Shown: piece by piece, positions 1 through 64,000 of the stretch | Layout of the letters: each line of letters starts with the position of its first letter | Position numbering within the stretch: the stretch's first letter is position 1 | Assembly: GCA_964016885.1 (NCBI GenBank) | Contig: OZ024746.1 | Span: 62,558,001 to 62,622,000, forward strand | Direction: 5' to 3' | Origin: Eledone cirrhosa | Lineage: Eukaryota | Length of the DNA: 64,000 nt | Notes under the pieces: generated by a model | Databases searched by the model: none | Seen by the model: the letters and a program-made list of their open reading frames with translations, nothing else | Told to the model about the DNA's origin: nothing | Translations under genes and position numbers: made by a program

Positions 1-19
1 TAAATTGTGGTGATGTTAT

Positions 20-662
20 AGTGGCAAGTGGTGGTGGTGGTAGTGTAGTGGTGGTAGTATTTTAGTGGTGGGTGGTGGTGTTGGTGTTGGTGTTACAGTG
101 GCTAGTGGTGGTGGTGGTGTGTTACAGTGGCTGGTGGTGGTGTTGGTGTTACAGTGGTTGGTGGTGGTGGTGTGTTACAGTGGCTGGTGGTGTGTTACAG
201 TGGCTGGTGGTGGTGTTGGTGTTGGTGTTACAGTGGCTAGTGGTGGTTGGTGGTGGTGTGTTACAGTGGCTGGTGGTGGTGTTGGTGTTACAGTGGCTAG
301 TGGTGTTGGTGTTACAGTGGTTAGTGGTGGTGGTGTTAGTGGCTGGTGGTGGTGGTGGTGGTGGTGTTGGTGTTACAGTGGTTAGTGGTGGTGGTGTTGG
401 TGTTACAGTGGCTAGTGGTGGTGGTGTTACAGTGGTTAGTGGTGGTGTTGGTGTTACAGTGGTTAGTGGTGGTGGTGTTGGTGTTACAGTGGCTAGTGGT
501 GGTGGTGGTGGTGTTACAGTGGCTAGTGGTGGTGGTGGTGTGTTACAGTGGTTAGTGGTGGTGGTGTTGGTGTTAGTGGCTAGTGGTGGTGGTGGTGTGT
601 TACAGTGGCTGGTGGTGGTGCTGGTGTTACAGTGGCCGGTGGTGGTGTTACAGAGGTGATGG
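20..662. repeat. Compound minisatellite (GGTGTTACAGTGGYTRGT + (GGT)n)
   Basis: Repeated GTGTTACAGTGG core separated by variable GGT runs; the ORFs here are poly-Val/Gly/Thr artefacts. Confidence 0.95.
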
Positions 663-1163
663 TGGTGGCAACATGTAATTGATGGGTATATCATCATCAT
701 CAACATCATCTATGAAATACATATTTCCTTGTTGTTGATAGGATGATATACACATCTTCTGGTGAGGATATAGACCCAAAAAATCAATTAAAGATGTTTA
801 CCATTTTTTTTTTTTCAATTTACAGAGAAATTTGTATTTTCTGGCAGTTTGCATGACTATATATTAGATAAGTTTATACATGCTGGTGCAGTCTCGGTTA
901 CACACTCTGTATTTATACAGATATAACTTTATCATGCACTTTGGCTGCTTTTGCACTTCTTACCACATATATATGTGTGCGTGTGTGTGTGTGCGCGCGC
1001 TCACATTTTAATTTACCTTTCCAATTATTATGTATTTTCTACACTTTTCGTAGTGGTTCTCTGCCCCTCGTAATTCAAAACATACTCTTTTGTATGTTCT
1101 TCTCTATATATTATATTAATTACAGGGGATTAACGCGAGTCTTTAACTCAGTTTTTTTTCATT

Positions 1164-1207
<44 letters not shown>

Positions 1208-1211
1208 GAGG

Positions 1212-1668
1212 GCTTGCCAAACAAAGAACATGACAGCCTCTCTCTAGTGTTTGGTGATCTATATAATAAACACACCCAGTACACGCTGTAAAGTGGTTGG
1301 TGATAGGAAGGGCATCCAGCCATAGAAAACTTCTTAGACAAAGAGTTGGGAGGACCCTTCAGCCATAACAGTTTCTTTTGTGCTGGTGATCTACACAATA
1401 AATGACCCCAGTATATGTTCTAAAGTGATTCATGATAGAAAGGTATCCAGCCATAGAGAACTTGCTAAACAAAGGGTTGAGAGGAGCCTTAGTTGTGTCA
1501 TAGACAAGACGACCTCTCTTGTGCACTCGATAGAATGTGTGACTGTACATAAGTGAGCCAAAAATCCCTGGCCTGTCTGAGAGATCAGTAAATCTGCTTC
1601 TGTAGACTTGGTCAATATAGACCCATCTAACTCTTGCTAGCTGGGAAATCAGATGTTAAAACAACGAT
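1212..1668 (+). mobile_element. Non-autonomous RTE-tailed retroelement with internal ~120-bp tandem units
   Basis: Repeated CAAACAAAG...GGTGATAGGAAGGGCATCCAGCCATAGAAAAC units and an RTE-like tail CCATCTAACTCTTGCTAGC...GATGTTAAAACAACGATG; related copies at 4050-4515 (+) and 24115-24270 (-). Confidence 0.6.
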
Positions 1669-1778
1669 GTTTTAAATACGCATACATATGTGTGTGTGTG
1701 TGTGTCTGTGTAAAACATCATTGTTTATATATCATCATCACCGTTTTACGCCCATTCTTCCACGCTAGCATGGGTTAG

Positions 1779-1827
<49 letters not shown>

Positions 1828-2550
1828 TTGCGTGTATATGCCTGTGTACATGTATGTATAAGTAGTAGTTGTTTGAAAAGTGAAACACTTCAAGTCTATT
1901 GCCGGAGGCTGACCTGGAGACTCTTTAAACACTTTCTCAACTGTTAAAATTATAATATGATTTCCAAAATAAACAGAAGATTTCAAGATCAACAACCTCT
2001 CAATTACACAATTGAGCTGGAAAGTAATTCACACCACTAACATCACTACTACTGCTATATCCAATACAACAACTGCAACATCCAACACCACTACACCCAA
2101 CATCACGGCTACATCCAACACGACCACTACTATATCCACCACCACCACTGCCAGAAGTTCTTATTTAAGAACTTCTGTCTACAGAAGTTCTTATTTCAGG
2201 CTATAAGCTAACAGCAGGATCACCTACCTCTAAATTAGCTGATCAAAACAAACATTATACCATAACGAAAACAAAGACTGTATGGGGTCACTGAAGCTGC
2301 TACAATGGTAATAAAATCTTCCCCTATTTCATAAGCTACCATCTCAAGGGTGGGAGGTCAGAGAGGACAAGGAGTAATGTAAACTTATTCCTGATTCACA
2401 GAAAACCCCTAATAGGGTCTGAATATAATGTGTTGAAACACATCAACTGAGATTGACCAAGTAATTAGTAGACAAAAAGTAGGCAAAGTAAAGCAATATA
2501 ATGTAAGATGGTTAATAGATGTTTTGGTTAGGTTGAAAAATCAACCTAAC

Positions 2551-2779
2551 TTAACCCTTTAGCATTCACATTACTCTATATTTACTATTGTATTTTCACA
2601 GAAAAGGCTTTACCTCACGTAATTATCTCACATAGTATAGAATCTATGAGATTTTGATATTATTTATTTTGAGAACAATACCTTAATGTTAGTATGAGTG
2701 GCCGGTTATGGCCAATTTGAACAGAAAGAGGTGAGAGAATTCTGGCAGGGTATGGCCGGTTTAAATGCTAAAGGGTTAA
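2551..2779. mobile_element. piggyBac-type MITE family 1
   Basis: TTAA-CCCTTTAGCATT ... AATGCTAAAGGG-TTAA terminal inverted repeats; 9 copies in window. Confidence 0.9.
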
Positions 2780-2792
2780 TAGACAAGTCAGA

Positions 2793-3005
2793 TTAACCCT
2801 TTTGATAACAACCTGTCCAAAACTGCCTGTTGCTATGAAACAAAGCAAACCATTTTAAATGCTCCCCAGTTAAAACATTATTTTATATAAGAACATATTT
2901 TTAATGTTACAAATACCATTTTAATGAAATTATAATCGCAATAAATCCTTCATTAATTAATTAAAATACACACTGTTTTATTAGAAAATGGTAATGAAAA
3001 GGTTA
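2793..3005. mobile_element. piggyBac-type MITE family 2 (degenerate)
   Basis: TTAACCCTTTTTGATAACAACCTG start; homologous to 26148-26352 and the reverse complement of 40959-41197. Confidence 0.6.
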
Positions 3006-3461
3006 TTCAAGATTCTCTGGATGGGGAAGATTTGGGTATTTCAGTAGCAAATGAATAAATACATAAATAAATATTTATTTGTAGTATTTTTGGACAATTT
3101 ATTTTCCTTAGCATTGATTTTAATGATTCTGTAATTCAAAGGCTCAGTAAATTATGTCATAGAACATTTTTTTTTTTATGTGTGAGAAGGAAATTTGGAT
3201 GATAAATTGGTAAACAAGGGAAATACAGAAACAAAAACGGTTAAGAAACAGAATTAAACAATACAGATACATGAAAAGACACAGTGGCCATGGTTGGAAT
3301 GCTCTTGAACACGTGCTTCAATCAGAGTTAACATGGAGTTAAAAATAACAACATTTAAAGTAAAACATGCCAATCTCTACATAATTGGTTAATCTGCTGG
3401 AAATAGCAACTAAATGTCACTCTTCTATCTTAAATTTTTAATAAAAGCACATCAGATAATA

Positions 3462-3652
3462 ATTGTTTCTACTTTTGGCACAGGGCCAACAATTACTCCA
3501 GTGCATTACTGGTACTTTATTTTATCGACCCCATAAGGATGAAAGGCAAAGTTAACAGTGGGATTTGAACTCAGAACCCAAAGGCCCATAACTCTATGCT
3601 GCAAAGGCATGGTGTCTGACGCTCAACCCAATACTGCCAATCCACCACCTTT
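3462..3652 (-). mobile_element. tRNA-derived SINE family A
   Basis: On the minus strand: A-box-like TGGCAGTATTGG, B-box GAGTTCAAATCC, central GCCTTTCATCCTTAYGGGGTCGATAAAATAAAGTACCAG, tail GTGCCAAAAGTAGAAACAATTATT. Confidence 0.9.
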
Positions 3653-3925
3653 CAGATAATAATGCAGCTCGAGATGCCCATAAAATGACGGAATGATCAC
3701 AACTGATATGCTTTTCATCAAAGGTCTACTAAATCATGATAGACATAAAGCTAAGCAAATCTATAGCTGAAGTTACACTTAATTGGGTTTTTTTTAAACA
3801 ATATTTGTTTGTTTTTATTGCTGTTATTGATATTACTATTATTTAGCCCCAGGTCAGACCTGATTACACAGAATTAAGAACAAAAGTCTTCAAGGTCTGT
3901 CTGTCTGTCTGTGTCTCTGCGTGTG

Positions 3926-3961
<36 letters not shown>

Positions 3962-4049
3962 TGTGTGTAATACTGGGAGGATTCTTCTGCTGTATCAAAG
4001 GCATAACAACCTTCCTAGTGTAGGTGAACTAAATAACAACTGCTCCCAA

Positions 4050-4515
4050 TACACTGTATAATGTGGTTGGTGATAGAGAGGACATATCCAGCCATAGAAA
4101 ACCTGTCAAACAAAGAGTTGAGGAAACTCTTCAGTTGTGTCAAAGACATGACAACCTCCTTAGTGTTGGTGAAGGTTCCTCCAGGACAATCTGTAAAGTG
4201 GTCAGTGATATGAAGGTCATCTAGTTATAAAAAATGTCAAACAAAGAGTTGGAAGGACTCTTCAGTTGTGTCAAAGACATGGCAACCTCCCCAATGCTGG
4301 TGTAACAATAAAACCAACTTAGTAGAGTGTGGAAATGTACATAAGAAGATGTGGGTCCCCATCCTGTTTGAGCACTTGGTAGAGCACAGAAATGGAATTA
4401 AGCAAAATGCAGGTTTTTTTGGCTCCTTCATGGTGTCAGTAGCTCCACTTGAGTAGTGACTCTGTGAAGATTTATCTAACACTTGCTGGCAAGGAAAGCA
4501 GACGTTAAACAATAA
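4050..4515 (+). mobile_element. RTE-tailed non-autonomous element (same family as 1212-1668)
   Basis: Two TGTCAAACAAAGAGTTG...CAGTTGTGTCAAAGACATG units and tail CTTGCTGGCAAGGAAAGCAGACGTTAAAC. Confidence 0.55.
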
Positions 4516-4703
4516 TAATGAATATCCTAAATACATATCTTCAAACAATTTCCAGATGGTAGGATATGATTCAAGGGAAATCTGGCTGCTGTTTCTAACA
4601 GATCAAGAGATCTTGGGTGAAAAAAACTTGATATCTAGAAGGCAAAAGCTGTTCCGGTCAGGATTATCAAGTTTTTTTCATTTTTATTATTTCAACTATA
4701 ATA

Positions 4704-4895
4704 AGGGCAGCAGATCGGTAGAGAGTCAGACTCAATGCTTTGCAGCATAGAATTACTGCCCTTTATGATCTGAGTTCAAATCCCGCCAAGGTTAAATTTG
4801 CCTTTCATCATACAGGATCATACACCGGGGTCGATTTAATCGACTTTCCCCTCCCTCAAAAGTGCTGGCCTTGTGCCTATATAAGAAACCATTAT
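4704..4895 (+). mobile_element. SINE family A, long variant
   Basis: GGCAGCAGATCGGTAGAG...GAGTTCAAATCCCGCC...GCCTTTCATC...GTCGATTTAATCGAC...GGCCTTGTGCC. Confidence 0.85.
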
Positions 4896-6027
4896 TTCAA
4901 CTATAATGTATCTAAGAGTATATTATCCAAAGTGCCCTTCCTCTTGCAAAAAAGGGGGATGATCATTGTGCTGGTGCCACACACACATGCACACACACAC
5001 TCTCTCTCTCTCTCATACACACACTCTCCTTTACATCTACATACACTTAAAAAAAAAAAAAATTGTGCAATCACAGAGATTCCTCAGGGATCACAGTCAT
5101 ACATATGCACAAGCAGCCACACATACAAATACAGTCATACACATACGCAGTCGTACATACACACACTGTCACACACACACACACATACATACACACACCT
5201 GGGATTGATCAGGAGAGAAATCAATGGAGTAAATGAAATATTGCCAACAAGATTAGGAATTATTCTATTCCTGAAGTATTTGTTTTGTTTTCTTTTTCTT
5301 TTCTTCCTGGAAATGTTTCTCTCCTCCAATGAGAATCAGAGAAACTAGAATGGATGATTCATTTGTAAATTTTGGTCCACCGCAATTGTCATCATCACCA
5401 TCATCATCATCATCATCTTAGTCATCATTGTTGTCATTGTCTTGGTCATCACTGCAACCATCACCATCATCACTACTACTACTACTACAATTACAACCAC
5501 CACATCACCGCCACCACTGCCAACACCAACACCACTATCACCACCAACGCCACCACCACCATCACCACCACCAACACCACCACCACTATCATTATAGTCC
5601 CAAAACTAACTATATATGACAACAGATAAAAAAAAAGAGGCCTGACATAGCAAGCTGATATAGAATGTGTGTGTGTGTCAGTGTGTGAATATGTGTATGT
5701 GGATGTAAAGGAGAGTGTGTATGAGTGAATGTGTGTATGAGAGAGAGAGAGAGAGAGAGAGAGTGTGTGTGTGTGCGGCACCAGCACAATGAACAATATA
5801 CCAGAAAAATACACCTACAGGGGTCAATTAAATGGATTAAGTATACTCTTTAATTTGGTGCCCCTGTATCCACACAGTCTCATGACAAACTGGAAAAAGT
5901 AAAAGAATAGACATGCCACCAGTAAGTGACATAGTCCATGACTGGCACCTTGAAAAGATGGTACCCCTGTGAATAATATCTATTATCAAGGTGATGGAGG
6001 AATTATAGCTTACAAGATGTAACACAT

Positions 6028-6028
<1 letters not shown>

Positions 6029-6062
<34 letters not shown>

Positions 6063-6378
6063 TTTGCGTCCGCTTTTCCTTGCTTGCAAGGGTGGGACGG
6101 GAACTGATTCTGGCTTGATTTCTACAGCTGGATGCCCTTCCTAACACCAACCTCATTTACAGTGAGTGCTGGGTGCTTGTTTGCCGTGGCACCTCCACGA
6201 CCACTTTGCAGTGGAATGATATGGATCCCAGTCCCTATCATCTCATTTCTACAGCTGAGTAAACTAGAGCAATGTGAAATAAAGTGTCTTGCTCAAGGAA
6301 ACAACACATCACTCAGTCCGAGAATTGAACTCACAACCTTTCGATTGCAAGGCCAATGCTCTAACCACTAAGCCATGT
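6029..6378 (-). mobile_element. tRNA-derived SINE family B (CORE-like middle, RTE-like tail)
   Basis: Reverse complement of the 35508-35855 copy; (GAT)n tail. Confidence 0.9.
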
Positions 6379-6435
6379 ATATTCAAAATCCAAAGAGGGC
6401 TCAATAAGGATTGTGTGTGTGTGTGTGTGTGTGTA

Positions 6436-7180
6436 TCATCATCGTTTAACATCCATCTTCCACGCTAGCATGGGTTAGACGGGAGTTGTCCCAATTTAAG
6501 GCAAGGCTGGTCGTGTAGAAAACTGCCAGATAGTCTTATATGAATAAGACTATCTGGCAGTTTTCTACGCCTGGATGCCCTTCCTAACACCAACCACATT
6601 TACAGTGTGGACTGGTAACTTTTTACCGTGTTACCTACACGGTCACATTACAGCATGGACTGTGTGTTTTTTTTTGTCGTGACACCTACACGATCTCGAT
6701 CTCATTTATTTGGACTGGATGTTGTGGTACCAACTTTACAGAGAGAGGGTGGTGTTGGTGGGAGTGGGAGGATGGAGTAGGGGTAGTGGATTGGGGTGTA
6801 TATTTGGTTAAGAGGTGCCTACTGACTGTAGGTTTCGCTTTGTACATAGGCAAGGCGGGTCTTCTGTATTACTGCGTGGCGCCAAAGATCTCGGTCCAGT
6901 GACATTGTCTTAGAGAAGTGCAAGCATGTAAGGTCGGAATTTATCAAATCGTTCCAGGTTTTTCTGGGTCTACCTACTCCGTAACTTCCATTAATTTTGA
7001 TCGCCCTGCACTTTTTTATACAGCTGTCGTCTTTCATACGCATCATGTGATCATACAAACGTAGTCTTCATACAAACAGCATCTGATCCCTCTTATTCTT
7101 AATTTCTCACTTATGTTTTGCCGTTCACGTATATTACTATTACACATCCAACGGAGCATGCATGCTTCGTTCCTTTCCAG
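6436..7180 (-). mobile_element. RTE-clade LINE, 5'-truncated 3' fragment
   Basis: Encodes ...HMMRMKDDSCIKKC...GRPRKTWNDLINSDL; highly similar to 20363-21116; (GAT)n tail. Confidence 0.9.
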
Positions 7181-7398
7181 TATAAAACTGCTCTATATTA
7201 TATTTTATCTGATGAAAGCACACCATAATTTAACTTGGTGTCCTTGAAATATGTATAATGAAATAAATATGGTTTTATAAATATAGTTTCCATTTGTTAA
7301 TATATCGTATTTTTACTCCAATAATTTGTTGAGTGCTTTATATCAGTTATAAAAATATTTGCTTGTTGTATCCCAACAATTTAAATAGAACTTCTACA
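7181..7398 (+). mobile_element. Penelope-like element 3' end (pseudo-LTR) carrying a hammerhead
   Basis: Homologous to 47216-47428; contains CTGATGA...GAAA core. Confidence 0.75.
7201..7265 (+). ncRNA. Minimal type-I hammerhead ribozyme
   Basis: Stem I TATTTTAT/ATGAAATA, core CTGATGA (7209-7215), stem II AAGcACACCA/TGGTGTcCTT, GAAA, short stem III, AUA triplet. Confidence 0.8.
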
Positions 7399-7916
7399 TA
7401 TATATACCTATATATATATTTGAAAAAAAGGAAAAGAATGACTTCACTTGTAGTGTTAAAAAAATTTTTTTTTAACACTACAAATGGAAGTCATTCTTTT
7501 CCTTTTTTTCAAATATACCTAACTGTACCAAGGATCTCACACATTTTCCAATATATATACACACACACACGTAGAGCAAATATTTATTAACTTTAATCTG
7601 TACTAATAATATATCAAGAGTAAAAAGTGAGTCGTGTCTGTTCATCAAAGGGTCGTCAGACAAGAACGGATAAATATATAAATATATATTTATAGATAAA
7701 TAGATAAAGATATTACAACAAAACCAAAAGTTGCCATGCTGGCAAAAAGAAAATAAAGGAGACTGTGTTTTTGTGTAAGAGTCTGTGTGTGTGTATATAC
7801 ATATGTATACATATGTATACATATGTCTACACACACACACAGTTACATTGACAGGTGGGTAAAAAAAAAAGGTGTGAATAAATAGATTGGAATAACAGTA
7901 AGAGTCTTACAGAGAT

Positions 7917-7982
<66 letters not shown>

Positions 7983-8005
7983 CATATATATATATACATA
8001 TATAC

Positions 8006-8039
<34 letters not shown>

Positions 8040-8295
8040 GCATATATAACTGAGTATGCATTAGTTATATATATATATAGACAGAGAGAGAGAGAGAGAG
8101 AGGGGGGGAGAAAGAGAGAGCTGTATATATTTTGAAGAGACGAGAGAAAGAGAGAGAGAAGGGGGGGGAGAAAGATAGAGTGACAGGGGAAGGAAGAGAG
8201 AGAGAAAGTGGATGATGTACATCAATAACTCCAGCTGGTGACCTGCTTTCACTCCTGTCTCTATCACTCCCCCACCCCACATTAGAAGGCATCAT

Positions 8296-8367
8296 ATTAC
8301 TATGGCAACTCAGGCAACTACCCCCACCCCCACCATCACACCTTCCCTGCTACAGTTGCTAGGCAGC
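8296..8367. promoter_or_regulatory. Pair of RFX X-box-like motifs
   Basis: ATTACTATGGCAAC (8296-8309) and GTTGCTAGGCAGC (8355-8367), each one mismatch from the GTTNC-N-RGYAAC consensus. Confidence 0.45.
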
Positions 8368-8492
8368 AGGCCAGCTAGAAGTTAAGTTTGCTTTATCTAT
8401 TCAATAATAGTAATGAAATAATTGTAATGAAATAATTGTAATGAAATGGCACTTAACAACAACAAACAACCCTCCTGCAACTAAACATCACA

Positions 8493-9652
8493 ATGATGAT
8501 GATGATGATGATGATGATGATGGTGGTGGTGATGATGATGGTGGTGGTGGTGGTGATGGCAGTGGTGGTGATGACGTTCATAGTGATGATGGTGGTGGTG
8601 GTGCTGGTGGTGATGGCGGTGATTATGATGATGGTAGTAGTGATTATGACGATGGTAGTGGTAGTGATGATGGTGATGGTAGTGATGATAATGATGATGA
8701 TGGTAGAGTGATTATGGTGATGGCAGTGGTGGTGGTGGTGGTGGTGGTGGTGGTAGTAACGATGGTGATGGTGGTGGTGGTAGTGATGACGTCCATAGTG
8801 GTGGTGGTGGTGGTGGTGGTGGTAGTAACGATGGTGATGGTGGTGGTGGTAGTGATGACGTCCATAGTGGTGGTGGTGGTGGTGATGGTGGTGGTAGTAG
8901 TAATGATGGTGATTATGATGATGGTAGTAATGATTATGACAATGGTAGTGCCAGTGATGATGGTGATGGTGGTGGTGATGATGATGGTGATTGTAGTGAT
9001 TATGGTAGTGGTGGTGGTAGTGGTGATGATGATGATGATGGTAGTGATGATAATGATGATGATGGTAGTAGTGATTATGGTGATGGCAGTGGTGGTGATG
9101 ACGTCCATAGTGGTAACGATGGTGATGGTGGTGATTATGATGATGGTAGTAGTGATTATGACGATGGTAGTGGTAGTGATGATAATGATGATGATGGCAG
9201 TGGTGGTGATGACGTCCATAGTGGTGGTGGTGGTGATGGTGGTGGTGATTATGATGATGGTAGTAGTGATTATGACGATGGTAGTGGTAGTGATGATAAT
9301 GATGATGATGGCAGTGGTGGTGATGACGTCCATAGTGGTGGTGGTGGTGATGGTGGTAGTGGTAGTAATGATGGTGATTATGATGATGGTAGTAATGATT
9401 ATGACGATGGTAGTGGCAGTGATGATGGTGATGGTGGTGGTGATGATGATGGTGATTGTAGTGATTATGGTAGTGGTGGTGGTAGTGATGATGATGATGA
9501 TGATGGTAGTGATGGCAGTGGTGCTGATGACGATAGTGATGATGGTGATCGGTGGTAGTGATAATAATGGTGATGGTGGTAGTGATGATGGCGATGAAGG
9601 TGGTGGTGGTGGTAGTGACGTAGTGCTGATGTTGATGATGATGATGATGATG
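8493..9652. repeat. Compound (GGT/GAT/AGT)n trinucleotide array with internal block duplications
   Basis: Repeated GATGACGTCCATAGTGGT blocks; ORFs are poly-V/M/H/T. Confidence 0.95.
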
Positions 9653-9975
9653 AATGTTGGGCATCGGGTCTTTTATGTGTGAACACATGCACCTATGTCA
9701 GTATATATTTGTGTGTCATGCATGCATCGGATGCATACGTGCACATGTGCACATAAATGTCTGTCTGTCTGTCTGTCCATCTGTATACATGTATCAGTGT
9801 AACTGAAGAGAGAGCTGGTGTATATGAATGAAACAAGACCTTTGTTTGTGTGAATATGTAAGTGTGCAAGTGTGTGTGTATCATGTTGAAAAAAAAAAAA
9901 AAAACAGAACTTAAAGGAGAGCTTATATGTAAGCCTGTGCAACCTTGTAAATTACAAGTGAGGTTGTATTCTGTG

Positions 9976-10012
<37 letters not shown>

Positions 10013-10311
10013 ATGTTTGTATTATAAGAGTGTGTGTGTACTTGACAAAGAGGATCATGGAAGACAAAAAGCAGGATGTAGACAGGTACACTGAGGTACT
10101 GATGGGAACATGCAGAAGGAGAGAATGAAGATGTGGTGGAAAACTTGGGTGGAAGTCTATGGAAGCAAGAGAGAAGTTTGAGTGGAAGTAGTGGCAAGAT
10201 TTTGAGTGCTTGGGTGGAATTTTATTTTCATGTGTGTGTATATATATATATATATGTATGTATATATATATATGCAAAAAGTAAACATAAACAACAAAGC
10301 AAACAACACAG

Positions 10312-10410
10312 TACAATGAATAAATATATTAGTTTAATACTTGATATAGTAGGAAAGGAGTCTTTACGTTTCGGACACTAGTCCTTCATTAGAAGACAGA
10401 TTGAGAAATA
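10312..10410 (-). mobile_element. Penelope-like 3' end with minimal hammerhead-like motif (core CTAATGA)
   Basis: Minus strand GTCTT-CTAATGA-A-GGAC(TAGT)GTCC-GAAA-CGTA-AAGAC at 10397-10360; homolog at 24028-24114. Confidence 0.65.
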
Positions 10411-10724
10411 AAAGATGAAATAGAAAGAGTGAGAAGAAGAAGGAACAGAAAATAAGTTTTTGAGAAAAAAACATGAGAGAGAGAGAAGTGGGGGTACAAG
10501 TAGGGAGAATGCCCTTCATATTAGGGCTAAATGAAGCAGTAGTGGTCATAATAGTGGTCATAATTCTGGTTTAACAATATAGCCAAAGGATTATTTTTAC
10601 TAATTAGGACAACAAATAATTAAAATTCACATAATTGAAGAACAGTGTTGGTGTTTCGTGGAATTGGTGTTGTTGGTTGAATTAATGAGGTAACAAACAA
10701 CCATTACACACATGTGGCATAATA

Positions 10725-11320
10725 ACTACCACATGACATGATATGACATGTCAACCACTACATGATATGTGATATAACAACCAGTAAATGACATGGTGTG
10801 ACATATCACATAACAACCAATACATGACATGGTATGATGTGTGATATAACAACCAATACATGAAATGGTGTGACATGTGACACGACATGTGATATAACAA
10901 CCAATACATGACATGATATAACAATCAATACATGACATGGTATGACATGTGACATGACGTGATATAACAACCAATACATGACATGGTATGACATGTGACA
11001 TGACATGATACAACAACCAATACATGACATGGTATAACAATCACTATGTGACATGATATGACATGGTATATGTCAACCACTATGTGACATGGTATGACAT
11101 GTGACATAACAACCACTACATGACATGGTATGACAAAACAACCACTATGTGACATGGTATGACATGTGACATAACCACTACATGACAATCACTATGTGAC
11201 ATGGTATGATATGTGACATAACAACCACTACATGACAACCACTAGTGACATGGTATGACATGACAACCACTATGTGACATGGTATGACATGTGACATAAC
11301 AACCACTACATGATATCACA
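10725..11320. repeat. Minisatellite built from ACATG/GACATGGTAT/ACAACCA(CTA/ATA) motifs
   Basis: Directly visible tandem degenerate units. Confidence 0.9.
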
Positions 11321-11482
11321 TACTCCAGATCATGAGCAGAAAGCTACACATTTTTCAGGTGGGCTAATATATAGTTGTTAAACTGACCTCACCTCCACCT
11401 TGCTATTTAACTGGGTCTTCACTTTGCTTGTTATCACTCTCAGAAAGCAGAAAAGCAAAGATGACCCAAACAGAACCTAAAG

Positions 11483-13506
11483 CAGGGGTCTAAAAGACAA
11501 GGCCCTCGGGCCACAAATTACTTTTCTATGGCTCACAGCTGAATAATTTTCCTGACCAATATGTTTTTCCTAAAACTTAGTAATTTGTCCCTTGCCCCTC
11601 CTATACTCTTGCAGCAGTAGTATCAAGCTTGACCTGTCCATGTGTCACTCCAGGGAAGGGTTCAATGTACTTTAATATTTCAGTCAGATCAAAAGCAGAA
11701 AAGTAGAAATATATATCCAATTTTATATGCATTAAAAATAACATTCTTAATAAGAATGTTAGTGAACACTACATTGGCTTGTTTCAAAGACGCATTGTGA
11801 CGAGGATGACTGAGATTATAGAAAACTAACTCACACTAGAGAATATCAGGAAATTTGTTTTGTTTCAGAATGTAAATAGATTTGTCAACTTGTATTGGTG
11901 TGGGGAAGGTGTATTTGATGTGACAGACAATATACACAAATAGAAAATGCTAGAAAATGTTCGACAGCAGATTGTTCAGTAAACAGAAATTTCAAAGAAG
12001 GACATATTTTTTTAGTCAACTACATAATTGAAATAAAAAACAAATATTGAGGATGTCAAAGGAAAGAAGAATTGCTAAAGAGAACTGGAATTTTCATGAA
12101 AAGTGGGAATATTTGTATTTTGTAAGAGGGGTAAAGAATAAACTACAATGCTTGATGTCTGCCTAATATTACCATATAAGGCATTATGAAACAACACACA
12201 GTGATACGAGAAGAAAAGATAGACTGGCTTAAGACAGCCTGTTCAAAATAACAAAACTTTTTTTCCAATTTAAACAAGTGAAAATGCTATAAGAACATGT
12301 TTTGTTCTCAGCAAAATGATTGAAAAATCATCATGACCATTTTAAAAGACCATTTTAAAAGCTAGTGAAATCCATTGTCCCAAGAAAAGGAAAATGCTTG
12401 AAAGCTTGTCATTTAATATTGTTACCAGCCATATCACTGATTTAGCAAACAATTCATATCAACAACTGGATACCACTGCTTGATGAAAGTACAGGCATTA
12501 CAGGTACTGCTTACTATGCTGCCATGAGAGGAGTTGACAATAACTTCAATGTCACTGAAGAAATATTGGATTTACTACCTATGAAGGGAACATTGATAGG
12601 GTGAGATATATTTAGTGGACTAGAGAAGTGGACTAGAGTGTTGAATTGCATCAAACCCATATCAGTGGCAACAGACAGTATACCTGTATTGTGCTCTGAA
12701 AAGGTGGATTTAGAAGATCTTAACCCTTTAGCATTTAAACCAGTCATATCTGGCCAGAATTCTCTCACTCGTTTCTGTTCAAACCAGCCATAACTGGCCA
12801 CTCACACCTACTTTAAGGTATTGTTATCAAAATAAATAATATCAAAATCTCATAGATTTAATATAATGTGAGATAATTATATGAGGTAAAGCTTTTTCTG
12901 TGAAAATACAATAATATATATAGAGTAATCATTTCATCATTTTCATTGTAATGTAAATGCTAAAGGGTTAAAGAAAAGTTGAACTGTCTTGGTATGCCCA
13001 TTTCTACTAAGCCATTGCATTCTGCATTTTTGTCAAGAGTTATGATGAAAGAAAAATATCATCAATTTTACTATTAAATGTTTGGATTCAAAAATGTTTT
13101 TTAAATGTTTCTTGAAGATATCTGCAATTTCTTTAAATGAGATAAAACTTAATTTTGCTTTTGTTTCCATTGTTTTAATAATATTTATAGTACACTTTCA
13201 TTGCAATTTACCAATGAAATAAAATACAAGAGAGAAAAAACAAATGATATAAATGGAGAAAAAGGAATTTATCAAAAGTAAAAATGGAATTAAGGTAAAT
13301 TTGTCCCCTTAAATTTTGTACAAATTCTCATATCTCATTTACTATCATATGTATATTCATTTTGATGACTAGCAGCCTATCAATTATATGGCAGATTAGC
13401 ATTATAACTGGTAGAAATCACATTCTACTCCACTCCCTCATCTTACTTTTGGCCTGTTGTACCATAACATAATGACCCTTTTGAGTCCTTGAGTTTGAAA
13501 CCCCTG
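11483..13506 (+). mobile_element. Decayed hAT-Charlie (SPIN/GTF2IRD2-like) DNA transposon
   Basis: TIRs CAGGGGTCTAAAA / TTTGAAACCCCTG; 8-bp TSD ACCTAAAG/ACCTAAAT; internal peptide LDESTGITGTA...RGVDNNFNVTEEILDLLPMKGTLIG*DIF...SVATD at ~12478-12700 matches Charlie transposase DDE-region motifs. Confidence 0.9.
12720..12971. mobile_element. piggyBac-type MITE family 1 nested in the hAT transposase
   Basis: Full TTAA-flanked TIRs. Confidence 0.9.
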
Positions 13507-14129
13507 ACCTAAATTGACATGATTAAATATTACAAGTACATCTTATTTGGTGAACTACTCTGCTTTTTATACTCCAAATAGAAATATTAAAATTAATACA
13601 CTCCTCATTCTCTGCAGATATACAACTAATCACAGAGCACAAGTTCTTCATAAATATCTGGCAATGCCAACTTTAGAACTTAGTAGTAATAGTAACAACA
13701 GTAATAATAGTATAATTAGTACATATAGTAGTATTAAGAGTTGTCATAGCAGTGATGGTGAAAGAGTGACAAGGAATTATCTATCATCCAATGAACCAAG
13801 AAAGCAAAAGCAGCAACACATTCAGTGATTTTCTCTCCCCTCTCATTAAGAAAAATCAATAGATTCGCTGGTTGTCAGGTGGAATTCTTCATTTTCTGGC
13901 ATTGCTTTGCAATTCACTTTCATTACACAGCAGTTGGCATTGTAAATACCGTTTAGTTCTACATCCCAACTACTGTTATTTACCAAAGCTAAGTAGCCCC
14001 CCCCTCCTTCTAACCAATAATGGAACCGAAATATAGGTGATCACCTTGTTAGAATTAACAGCTCATCCAAATCTCTTCAAATCACAACCTACTTCTGCAC
14101 CTATTTATTCTTGGAAAAGCCATGGGGGC

Positions 14130-14510
14130 AAAATCCATAAACACCTTCCAGAAGCAAGCCTCTCCAATTGACCTGGCTAGATCCCCAAGTGGGGCCAACC
14201 AAGCTTTCCTGCCATTTGGCATTGCCCTCCTTAGACATTCTAATTGCATTTCCATAGTACCGCAGCTGTGATTTAGAGAAGTAATGGCTCTACCTGAGCT
14301 ATGCATTCTATCAAGTAACATCACTCCAAAGAACCCCATTTCAGCCGCTTATATTCGCAATCATACTCTTTTGGCAATTATTCAAGATTCATGACCATAG
14401 GTAAGAGTAGGCAGAAACACCGAATTGAAGATAGCGAGTTTGGCTGTTACACCAACCTCCCTTCTTCTGATGACCAAATGCTGAAGCTGTTACATTACTG
14501 CACCAATCTG
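14130..14510 (-). mobile_element. Decayed RTE (Rex3/Expander-like) LINE fragment
   Basis: Minus translation ...AKLAIFNSVFLPTLTYGHES...AAEMGF matches the RTE post-RT motif PTLTYGxE...AAEMxF. Confidence 0.7.
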
Positions 14511-15804
14511 TGTAAAAGGAAGAGGGGGCACCCTGGACAATGTAGACCTTAGTGAACTCTGCCCAGGGAAGAAAGATGGGATGGTCAAAGCTGAAACACC
14601 TTCGATCATAGAAAAGATTGATCGGAAGTTAAATAAAACAAACTACCATCTTTTGTTTTTGTCACCTAAAAGGTGAATATTGAATCATTATCAACATCTG
14701 CAGCTATAAACTATCAATGTTGCCATCATTAAGACCTTTACAATTGGAAGTTCCTATACATCATCTGCTAATATTTGACATGTCTTGCTTATCTGATGCA
14801 ACAGGTGTGGACCTGCAGCTGCTTCTAAAATACTGGCATCCAACGATATTAGATTTTACTTCACCAGTGTTGAGCTGAGCAAATATTTGAGGAGTCTTAC
14901 TTAAATAAACTAGTTTGGCCGCTCAAAACCAGCACGTAGCCTCAATGATCTTTTAATAAAGTTTGTTCTGTCTTAAAGATGTTGAAAATAGGTCGGGACA
15001 CTGCTCTTCATCTGACTAAGTCATAAAAAGAAAAAATAGTGAATGTCAGCCAAATCAGACTGTTTAATGATCAATTTTATGCCTTTCTCTACTTGTTTTG
15101 TCTTGCCACTTATACCAGAATTCCTATTAACTGTTTAATGTTCTGTATCATATGAAGCTGTATTAGTAAGAGGTTCTTTACAAATATGACTGCATCACAT
15201 TAAATATTGCAAAATTTTACAATATTCTGTTCACTAGCCAAGATAATATAAACATTTAAATTTAAAAAAAACTATTTTTTAGACATTTTTTCCAAAATCA
15301 TTACAGGTGGTTAAAAGTTAAGGTAAAATAACTGACTTATACGAACAGGGTGTTTTATGTGTATATAGAAAAAACTTGTGACCAAAGTTTGAAATTGTGA
15401 CCACAGGGACAGAAAGTAAGTTTCTGCCATTGTTCTAGTAGTTTTAATTTTACAGATCAGTGAGTTGTAAACAGGCTACAAATAGAATCTCACTAATATG
15501 AGAGAGAAAAATTATACTCAATATTTGTGGAAAAATTCCTGGGATCACTTGATGTTAAAATGTATTATTTACCTCACCAAACAAAGTCTTCATAAATATT
15601 CACTTACCTGAAAAATAAAATAAAATGTGGTTACAAGAAAATTCAAATGTAATTAACAAATAAGGTAAAAATTAAATAAATCTCATAAAAAAAGACAAAA
15701 ATAAATATATATCATGAGATCAAATTAATGAAATTGTTGGCCATTGTATAGGAAACCATTATGTAATGGATGAACTAAAGAGTAAAAAAAAAGAAACATC
15801 AGTC

Positions 15805-16122
15805 ATAAATGCCCATATGTTTTGCACCTAGAAAGTTTCCCTTCAGAGACACAAGTTCAGGCAAGGTGCTTTTGTGGAAGACCAGTAGTTGCCCATCGAT
15901 ACTGGTCTTCCCTCTCCATGCCACCAATGTCCAAGGGAAAGGTAATGGCCGATACAGCTTAACACCAGAGATGTCGCATTTTATTTCTATAATTGAGTGA
16001 ACTGGAGTAATGTGAAATAAAATGTCTTGCTGAAGAATACAATGTATCTCCCGGTTCGAGAATCAAACTCACAACCACATGATTGTGAATCCGACGTTCT
16101 AACCACTAAGCCACACACCTTC
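15805..16122 (-). mobile_element. SINE with family-B head and an alternative body
   Basis: Head GTGTGGCTTAGTGGTTAGAA...GAGTTTGATTC and CORE-like CTTCAGCAAGACATTTTATTTCACATT; body TTTGCACCTAGAAAGTT also at 18085-18280 and 26875-26985. Confidence 0.7.
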
Positions 16123-16188
16123 TCATGAACTAATAAAGGGAAGATTTTATGTCTGTTAATGTTGAAATTCTTTTAATTGAAAGTTAAC

Positions 16189-16406
16189 TTAACCCTTTAG
16201 CATTTACATTACTCTATATATACTATTATATTTTTGTGGTAAATGCTTTATCTTACATAATTATCTCTGATAATGAGATTTTTATGTTATCCTTTTTGAG
16301 AAAAATACCATAACGTCTGTATCAGTGGCCAGTTATGGCCAGTTTGAACAGAAACGGGTGAGAGAATTGTGGCTGGATACAGCCGGTTTAAATGCTAAAG
16401 GGTTAA
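16189..16406. mobile_element. piggyBac-type MITE family 1
   Basis: TTAA-flanked TIRs. Confidence 0.9.
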
Positions 16407-16938
16407 AGGTGAGGAAGACACAAGGTTGAGTTGGTTAGAAACAGGAAGAAGTTCATACAAATTACAATGGTATCTTGTGCCCATAACTTATGGGAAAAGG
16501 AATTTAGACCATAATTATCAACATTTGCTAACCTGGAACAGTAAGATATAGAGAAAAATGTGAACAAAATCAGTTTTGCTTCCAATGGTGTGTGTGATTG
16601 TGTGAGTGTGTGAATGTGGGTGAGACTGAGTTTGTGTGAGTGAGCGAGTGAGTGTGTTTGTGAGAGAGTGCGTGTGTGTGTGTGTGTGAGAGAGAGAGAG
16701 TGAGTGAGTGAGTGCTGTGTGTGAGATTGTGTGTGGGTGAGTGATAAGAGAGTGAGTGTATGTGTGAGTATAAAAAATCATGGTTAAATGGGGAGGGGGG
16801 GGGGGGGGTTAGTTCAGTTGGTTGTTTGTTTGTATTTTCAATTATTTTTGTGTTGTAGAGTGTAGCATGTATATGTATATAGTGTACTGAAGTAACCCCA
16901 GGCATAATATAGACTAGACAGACAAATGAGTAGATAGG

Positions 16939-17285
16939 TATGAGGGTGGGCTGAAAAGTGAATAGGCTGGTTATGAAGGAGTGATGCTAGAGCTGTGAAA
17001 CCTTGCATACATTCATTTCAACTCTTCTTATTAATAATTGCATTGTTTCTTTCCAGAGACCATGTTGAAAAATAAACCTCATTTTGGTCATTCCATGAGA
17101 GTATCTTGGTCAGCCTATGAAGGAGTGATGTTAGAGCTGTGAAATCTTGCATGCATTAATTTCAACTCTTTATATTAATAACTTCATTGTTTCTTTCCAT
17201 GGACTATGTTGAAAAATAAACCTCATTTTGGTCATTCCATGAGAGTATCTTGGTCAGCTAATGAAATTTTCCATCGACCCCCGTA
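16939..17285. mobile_element. mariner-type MITE with internal ~140-bp tandem duplication
   Basis: TA-TGAGGGTGGGCTGAAAAGT ... ATTTTCCATCGACCCCCG-TA; duplicated GAAGGAGTGATG...CTTGGTCAGC block. Confidence 0.65.
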
Positions 17286-18299
17286 AGTAAGTGCAGACAT
17301 GGTTGAACAGTTGGGAAGATCACTTTACATTATATTTATGTAGTTTCAGGTTCAATCCTACTACATAGCACCTTATACCTATGTCATCTACCATAAGCTT
17401 CAATTGAAAAATACATTGACTGAAATTCTATAGACATTGTACAGATACATGTGTATGCAAAAGAGTCTGTCTGCCTCTGTGCTTATGTTTACACACCTTA
17501 AAACTGTTGTTGTTGATTGTGCCCCCATAACTTAGTGCTCTGTCACATAAAATACCATCCTGAAATAATAAGGGCAGTGCACCAGTGTGGCCACAGTTCA
17601 ATGATTGAAACTAGTGAAACAGTAAAAGAATAGAAGTGTGTGTGAGCATGTTTGAGTGTATGTGAGTGAGTGTGTAAGCTTGTGTGTGTGTGTGTGCGTG
17701 TGTTTGTGTGTGTGTGTGTGTGTTTATCTATCTGTTTAACTGTCAACAGAGTGAGGGGTGGAGACAAACAGAATAATGACTACTGAGAGCAGGAAGTAGT
17801 AAGGTCATTGAAAGAAGACAGTTTTGTGACTGGAATTCAAATAACACAGCTGAAGTTAAACTGTGGTGGGGTGGGAGTAGGAGGTGGGACAGGAGTGCTA
17901 GGTTTTATTTTGAGTTTTTTTCCAACATTTGTCCCAATATTTGACAAGTGGTTAAACATGGCAGTTACTGTAATATATTTTATTTTATTTTTAAATTCAT
18001 TTAATTTGTTTGTTCATGTGCAAATTTTATCTAGAAACTAGTTAACCAAGGTATAAAGGGCATAAAGACCACTTTTGGTCACAAATGACCATAGGATTTG
18101 CACCTAGAAAGTTCCACTCCCAAACACAAGCCCAGGCAAGGTGTCTTTGTGGAAGACCATCAGTCACCCTTGCATACATGTCTACTCTCTCCACACCACT
18201 CATGTTGTTCAAGAAAAAGGCAAAATTTGGTACAGCTTGACACCAGGGATGTCACTACTCATTTTTTCCAGTTGTGTGAAATAATACTTCTTACCAATT

Positions 18300-18790
18300 C
18301 CAAATCTGACCTTCCCATCGATGAAGACATGGAAAACCTTCCCAACATGCACTTAAAATGACACCTTAGTCTGGCTCACCAATCCCAATCTGTCTGTCTA
18401 ATCATTGTGCATATGTTATATGACATGAATCCCATGCTTCCAAATCTCATGTGGAATTCAATCGACTCCTGCTTTGCCATTCTTAGCTGCTCTATGGCAT
18501 CCAGTGGTGATGTTTCAGTTCAAGAGTTCTTAGTTTCAGGGGAGTTTGGTGTTTCCCATAGTCACCATTACTTCCAGGTCCGCTCTGGCCCAGGGTGGTA
18601 GAATTAACCTATGGGTTAAATAGTCTTAATGACAAGGCTCAACATTCCAAGATCCTGAACCTACCAACATTTTTGTTATCATCCAGCAACCATGCCCCAG
18701 CCTAGGTAACTGCCCCCATGCCTCTGAGGAAGGTTTTTGGGCCAGAGGCTAGGAGAACACTCTGGTGTAAAACCTATGACCTGAGAATCT
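18300..18790 (-). mobile_element. Highly decayed RTE-like LINE remnant
   Basis: Frameshifted minus peptide LDAIEQL/KNGKAGVD*IPHEIWKHG resembles the RTE linker GKAPGxDxIPxEIWK. Confidence 0.45.
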
Positions 18791-18972
18791 TGCTGTCACC
18801 ATCCCAACAACACACATATATAAATATACATACATAAACACACACACATATATATATAGAGAGAGAAAGATTCCCATTTTCTAGTCTATCTTGCATATAC
18901 ATCCTTTATGTATTTTAAATTGCATTGTTCTAGCTCTATATTAGAGAATATGCTGTGTATGTATGTTAAAAA

Positions 18973-19010
<38 letters not shown>

Positions 19011-19115
19011 TTTTTAACATACATACACACCATATTCTACTTTGATTGAATCTTAACCATCTACTTTGATTGAATCTTAACCATCTACCATGTCAGGGTA
19101 TGTCATGTCTCATTT

Positions 19116-19182
19116 TGTTTCATCTGATGAGGACGTACTGTTGAACTTAACTCAGTACCTCTAAAACATGTATAATAAAATA
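19116..19182 (+). ncRNA. Degenerate hammerhead ribozyme (GAAA to AAAA) in a Penelope-like end
   Basis: TGTTTCAT-CTGATGA-GGAcGTACTG...CAGTACcTCT-AAAA-CATGTATA-ATAAAATA; element bounded by (TA)n. Confidence 0.65.
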
Positions 19183-19320
19183 TAATTGATCACAAGAATA
19201 TCAATATTGTTAATATTTTGAATTAATATTAATAACCCTGGAAAACATTTAACTATTGAGTGCTTCCAATCTATTGTAAAACTCATTCTTTGATGTATTC
19301 ATTGAACCTTGTTTAACTCT

Positions 19321-19375
<55 letters not shown>

Positions 19376-19997
19376 GCATAAACACATACACAGAGAGGCA
19401 GAAAGAGTGAGAGAGAGCCCTGAATTCCAGACAAGGTCACAGACTCAGATTACAAACAACCTAATTCTAACCCATCAGTTAAGTAGAGCAGATGAAATTT
19501 TCTAGGGCAAAGAAATGTTTGTTGCTAAGGAGTATCAGCCAAATGAAAAGAACCCACCACATACCTACTATGAAACACCAAAATAAATAATTCTATTTAT
19601 AATAATAATAATGGGTTCTAAATTAGGCACCATTCAGCAATTTTGAAAAGGGATGGAAGAGGGGAAGGTTAGTTGAATGGACTAGCAGTTTATTTTATCA
19701 GACCACACCCCCACTTCAGAAGGATAAAAGGTAAAGTTGACCTTGAAGAGATTTGAACTGAAGAGAATATAAAGAGCCAGAATAAACATACCAAAACATT
19801 TTATTAGGCAGTAACGATGCCCTAATAATGGTTTCTAATTTAGACACTAGGCCAGTAAGTTTGTTGGGGAAGAAAGTTGACTAAATGAAGACAGTATATG
19901 ACTGGTACTTTATTTTATTGACCCGGAAAAGATGAAAGGCAAAGATAACCTTGGGTGGAATTTGAACTCAGAACATAAAGAACTGAAACAAATATTG

Positions 19998-20210
19998 CTG
20001 TGGAAGAAGACGCAGTAGAGGAAGGCCACAAAAAACATGGGCGGGGGTAGTGAGAGCTGACCTCAGATCACTGAAGCTCACAGAGGAGATGACAAGGGAC
20101 CGTGATGAATGGAGAGATGTTGTGCTGAAGAAGACCTGTCCCAACCTTGCAAGCAAGCAGGGAAAAGCAGATGTAAAATGATGATGGTGATGGTGATGAT
20201 GACAATGATG
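19998..20210 (+). mobile_element. RTE LINE extreme 3' end inserted in a SINE-A copy
   Basis: Encodes RRSRGRPQKTWAGVVRADLRSLKLTEEMTRDRDEWRDVV; tail CTTGCAAGC..AGGGAAAAGCAGATGTAAAATGATGATG. Confidence 0.8.
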
Positions 20211-20362
20211 ATTATTTGTCCAACACTCAACCAACTCTGCAATCCAATGCCTTAATAATTTCTTTATAAGCCAGAGGGGGTGAATAGAAGAAGTCCAATA
20301 TATTTTCCCATGTAGTGTATTTAGTTACATTATTAAGTCTGATATATCAGCTTGACAGTGTT

Positions 20363-21116
20363 CATCATCATCATCATCATCGTTTAACGTCCATCTTCCA
20401 CGCTTGCATGGGTTTGGACGGGAGTTTTCCCACTTGAGGCAAGAGTGGTTGTCTTGCTCACATAGGACTGTCTGGCGGGTTTTCTACGGCTGGATGCCCT
20501 TCCTAACACCAACCAAGTTTACAGTGTGGACTGGGAGGTTTTTACCGTGTTACCTACACGGCCACATTACAGCGTGGACTGTGTTTTTTTGTCGTGACAC
20601 CTACACGACCTCATTTGTTTCGGGCTGGATGTTGTGGTACCAACATTACTTTACATTGAAAGGGGTGGTGTGGATGGGGTGGGGGTAGTGGGACGGGGGT
20701 GTATTTTTGTTAGAGGTGCCTACTGACTGTAGTAGGCTTCACTTTGTACTTAGGTAAGGCGGGTCTTCTGTATTACTGTGTAGCGCCAAAGATCTCAGTC
20801 CAGTGACATTGTCTCGGAGAGGTGTAAGTGTGTGAGGTCGGAATTTATCAAGTCGTCCCAGGTTTTTCTGGGTCTGCCTACTCTGTGGCTACCGTCTATT
20901 TTTATTGCCCTGCACTTTTTTATACAGCTGTCGTCTTTCATGCGCATCACGTGACCGTACCAACGTAGTCTTCTCTCGAGTAAACAACATCTGATCCCTC
21001 TTATTTCTAATTTTTCCCTTAGTTCGTTTATGCTTTGCCGTTCACGTATATTACTATTACACATCCAGCGGAGCATGCAAGCTTCGTTCCTCTCCAGTCT
21101 GCGTATATCCTCTGTT
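20363..21116 (-). mobile_element. RTE-clade LINE 3' fragment
   Basis: ORF 20795-21076: MLRWMC...RRLRWYGHVMRM...GRPRKTWDDLINSDL. Confidence 0.92.
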
Positions 21117-21365
21117 ATAAGGAGTAATTATGAGAGGAAGAAGGCTGCAGTCCTACTGCAGTATCACCAATTCAGTAATATACAAAGAAAAGAAAACCGT
21201 AATCAGAAACAAAAACAAAACAGAAAGAAACAGTTCTTGATTCAATATAGAATTCCAATTTGTGAATCTAATAATTTAGTTCTCAGGGAAATAGTGAACT
21301 CATTATATCAATGTAGTATTTCTACTCCTGAATTTAGAAAAAAAAAACAATGAACTGATTATATA

Positions 21366-21501
21366 CTGTATATGGCGGAGGTGGGGGTCAGCTTATATTT
21401 GGGGTCAATATTTTGACTTTGGATTTTTGCCCATTTCTCAGACATAAAAATGGTGGGGTGGGGTAGGGTGGGGGCGGGGGCTTATATCCGAGTATACATG
21501 G
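21366..21501. mobile_element. Tc1/mariner (Tc2-like) MITE
   Basis: TA-CTGTATAT ... GGCTTATATCCGAGTATACATGG-TA. Confidence 0.5.
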
Positions 21502-22594
21502 TAAATGTAATATTTCAGCCCCTGAATCTAGATAGAAATAATTGTTTCTACTTTTGGCACACGGCCAGCAATTACGCCAGTGCATTACTGGTACTTTATT
21601 TTATCGACCCTGTAAGTTAACCTCGGCTGGATTTGAACTCAGAACGTAAATCTAAATAATGAACTGATAATCTAAATGTAGTTATTTCTAGCCCTGAATC
21701 TAGAAATTTCCACACACAAATTACAGCTGCTTTACAACTGCCCTTGTTTTTCAGCTTTTTAAAAAAAAAATCTTCTGCTTCTTTTGTTTTTCCCACTCTT
21801 TTTATTTTATCTCTGTCTCTCCTGGTTTTATTTCTGAACTGTAAGGCATACTAGATATCTACCCTAGTTTTTCATGGCTTACTAGCTCCATACGGACGCT
21901 TAAATTGGATTAAATAAATAATATAGTTAACCATATTAAAGTTATATGATTAGGATTACAAGAAGGAGGATGTTATTGTACGAGTGATTTTCTTTCCTTT
22001 GTGACGCAGGAAGCCAACAAGTCTTCCATTTTCATGTTTAGCAAACTACCTTTAAGTATGTATCTGTGTATACACATGTGTGTGTGTGTGTGCGTGTGCG
22101 CATGTGTGTGATTGTATATATATATGTGTGTGTGTCTGTGTATGTGCGAGTGCATGTATGCGAATCATATATACATTTAAATATATATTATATATTTAAA
22201 ATAGACTGGGAGATGAAAAGATGTTAAGATTGAAAGAATAAGTTTTTACTATCAATACACAACACATTAAAGACACTTTGATGATGTAAGATTAGTGTAA
22301 GAGAGGATGTATTTGATAAAACAATTCAAAAGATATTTGTTTTGGTTTTGTTTTTTTGTTCTGCCTTTCCTTTAAATATTTATATTATCAACTGAAAGCT
22401 CTGTGGTAGTTAGAGGAGGATAAAAGATGTTAGAATTAAGGAAAAATCTAACCTTTATGGAATAGTAACCAAAACAGAAATCTACTTCCAAGTAGAAAAT
22501 AAATAATTTTAGGTTTATCAACCTTAAATAAATGGAATAATTTTTTTATTTAATGAAATTATCCTGGAAATAATGTAAAACATATTTTCAAGAT

Positions 22595-23312
22595 AATAAT
22601 TGTTTCTACATTTGGCACAAGGCCAGCAATTACCCAGTGCATTACTGGTACTTTATTTTATCGACCCCGTAAGGATGAAAGGCAAAGTTAACAAAGATAA
22701 TAATATTGGTTTCCAGTAATTTTGGGGCAGGGGAAAGTCGATTAAATCGACCCCAGAGCGTGACTGGTACTTTATTTTATTGACCGTGTAAGGATGAAAA
22801 GTAAAGTTAACCTCGGCGGGATTTGAACTCAGATCATAAAGGGCCGTAACTCTATGCTAAAAAGCATGGCGTCCGATCCTCTACTCCGACACTGCTAATA
22901 CACCACCTGTCTAATGATTTCTAGTATAGGGAAATGGCCAGATATTTGGGGAGAGGGGAAAGTCGATTAAATCGACTGCATTACGTTACTGGTGCTTTAT
23001 TTTATCGACCCCGTAAGGATGAAAGGCAAAGTTAACTTTGGTGTGGGATTTGAACTCAGAATGTTAGGGATGTAACTCTATGCCGCAAAGCATGCTGTCC
23101 AAATACTGCCAAATACCACCCTAATACTAATATGTTTCTACTTTTGGCACAAGGCCAGCAATTACTCCAGTGTGTTACTAGTACTATATTTTATCGACCC
23201 CCGTAAGGATGAAAGGCAAAGTTAACCTCAGTGGGATTTGAACTCAGAACGTAAAGGGCCTTAACTATGCTGCAAAGCATGGTGCCTGATGCTCTACTGA
23301 TCCTGCCAAACC
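22595..23312 (-). mobile_element. Head-to-tail cluster of ~4 SINE-A copies
   Basis: Four ..ATTTTATYGACC..GTAAGGATGAAA cores separated by (TAA)n linkers. Confidence 0.9.
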
Positions 23313-23630
23313 AATAATAATAACAATGTAAATCTTTACATCTGCTGCAATATAGACAGAAACTCTCATGATCTATAAAATTTGTTTGAAAAAAAAAAAT
23401 AAAATAAAAACCACACACCAATTGACCATATAAGTTATAGTATTCCACTACCAATTGAGTGGTTGATTGTTGTTGTTAGTGGTGGTGGTGGTAGCAGTGG
23501 TGTTGGTGAATATAAGGGAAGTAATATTTCGATTTTTTATTTTGTTTCGTTTATTTTATGGTTAGTTCTGTTTGTTATTTTTTAATACCGATTTATATAT
23601 ATATAAAAAATATATATATATATAAAAAAA

Positions 23631-23662
<32 letters not shown>

Positions 23663-24027
23663 AAATATATATATATATATATATTTTTTTTTTTTACTTA
23701 GTTCAACTCTCTCTCTGTTACTTTTTTCTTTTTGCTGAGAACATTAGTAATCAATATTAAAAGATATGCCAATATAAGTTCAACATTCCATAGACAATAT
23801 AGCAATATAAAGAGTCATTGCAGTAAATACTAAGCAATACTTGCAGATCAAAAGTTTGAAGAGGAAGGAGAGGAAGGAGAGGTGAAATATTGAACATCTC
23901 CTGCTTTCTAATGTTGTTTAAATTGCTAACCCTCATATACAAATGTGTGTGTGTGTGTGTGTGTGTGTATTAAAAAAATGTGTTTCTTCCTTTTCTTAGC
24001 CTCATCTATCCTCCAATTCCTCATTCT

Positions 24028-24114
24028 ATCTTCTAATGAAGGACTAACGTCTGAAACATTAAGACTTTTTCCCTACTATACCAAGTGTTAAACTAATATA
24101 TATTATCATTGTAC
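24028..24114 (+). mobile_element. Penelope-like 3' end with degenerate hammerhead-like motif
   Basis: ATCTT-CTAATGA-A-GGAC(TAAC)GTCT-GAAA-CATT-AAGAC followed by CCTACTATACCAAGTGTTAAACTAATATA shared with the 10312 copy. Confidence 0.6.
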
Positions 24115-25417
24115 AGGGGCCTACATCTACTGAGTGCACAAGAGAGGTTGTCATGTCTTTAACACAACTGTAGAGTCCTCCCAAACCATTGTTTGGCAAG
24201 CTTTCTCTAGCTGGGTGCTCTTATTGTATAGATCAACAACACTAGAGAGGTTGTCACACTGTGACACAAGTGAAAGGTTGCTATAAATAGCTTAGAAAAT
24301 CAGGTAAAGCCCCCTTATAGATGGGAAAAAAGTGGCCACAGCTATCTGTCTATAAAGGGTTTCTACCTGAGTTTTTGTTATTTATAGCAGCTATCTATAT
24401 TTACAGTTATTTTTCTACATCTGAGTTGCCCTACTCTCTCTCTCTCTGTGAGTGAGTTATCACATACATCTTCATATTGGCGTATATTGAAAGCAGTCTT
24501 GCTTATGACCCACTCAAACGATAATACATCCTGCATCATTATAGTTCAACAATGAGCAAAACATATTCTTTCTTCTTCCACAATAACACCTTGTGGAGTT
24601 ATATGGGTGTCATAGTGACATACAGAGTGTCTTAGATATTTAAAACCTGGTAGAGCCAATCCCTCTCCAGATCTGAACACAGCCGAGTTCATCCTGAGAA
24701 GTGATAAAGAGGATGTGAGATAGAGATATAAGGAAGAATCAACTCCGGGATATAGACTATCATAAACAATAAATCAATTATCAATTACAGAGCGTAATCA
24801 TTTTAAAAGCAATTTCTGCGATCAATATTTTAAAAGTTGAATACCATGACAGGTTGCAAAATTGTTAAAATAACAACATTAGCAAAACAATAGAATTAAA
24901 AACACTGATGAAAACAAAAATAAACTTTGAAAAGTCCTAACACAAACACCACCTTCAACATTGATATTATATAAATATAGTGTTTACATAAAATATGTGT
25001 TCCTGTATTTCCAACTTATAGATCATAGGCTTCATGTCTATAGCTATTATTTTCACTCTACCTATCAAATGAAGAAAAAAAATGGTTGGGGCATTTAAAA
25101 AAAAATATCTATTGATGCTTCAATGTAAAGAATGAAGGACCACTAACTGTAAAAAAAAAAAAAAATTAAGAACAAACTACAATGAATCTGTCTTATTTAT
25201 TCTTTGTAGTTTTGGCTATCAATCTTTTAAGATAGGCAACAGTTATCAGAGCAGTTACACACACACAAATAATCTATAAACCAAACAAAAGTCGTAATCA
25301 GACTGATTAACAAGGAATCACTGACAAACTTCAACCTTTAGTCCACTGACATGCTGTCTTCAGCACCAGTCTTTGCTACGACTACTACAACATCCTCTGC
25401 TCCTCAAATATAAATTA

Positions 25418-25582
25418 CCGTATTTCCCAGTGTCGAAGACACTACTTTTTTCCTAAAATAAGTCTAAAAAATCTACCATGCGTCCTTGAGGCCGAAGGTT
25501 GTTTAATATTTTTTTTATTTTTGGTTGTCAAAATTAGGGTGCGTGCTCGAGGATGAAGTGTCTTTGGTGCCTGGAAATACGG
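25418..25582. mobile_element. Tc1/mariner Tc2-type MITE
   Basis: TA-CCGTATTTCC ... GGAAATACGG-TA. Confidence 0.8.
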
Positions 25583-26147
25583 TAGTTGCATTACCTCCTT
25601 TACGAAAGCCCACCAGATACATATGACACACACAACATTTCAACCATACTGTGTCACCAGCCAACCAGCCAACACACCACTGCTACCACTACCACCACCA
25701 CCCTGACCATTATCCCAAATTCTCAACGTCAGTCCCTCCCTACAGACACTGACTCACAAGATGTTGAAGCTGAACATATCAACCATATCAATCTGACCAG
25801 TCTCAAAGAGCCTGTCTATAAAATGTTGGACACAGAACCCCATCTACCTACCTCATACTTAGTGACTAAACCAGAAATAAAGATATGAAAGGCTTCAATT
25901 AGCAGCTACAAACACACACAGACAACAATCATGACACACACAAACCAAACACAACACAGACAATATCACCACACACTGCAATCAATAGCTGATCAACAAA
26001 CTGTATCCCCCTCTACCTTCTAATGATATTACACCAATTCCTACTTCCCAACTTCACTTAATCCACCCACCTAACCATATCTTGTCATCTGTACTGTCTC
26101 AGTCCCCCCCACACACACACACACACACCATGTCCTCTCCTTTCATA

Positions 26148-26352
26148 TTAACCCTTCTAATCCCAACTGCCTGAAACCACCCATCTTTCTATAATAGAAA
26201 ACAATTGCGTTTATATTTATCTAAAAACTTTCATAATTTTGTTGAAACCTTTTAGTCTAAACAATGGATAAATAATGAGAAATATATTTTATTAAATCAT
26301 GCACGGTTACGAATATATTTTATTAAATCATGCGCGGTTACGAAAAGAAATT
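26148..26352. mobile_element. piggyBac-type MITE family 2 (degenerate)
   Basis: TTAACCCTTCTAATCCCAACTG...CGGTTACGAAAAG; internal 32-bp tandem duplication. Confidence 0.5.
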
Positions 26353-26384
26353 CTAAATAAGCCTACAAGGTAAAAATTAAAAAC

Positions 26385-26458
26385 GGTCATCGCAGGCCAC
26401 TCTGACTGGTTTAGCGGGCCACAATCTGGCCCGCAGGCCACCTATTGCATGCCTCTGG
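26385..26458. mobile_element. hAT-Charlie right-end fragment
   Basis: GCGGGCCACAATCTGGCCCGCAGGCC subterminal palindrome then TTGCATGCCTCTG. Confidence 0.55.
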
Positions 26459-27149
26459 TATAAAGCATAATAATTCAATTGTAAAATCACACACAAAGTA
26501 ATATACACACTGACACATGAACCAACATTGTTACTCAATCTGCTAGAAATAACAAGCAAATCTATCTTAAATCACACTTCTGTTTTTTGTGTGGGGAAAA
26601 AAAAAAAAAAAGGACACAATGACATCCTTGATAAACAAAAAGACAGGAGGATCACAGATACTTTTGGGTCCTTTCAAGAACAGCCTCCCTCCACTTATGG
26701 TGTTCCTACATAATCTCTGTGGGGTTCTGTGTTTTGAGATCAGCTCTCACCCCTTCTAATGCAGCTTCCTTCTACTGGCACCTCCTGCCACTTCTTCACA
26801 CCAAGTAACCATCATCAGCATACAAGTCAATACCAGTGGTGTTCTGTTGCACACTTGAGAAGACCCCCTTCGGTTATAAATGACCATACGATTTGCACCT
26901 AGAAAGTTTCCCTCCGAGGCACAAGTCCGGGCAAGGTTGTTTGTGGAAAACCAGCAGTCGCCCATGCATACTGGCCCCCTCTCTGGCACACTACATCTGA
27001 TTGCTCTAATACCCACTTTTTCCTCTCAATTCCTTCACACACCATCATTCATGCACACTAACAATACAATGTTTATAGTATTATTACTTCTGGACAGGTC
27101 TTTGCGAAAAAATTTGCAGTAAACTAAAGTTAAGTCGTCTGTAAACATT

Positions 27150-27343
27150 AATTGTTTCTACTTTTAGCACAAGGCCAGCAATTACCCAGTGTATTACTGG
27201 TGGTACTTTATTTTATCGACCCCATAAGGATGAAAGGCAAAGTTAACCTCAGAGGGATTTGAACTCAGAATGGCAAGAGCCATAACTCTATGCTTCAAAG
27301 CATGGTGTCCGACCCTCTACCGATACTGCCAATCCACCGCCCT
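27150..27343 (-). mobile_element. SINE family A, full-length short variant
   Basis: Head AGGGCGGTGGATTGGCAGTATCGGTAGAG to tail AGTAGAAACAATT. Confidence 0.9.
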
Positions 27344-27753
27344 AAGTCTTTAAACATTAATGTGATGCAACAATAGTGCTGTTTTGTACTTTTCAAGAAT
27401 ATCTTGCTAATGAGGTTTCATGTAGTATAGAACATTAAGATTTAAGTAAAGCTGGTATGATGTTGGGGGGGGGGGGGGTTTCGTTGCTATTTCTTGCAGA
27501 ACCAGTGACCTCTGCTTCTAAGCTCTTTCAGTAAAGTAAGTAGTGTGAGAGATCATCTATGGTTTTGTGGAACAATGAACTCTGAATAAAATAGGTCACC
27601 AGACTTAAGGTCAGTTTTACAAAACTGTCACAGAAACTGAAATGTCAAAGTTTTGATGGGATTTTTCAAATAATATTTTAAAAAGTAAAATGCAACAAAA
27701 ATAACATGCATAACATAAAGGCTGCATTGTGTGTGTGTGTAGGTAAGTATGTA

Positions 27754-27784
<31 letters not shown>

Positions 27785-27844
27785 ATGTATGTAGGTGTTG
27801 ATAATGAGTGTCATTAATGTCAATGGAATAGACCATAGTGGTCA

Positions 27845-28720
27845 AAATGGTGGAGGTGGTAGTTGTGGTGGTGGTGGTGTGGTGATGATTGAAGTCGTCA
27901 TGGTAACTGTAATGATGATGGTAATAGCTGTGAGAATTGTGGTGAGATGGTGGTGGAAGTAATAGCTGGGACAATGGTGGTGGTGGTGGTAGAGAGGGTG
28001 ATAACTGTGACAATGATGGTGGTGGTGGTGGTGATAGCTGTGACAATGGTGGAGGTGAAGGTGATAGTAATAGCTGTGGCAATGGAGGTGGTGTTGGAGA
28101 TGGTAATAGAAATGAAAATGGTGGTAGTGGTGGTGGTGGTGGAGGAGATGGTAATAGAAATGGCAATGGTGGTGGTGGAGATGGTAATAGAAATGGCAAG
28201 GGTGGTGGTGGAGATGGTAATAGAAATGACAATGGTGGTGGTGGAGATGGTAATAGAAATGGCAAGGGTGGTGGTGGAGATGGTAATAGAAATGGCAATG
28301 GTGGTGGTGGAGATGGTAATAGAAATGACAATGGTGGTGATGATGGTGGAGATGGTAATAGAAATGGCAATGGTGGTGATGGTAATAGAAATGGCAAGGG
28401 TGGTGGTGGAGATGGTAATAGAAATGGCAATGGTGGTGGTGGAGATGGTAATAGAAATGGCAATGGTGGTGGTGGAGATGGTAATAGAAATGGCAATGGT
28501 GGTGGTGTTGGTGGAGATGGTAATAGAAATGGCAATGGTGGTGGTGGAGATGGTAATAGAAATGACAATGGTGGTGGTGTTGGTGGAGATGGTAATAGAA
28601 ATGGCAATGGTGGTGGTGAAGGTGATGGCAATAGCTGACAATGGTAGTGATGATGGTAATAGCTGTGGCAATGATGGTGATGTGTGACAGTGGTGGTGGT
28701 GGTGGTGGTGGGGGGGGGGG
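27845..28720. repeat. ~30-bp minisatellite GGTGGTGGAGATGGTAATAGAAATGGCAAT within a GGT array
   Basis: About 17 visible units; the extensin-like SPPPPLPFLLP ORF is a by-product. Confidence 0.95.
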
Positions 28721-29624
28721 GGGGGTTAAAAATGTGACAATAATGGTGGTGGCAGCAGCAGCAGCGGTGATAGTGGTGGTCGTCGTGGTGGTAATGTTGT
28801 CAGTGTTAGAGACAAAGAAGATAATTATAAATATGGTGATAAGAAAAGATGATGATGAAGATGATGATGATGATGGAAGTGAGAGTTGTTACTAAAGTTG
28901 TGTAGTGATGATGCAAGCAAAAAGAAATAAAGGGTACAATGACCCCCACATCCCACCCTGCCTCTTTAGCTAGGGAAAGGAGGCAAAAGACAAAGAAAAA
29001 AAGGGAGAGAAAATAAATAGAACATAAGGGATAGTGTGGAGGGAGGAGGGAAGAGGTACATACCCCTCCTTCAGATAAATCTTTAAAACTCCCACCATCA
29101 CTCACAATACTCTCTTACACAGTAGAGGAAGATAGAAAGAACTGACAGTTTAAAGTAGTAGCAGTAGTAGTAGTAGTAGTAGTAGTAGTAGTTGTAGTAG
29201 CAGCAGTGATGGTAGTAGGGGTGACAGTAGTAGTAGTAGTAGTAGCAGTGATGGTAGTAGGGGTGAGAGTAGTAGTAGCAGCAGCAGCAGCAGTGGTGGT
29301 GGTGGTGGTGGTAGTAATAGTTTGGGGGGAAAGAGCAGCTGTGTTTTGAAATGTTCAAAGAGACACAAGTAAACCCAGAAACTCTTTATAAGCTCACCAG
29401 CATCATCATTATCATCATCATAACCATACTATCATCATCATTAGTAGATTGTCAGAATAGTTAGAGTACTATACAATATGTTTTCAAGGCATTTAGTCAT
29501 GTCATTTTACATTGTCCTGAATTTAAATCTAACGGAGGGTGAGCTGCTTTACAATTTTAACTTTCAAATCTGCTAAATTTGGTTGTTAGTTTGTCAGTGG
29601 TTTTTTTTTAGCAGAAAACTGTAT

Positions 29625-29841
29625 TTAACCCTGTAGCATTTACATTACTCTACATTTACTATTGCATTTTCATGGTAAAGGCTTTTTTCTCACATAATAT
29701 CGAATCTAGGAGATTTTGATTTTACTTATTTTGAGAACAATACCTTAACATAAGTATGAGCAATCAGTTACGGCAGCTTTGAACAGAAAGAGGTGAGAGA
29801 ATTCTGGCCAAGTACGGTTGGTTTAAATGCTAAAGGGTTAA
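29625..29841. mobile_element. piggyBac-type MITE family 1
   Basis: TTAA-flanked TIRs. Confidence 0.88.
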
Positions 29842-30069
29842 ACTCAATTTTCCTCCTTTTCTGTTCAGAAGAAGAGTAACATTTGAACAAACAATTACAT
29901 TGGGTGATGTAATGTAATGTGTCTCACAGGTAACAATTCAACTTAGTATAGCTACTACAGTGATGTGGGCTCAGTTGGAGTGGAGGTAGCGTTCCCTGGT
30001 GTGTGGGAGCCCACATGTAAGCTGTCTTGTGGTCCCAGAGGACAGAATGGAGAAAATGTTGCTCTAGAG

Positions 30070-30400
30070 CAGGCATGTCAAACTGAGGGCCATATGGATC
30101 ACATGTGTTGTCTGAGGGCCACACTCGACAACTAATTGCATACATTACAACAAATTTCTTTTATTTTATATTATGAAGATAAAACATGCTTGTGCTGTAA
30201 AAACCTTTGTGCAGGCCACAGGCGTGCTTGTAAAAGGCTCTATGTTTCACACGCCTTGCTCCAGAGGATGGCAAAGGAGACACTTTGGAATAGCCATTCC
30301 CACTGGCAGGGCTTGCTCCTGTGGGTGGCCAATTGTGAGTAAGGGGGTGAAACAGTGACTAAGAACACCAGAAGTGTCAACCACTACAGGTTTGACCACA
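30070..30400. mobile_element. hAT-Charlie non-autonomous remnant
   Basis: CTCTAGAG target followed by CAGGCATGTCAAACT; degenerate right end GGTTTGACCAC. Confidence 0.5.
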
Positions 30401-32864
30401 AACTATCAGATAGTGACCAATATTTCAATAATTAGGCCCTCTTCAGCTTAACAAGCAATGAAGCCAGAGTTGATTTGGAATTTCATTCACTATTTTTTTT
30501 TTCTGCAATCTTTTGCAAATCATTATAAAATAAATGCCATTCCTAAAGTTAACCACTCAATTGCGAAATAGGGCCTAGAATTTGTTAAAAAAAAACAAAA
30601 ACAAAAAAAAAAAACAGTATCAAGTCCATTGCTCAACAACAATAAGAAAGTTACCATAACACCTGAAGTTGTAACTCTGTGATCAGAAACGATTTCCTTA
30701 ACCCTCACAGATGTTAGTGCTTCTTCATGAAAATATTATACCTACTCCCAACACTACAACAGATTTCTACAATAAATATTACACCAAATGACCAACTTAA
30801 TCTCAAACAAACCTGTATGCTAGAAACAATAACTTAAATCTGCTGTAACTCACATTGAATACACTGGTCAATGTAAATATGCAAAAAGACAAAATGTTCA
30901 TGCTTGGAAAAACCTTTCAGTATAGGTTGATTCAAACAAGCCTACATGTGGTTACATGGCCTGCTAAAAATAATAATCCACAATCTCACCTCCCCTCTTC
31001 ATAAAGAAGAAAACATTGGACTATATATATAAAATGACAGCATGATCATAGAGCATGTTTGATTTAAGGCTGACCTTTGGCCAAACAACAACAACTCAAT
31101 TATAAAGAGAAACTGAAAGCCATCTCTATCCTAATTTACAACCAATATTTTTTTTTTAAGTGCACTCATCAGCTATTAAGTGTAGATTGGCAATGCTAAC
31201 CAACACCAGAACTTCATTTGTATAAGAAGTCTTACACTTTCACCACTCAGCCATCAAGCCAGCTTTAATGAATCATTGCAAATTCTTCCTGAACTAGTCA
31301 CAGTAAAATTCACAAGAGATAAAAAGTTGAAGGGATGAATGGTGGGAAATATTCCCAGTTTACATAATCTCATATGACATTATCAGCTGTTACATATTAA
31401 ATACTGCTGCTCCTATCACAACAAAGCATTCATAGTAAAAGCAGTAGCAACATCTAAGTTGCCACGAGCAACAACAACCCTGTAAGAATCAAGTTGCTTA
31501 TCTCAAATTAGATCTCTTATTTGTGCTTCTCATGATCCAAGAAAGCAGAGTATCACTGAAGCAAGCTCTGTTAAGATGCAAGCAGCCTCTTAATATGAAA
31601 GTAGACACCATATTTACAATTGCAGAATTGTCATCATTATCACAATCACTACCATCAACGTTATTACCATCACCTGCATCACCATTATCATGTAAGATTA
31701 GCCGTGATGAAGCAGGGAGCTACTGAATGAATATGTTAAAGGGTCAATGTATTGAATAACATATACAAAATGAGACAAAAAAAAAAATTATCAATGAACT
31801 GAAATTTCATTCACAGTTGGAGAAAGAAAATAAACACATACTAGTAATTGTTAGAAACTCACGAAGATGCAGGAAGATAATTTTAAGAAATTAAGAATTA
31901 ATTTCATGGAAAATTTAATTTACATGCTCATGTGGAAAGTCTGATCTTTGTTTGCAACCAAGCAAACAACAACTTAAATTTCAGTCTTATTGGATCTCAT
32001 CAGTATTGTATAATCTACCTAAGCTTGCTTTGATCAATTGGTTTTACATAGTAATAACTCAAATGAATCAATGGCATGAATTTAGTAGTTAAAAGGTGAC
32101 ATACTAAATATTGTACACCAAAAAATGCTAAATTAAAATCAACAGTGTGTATGAACAGTAACCGTGTAAAAGAAAAAATATATCTTCTCCAAAGATTGTA
32201 AACTTATCAAACCCTTTTAAGAACCACTATCACTGGAGAAATAATTCATTTTATTGAAAACTAAAATGCAAATTTATACAAAAATAACTACAGCATCAAT
32301 AGTCTCACCGATCCTCAATGCTGTGCTGAGATCCACAACACAAACATAAAGCTACTGTCACACACTGACCGAGACCACTTTGTACGGTTCCACTGTGGCC
32401 ACAACCAGAATCTGGACACTGAATAGATTGCAGTATGTCTAAACTGTCATACATACGCCCTAAAGAATTCACCACTGCATATTGGATTGTGCAGTATTAT
32501 CAGTCGTCACCCAAGTGATTATTAGGCATAACCAGAAAGATGGATCTGTGAGTTGCACCTCATTCAATCAACTACATGTTTACAGTGGCATACAGTGGTT
32601 TGGTGATGCTAGGACCAACTCCTTCATTGAATACCCCTCAAACTCAAACATATGGCCTAGTATTGAGAAATGTGAACAAGGGAGACATTTTAAATATGTA
32701 AAAACAGATGAAACATGAAATAAACAATACTTCATTCAAAATAATATAAAATCAGCCACATTTATTCAGTCTAGTTCCCAAAAAGATATCTCCTGTAGGA
32801 GAAGTATACATATCTTTGCCTAGGCATTGTATTTCAAGTTAATAAATTTCTTTCTTTTTTTTTT

Positions 32865-33104
32865 TTATTTGGGCAGAAAACTGAGCACAGATTTTGGATG
32901 GGTGCTCGAGAAATCTGAATGTTCTGCTCGGCAGCCATATTGGATGGAGAACGCTGTGCGATTCTTTGGCTGAATGCCACCCCCCACAGACACAGACGCA
33001 CATATGACCCGATATGGATTCCCAGGGTCATTGCACCTGTGCTCCCCTCCCTGCATGTTACTGCCTGTAGGCCATATGACTTCTTGATTAGGGTTGACCT
33101 GGAG
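32865..33104 (-). CDS. Terminal coding exon of an unidentified gene (LQVNPNQEVIWPTG...SVLSFLPK*)
   Basis: GC/CpG-richer unique island; (TTG)n-TGTAG acceptor whose TAG is the in-frame upstream stop (alternative CAG acceptor at 33098); 79 non-repetitive codons then TAA; ~2.4 kb of nearly repeat-free sequence downstream with AATAAA at 32766 and 32255. Confidence 0.65.
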   Translation of the reverse strand, partial: LQVNPNQEVIWPTGSNMQGGEHRCNDPGNPYRVICASVSVGGGIQPKNRTAFSIQYGCRAEHSDFSSTHPKSVLSFLPK

Positions 33105-33934
33105 CTACACAACAACAACAACAACAACAACCACAGTAGCAACAGCAGCTCCCTTTCATTTTCCCTATCTGCTTGTCTTCCTCCTCTCATCACCATCACC
33201 ACTATTTTCTCTTCTTCAATTATTACTTTGGAAATTCCTGTCACAATATAAATTTACATATAATTGTGATTAAATATTTACTTTAATTAATTACCATCTT
33301 TATCGTCACCCATCACTATAGATATCATCACTATCATCATCCTCATCATCTTCACGATCTTCATCATCATCATCATCATCACTACTTATGGATAACCAAC
33401 TCAATAGCTAAAATGTAATCAGGCTATCAAATGACAGTCACATTAATCTCTGTGATTTCCATCACTATTTAGTTTAGATTTTTGTTAGTATATATATACG
33501 TTTTTTTTTTTTTCTTGCTTTAAGCTATGACAAGAAATGTTATTCATTTTCTTTAATCACCATCAACGACATCATTAGTTATAATGACGCTAGCTATAGT
33601 GTTGGTGATGCTGGTGATGTTAACACCCCGAAACAATGATTTCTTTATTAGAATCATGTGTGAAATCTAGTACTACAAGTAGAAAGCTATACAATATGAC
33701 ATTTACATTTACTGCATTCTAGGAAAGCACAACTTTGCAAAGACTACAGCAAAAAAGTTAAATTTGACTGCTTAGGTTCAATACTCCACCAAGCCACCTG
33801 GCAGTCAAGGGTAAAATAAAATTTCAGTGAAGAGCATACATATATTTTTTTTATTAATAACCAAGTGGTGCTACAATTACCTTTAGAAGGTTTTATAAGG
33901 AATGTTGACATCATGGAAACCCAACAAAACTTGC

Positions 33935-34680
33935 TCTTACAGGTGTACACTTGGTACCTCAGACTGTACAGGTGTGTTCAGTTGGTATCTCAGACTTTAC
34001 AGCTGCGTACATTTGATACCTCAGACTTTACAGGTGTTCGTTTGGTACCTCAGACTTTCAGGTGTACATTTGGTACCTTAGACTTTCAGGTGTACATTTG
34101 GTACCTTAGACTTTACAGGTGTACATTTGGTACCTTAGACTTTACAGGTGTACATTTGGTACCTTAGACTTTACAGGTGTACATTTGGTACCTTAGACTT
34201 TACAGGTGTACATTTGGTACCTTAGACTTTCAGGTGTACATTTAGCACCTTAGACTTTACAGGTGTACATTTTGTACCTTAGACTTTACAGGTGTACATT
34301 TGGTACCTTAAACTTTACAGGTGTGTACATTTGGCACCTCAAACTTTACAGGTGTACATTTAGCACCTCAGACTTTACAGGTGTACATTTGGTACCTTAG
34401 ACTTTACAGGTGTAGATTTGGCACCACAAACTTTACAGGTGTGTACATTTGGCACCTCAAACTTTACAGGTGCACATTTGGTACCTTAGACTTTCAGGGG
34501 TTCATTTAGTACCTCAGACTTTACAGGTGTGTACACTTTCTACCTCAGACTTTACAGGTGTGTACACTTTCTACCTCAGATTTTACAGGTGTACATTTAG
34601 TACCTCAGATTTTACAGGTGTACATTTAGTACCTCAGTCTTTACAGGTGTGTACATTTAGTACCTTAGCCTCTAGGTGCA
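33935..34680. repeat. ~27-bp minisatellite TTTACAGGTGTACATTTGGTACCTYAGAC
   Basis: About 25 tandem units. Confidence 0.95.
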
Positions 34681-35294
34681 CTCTATTATTTACTCGCACA
34701 TGCACTCATTTAGTTCTTTAAACTCTACAATTGTGTTCATTTTAATTCCTTGGATTCTAAAAGAACAAATAATTGCAAACAGAGAAGTCAGGCATTAAAT
34801 GATGATGATGGTGATAATGGGTGGTTATTTGTCAAAATAATTCTCAATGAAATATATAAGTAAAATATATCCATTCAGAAGTTTTAGCAGTGATTTATTC
34901 CTCAATATATTCCCAGAATAAAATAATAATGATAATAACAATAAAACAGAAAATACAAAAATAAATAAATGCTTGCTAATAGTTTATAAAAATGCACTAA
35001 CATGTTTTATGTAAAACTAATCACTTTTTTTAACCTTGCACCAGGATGAACAGTTATTAAAAGATTATATAGATATTTAGATGAAATGAACTTCTGATAA
35101 TGATAAAATGGAACAATACGTGCCAAAACTAAGAAAATTCTTTAGTGTGTATAATGGATGTTAAATGATATGTTGTATGTGTGTGGTTGTGTGTTTAGTC
35201 TTTCATTTGTTATTAGGGATTTTTCAATGTTTCCTTATTATTTCTTTGTTTTAATATAACACTTGAAATACTGTTCCCTATTTACACACACACA

Positions 35295-35855
<561 letters not shown>

Positions 35856-36019
35856 TATATATATATATATATATATATACATACACACACACAGATTATA
35901 TAATGTATATAAAAGTTTGACTTTAAAATGGTTTTATTGAATATTGACCACTGCGTTTGTTTCACAGATGATTGGTTCAAAGTCGATATTGATGCAATAT
36001 AAAATATATAATATATATT

Positions 36020-36830
36020 AGCTACAAGTTCAAGAATGTGCTCTAACTACTACACCAACTTATTTGTCAGCTATGTTGAGGCTCAATCTTTTCTCACTTC
36101 CCCAGTCCCACCCTGACAGTATACAGTTATTTCAGTGACACCGGTATCAGTGCAACTTCTCTTTCACTTGGAAACAACTTGATTTCTTCCAAACTTTCTT
36201 CCGCTCCTTCCATCCTATTGCTGACTCCCTTTTTTACCCCATCAATAGCTCCTTTTCTTTAACCCTTTAGCATTTAAGCCAGCTGTATCCGACCAGAATT
36301 CTCTCACCTTTTTCTGTTCAAACCGGCTGTAACCAGCCATTCATACTAATGTTACGGTATTATTCGCAAAATAAATAATATCAAAAGCTCACAGATCTGA
36401 TATTATGTGAGATAATTATGTGAGGTAAAGCCCTTATCATGAAAATACAATAGCAAATATAGAGAAATGTAAATGCTAAAGGGTTAAGAGCACTCGCAAT
36501 CTTAGGAATCTACTTGTTTGCAGTTTTCTTCCTTTCCTTGATACCATCCTTGCTCTTGACCCTACTGTCATACCATCCCCACACTAGACCCAATCGTTGT
36601 ATTTTCTGGATCAAAGACCCCATTTGCTGCACCACCATGCCGTGTGAGGCCATCTACATCAGCCAAACAAGTCACTGACAGATTTACCGAGCATCTTTGG
36701 AACATCAGGTGCCACAACCAATCTCTGGTCACTCAACATAACAGTTTTTGGCCTCTGGACTCATACATATTGTAATTTCTTAATGCTTGTCTCCCAGGCT
36801 TGTACCATGAGGTAGCGATGTTAGGTGCTT
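36020..36830 (+). pseudogene. Decayed Penelope-like element (RT and GIY-YIG remnants)
   Basis: RMCSNYYTNLFVSYVE (~GxxMGPSYANLFxxYxE RT motif) near 36030-36080; ICCTTMPCEAIYISQTS..DRFTEHL..I (GIY-YIG) near 36620-36740; interrupted by a MITE. Confidence 0.7.
36259..36487. mobile_element. piggyBac-type MITE family 1 nested in the Penelope remnant
   Basis: TTAA-flanked TIRs. Confidence 0.9.
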
Positions 36831-37915
36831 CTCAGAAGAAAAATAAAGTGTCTTCTCTTCTGCCTTATATCATCAAATATATTCCATTGTTTGTAGATTA
36901 GAAAGAAAGGGAGGGGCCATATTAATGGGTCTATTATACAAGTAGTTAACATAGTAGACATGGACATTAACATTATTAGGCTAGCGAGACAGTGAGATAT
37001 CAAAAACTGAAGTAGACACTTAACTTTTGCACAACAGTGATGTACATGATCTTATAAGTTGTTGTCACCATAACCACTGCCACCACCACAACTACTACAA
37101 ACTTCCTTCTGTATTTCCCAAATCACAAACCACCACCACAACTACTACCATTGCCACCACCACCTTTACTACTTGAGCATCACTTTCAACTATCTTCCTG
37201 AAATATTAATAAAGAAAGCTTAGCCAGTCTCTCTCAAGTAGAACCTTGTGTATTCATAAGAAAATGTGTCATCTGATCTCAATATGAACTGTGTACAGTA
37301 TTCACTAATAAACTAATATACATTCAGCTCCCTTTTTTCCATTTTCTTTGATTATTTCTAAATAAAAATTTCAGAATGATACTAAATTAATCAAACATTT
37401 TTTTTCTTTTACTTTTTATCACCTTTGATCTTATGTTTATAAGCCTGTCTATCCCCATTTTATTTTCTTCTATACACTGATTTCTTACAGAGGTGCAATA
37501 TCAGAATTTTTGAAGAGGCAGAGGAATAATTGAATAAACCAACCCCCGTACTTGACTGGTACTTTATTTTATTGATTCCCAGAAGGATAAAAGCAAAGTC
37601 AAGCACACTAGGATTTGAACACATAATCTAAGGCAATTAACTAAATACTACAGGGTATTGTATCCAACACTCTAGTAAGTCTGCCAATACACCTCCAATT
37701 TTTTTTTTATAGAATAAGAAACAAAAAGTAAAAAGAAAACAGTTTCATTTATCAGAGGTGGTGGTGGTGGCTGTTATTGTTGTTAAGCCACACATGAGAC
37801 CTGATTCAGAAGATCTATAATGAAAAACATTCAAGTCATGACTGTCAAGTCTTTCTTTATTTACAGGTATAGTGTACTCTGGACTACATTATCTAATGCA
37901 TCCTTCTATTTTTTT

Positions 37916-38144
37916 TTAACCCTTTAGCATTTACATTACTCCTTATTTACTTTTGTATTTTCACAGTAAACACTTTATTGCACATAATTATCTCACATAA
38001 TATCGAATCTACGAGATTTTGAAGTTATTTATTTTGAGAACAATACCTTAACATCAGTATGCGTGGCCGGTTACAGCTGGTTTGAACAGAAACAAGTGAG
38101 AGAATTCTGGCTGGATACAGCCGGTTTAAATGCTAAAGGGTTAA
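37916..38144. mobile_element. piggyBac-type MITE family 1
   Basis: TTAA-flanked TIRs. Confidence 0.9.
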
Positions 38145-40106
38145 GGCAATAAGAAGTGATTTTAGGGAGGTTTAGCAACTATTTTAAACAGAACTGGGTG
38201 ACCACATAGACGCTTTCTTATTAATAATCAAGTTTACTTACATTCACAAAATTTCAGCTGTTAATACTGCTATGTGATTGGTTAAATGTTGGAGCGGACC
38301 CATCATTCCCATCATGAGTTGGATTATAAGCAAGATAAACATGAAGACTAAACAAGTTTTTGAATGCCATTTTCCCTGCTAAAAGATGAGTTAACCTTGT
38401 AGGCGCCATAGCAGGCTCCGTACTCATCATGGGGTCCTTTTTAAGGCAGTATTTTACAGTCAGAAGCTCTTCTAACACAGGGATATGTTGTATCTGATAA
38501 TAAAATTGTCTCCATATACCTACCACAGGGTGCCTAGAAAGTTGGTGCTAAGCACCAACTTCAAAGTTCAACTGATGTGTAATAAAGCTCCCTCTACACA
38601 ATATGCTAAAACCCCAGAGTAATATTCCTGCTCTGCTAACAACAGCTGAAGATATTAATGGAGGTACCTGGAACAGTGTCATGAGCAACTTAAGAATGAC
38701 ATTAAGTAATGAACACCTAATGTGAGATGATATTAAAAATAGCAAAACATTAGTATTTGTTGTAGTCATAGAACATGACTGACTGTAAGAGAGTTATTAT
38801 ATTATGATATAGTTATTATATTTTGATATCATGACCTGCCAACGAGACACTGCACAGCAATGTGACCCGCAAACCCCAAAAGGTTGCCGACACCTGGGTT
38901 AGATGATGGTGTTAAACAGGGAGACAGATTAAGTCTACCACCCAAAGCTCAGATGGTGTTATTAAACAGTGACAGATTAAGTCTTCTATCCAAGGACAAG
39001 GTGATACAGCATTCTTAAGAAAGACACTTCATTTCATGTTGCTTTTCATGATAGGTCTCTCATTATATCGATAAATAGGTCATCGAAATATGTGTAAATG
39101 GATAAATTTCATTTCAAATCAAAGAAATAAAATCAATGTCTGCTTGGGTTAAACAATCAAGTATCATCAAAGAAAGCGAGAAAAATAGCTTTCATTCACA
39201 TAAAATAATCTTGTCCTAATTAAAACAACTTTAAAGATAGAGTTACTTCATGGAAATATAATGAGTATGATTGTGTTCATTTAAATAGGAACTTTATATA
39301 TATGTGTGTGTATATTTTGGGACACCCTGTATATATAAATATACATATAAATATACACACACACATGCACACAAATTATTGTTGTTGTTGACTCCCTCTC
39401 TCCAAATCCTATTTGAATTCAGAGTGAACTTTGTTTCCCACCCCCAAGGGGGAGATGGGTGCAGTGTATTAAACTTCAGCAATGTCTTTGGCAAATGAAA
39501 AAAAAAAGAATGATTGTTATTTAGTCAATGGTAAGGAGGTGAAATGTTCATGACTGTTTCTATCTTTTACTGACTGATCAGATCAATATAGTTAATGATC
39601 AATTTGGACCTGAGAGGGAGGGGCTATGGTGAGAGAGGAGAGAGAGATAGGGATGTGGAGGAGAGAGAGGGGAAAGATGGGGAATGCGGGGGGGGGGGGA
39701 GAAGGAGATAGCTAGGAAAGAAAGGAGAGGAGAGAGAGAGCGCTAGGAGAGAAAGCAAGGAGAGAGAGAGAGATAGCTAGGAGAGAAAGCAAGGAGAGAG
39801 AGAGAGATAGCTAGGAGAGAAAGCAAGGAGAGAGAGAGAGAGAGATTATAGATCTTGGTATGATGAATTTGGTTAAACATTTAAATCAGGATGAGTAAGT
39901 GAAGCAAATAAAAAGTGATGGGAAGTAGATGGTTGGATATCTTTACCATCATCTTTTGTTGTTACCTCCCATAGAAAGGTTCTTGTTTTAATGATAGGAG
40001 TTTCAATTATTTATTAGGTGACCATTTCCCCATATGTTAGGGGTAGGATTTGAATTACGAACACACAGAGTTGGAATAGTTAGACATTCATTTCAATACT
40101 CTAATT

Positions 40107-40589
40107 CAGTGGTTTTCAACTGAGGTCCACAAGACTCTTGAGGATCCATATAAGATTTTTTGGAGTCTATGCAAGCAAAACAGTAAATTAGGTATCCATA
40201 GTAGTAATTTAGGGTTTCCATGAAAAATATTTTACTTTAGGCGTATTTATAGCAAGATTTATATTAAGTGTTAGAGAAAGAAACATTCTGTGATGATGGA
40301 ATAAAAAATATAAGACAGATATTTAACAGAATTCTGTCAGTATTTATGACTTATTTTAACAAGTGAACATTCATTTTCCATAGAATTTAGTTGTTAAAGT
40401 TTATGAGTAATAAATAAGTTACATTTCGACAATATACAAAATATTTCAACAATTTTTTATACAATTCTTAATAATATCTAACAATAAAAATACAATAGGA
40501 TGTTTTAAACATTGAATGGCTATAGGGGTCTACCTGAGTAAAATAGGAATCAAAGGGGTCCATAGGTAAACAAAGGTTGAGAACCACTG
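40107..40589. mobile_element. hAT-Charlie MITE
   Basis: TIRs CAGTGGTTTTCAAC / GTTGAGAACCACTG; 8-bp flanks CTCTAATT/ATTTAATT. Confidence 0.85.
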
Positions 40590-40958
40590 ATTTAATTCTC
40601 CCAAACCACCAGCCTAGATAGGTACTTAATTGCCCCCCCCCCCCCCCCCCCCAAATGATGAAAGGAAAATTTGACATCAGCAACATTGGAAACATGACAT
40701 AAGACATGGTATTCAATGGAATGTCCTAACAAATCTGTAATTCACCACCTGTGTACAGGTGATCACTGATTAGGAAGAGAAATAATTAATGACTGTTTCC
40801 ATCACTTGTGGAAGTGAAGACGATTAACTGGTAGTTGGTATAGTAGAAATGTTGTTGTTCTGGGGGAGAGGAAATACTTGCCTAAGGGCTCTTTTAATCA
40901 TTAATCACTCTACTAAATCCTAAAGCAGAAATATAATTTGGCAACACCTAAGGGATGT

Positions 40959-41197
40959 TTAACCCTTTCGTGATCGTATTTCTAATGAACTCCAGGCAAT
41001 TTCAATTAATTAACAAAGAATTTCGGGATTTACTAAAATTATTAATTACTTCATTACTAACACAGTAACTTAACATATGGTTCTTATATAAAACTATGTT
41101 GGAAAATTTCCAATTTAAATCAGAACTCTTTAAATTGGATGATTTTGTTTCATAAAATCTGATCTAGTTTTGGGCAGGTTGGTACCAAAAGGGTTGA
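40959..41197. mobile_element. piggyBac-type MITE family 2
   Basis: TTAACCCTTTCGTGA ... GTTGGTACCAAAAGGGTTGA. Confidence 0.7.
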
Positions 41198-41198
41198 T

Positions 41199-41412
41199 TT
41201 AACCCTTTAGCATTTAAACTGGCCATATCCACCAGAATTCTCTCACTTCTTTCTGTTCAAACCAGCTGTAACTGGCTGCTTATACCTACATTAATGTATT
41301 GTTCTCAAAATAAATAACATCAAAATCTCCTAGATTCGATATTATGAGATAATTATGTAAGATAAAGCCTTTATTGTGAAAATACAATAGTAAATATAGA
41401 ATAATGTAAATG
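41199..41412. mobile_element. piggyBac-type MITE family 1, one TIR truncated
   Basis: Left TIR intact; body matches the family. Confidence 0.85.
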
Positions 41413-41451
41413 GCAAACTTTATGTGCCTCAGTTTCTCTTGTAGAGAACTA

Positions 41452-41600
41452 CCACCACCACCATCATCATTTTATGCCTGCTCTTCCATTCTTGTATGGG
41501 TTGAAGGGATCTTTTCTAGTAAAACCTCCTTCCACTTATTGCAGTCCTTCATCATCTCCTCTGTGAGCTTCAGTAATTTGAGATCAGCTCTCACCATTCC
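41452..41600 (-). mobile_element. RTE LINE 3' tip
   Basis: MVRADLKLLKLTEEMMKDCNKWKEVLLEK, homologous to the 19998 fragment. Confidence 0.7.
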
Positions 41601-41918
41601 CTGGCCATAAGGCAACAGTGAGTGCAGTTTAGAGTAGTAATTATTTATAATCCATATTCCCTGACCAGAATGCAACTGTGAATGAAGTATAGCATAGTAA
41701 CTATACAGTATGTAATCCATATTCCCTAACCAGAAGGTAACTGTGAATGTAGTGTAGTGTAACAATTAGTAATCCATATTGCCTGGCCATTGGGCAACTG
41801 TCAATGTAGTATGGAGTAGTAACTATTAGTAATCCATATTCCCTGACCATAAGGCAACTATGGAAGTAGTTTAGTGAAGTAATTATTTGTAATTCATATT
41901 TCTTGACCATAAAACAAC
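41595..41918. repeat. ~60-bp minisatellite (TAATCCATATTCCCTGACCATAAGGCAAC...)
   Basis: About 5 degenerate units. Confidence 0.85.
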
Positions 41919-42160
41919 AAAAACTATCTATCATAAATTTTATCTCAGAATATTTTATAGAATGTTCAAAACACTGACATAATAACATTTACTAAATCCC
42001 TCTAATTATTTATGAGATATAATGCATATACTTCCAAAATTATTTTCAAAGTACAGACATTATATCACATGAAAAATATGATAATTAAATTGTTAAATCA
42101 CATCTTACTGTCTTAAAATAGGGGGACAATGTGGATAAAGTTCTTGATGGACACTGCTTG

Positions 42161-42192
<32 letters not shown>

Positions 42193-42249
42193 TCGGTTTG
42201 AACAGTTTGAACACTGATCAAAGGGAAGACCTAAACTTACACAACCGGT

Positions 42250-42891
42250 ATTACTTTACCTTCATTAGGACAAAAGGCAAAGCTAACATCAGCAAGATCT
42301 GAACATAAAGGTCCAGAACTGTATGCTGTAAAGTATGTTGTCCGATGTTCTACTGACACTATCAATCCACCATTATAATAATTGTTTCTACTTTTGGCAC
42401 AAGGCCAGCAATTATCTCAGTGAATTAATTACTGGGAATTTATTTTATCAACCCCGTAAGGATGAAAGGCAAAGTTAACCTCGGCAGGATTTGAACTCAG
42501 ACCATAAAGGGCCGTAACTCTATGCTGCATAGCATGGCCTCCGACCCTCTATCCATACTGCCAATAATAATAATGGTCTCTGATATAGGCACAAAGCCAA
42601 CAATTTTGGGAGAGGGGAAAGTCAATTAAATCAATTCCAACCCCACCAGTGTATTACTGGTACTTTATTTTATCAACCCTGTAAAGATGAAAGGCAAACC
42701 TAACCTTGGCAGGATTTGAACTCAGAATGTAAAGGTCTGTAACTATATGCCACAAAGCATGTTGTTCGATGCTCTACCAATACTGCCAATCCACCATTGA
42801 CTTTGCCTTTCATCCTTACGGGGTCGATAAAATAAAGTACCAGTAATACACTGGGTATTTGCTGGCCTTGTGCCTAAAGTAGAAACAATTA
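42250..42891. mobile_element. SINE-A cluster: 3 copies minus, one headless copy plus (42797-42891)
   Basis: Family cores in both orientations. Confidence 0.88.
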
Positions 42892-43173
42892 TGTTTACAT
42901 CCACTTGCTGGCACAGGTTGATTAGGATGTTTTGAGACAGTTTTACAGTCAGATGCCCTTCCTGATGCCAACCCTTACATGCCGGGATACAGTGAATCTA
43001 TTCTAAAAACCAGGATACACAAGGTTTAAATATAAACTTCATCAAAATAATCTACATTATAATCTATATATATAAAACTTAATTATATATATCTTAATCA
43101 TATGCAGTAAAGGGTTCTGTTGTTTATATTTTTAATAAATTTATGTGTGCGTGTGTGTGTGTGTGTGTGTGTG

Positions 43174-43257
<84 letters not shown>

Positions 43258-43304
43258 AATGAAAGGCTAAGTTTCACCTGAAAGTGATTGAAGGATGTAG
43301 GTGA

Positions 43305-44155
43305 GTGGTAGTGGTGGAGGTGGCTGAGATAGTGGCAGCAGTGGTGGTGGTGGTGGTGGTCGTGGTGGTGGTGGTGGTGGTGGTGGTGGTGGTCGTGGTG
43401 GTCGTGACAATGGCAGCGATGGTAGTTCTGTTAGTGACAGCAATGGTGGTGGTTGTGGTAGTGGCTGTGATAGTGGCGGCAGTGGTGTTGGTGGTGGTTG
43501 TGATAGTGGCGGCAGTGGTGTTGGTGGTGGTTGTGATAGTGGCGGCAGTGGTGTTGGTGGTGGTTGTGGTAGTGGCTATGTTGGTGGTTGTGGTATTGGC
43601 TGCAGTGGTGATAGTGGTGGTAGTAGTCGCAGCAGTGGTGTTGGTGGTGGTTGTGGCAGTGGTGTTGGGTTGTGGTAGTGGCAGCAATGGTGGTGGTGGT
43701 GGTTGTGGTGATAGTGGTGGTAGTAGTTGTGATAGTGGTTGTGATAGTGGCGGGAGTAGTGGTGGTGGTGGTGGTTGTAGTGGCAGTGGTTGTGGTAGTG
43801 ACAGCAATGGTGGTGGTGGTGGTTGTGGTGGAGGTGGTAGAAGTAGTGGTGGTGGAAGTAGTGGTGGTGGTGGTGGTAGCAATGGTGGTGGTTGTAGTGG
43901 CAGTGGTTATGGTAGTGGCTGTGGTAATGACAGCAATGATGGTGGTTGCTGTGGTAGTAGTGGTGGTGGTGGTTGTAGTGGCAGTGGTTATGGTAATGAC
44001 GGCAGTAGTGGCAGTGGCTGTGGTAATGACAGCAATGATGGTGGTGGCTGTGGTAGTAGTGGTTGTGATAGTAACAGCAGTAGTGGTGGCGGTGGTAGTG
44101 GCAGTGGTTGCAATAGTGGTTGTGGTAGTGCTAGTACTAGTAGTGGCAGCAGTAA
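43305..44155. repeat. Compound (GGT/AGT/GGC)n array
   Basis: Directly visible. Confidence 0.95.
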
Positions 44156-44391
44156 TGAAATAAAATCATTGAAAATACTGTTACACAGTTGAAATAAATT
44201 AGGAAACGGTAGGCATTATATCATGTATATATCTATTTTGTATGTTTGTGTATATGTGTGTGTATATATATATACACACGCACACATACATACTCACAAC
44301 AGAATAGAAAGTTGTTAAATATTTCATATAGTATGTGGGTGGATGGATGGGTGGGTGTACCTAGATAGATACACATAAGTATATACCCAGA

Positions 44392-44706
44392 TGTGTATGT
44401 GTGAGTATGTGTGAGTATGTGTGAGTTTGTGTGAGTATGTGTGTGTGAGTATGTGTGAGTATGTGTGTGTATGTGTGTGTGAGTATGTGTGAGTATGTGT
44501 GAGTATGTGTGTGTATGTGTGTGTGAGTATGTGTGTGTATGTGTGTGTGAGTATGTGAGTATGTGTGTGTATGTGTGTGTGAGTATGTGTGAGTATGTGT
44601 GAGTATGTGTGAGTATGTGTGAGTATGTGTGAGTATGTGTGAGTATGTGTAAGTATGTGTAAGTATGTGTGAGTATGTGTGAGTATGTGTGAGTATGTGT
44701 GAGTAT
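44392..44706. repeat. (GTGAGTATGT)n 10-bp minisatellite
   Basis: Directly visible. Confidence 0.95.
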
Positions 44707-45582
44707 ATCTGTGGGGTGTCTATTGTTGGTTCCATTTTTCTGATATATTTCTGTCAATGTGTATACATTAAACATGTATGTATATTTATACACACAAACA
44801 CACAAACATGCCTAAGTTATATTATAACAACTGTGTGTGTGTATCTGTGAATGCTCTTATGTGTCTATATGTATGTGTATACATACATTATATGTATGTA
44901 TATACATACATTATATATATATATATATATAAATACATTATATATGTATGTATGTATATACATACATTATATATATGTATGTATATACATACATTATATA
45001 TATATGTATATACATACATTATATATGTATGTATGTATATATATACATTATATATATGTATGTATATACATACATTATATATATATATGTATGTATATAT
45101 GTATGTATGTATATGTATGTGTATACATACATTATATATATGCATTGCTCTTCCTCACCTCCATGCCACTTCCTGGAGAGCAAAGTAAAAACTACAAACA
45201 CACACATACACACAGAGACAGACACATACACACACATACACACACAGACGGACACACACACACATGTAAGAACAGAAAACGTGTGGGTGTGAGGGTGTTA
45301 AATGCACAAACATACATAAACATGCATACATTGATAGATTACAACCATTACCACACATAACCACCACCCCTCAAGAAAATACATTGATGTGTGTGTGTGT
45401 GTATATATATATGTGTGTGTGTGTGTGTGATCAATGTGTGTGTGCGTGTGATCAATGTGTGTGTGTGTGTGTGTAAATACACATAATCAGACAGATATGC
45501 ATAGATTAAAACTGAAATTACACATACATATACATGTGAAATCACACACATATGCATATGTATGTATCTATGTGTGTGTGCG

Positions 45583-45635
<53 letters not shown>

Positions 45636-46193
45636 ATATATATATATATAGATATATATATATGTGTGTGTGTATATGTGTGTGTGTGTATATGTATATA
45701 TAATTATATATTTATATATATATTTATATATACACACACACACACACACGAAAGAGAAATTCGGTTGCTAACAGAATTTTTGTAACTAAGCAGAAAACCA
45801 TGGCAACGAAGATTCACAGCAACAAACAAATAACAGACTTCTCAATAGCACCAATCAGCAGTGCATGACAATATATTCCTAGAAGATAAACATATTTTAA
45901 AGCAGGAGAGGGAGTAGAAGTGAAGTGGGTGGCAGGGAGTGAGTGAAGTGAAGTGGAGGAGGAGGAGGAGGAGGTAAGTCTGTTGAGAAGAAAGAGTACC
46001 ATAGCACAAAATCAGAGATAAACCAGGGGAGCTGCTACATAGTCATTTGACCTGTTAGAAATAACAGCCAAACTCATTCTCTAAAGTTACACTTTACTGT
46101 CTCAAACAAAGGAGAATATATTGATGCAATGCATCGCTATTTTGGAGGGAGAACACATTGAGAGAAAGAGAGAGAGAGAAAGAGAGAGAGACA

Positions 46194-46417
46194 TTAACTC
46201 TTTAGCATTTAAACCGGCTGTATCTGGCCAGAACTCTCTCACTTCTTGTTCAAACCGGCTGTAACTGGCTGCTCATACCTACATTAAGGTATTCTTCTCA
46301 AAATAAATAACATCAAAATCTCATAGATTTCACATTGTGAGATAATTATGTGAGATAAAGCCTTGACTGTGAAAAAACAATAGTAAATATAGAATAATGT
46401 AAATGCTAAAGGGTTAA
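46194..46417. mobile_element. piggyBac-type MITE family 1
   Basis: TTAA-flanked TIRs. Confidence 0.88.
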
Positions 46418-46917
46418 CATGTGCTAACATCTGGGTGGTAGATTTTATTTGTTGTCCAGTTTAACACCATCTCTTGGCTGTAGGTTACCTTTAGCAGAGC
46501 CCATTCTGTTGCAAGAACTTGGGCTTTATTACTAATTTGTGTGGGTAACTCAAGAACATAATGCAAAGTTTCTGACAGCAATAACTCAAAAATCATACTC
46601 TCTACCCTCCTTCAAATATCCCTTCCCCAATTCCCAAAAACCTCGCAAAGATCATCGACCCTACCCAATATGGTTTATATTATATGCACTTATGTATATC
46701 TACAATATACATCATTGTTTAACATCTATTTTTCCTTGCTAGCATTGGTTAGATGGGTTATGAGACAAGTCAGGTCAGATGACCACATATTCCTCATACA
46801 GATCTGTATTTTGGCTTGGTTTCTACAGCTGAAAACTCTTTCTAATGCAAATATATATATTCCAGTCTGGAATTTGTTGTTGAAACGGCAAGAGCTCAGC
46901 CACTAGGCCTTGGCTCA

Positions 46918-46987
<70 letters not shown>

Positions 46988-47024
46988 ATTAAATAAATGG
47001 AAACTATATTTATAAAACCATATT

Positions 47025-47089
47025 TATTTCATTATACATATTTCAGGGATACCAAATTAAAATATGGTATGCCTTCATCAGATAAAATA
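47025..47089 (-). ncRNA. Minimal type-I hammerhead ribozyme (mirror copy)
   Basis: Reverse complement of 47236-47300. Confidence 0.8.
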
Positions 47090-47235
47090 CAATATATAAA
47101 CAGTTTTATAAATAATTTTGACGTACCCTATTAGATGCAACCATTATTTTTGGAAGCTATCCAGACAGCTTCCAAAAATAATGGTTGCATCTAATAGGGT
47201 ACGTCAAAATTATTTATAAAACTGTTTATATATTG

Positions 47236-47300
47236 TATTTTATCTGATGAAGGCATACCATATTTTAATTTGGTATCCCTGAAATATGTATAATGAAATA
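47236..47300 (+). ncRNA. Minimal type-I hammerhead ribozyme
   Basis: TATTTTAT-CTGATGA-AGGcATACCA(10 nt)TGGTATcCCT-GAAA-TATGTA-TA-ATGAAATA. Confidence 0.82.
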
Positions 47301-47425
47301 AATATGGTTTTATAAATATAGTTTCCATTTATTTAATATCGTATATCTACTCCAAAAACTTGTCGAGTGCTTTATATCAGTTATAAAATATTTACTTGTA
47401 TCCCAACAATTTTAAATAGAACTTT

Positions 47426-47467
<42 letters not shown>

Positions 47468-47499
47468 CAAAGCTTGACCACTTCAGTGTACATGATGCT

Positions 47500-48600
47500 C
47501 AGTCCTGGCATGAGATTTTATGTGGCTTTTTAACCCAGCCATCCTTTTAAAAAGTTGTCCATATAAATTCCATATTTTTTGGAGCAGCTTGAAATGCCTG
47601 TGCATCTTGGTGAACTTTGAAATGTCTCTTTAGACCTCATTGGCATATGTGGTATTGATAACAGTGAAACTGGTTTGTATATTCTATAGTCAGTAGGGAG
47701 TACTCTATTCTGTGCTCTTATGTGAGATTGAAGTCCAGCTTCTGACAGGCAGATTTTGCCACACACTGTACAAGTAGAAAAAGTTTCATTAATTCTATAT
47801 ATCTTTACTGGCTGTTTTTTCTCTAATATTCCACTTAATATTTACTTGCATTAGCCTGATTTTCTCAAAGTTTTTCATACCATCACATATTTTTGAATGC
47901 CAGGTAAAGGATTCCACTGCAAGACTTTCCAAGTTTCTGGGATCAAGCCTTACATTCTTCAAGTTCTCCTTCAATGCATCCATGCAACCTTTTATTTGGC
48001 TTACTCTGTTTTCTTTTTCCATAAGCAAGTTCACCATAAAACCGTTGCTTAACCCTTTAGCATTTACATTACTCTATATATACAATTATATTTTTGTGGT
48101 AAAGGCTTTACCGCACATAATTATCTCATATAATATCAAATCTATGAAATTTTGATATTATTTATTTTGAGAGCAATACTTTAACATCAGTATCAGTGAA
48201 TTATTACAGACAGTTTGAACAGAAAGAGATGAGAGAATTCTGGCTGGATACAGCCAATTTAAATGCTAAAGGGCTAAGAATATGCTTGTCAGCCAATGCG
48301 GACATTATGTCTAAACCACAGCAGTTGGTTTATCAAAATTATTTCCTGGATGGAACACCAGTCAGCAGTGAATGAATGCCATTTTATTTTTAGAGTATGA
48401 CATAAGCATTTTTGATGGAATCATTCCAGGAGTCTAAAGTTATATTTGTAACTTGTCCAAATGTCAGAAGAGTGGATAATACAAAAGAACTATAAACAGA
48501 TATTTTTGTTTCATTCTTGATATGTCTTTGTGACCAAACCGAAGACTCTAAACTACCAAATAGAGCATGGCAGCAACATATACTGCAAGGATAGTAGGGG
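47500..48600 (-). mobile_element. Decayed RTE (BovB-like) LINE 3' part
   Basis: KQRFYGEL, DALKENLKNVRLDPRNLESLA, C2H2-like CTVCGKICLSEAGLQSHIRA; split by a MITE at 48049. Confidence 0.75.
48049..48277. mobile_element. piggyBac-type MITE family 1 nested in a LINE
   Basis: TTAA left, CTAA right. Confidence 0.88.
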
Positions 48601-48619
48601 CATCAAAGTCTCCCTGTTT

Positions 48620-48972
48620 CACACATGCAGTTTCTGTAGCCCATACATGACACACCTGTAGACCTTATATGGCACATCTGCAGTCCATGTGGCATACCTT
48701 TAGACTGACACATGTGGTCCATATATGGCACACCTGCAGTCCATATATGGTATTATTGCAGTCCATGTAGCATACCTGTAGACCATATATGACACACATT
48801 TGTTCCATATATGGCACACCTGCAGTCCATGTAGCACACATGTAAACTATATATGACACACCTGTAGACCTTATATGGCACATTTGCAGTCCATGTAGCA
48901 AACCTGCAAACTATATGACTCACATGTGGTTCATATATGGCATAATTACAGTCCATTATATGGCACACATGT
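48620..48972. repeat. ~22-bp minisatellite (CACACCTGCAGTCCATATATGG)
   Basis: Degenerate tandem units. Confidence 0.85.
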
Positions 48973-49841
48973 CTACTGAGACAGTGATTCCTCAATTTGA
49001 CACCAACCTGCTTAAAACCCTCCTCTGCTTCTATGAAACTAAACGACCCATTCTATAGGGTTCTTAAATTAAAACTTTCCAAAACAATTTTATTTCATTT
49101 GGGGATCCAACCAGATCATTTGGAGATGGTTACTTCTGATAGGACCCTCTGGATGGCAAGGTGGGTTTGAGGACTCTGCCTCTTGTATTACCCTAGGAAA
49201 AGGAGAGGAATTTTATATAAAAATATTTTATTTTGTAACAAATACTACCTTAATGACATTATAATTTCAGTAAATTCTTCCCAAATTCTTAATTATAATA
49301 CAAAATATTTCATTAGAAATACAATAATGAATGAGTTAAAAAGGTTTTCCCTAAAAAGTTTTTATTTTACTATTGTAAAATAAAAACTTTTGTGAAGAGT
49401 CAAGCAAAGCTAATCTTCAAACATATTCTGGCCATGACTATCCTGTTGAACATAATTTAATACCTTTTTATAAGACAGTAAAGTGTAATTTAAGGGAATT
49501 TACCGGCTACTTCTATTGGGTGAGCAACTGTATAGAAACTCTCTCATTGGTTCACTAATGTGCCAGCTCGCATGTGGGTGGCATCTATTGTCAGTGTGTG
49601 TGTGTGTGTAGCATTTACTATTGTGTATGTGTGAAATATCTAAGATTGTTCATGATTGTGTGTTTCTTTGTGACACATGAGTGTGAGAAATCTGTGTATA
49701 TGTGTAAACCATATGAAGGTGTGCGCGAGACATTTGAGAGAATGTATGTTTGTGTGTGAAAATATGTGAGAGTATGTAACATCTACAAGTGTGTGTATGT
49801 ATGTGCGTGACATCTACAAGTGTATATAAGTGTGTGTGTGT

Positions 49842-49882
<41 letters not shown>

Positions 49883-49884
<2 letters not shown>

Positions 49885-50177
49885 ATCAAGTGTGTGTATG
49901 AGTGTGACATCTATCAGTGTGTGCATATGTGTATGAGCATGTGTGACATCTACAAATACAAATGTGTTTATGTGTGAAAATGTGTATGTCAGAAAGCAGG
50001 GTGCATGCGTGCGTGTGTGTGTGTGTGTGTCATCAAGTGTGTGTATGAGTGTGACATCTATCAGTGTGTGCATATGTGTATGAGCATGTGTGACATCTAC
50101 AAATACATATGTGTTTATGTGTGAAAATGTGTATGTCAGAAAGCAGGGTGCATGCGTGCGTGTGTGTGTGTGTGTGT
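49883..50177. repeat. ~148-bp tandem duplication bounded by (TG)n
   Basis: CATCAAGTGT...AGAAAGCAGGGTGCATGCGTGCG occurs twice. Confidence 0.9.
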
Positions 50178-50426
50178 GGAGGGGTAGGGGTGATTTTCAT
50201 TATTTATTTTAGTCTTTGTTGTTATTGTTGCTGCAACTTTCTATCAACAATTCATCTGCTAACAGAAATGTGTTCCTCAGCAAATGTGCAAATAGCAGAC
50301 AGCATCCAATGTGCAGAGAGATTACATCACTGCAGCAGTTGGATTCCAGTTGCCAGGGTAGCAGGGAATACCGACAAACATAACTATTTATTGATACTAA
50401 CTGAAAATGGTGAACAGACAGCAACA

Positions 50427-50428
50427 GC

Positions 50429-50470
<42 letters not shown>

Positions 50471-50914
50471 GATAATGGTGTTGGTGGTAGTAGTGGTGAT
50501 AGTGATAGTGGTAGTTGTGGTAGTGGTGGCAGTGGTAGTAGTGGTGGTCATGGTAGTGGTGATAGTGATAGTGGTAGTTGTGGTGGTGGTGGTGGTGGTG
50601 GTGGTGGTGGTGGTCATGGTAGTGGTGATAGTGGTAGTTGTGGTGGTGGTGGTAGTAATAGTGATGGTGATGGTTGTGATAGTAGTTGTAGTAGTAATAG
50701 TGGTGGTAGTGGTAGTGGTGGTCGAAGTAGTAATAGTAGTAGTGGTGGTGGTGGTGGTGGTGATGGTGGTAGTAGTAGTAGTAGTAGTAGTAATAGTAGT
50801 AGTGGTGGTGGTGGTGGTGGTAGTAGTTGTAGTAGGAGTAATGGTGGTGGTGGTTGTGATAGTAGCTGTAGTTGTGGTAGTAGTTATAGTGGTGTTGGTG
50901 GTAGTGGTAGTAGT
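50427..50914. repeat. Compound (GTA/GTG)n array
   Basis: Directly visible. Confidence 0.95.
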
Positions 50915-51454
50915 AAAAATGTTCAGAAATATTAACAATGGTTTCTGATTTAGACACAAAGTCAACAATTTGTGGTGCGGTGAGGAAACACAATTAAATC
51001 AAACCCAGTGCATTACTGGTACTTTATTTTAAGGACACTGTAAGGATGAAAGACAAAGCTAACCTCGGTGTGATTGGAACTCAAAACACAGAAAGTTGTA
51101 ACTAAACACTGCAAAGTATTTTGTCTGACCACCTGTGGAGGGACATGGCCTAGTGGTTAGTGTGTTGGACATGTGATCATAATGCTGTGGGTTTAATTCC
51201 TAGAGTGGTGTGTTGTGTTCTTGAACAAAACACTATATTTCATGTTGCTTCACTACACTCAGTTGAAAATGAATACCAACAATAGCTGAGAATTAACTCT
51301 GCGATTGACTAGCATTCTGTCCAGTGTGAAGTGCTGTACTCTCAGTCACTTAATGCTATGGAAACTGAGATGAGCACTGAACAGATGAAATGCCAAGCTT
51401 AGGATAAACAAACTTTTTCAAACTACTGATTCTGCCAATGTATCACTCAAATAT

Positions 51455-51932
51455 AATTGTTTCACAAGGCCAGCAATTTTGGGAGAGGAGAAAGTCGATT
51501 AAAATCGACCCCAGTGCGTGACTGGTACTTTATTTTATCGACCTCATAAGGATGAAAGGCAAAGTTAACCTTGGCGGGATTTGAATTCAGATCATAAAGG
51601 GCCGTAATTCTATGCTGCAAAGCATGGCGTCCAACTCTCTACCGATACTGCCAATCCATTGCCCTTCAAATATAATTGTTTCTACTTTTGGCACAAGGCC
51701 AGCAATTATCCCAGTGCATTACTGGTACTTTATTTTATCGACCCCGTAAGGATGAAAGGCAAAGTTAACCTCGGCGGGATTTGAACTCAGAATGGCAAGG
51801 GCCGTAACTCTATGCTTGGCGTCCGACCCTCTACCGATACTGCCAATCCACTATAATTGTTTCTACTATAGGCACAAGGCCAGCAATTACCCAGTGCATT
51901 ACTGGTACTTTATTTTATCGACCCCGTAAGGA
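51455..51932 (-). mobile_element. Tandem SINE-A cluster (long, short, partial)
   Basis: Three family cores; an older A copy and a B-head SINE precede it at 50938-51430. Confidence 0.9.
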
Positions 51933-52431
51933 TATGATTGCTATTTAGGCATAAAGTCAACACAACCACTCAATGGTACCACCCTTCTCACAACACCCTC
52001 ACTATAGTACCACCCTTCTCACAACACCCTACTACAGTACCACCCTTCTCCTGACATGACACAATGAACACAACCTTCTCACAGCAAGGTACAATGACAC
52101 CATTTCTCAAAAGGCATGTTACACCTATTTGAACTCCTCAGTTAACTTGTTTATCAGCTTAAACTGAAACCACTCTACTTCAATCACACATTACATCCAG
52201 TATTTATTGAAAACAAAATTCATCACCACTCTCTCTCTCTCTCTATCACACACACCCTTCTCTTACCCCCTTCTCACACACACACCAAAGGAGGAATGAC
52301 ACTAAGCTACAATTTACATATCAAAACAAATACAGTGTTGTGTGGTATAAGCAAGTTATTAAACTGTCTGCTCAATAGAGCAAAACAGTGAGAAAATGAG
52401 AGAGGTGTAGGGATTCTGCTAAACTAAATTA

Positions 52432-52972
52432 ATGATATCCTCAGATCACAGTGAGTTGTGGTATCTTCAGTTGACAGTGGTGATATCCTCAGTCGACAGT
52501 GAGTGGTGATATCCTCAGTTTACAGTGAGTGGTGATATCCTCATTCACAGTGAGTGGTGATATCCTCAGTTTACAGTGAGTGGTGATATCCTCAGTTTAC
52601 AGTGAGTGGTGATATCCTCAGTTTACAGTGAGTGGTGATATCCTCATTCACAGTGAATGGTGATATCCTCAGTTTACAGTGAGTGGTGATATCCTCAGTT
52701 TACAGTGAGTGGTGATATCCTCATTCACAGTGAGTGGTGATATCCTCATTCACAGTGAGTGGTGATATCCTCAGTTTACAGTGAGTGGTGATATCTTCAG
52801 TTTACAGTGAGTGGTGATATCCTCAGTTTACAGTGAGTGGTGATATCCTCAGTTTACAGTGAGTGGTGATATCTTCAGTTTACAGTGAGTGGTGATATCC
52901 TCATTCACGGCGAGTGGTGATATCCTCAGTTTACAGTGAGTGGTGCAATCTGTTTACAGTAAGTGGTGATAT
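52432..52972. repeat. 26-bp minisatellite GTGGTGATATCCTCAGTTTACAGTGA
   Basis: About 20 tandem units. Confidence 0.95.
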
Positions 52973-53019
52973 GCCATGTATAGATGTGCTGTCATTAAGC
53001 TGATAGTTATGAGTAATCT

Positions 53020-53990
53020 GTCCAATGATGAATTGAGCATACAAGTAAGTGTCAGCCAGGGATACATTCTCAAGCCCTACGTTTTTCCTTAACTATTCTG
53101 ACTACCCATGACAGCTCCCATATGCTGGTCACCTAGTTCTCCTAACTGAATATGTTCAAGATTTAAACAAAGTTCAAATATGGAAGCAAAGTCAAGAATT
53201 AAAGGGGCTCAAAGTAAACCTAACAGAAGACTGGACCCTATAAAACATCAGGGACATGGTCATGCTCCACAAGCAGAGTATTTTAGGAACTCTGTAATGT
53301 GTACCAAATGCAAACTATGTTTGCATAAGAGATGCAGTGAGATGAGAGGCTGGCCAACAGAGAAGACAGATTTCAAGTGTAGCAGACACACAAGAGTAGT
53401 TAATAGTAACAGCAACCAGGAAATAATCTCTTTGAAATGCTTTAATTGCTCTCCAGAAGTAGTTGATGGCTTCTATTACCTAGGTGACCAAATCAGCAGT
53501 GGAAGCAGGTGTTCTGAAAGCATTGTAGCCAGGGTAAGAATGGAGTGGAAATGTGAGAAAAGTTCATGGAGCTATTACCTCCCTTGATAACAAAAGGATT
53601 CTTTCTGTACATGAAACGTAAATTGTATATGGCTTGTTGTGCATTAAGTGCAATGTTGCATGGTAACAAAACATGGGCAGTGAATGTGAAGGATGTGCAA
53701 AGGCCGGAACGAAACACAGCATGCTCTGTTGGCGATGTAATTTTAGTGTGCTGAATCACAGAGCAAAATGAACAGAGAAAAACTCGATATAAGAAGAATC
53801 ACATGTAATGTGCAAGTGAGGAATCTACATGAGTACAGATATATGATGTTTATGAAAGATGACAGCTGAGTAAAGAGAGTGACAAGCCATCCAAATGAAA
53901 GGAAATTATGGAAGATAGAGGAGGAAAAGGTGAAATCTGATCTCAGGAGCTTGACCTCACAAAGGATCGCAACAGGTCATGAGATGGAAG
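53020..53990 (+). mobile_element. Decayed RTE LINE RT/3' region with PHD-like Cys/His insert
   Basis: NSVMCTKCKLCLHKRCS...FKCSR; EVVDGFYYLGDQIS...ARVR; ELLPPL..KG...LYMAC...MLHG.KTWAV. Confidence 0.8.
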
Positions 53991-54877
53991 AAAACCCATA
54001 CAAATACCTTTTTATATTTACTTTACTAAATAATCACATTCCTAAAATAGTCAAAAGGCCACATATTAGAAGTGGAGAGGTACACTTGATTATATTTGCA
54101 CCAGTGGTTGACTAATGTAATATTTCATCAGCTTTCACCCACTCTTTGTAGAAGAGTAACAGTTATAGTTGAGACTGGCAGGGTTTGAACTCAGAATACA
54201 AAAAGGTTTGGGAAAATACCCTCAACCAAAATGATTAAGAATAAACAAAACGTCAAGAAAAAGAGAGAAACTATAAAAATTCAGTCCAAGTCAGTTTTTT
54301 CTAATTTCTGTGTTAATTATATTTAGAACAAACTATTGTATAATGTATCCAAGATACACTATGTCAAAATATAAAATAAAAAGACATGATGGTCATGGCC
54401 AGAATATTTTTGACCATAGGTTTGCTCTATCAAGGTTGCTTTTAACCTGCTAAAAATACCAGCCAAATAACCCACTATGGCTTTTTAAAAAACAAGGAAG
54501 TACACATTGGATATTGTAGCTCTAGATACATTTTAACTTTAAAAATGTCAAAGGCTGCCTCAAGCCATCAGGCTCACCATGCTGATACTTATAAACAGTT
54601 ACATTTTCATTAGTGTTAAGTGACTCCCTCTTGGACAGGATGCTAGTGCAACCCAGGGTTAATCTCAAGCTGCTGCTGCTGGTACTCATAGAATGAAGTG
54701 TTTTGCTCAAGAACACATGCTCCTGGTCCAGGAATTAAACCCACAACATTATGATTGCAAGTCTAAAACCATAACCACTTGGCCATGCACCTTCACATTT
54801 TAACAGAAAAAAAAGATAAGACTGCCATTGTTGGAATGCTTGTTTTATCAGGACTGAGTTAGGGCTAATCAATATCA

Positions 54878-56525
54878 ACAAAATAAGTAAACCCTGAAGA
54901 TATATAGTCCTGTGGTTAGTGTTGGGCTCACATTCATGGGTTAGGGTTAAAATAAGTAAACCCCAAAGATACATAGTCCTATAGTTAGTGTTGGGTTCAC
55001 ATTCATGGGTTAGGGCTAAAATAAGTAAACCCCGAAGATATATAGTCCTGTGGTTAGTGTTGGGTTCACATTCATGGGTTAGGGCTAAAATAAGTAAACC
55101 CCAAAGATACATAGTCCTATAGTTAGTGTTGGGTTCACATTCATGGGTTAGGGCTAAAATAAGTAAACCCCGAAGATATATAGTCCTGTGGTTAGTGTTG
55201 GGCTCACATTCATGGGTTAGGGCTAAAATAAGTAAACCCCGAAGATATATAGTCCTGTGGTTAGTGTTGGGCTCACATTCATGGGTTAGGGCTAAAATAA
55301 GTAAACCCCGAAGATATATAGTCCTGTGGTTAGTGTTGGGCTCACATTCATGGGTTAGGGCTAAAATAAGTAAACCCCGAAGATATATAGTCCTGTGGTT
55401 AGTGTTGGGCTCACATTCATGGGTTAGGGCTAAAATAAGTAAACCCCGAAGATATATAGTCCTGTGGTTAGTGTTGGGCTCACATTCATGGGTTAGGGCT
55501 AAAATAAGTAAACGCCGAAGATATATAGTCCTGTGGTTAGTGTTGGGCTCACATTCATGGGTTAGGGCTAAAATAAGTAAACCCCGAAGATATATAGTCC
55601 TGTGGTTAGTGTTGGGCTCACATTCATGGGTTAGGGCTAAAATAAATAAACCCCGGAGATATATAGTCCTATGGTTAGTGTTGGGCTCACATTCATGGGT
55701 TAGGGCTAAAATAAGTAAACCCCGAAGATATATAGTCCTGTGGTTAGTGTTGGGCTCACATTCATGGGTTAGGGCTAAAATAAGTAAACCCCGAAGATAT
55801 ATAGTCCTGTGGTTAGTGTTGGGCTCACATTCATGGGTTAGGGCTAAAATAAGTAAACCCCGAAGATATATAGTCCTGTGGTTAGTGTTGGGCTCACATT
55901 CATGGGTTAGGGCTAAAATAAGTAAACCCCGAAGATATATAGTCCTGTGGTTAGTGTTGGGCTCACATTCATGGGTTAGGGCTAAAATAAGTAAACCCCG
56001 AAGATATATAGTCCTGTGGTTAGTGTTGGGCTCACATTCATGGGTTAGGGCTAAAATAAGTAAACGCCGAAGATATATAGTCCTGTGGTTAGTGTTGGGC
56101 TCACATTCATGGGTTAGGGCTAAAATAAGTAAACCCCGAAGATATATAGTCCTGTGGTTAGTGTTGGGCTCACATTCATGGGTTAGGGCTAAAATAAATA
56201 AACCCCGGAGATATATAGTCCTATGGTTAGTGTTGGGCTCACATTCATGGGTTAGGGCTAAAATAAGTAAACCCCGAAGATATATAGTCCTGTGGTTAGT
56301 GTTGGGCTCACATTCATGGGTTAGGGCTAAAATAAGTAAACCCCGAAGATATATAGTCCTGTGGTTAGTGTTGGGCTCACATTCATGGGTTAGGGCTAAA
56401 ATAAGTAAACCCCGAAGATATATAGTCCTGTGGTTAGTGTTGGGCTCACATTCATGGGTTAGGGCTAAAATAAATAAACCCCGGAGATATATAGTCCTAT
56501 GGTTAGTGTTGGGCTCACATTCATG
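54878..56525. repeat. 69-bp tandem satellite, ~24 copies
   Basis: Unit TTGGGCTCACATTCATGGGTTAGGGCTAAAATAAGTAAACCCCGAAGATATATAGTCCTGTGGTTAGTG; the 466-aa ORF is a repeat artefact. Confidence 0.98.
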
Positions 56526-57575
56526 AGATTTGGTTTTCTATTTGGAGACTGGGAGACACATTGTGTCCTTGAGCAAGGCAGTTCATTTTCCATTGTCACA
56601 TCGTTCTAGTTTACACAATTGAAAATAAGTACCAGCAGTAGCAGCAGCAGTTGGTTTCACTTGACAGACTGACGTCCCATCTAAAGAGAAATCTTGTAAT
56701 GAATATATATGTATGAACCTGTAATACCTGATAAGAGTTGTAGGGGCGTCATTGTGACATATGGGCATTTTGAAACTTGGTGGAACCTATCCTTCTCCAA
56801 GTCGATTTCTTTCGGAGAAAGAGAAAGAGAAAGTTTGAACAAGATATGGAAGAAGAATCAATCCCAGTACTAGATTGGTACTTTTTCTAATCAACCTTGA
56901 AAGGCATTGTACTATCTACCAGTCACTTAATACCCCATGGAATCAGGATAAGCTCCAGCTTTTGTCCAAACCATGACCCCCCCCCCCCCCCCAAAAAAAA
57001 ACCAAGATTAAACCTGATTGGCGTATGTGTTGGACTTCTGTCAGTTCCGACAAATGTTCCTGAACAGCCTGCTCACAAAATTAACGTGCAAGTGACTAAG
57101 CATTTCACAGAAATGCGTACCCTTAACAGTTTTCAAAGAGATTTAGCATGGTGCAGTAAATAGCAAAGGTTGGTCCTTTCAATTACAGGTAAAACTCAAT
57201 GTTCTCAGCTGAATGTACTGGAGCAATGTGAAATAAAGTATCTTGCTTAAAAACACCATACACCCCTGGGAATTAAACTTATGACTTGACATTTGTCAAC
57301 CAAACACCCTAACCATTAAGTCACATGCCGTCACAGAAACCTAGTTGTTAGCATACAAACATTACACATTATTAACAGGAACAAGAACACAAAGTCTAAG
57401 TGAGTTACAATGGAGAAGAGAAAATTAGTAACAACATTGATTTCTTAAGCATCACCTGTCCTTCACCTTCATGTTGGGTTTGTGGGGCAGGATAATTATT
57501 GTTTCCATAGATTTTTCTTTGTGTTTAGTTCTTTTTTGATACCCTCTCCCATCCCAGAAGCAGCTGAGGAATTTA

Positions 57576-57636
<61 letters not shown>

Positions 57637-57737
57637 GTGTGGGGGGGTATACATAGTGAGAGAGAGAGAGAGCAAGAGATGGAGTGTGGGTGTATGTGTG
57701 TCTAGAATAATATAGAAATATATATATATATATATAG

Positions 57738-57801
<64 letters not shown>

Positions 57802-58412
57802 CTAGACACACACCCTCTCTCTCTCACACTCGCTCCAGTCCTCCATTGATCAGATCCCACACATATATATGTAAGCTGTGTCTCTCCCTCACTAATTCTC
57901 ACTAATTTCATCAGACATATGCTCAGACTCTCCCCCACTCTCTGATTGTGACAAAGTATGTGTATGTATGTACATAAATGTCTGTGTACATACATAGACA
58001 GACAAACACAGATACAGACTATTTCTGTCATACACAAACCTGGCCTAATTATCTCATGGCAAACAGACATTTACACAGATTAAGTATGCCATATATACAC
58101 ACTTTATATAAACATACACACATTTATACTAACATACTGATACTGGTTTAGTCATTGGTCTGTGGCCATAATGGGGCACCATATTGTGTATGTGTTTGTA
58201 CACACATACAAACCCATTTTGTTGTACACTAAGCATGTTTCACAAAGACATATTGTGTGTTATACTCTTTCATACACACACACACACGTGCACATACACA
58301 GACACTCAGACACACACACACACACATACACACAGATGAAAACTTCTCCTCTACCATCTTCGGTAGATGACAGGGGTAGGTAGTACCAGGTAAAAACAGA
58401 ACATCCAAACCC

Positions 58413-58460
<48 letters not shown>

Positions 58461-58711
58461 TTAATAAATAATGAGAAGAACAACAACAAAAATAATAATG
58501 ATAGACAATAATAACAATGATAACAACATCAACAACAAGAATAGACAATTTCAAATAAGGCAAAATCCTCAAAATACAAAAAAAAAAAAAAATAACATAT
58601 TCAATGGAATCGATCAATGATCTGGTCGAAGAAATTATGCCAAAAAAACGATGCCATTTATATATATACCTATATATACACACATACATATATATATATA
58701 TATATACTAAC

Positions 58712-58760
58712 CTGGACCAACATGACTAGATTTTCCTCATTCAGTAAAAAGCTCCCCACG
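58712..58760 (-). CDS. Candidate upstream exon (..VGSFLLNEENLVMLVQ; possible start ATG at 58723)
   Basis: Donor CAG|GTTAGT at 58712/58711; possible acceptor TCTCTTCTACGACAG at 58761; phase-0 end fits the 33104 exon. Confidence 0.4.
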
Positions 58761-59811
58761 CTGTCGTAGAAGAGATACACACATATACAGAGGGAATATC
58801 GCACAGAAGATGAGAGAAAAAGAGTAACAGAAAAATCCCCGGCAGAGGAAAGATTCCTACCAAACTGGTTGTCATGGTATCCAAAAGCAGTGGTAGCAGG
58901 AAAAATATTCTGCTAGAAGAGTGAAACAACAAGAACACATGAATGTAGATGAAAAAGGGAGGGAGAGAGAGAGAGGGAGAGGGAGGGCTTTGACAGATGT
59001 GGAGATGGAAGGAGAAGCGGAGAAACAACAACAGGATCCTACTTCATTTAGAGACAGGGTGGTGGGAGATTATGACTAGATTAAATTGAAGAATTTACTA
59101 ATAGTGACAACACCACCAGTATAAGAAGAAAAAGGAAAAGTTAATTTGTGGAGGAGGTGAAGAGTAAAACAATAACAAACATGATCATAGAAAATGCCAC
59201 AGAAAACTGACTTTATATACATTCTATATATATGTATGTATGTATATATATATATATATATATGTGTGTATGTGTGTGTGTGTACAAAGATACATATATG
59301 GGTATCATTATAAAAACAGATGGAAAGAGTATATATATATATATATATATACAGGGTGACAGAGAAATAGATACATACCCACACTCAATATATTACCCAT
59401 CCAAAACATGCCCACATAGAAAACAAACAGATGATTTTATATATATATATACATACATATATATATATAATATAATATAAATATATATATATATACACAC
59501 ACATATATAATATATATATATATATATACACACATATATATATACACATATATACACACATATATATATACACATACATATATATATAAAAACCCACATA
59601 CAAATATATAGACAAACACACACGACTGTCTATACATACACACATTATATACAACACTAGCAGACATAACCTGAAGTGATGTGACATCAACAGGGAAATT
59701 CATCTCATGAGCTCACCTTTCAACAAGATTTCATCTATTCTCTGTCACTTAACACACTGTGATAGTGATGATAATTTCTAACATTGGGGACAAGGCCAGC
59801 AATTTAATTAA

Positions 59812-60100
59812 TAGGTCTAGCCAGCCTCCTATAAGGTTCTATCACATAGGAGGTTTCTCAGGTATTCTAATAATAAGGGCTTTAGTATCGTTAGATCTCA
59901 CACCTATACAGGTTTAGTGGGTCATCTATAAGGTTGTATAACATCTCACACCTCTGCAGGTTTACCCAGCCTCCTATAATGTTGTATCACATTGGCTTCT
60001 CAAGTATTTTACAGATAAAAGTCCTAGTGTTGTTACATCTCACACCTATGCAGGTTTAACAGGCCTCCTCCAAGGTTGCATCTCATAAGAGATTTCTCAG
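59812..60100. repeat. Degenerate tandem repeat (CCTCCTATAAGGTTGTATCACAT / ATCTCACACCT..CAGGTTTA)
   Basis: 3-4 recurring blocks. Confidence 0.7.
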
Positions 60101-60349
60101 CCTATTGTTGGTGGTGTCTTTGATAACAAAGCTGCTACTGAAGATCAAATCAGTTCTGTCCAATTCAAGTGCAGGTATGCTGGTGACTTATAAGACTAAT
60201 CTGGGATCAGCAGATCTGACCACTACTCATTAGAAATATGATATTTAACCCTTTAGGTTAAATATCAAAATAAAAACGTTAATTTTGGAGGCTCCAGTCC
60301 TTTCATTAACAAAAAAAAAACAATGTAAAATACTTTATATAATCACTTC

Positions 60350-61350
60350 CAAAAGTTAACCTTGGTGGAATTTGAACGCAAATGGTAAAGAGCCAGAGAA
60401 ATACTTGTGCACATCTGTCCAATGCTTTAACAATTCTGCCTATCCACCACCCTAATAAAAATAATTGTTTCTACTTTTGGCACAAGGGCCAAATTACTCA
60501 GTGCATTACTGGTACTTTATTTTATCAACCCCGTAAGGATGAAAGGCAAAGTTAACCTCAGCGGGATTTGAACTGAGAATGGCAAGGGCCGTAACTCTAT
60601 GCATCAAAGCATGGCGTCCGACCCTTTACCGATACTGCCAATCCACCAAATAATAATGGTCTCTTATTTAAACACAAGATCAGCAATTTTGGGGGAAAGG
60701 GGAAAGTCGATTAAGTCGACCCCAGTTCGTTACTGGTATTTTATTTTATCGACCCTGTAGAGATGAAAGGCAAAGCTAACCATGACGGGATTTGAACTCA
60801 GAACGTAAAGGGCTATAACTTTATGCCAATAATAATAGTTGTTTCTACTTTTGGCACAAGGCCAAGAATTACCCCAGTGCATTACTGGTGCTTATTTTAT
60901 CAAACCCCGTAAGGATGAAAGGCAAAGTTAACTTCGGTGTGATTTAAACTCAGAACGTAAAGGGCCGTAACTATGCTGCAAAGCATGGCGTCCGACCCTC
61001 TTCTGATACTGCTAATGATAATTGTTTCTACTTTTTGGCACAAGGCCAGCAATTACCCCAGTGCATTACTGGTACTTTATTTTATTGACCCCGTAAGGAT
61101 GAAAGGCAAAGTTAACCTCGGCGGGATTTGATACTGCTAATGATAATGGTTTCTTATATAGGCACAAGGCCAGCAATTTTGGGGTAGGAGAAAGTTGATT
61201 AAATCGACCCCAGTGCGTGACTGGTACTTTATTTTATGGACCCCGTAAGGATGAAAGGCAAAGTTAACTTCAGCAGGATTTGAACTCGGAACGTAAAGGG
61301 GTATAACTCTATGGTGCAAAGCATGGCATCCGACCCTCTTCCAATACAGC

Positions 61351-61381
<31 letters not shown>

Positions 61382-61556
61382 TGTTTCTACTTTAGGCACA
61401 AGGCCAGCAATTACCCAGTGCATTACTGCTACTTTATTTTATGGACCCCGTAAGGATAAAAGGCAAAGTCAACCTCGGCGGGATTTGAACTCAGATCGTA
61501 AAGGGACGTAACTATGCTGGAAAGCATGGCGTCCGACCCTCTACCGATACTGCCAT
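60350..61556 (-). mobile_element. Head-to-tail array of ~7 SINE-A copies
   Basis: Repeated family cores, long and short variants, (TAA)n linkers. Confidence 0.92.
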
Positions 61557-61717
61557 AATAATAATCGTAGCTATAAAGTAGTGCCTTACCTTACATAAAC
61601 CCTACCCCCCACTCTTCCAGAGGTCACTAATACTGCTTCAGTACTAAGTTGGTCTGTGAAGACCCATCCAAGCCTTGCTAGCAGGGGAAAATGGATATTA
61701 AATAACAGTGACTCCTA

Positions 61718-61749
<32 letters not shown>

Positions 61750-62261
61750 TAACACTAACACCACAAACAATAACATTAACACCACTACCACCACCACCTT
61801 ACATATTCTTCCTTTTTTTTATTCTAGGAGTGGGGGGTGAGGGGAATGTCTTAGATAGACACAGAATATCCTTTGGAAACCAACAAAGACCTTCACTACC
61901 CACACCTTCACCTACAGGAGGCCAACAGCAGCACTACCCTGTCTATTACCTCCCACCTCCACTCGTAAAAACCAGCCAGCAAACCACCATCGCCGCCACC
62001 ACCATTTATAGTGGGTTAGCTTAAATGTAATAACCCTTGCTTTTACTGTCATGCCTGTGTGAGTTGTCAGAAGATGGAAGAATGTCTATGTGGGTAGATA
62101 AATGAGATGTGACTAGTAAGACCATTATTCAACTTAGTACTCTATATCTAAGAAAAGTAGAGTGTAGATATTATTATAAGGACTCTCTGCCCTACGGTTA
62201 AGCTTCTAATGTTTCATTTGCTATTGAAAGTTGAAACTTCACTGTAGGGTGGAGAATCCTC

Positions 62262-62297
<36 letters not shown>

Positions 62298-62477
62298 TAA
62301 TATTTTAGGTTACTCAGTGTACATACACACACAAACACACACATGCATATATATATATATATGCATGTATATGTATGTATGTATATATATATGTGTGTAT
62401 ATATATGCATGTATATGTATGTATGAATATATATGTATATATATATATGTATATATATATGCATGTATATGTATGTA

Positions 62478-62628
<151 letters not shown>

Positions 62629-62690
62629 GTGTGTATATATATATATATGTATGTATGTATGTGTGTATTTATATATATATATATATGTAT

Positions 62691-62744
<54 letters not shown>

Positions 62745-62771
62745 CTGTATGTGTATATATATATATGTGTG

Positions 62772-62816
<45 letters not shown>

Positions 62817-62820
<4 letters not shown>

Positions 62821-63014
62821 TTAATATAGATGAGATTCTACAGGACTAGAACTGTTTCATTCTTTAGAAATCATCAGAGATTCCTGATGATTTCTAAAGA
62901 ATGAAACAGTTCTAGTCCTGTAGAATCTCATCTATATTAAAACTTTTATACTCTGCAATGTATTGAGTACCTTACTTACTGTGGTTACCTCCGATTCAAC
63001 CCGGAATAACGTAC

Positions 63015-63017
<3 letters not shown>
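62817..63017 (+). mobile_element. Penelope-like end with perfect 61-bp-arm palindrome, inserted in (TA)n
   Basis: 62817-62877 is the exact reverse complement of 62884-62944. Confidence 0.8.
62877..62929 (+). ncRNA. Type-I hammerhead ribozyme with a true stem III
   Basis: GAGATTC-CTGATGA-tTTC(TAAA)GAAt-GAA-ACAG(TTCTAGTC)CTGT-A-GAATCTC; GUA cleavage after 62922. Confidence 0.85.
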
Positions 63018-63051
<34 letters not shown>

Positions 63052-63142
63052 AGAAAGAAAGGGGTAAAGGAGACAGAGGAGAAAATTGTGTATGTAACAT
63101 ATTTCTGCAGAAAAGCAGCAGCAGCAGGCAGGCACCAATTTG

Positions 63143-63156
63143 GTTACTATGGCAAC
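63143..63156. promoter_or_regulatory. Perfect RFX X-box
   Basis: GTTACTATGGCAAC in a unique island, preceded by CCAAT. Confidence 0.55.
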
Positions 63157-63477
63157 AGATACACAAGCCAGCATCTCACAGCAATCTAACTCTCAATGAC
63201 AAGCTTGTGGTTTTATTTCCACAAGATTTATTCTTTTCAGTCTCCTTTCTTTAAACATCTCTCTCACTCCTTTCTCTAAATAGCCCCCTCCTACTGCTAC
63301 TCCCTACCCGCCCTCCCCCTCCCCAGTTTCTCTACTTACTCCCCTTCTTCACCATCAATAACGACAACAACAACAACAACAGCAACAAAATGAAAATTAA
63401 AAAGAATCATTATTGGTTCCTCCATCTGCTAGAAGTAACAGTAAAAATCTTCCTCATAACACACCCTTAATGTCACC

Positions 63478-64000
63478 ACACACTTGCACATATGCATCCA
63501 CATCCACACACACTTGCACAGGTACACTATTGCGCATATGCATGCACACACATACATTTCCACAAATATACACACACACTTGCACATATGCACACACTTG
63601 CATATATGCATGCACACATGCACATAAACACACACACTTGCACATATGCACACATACTTGCATATATACACACATATACTTGTACATATACACATACTTG
63701 CACATATACACATACTTGCACATATACACATACTTGCACATATACACACACACACATACTTGCACATATACGCATACTTGCACATATATATACATATATA
63801 TATGTGCAAGTATATATACATATATATTCATATATATATACACTTGCACATATACACACACACTTACACACATACACTTGCACATATATACACAATTGCA
63901 CATATATACACACACACGCTTGCACATATACACATACTTACACATATATATACATATATATGTGCAAGTATATATACATATACATTCACATATATATACA
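63478..64000. repeat. Minisatellite CACAYACTTGCACATATA
   Basis: Directly visible; runs to the window end. Confidence 0.92.

Follow-up and report, generated by a model that had tools for sequence, protein, structure and literature searches.

Four truncated pseudo-LTR (pLTR) pieces of Penelope-like retrotransposons are present in the window, that is, the whole 64,000-nucleotide stretch of Eledone cirrhosa DNA analysed here, and each of them carries a type I hammerhead fold as read from its sequence. The covariation of the stems across lineages of these elements and the retention of an unpaired cytosine in stem II likely reflect selection, and very high confidence attaches both to the identity of the element and motif and to the selection on structure. 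The motif is a variant of an already known class and is defined by an unpaired C at position 10.4 rather than by a C/C mismatch as such.

Hammerhead copies in the window and their host element

The elements of the first copy (copy 1), which was read as a type I hammerhead fold, and the other related pieces in the window are as follows:

7181..7418, plus strand: 5'-truncated 3' end (pLTR piece) of a Penelope-like element of subfamily A, with a (TA)n tract at its end
7201..7208, plus strand: 5' strand of putative helix I, pairing over 8 bp with 7258-7265 (these 8 bp are formed in 18 of 18 subfamilies)
7209..7215, plus strand: putative catalytic box C3-A9; inner-branch changes at position 7 only
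7216..7245, plus strand: putative stem II, with 3 bp, the C7219/C7242 mismatch, 6 bp and a 10-nt loop
7246..7257, plus strand: GAAA box, palindromic helix III (7249-7256) and AUA triplet
7258..7265, plus strand: putative helix I, 3' strand
7415..7517, minus strand: inverted duplicate of the element's terminal piece (94% over 104 nt)
19053..19339, plus strand: pLTR piece of lineage C (94% to L064), with a decayed hammerhead at 19124-19174
46976..47161, minus strand: inverted 5' copy of the same insertion as 47164..47450 (arms 98% complementary)
47164..47450, plus strand: pLTR piece of subfamily B (94% to the L034 pLTR), with an intact-core hammerhead at 47244-47292

A sequence-only reading of this DNA had described three copies of stem II, each composed of 3 bp, a C/C mismatch and 6 bp, with compensatory changes between copies 1 and 2. 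All three stem II sequences were recovered, starting at 7216 (copy 1), 19131 (copy 3) and 47251 (copy 2), and all three have this architecture (folds of -7.9, -7.6 and -8.4 kcal/mol), while two base pairs are exchanged on both sides between copies 1 and 2, namely 10.2-11.2 (A-U versus G-C) and 10.6-11.6 (C-G versus U-A). The hammerhead architecture proposed in that reading stands, but the membership of the copies in a retrotransposon and the palindromic nature of helix III had been missed, and a fourth copy at 47081-47033 on the minus strand, the identical inverted twin of the hammerhead at 47244, had not been mentioned. Helix I of copy 1 is interrupted by a bulge at A7200, beyond which outward pairing resumes. 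In the copy at 19124, the catalytic G12 reads A and there are further mismatches, and it is therefore regarded as decayed, a point that the sequence-only reading had also overlooked. The piece at 7181..7418 matches a copy in L036 at 93% over 239 nt and the pLTR of the ORF-bearing element L034 at 87%.

A structural pattern derived from the family had three matches in the window and none in 100 shuffles; since the pattern was built from these same copies, these matches show non-randomness only. Folding was modestly better than that of shuffled sequences for copy 1 (z = -2.05) and copy 2 (z = -2.40), with a z of 0.03 for the 19124 copy; the reverse strand of copy 1 reached -2.03, and thus the strand is not fixed by folding energy alone. 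At E values up to 10, Rfam placed no hammerhead in positions 7150-7330 (181 bases around copy 1), and none was among the 150 matches listed of the 171 over the window. A search for the element's ORF found none left in the window, where the copies are truncated ends. Two unrelated repeats were also noted: a tandem array at 54742-56628, with a 69-nt unit and ~95% identity between units, and a 99-nt SINE-like core with 20 copies, often clustered (3473, 19866-27262, 42396-42719, 50980-51964 and 60473-61488).

The layout of the host element was read from L034, which has an inverted motif at 2836 and sense motifs at 3186 and 7277, with ORF pieces at 3416-5631 between them and a motif-to-motif unit of 4,091 nt. 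L033 and L034 both display the EN+ Penelope-like layout, in which an ORF with RT plus, at its C terminus, a GIY-YIG-type nuclease lies between pLTRs, with inverted 5' copies. The RT and GIY-YIG motifs were recognized in the sequence of the ORF pieces; a Pfam search of four of these pieces matched neither RT nor GIY-YIG, and one homologue gave an RVT_1 match below threshold. The element runs into a TA tract and ends ~140 nt beyond the predicted cut site, (TA)n being the insertion target. The host elements thereby appear to bear hallmarks of the Hydra clade, which is marked by a CxCX5C linker and (TA)n targeting (Craig et al. 2021, PMC8557442, accessible parts): they share with it the (TA)n targets, the linker (present in L034 and L243) and a short near-palindromic helix III. 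However, their unit is 4.1 kb long versus under ~3 kb in that clade (PMC8557442). L034 reads DKS and RWR, and the sister lineage L035 DKT, where the Hydra-clade motifs are DKT and RWK. Protein homologues were found in Hydra vulgaris and Argonauta, among others. Related ORF pieces lie next to each of lineages A/B, C, D and E; the ORFs of the sister lineages L035, L039 and L427 showed no firm tie to a hammerhead.

Several other features of these elements were observed. A motif pair able to form a hairpin, common to lineages A-D, lies ~60-75 nt downstream of the cut site (e.g., 7315-7338 of the window). GGTAYGT, which resembles a 5' splice site, is common in 12-13 of the 18 subfamilies at 27-48 nt upstream of the core (e.g., L034:3140-3146); it is absent from lineage D, and no conserved 3' splice site was found. 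The idea that the hammerhead resides in an intron was unsupported, the contigs of three runs being free of any splice-like joint. A cluster of about ten T-to-C changes, resembling A-to-I hyper-editing of antisense RNA, was seen in one contig (run X4 record 17, from a run of uncertain kind) over the inverted-repeat arm at L034:3115-3169; genomic copies showed neither such a cluster nor an editing-like strand bias.

Purifying selection on the fold in propagating lineages

The fold is under purifying selection in propagating lineages. The catalogue of 352 copies from 288 sequences was reduced to 295 insertion events, and two with a stem II shorter than 18 nt were left out. These loci were not a random sample: 46 were chosen because C10.4 was missing, 44 regions because it was present, and 35 because of a lineage C start. 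Among the 170 events outside these selected loci, pairs 1-3 and 5-7 were paired in 147-164 events, and position 4 was paired in 4 and C/C in 152. Flank-based clustering yielded 18 subfamilies of at least three members (217 events), in whose majority sequences stem II was canonically paired at positions 1-3 and 5-7 in 108 of 108 cases. Private changes, with 12 distant events left out, broke pairs 53 times and kept them 41 times.

An alignment of 84 subfamily representatives and the 3 window copies comprised 78 distinct rows, in which 92.1% of cells were paired (98% in helix I, 96% in stem II and 96% in helix III) and position 4 was paired in 9%; the RNAalifold consensus left this position open. 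The covariation score was 0.334, compared with 0.223 for shuffled alignments and at most 0.177 for slid controls, and 0 of 500 shuffles reached it; two count-type covariation measures did not beat the shuffles (219 and 442 of 500). A flank tree of 343 copies, built with FastTree, is short, and a comparable tree was poorly resolved, so that the counts of inherited changes are approximate: 35 of 38 inherited pair changes ended paired, 16 of them both-sided, and the core underwent no inherited changes except at N7 (7 changes). Free variation at N7 alone is what hammerhead chemistry predicts. The type I core (C3-A9, G12-A14 and A15.1-U16.1) is otherwise conserved, with three helices and an open helix I; helix III as a monomer consists of 3 bp plus 2 nt only. 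Since inherited changes keep the fold and the core and single-copy decay does not, it can be argued that the fold matters for amplification. Selection on RNA structure, which the sequence-only reading had proposed with covariation in a larger alignment as its test, is thus supported by the subfamily pairs, by the score exceeding all 500 shuffles and the slid controls, and by the changes on the flank tree.

The unpaired cytosine at position 10.4

Position 4 of stem II is unpaired in 18 of 18 subfamilies (C/C in 13, C/U in 4 and C/A in 1). The conserved mismatch at pair 4 was therefore described correctly in the earlier reading, but not its strict C/C character, as the fixed part is the unpaired 5' C, with C, U or A as its partner; similarly, stem II is indeed long, but its outer part is not fixed at 6 bp and runs from 4 to ~12 bp. 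G was found opposite 10.4 in 470 of 86,447 3'-side matches (0.54%), close to the rate of C-to-G decay in single copies (4.3 per 1,000), and among the bases of decaying copies C mutates most. On the flank tree, C10.4 underwent one small inherited change versus 32 tip-level changes, the latter inflated by the loci chosen as non-C, and the neighbouring 5' positions underwent 3-6 inner-branch changes; A10.7 is about as conserved (1 inherited change). None of the four inherited changes at position 4 makes a pair. Small groups with U at 10.4 exist, one of which adjoins an ORF (L285), and no base was found to covary with C10.4.

The same C is present in distant lineages. In lineage E, which was retrieved by a search that ignored position 4, 61 of 65 copies carry C/C and 62 of 65 carry C at 10.4 (two further matches without a readable core were left out); helix I there is GC-rich and 5 bp long, and the third pair is U-A. 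Lineage D and E proteins are 42-56% identical to that of L034, and lineages A/B, D and E group together as a single clade (SH-aLRT 92) in a protein tree of 35 rows from this genome and metagenomes only, with 22 of 77 metagenome loci used; about six deep lineages were sampled. The unpaired-C architecture occurs in 0 of 48 hammerhead motifs, some of them likely due to chance, from 42 of the 77 related metagenome loci, and the structural pattern had no matches in the metagenome contigs. Two other accounts of stem II were rejected: CpG-decay loss of a G-C closing pair in copy 3, for which there were 2 genome matches and whose lineage mostly has G-U there, and a register with an extra base after A9, which breaks pair 2 in lineage C, RNAalifold having chosen the original register.

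The unpaired C itself is probably under selection. The motif departs from the canonical type I form with a 4-bp helix II and conserved loop 2 bases, loop II being variable in length and sequence and helix II having no fixed 4 bp. C10.4 can tentatively be viewed, in the sense of the tertiary contact suggested in the earlier reading, as a docking point in stem II that replaces the absent loop 2 contact to helix I, because the mismatch sits where the canonical 4-bp stem II yields to loop 2. Between lineages, however, helix I switches from 8 AU-rich to 5 GC-rich pairs and the break moves from pair 9 to pair 6 with the C kept, and this remodelling without change at C10.4 fits a fixed contact poorly. 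Alternatively, C10.4, the A10.7-U11.7 pair and the purine at 10.5 could together be the surface by which the element's RT-endonuclease or a host protein recognizes the RNA, and would mark its 3' region for copying without any role in catalysis. The fixation of C10.4 and A10.7 despite free variation of loop II, of the length of the outer stem and of helix I is consistent with this, as are the position of the motif ~140 nt from the element's 3' end and the association of the pattern with one protein clade, but related elements amplify without the mismatch, both in the 48 motifs and in the published Hydra-clade list, and we regard this role as rather doubtful. If instead any non-pair at position 4 served to prevent an over-stable or misfolded long stem II, the identity of the C would be incidental. 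The variable partner, the U/U and U/C of small groups, the absence of inherited changes that create a pair and the scarcity of G opposite would then be expected; such tuning of stability is nevertheless unlikely, as the 5' base is C in all 18 subfamilies and in 62 of 65 copies of lineage E, although C mutates fastest, and related elements have perfect stems of 6-8 bp.

Inheritance of an unselected mismatch from one founder element is quite improbable. The mismatch-bearing lineages do form a single clade with few deep branches sampled, and a transversion is needed to turn C/C into a pair, but the neighbouring 5' positions changed on inner branches several times over, the C/A subfamily is one CpG transition away from a U-A pair and yet its majority keeps C, and the proteins have meanwhile diverged to the identities given above. 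Covariation arising from DNA hairpin repair or template switching, rather than from selection on RNA, has in its favor the frequent fold-back inversions in these elements; it is very improbable, since such repair would erase the mismatch too, the wobble pairs point to the sense strand (among majority pairs, 7 G-U in stem II and 14 in helix I versus 0 A-C), and the core varies only at N7. A-C was seen at pair 1 in 21 events.

Predicted dimer-type cleavage and relation to known hammerheads

We consider selection on a hammerhead fold in Penelope masters, with dimer cleavage and a docking C, to be a probable explanation as a whole. Covariation of the stems would result from selection, in active master elements, for a ribozyme whose predicted activity is dimeric cleavage after AUA. 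A more-than-unit transcript would pair two motifs via the 8-nt helix III palindrome, and cleavage would give unit-length RNA, possibly circularised; the element's protein would then copy the released RNA, starting ~140 nt downstream of the cut site. Dimer cleavage and a unit-length, perhaps circular RNA are suggested by analogy with known systems, and the least certain step is the replacement of the absent loop 2 contact to helix I, for which the freed C at the level of loop 2 may account. Helix III covaries between lineages and is palindromic in three sequence forms (self-duplex of -2.2 to -10.5 kcal/mol), and its maintenance in three forms supports dimer-type folding. The AUA triplet, an NUH cleavage triplet also recognized in the sequence-only reading, is found in 18 of 18 subfamilies and in lineage E, and cleavage of copy 1 is predicted after 7257; a cut two bases earlier, after GUA, was rejected, as it would leave helix I unpaired. 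Genomic 5' ends did not accumulate where the cut is predicted (of 121 rows, some of them duplicates, 2 lay within 3 nt), which is evidence neither for nor against cleavage, because copying of a circular template would run past the site. Poor cleavage in vitro has been published for Penelope-element hammerheads (PMC4209133, accessible parts). The unpaired C might, more speculatively, be a new hammerhead activator (RNA docking point or protein-binding site) that enables dimer-type Penelope hammerheads in cells without loop-loop contacts and helped the clade to pass 100,000 copies; as an activator, it would offer a direct handle on this poor cleavage.

Two short 5'-half patterns gave ~106,000 matches in the 3.0-Gb genome, counted as pattern matches uncurated as copies: the first with C at 10.4 had 91,571 (control 122) and that of a second lineage 14,597 more (control 46), while the first pattern without C at 10.4 had 6,318 (control 744). 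An 18-base motif across the cut site had 18,838 matches versus 1 in the control. These ~106,000 matches in 3.0 Gb approach the count of 126,247 given for axolotl retrozymes (accessible parts of PMC7229834), and they are over ten times the 9,000 given for Xenopus (PMC4209133, likewise). A family of this size escapes Rfam hammerhead detection. Its natural series of C/C, C/U and C/A, its three palindromes and its two helix I types offer a ready-made set for cleavage assays. An unpaired-C10.4 form may be included in a survey of Penelope hammerhead variants, reportedly by Lunse et al. 2017.

The remaining comparisons draw on the accessible parts of the cited papers. Hammerheads in Penelope and Hydra-clade elements have already been reported, as have covariation, a long helix II, a palindromic helix III and AUA sites, the last also in viroids (PMC4209133, PMC8557442, PMC1636495), and thus the AUA site and the long stem II, whose length the earlier reading had called unusual, both have precedents. 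Literature searches, mostly outside subscription papers, and the parts consulted of these sources and of PMC6765202 and PMC8967140 yielded no description of an unpaired-C10.4 variant. Like Hydra-clade hammerheads (PMC8557442), the motif is of type I, lies near the 3' end and has a loose first stem II pair; in contrast, none of the Hydra-clade rows seen in File S2 has a mismatch after three stem II pairs. A different octopus motif, Hydra-1_Obim, is listed there (PMC8557442, File S2), whose stem II pairs without interruption over 7 bp, whose helix III has 4 bp and whose site is GUU, where AUA is found here. With the minimal PLE hammerheads (Cervera and de la Pena 2014, PMC4209133) the family shares the pLTR location, thousands of dispersed truncated copies, a long helix II, a palindromic helix III and covariation among families. 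It differs from them in lacking, in this register, the extra base that separates A9 from 10.1, in a helix I of 8 bp that extends further in lineages A-D, and in the conservation of the mismatch across lineages: the same source contains single rows with a mismatch at the fourth stem II pair (C/A in a sea urchin, U/U in Clonorchis) and one Drosophila willistoni row with AUA (PMC4209133). Pair 1 is A-U in 12, G-U in 4 and G-C in 2 of the 18 subfamilies, and thus departs from the G10.1-C11.1 rule of the minimal PLE form.

An AUA triplet also occurs in ELVd + and sCYDV-RPV +, the latter with a long helix II containing internal loops (PMC1636495), but these are infectious plant RNAs with a stable helix III and measured activity, whereas the present motifs are genomic, have a palindromic helix III and were read as hammerheads from DNA. 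Non-LTR retrozymes likewise have type I hammerheads, reach very high copy numbers and can need dimers (PMC7229834); unlike these non-coding tandem repeats of ~300 bp, the motifs here are dispersed and flank a coding ORF. One paper, in the part seen, allows that hammerheads may simply parasitize Penelope-like elements, and the retention of the fold in inherited changes bears on the role of the hammerhead in them.

Other hammerhead types are present in the genome as well. A divergent motif type at L431:7128(+) and L045:1513(-), which also has 3 bp, C/C and pairing beyond, maybe belongs to a sister protein lineage. Families without the position-4 mismatch, at L012:2284(+), L181:4631(-), L265:528(+), L068:2840(+), L075:120(+), L252:4937(+), L284:1350(-) and L049:900(-), include short stems with a U/U base, canonical-like forms, and forms with a very long stem II with large internal loops. 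Rfam RF00163 was above its cut-off at 18 places.
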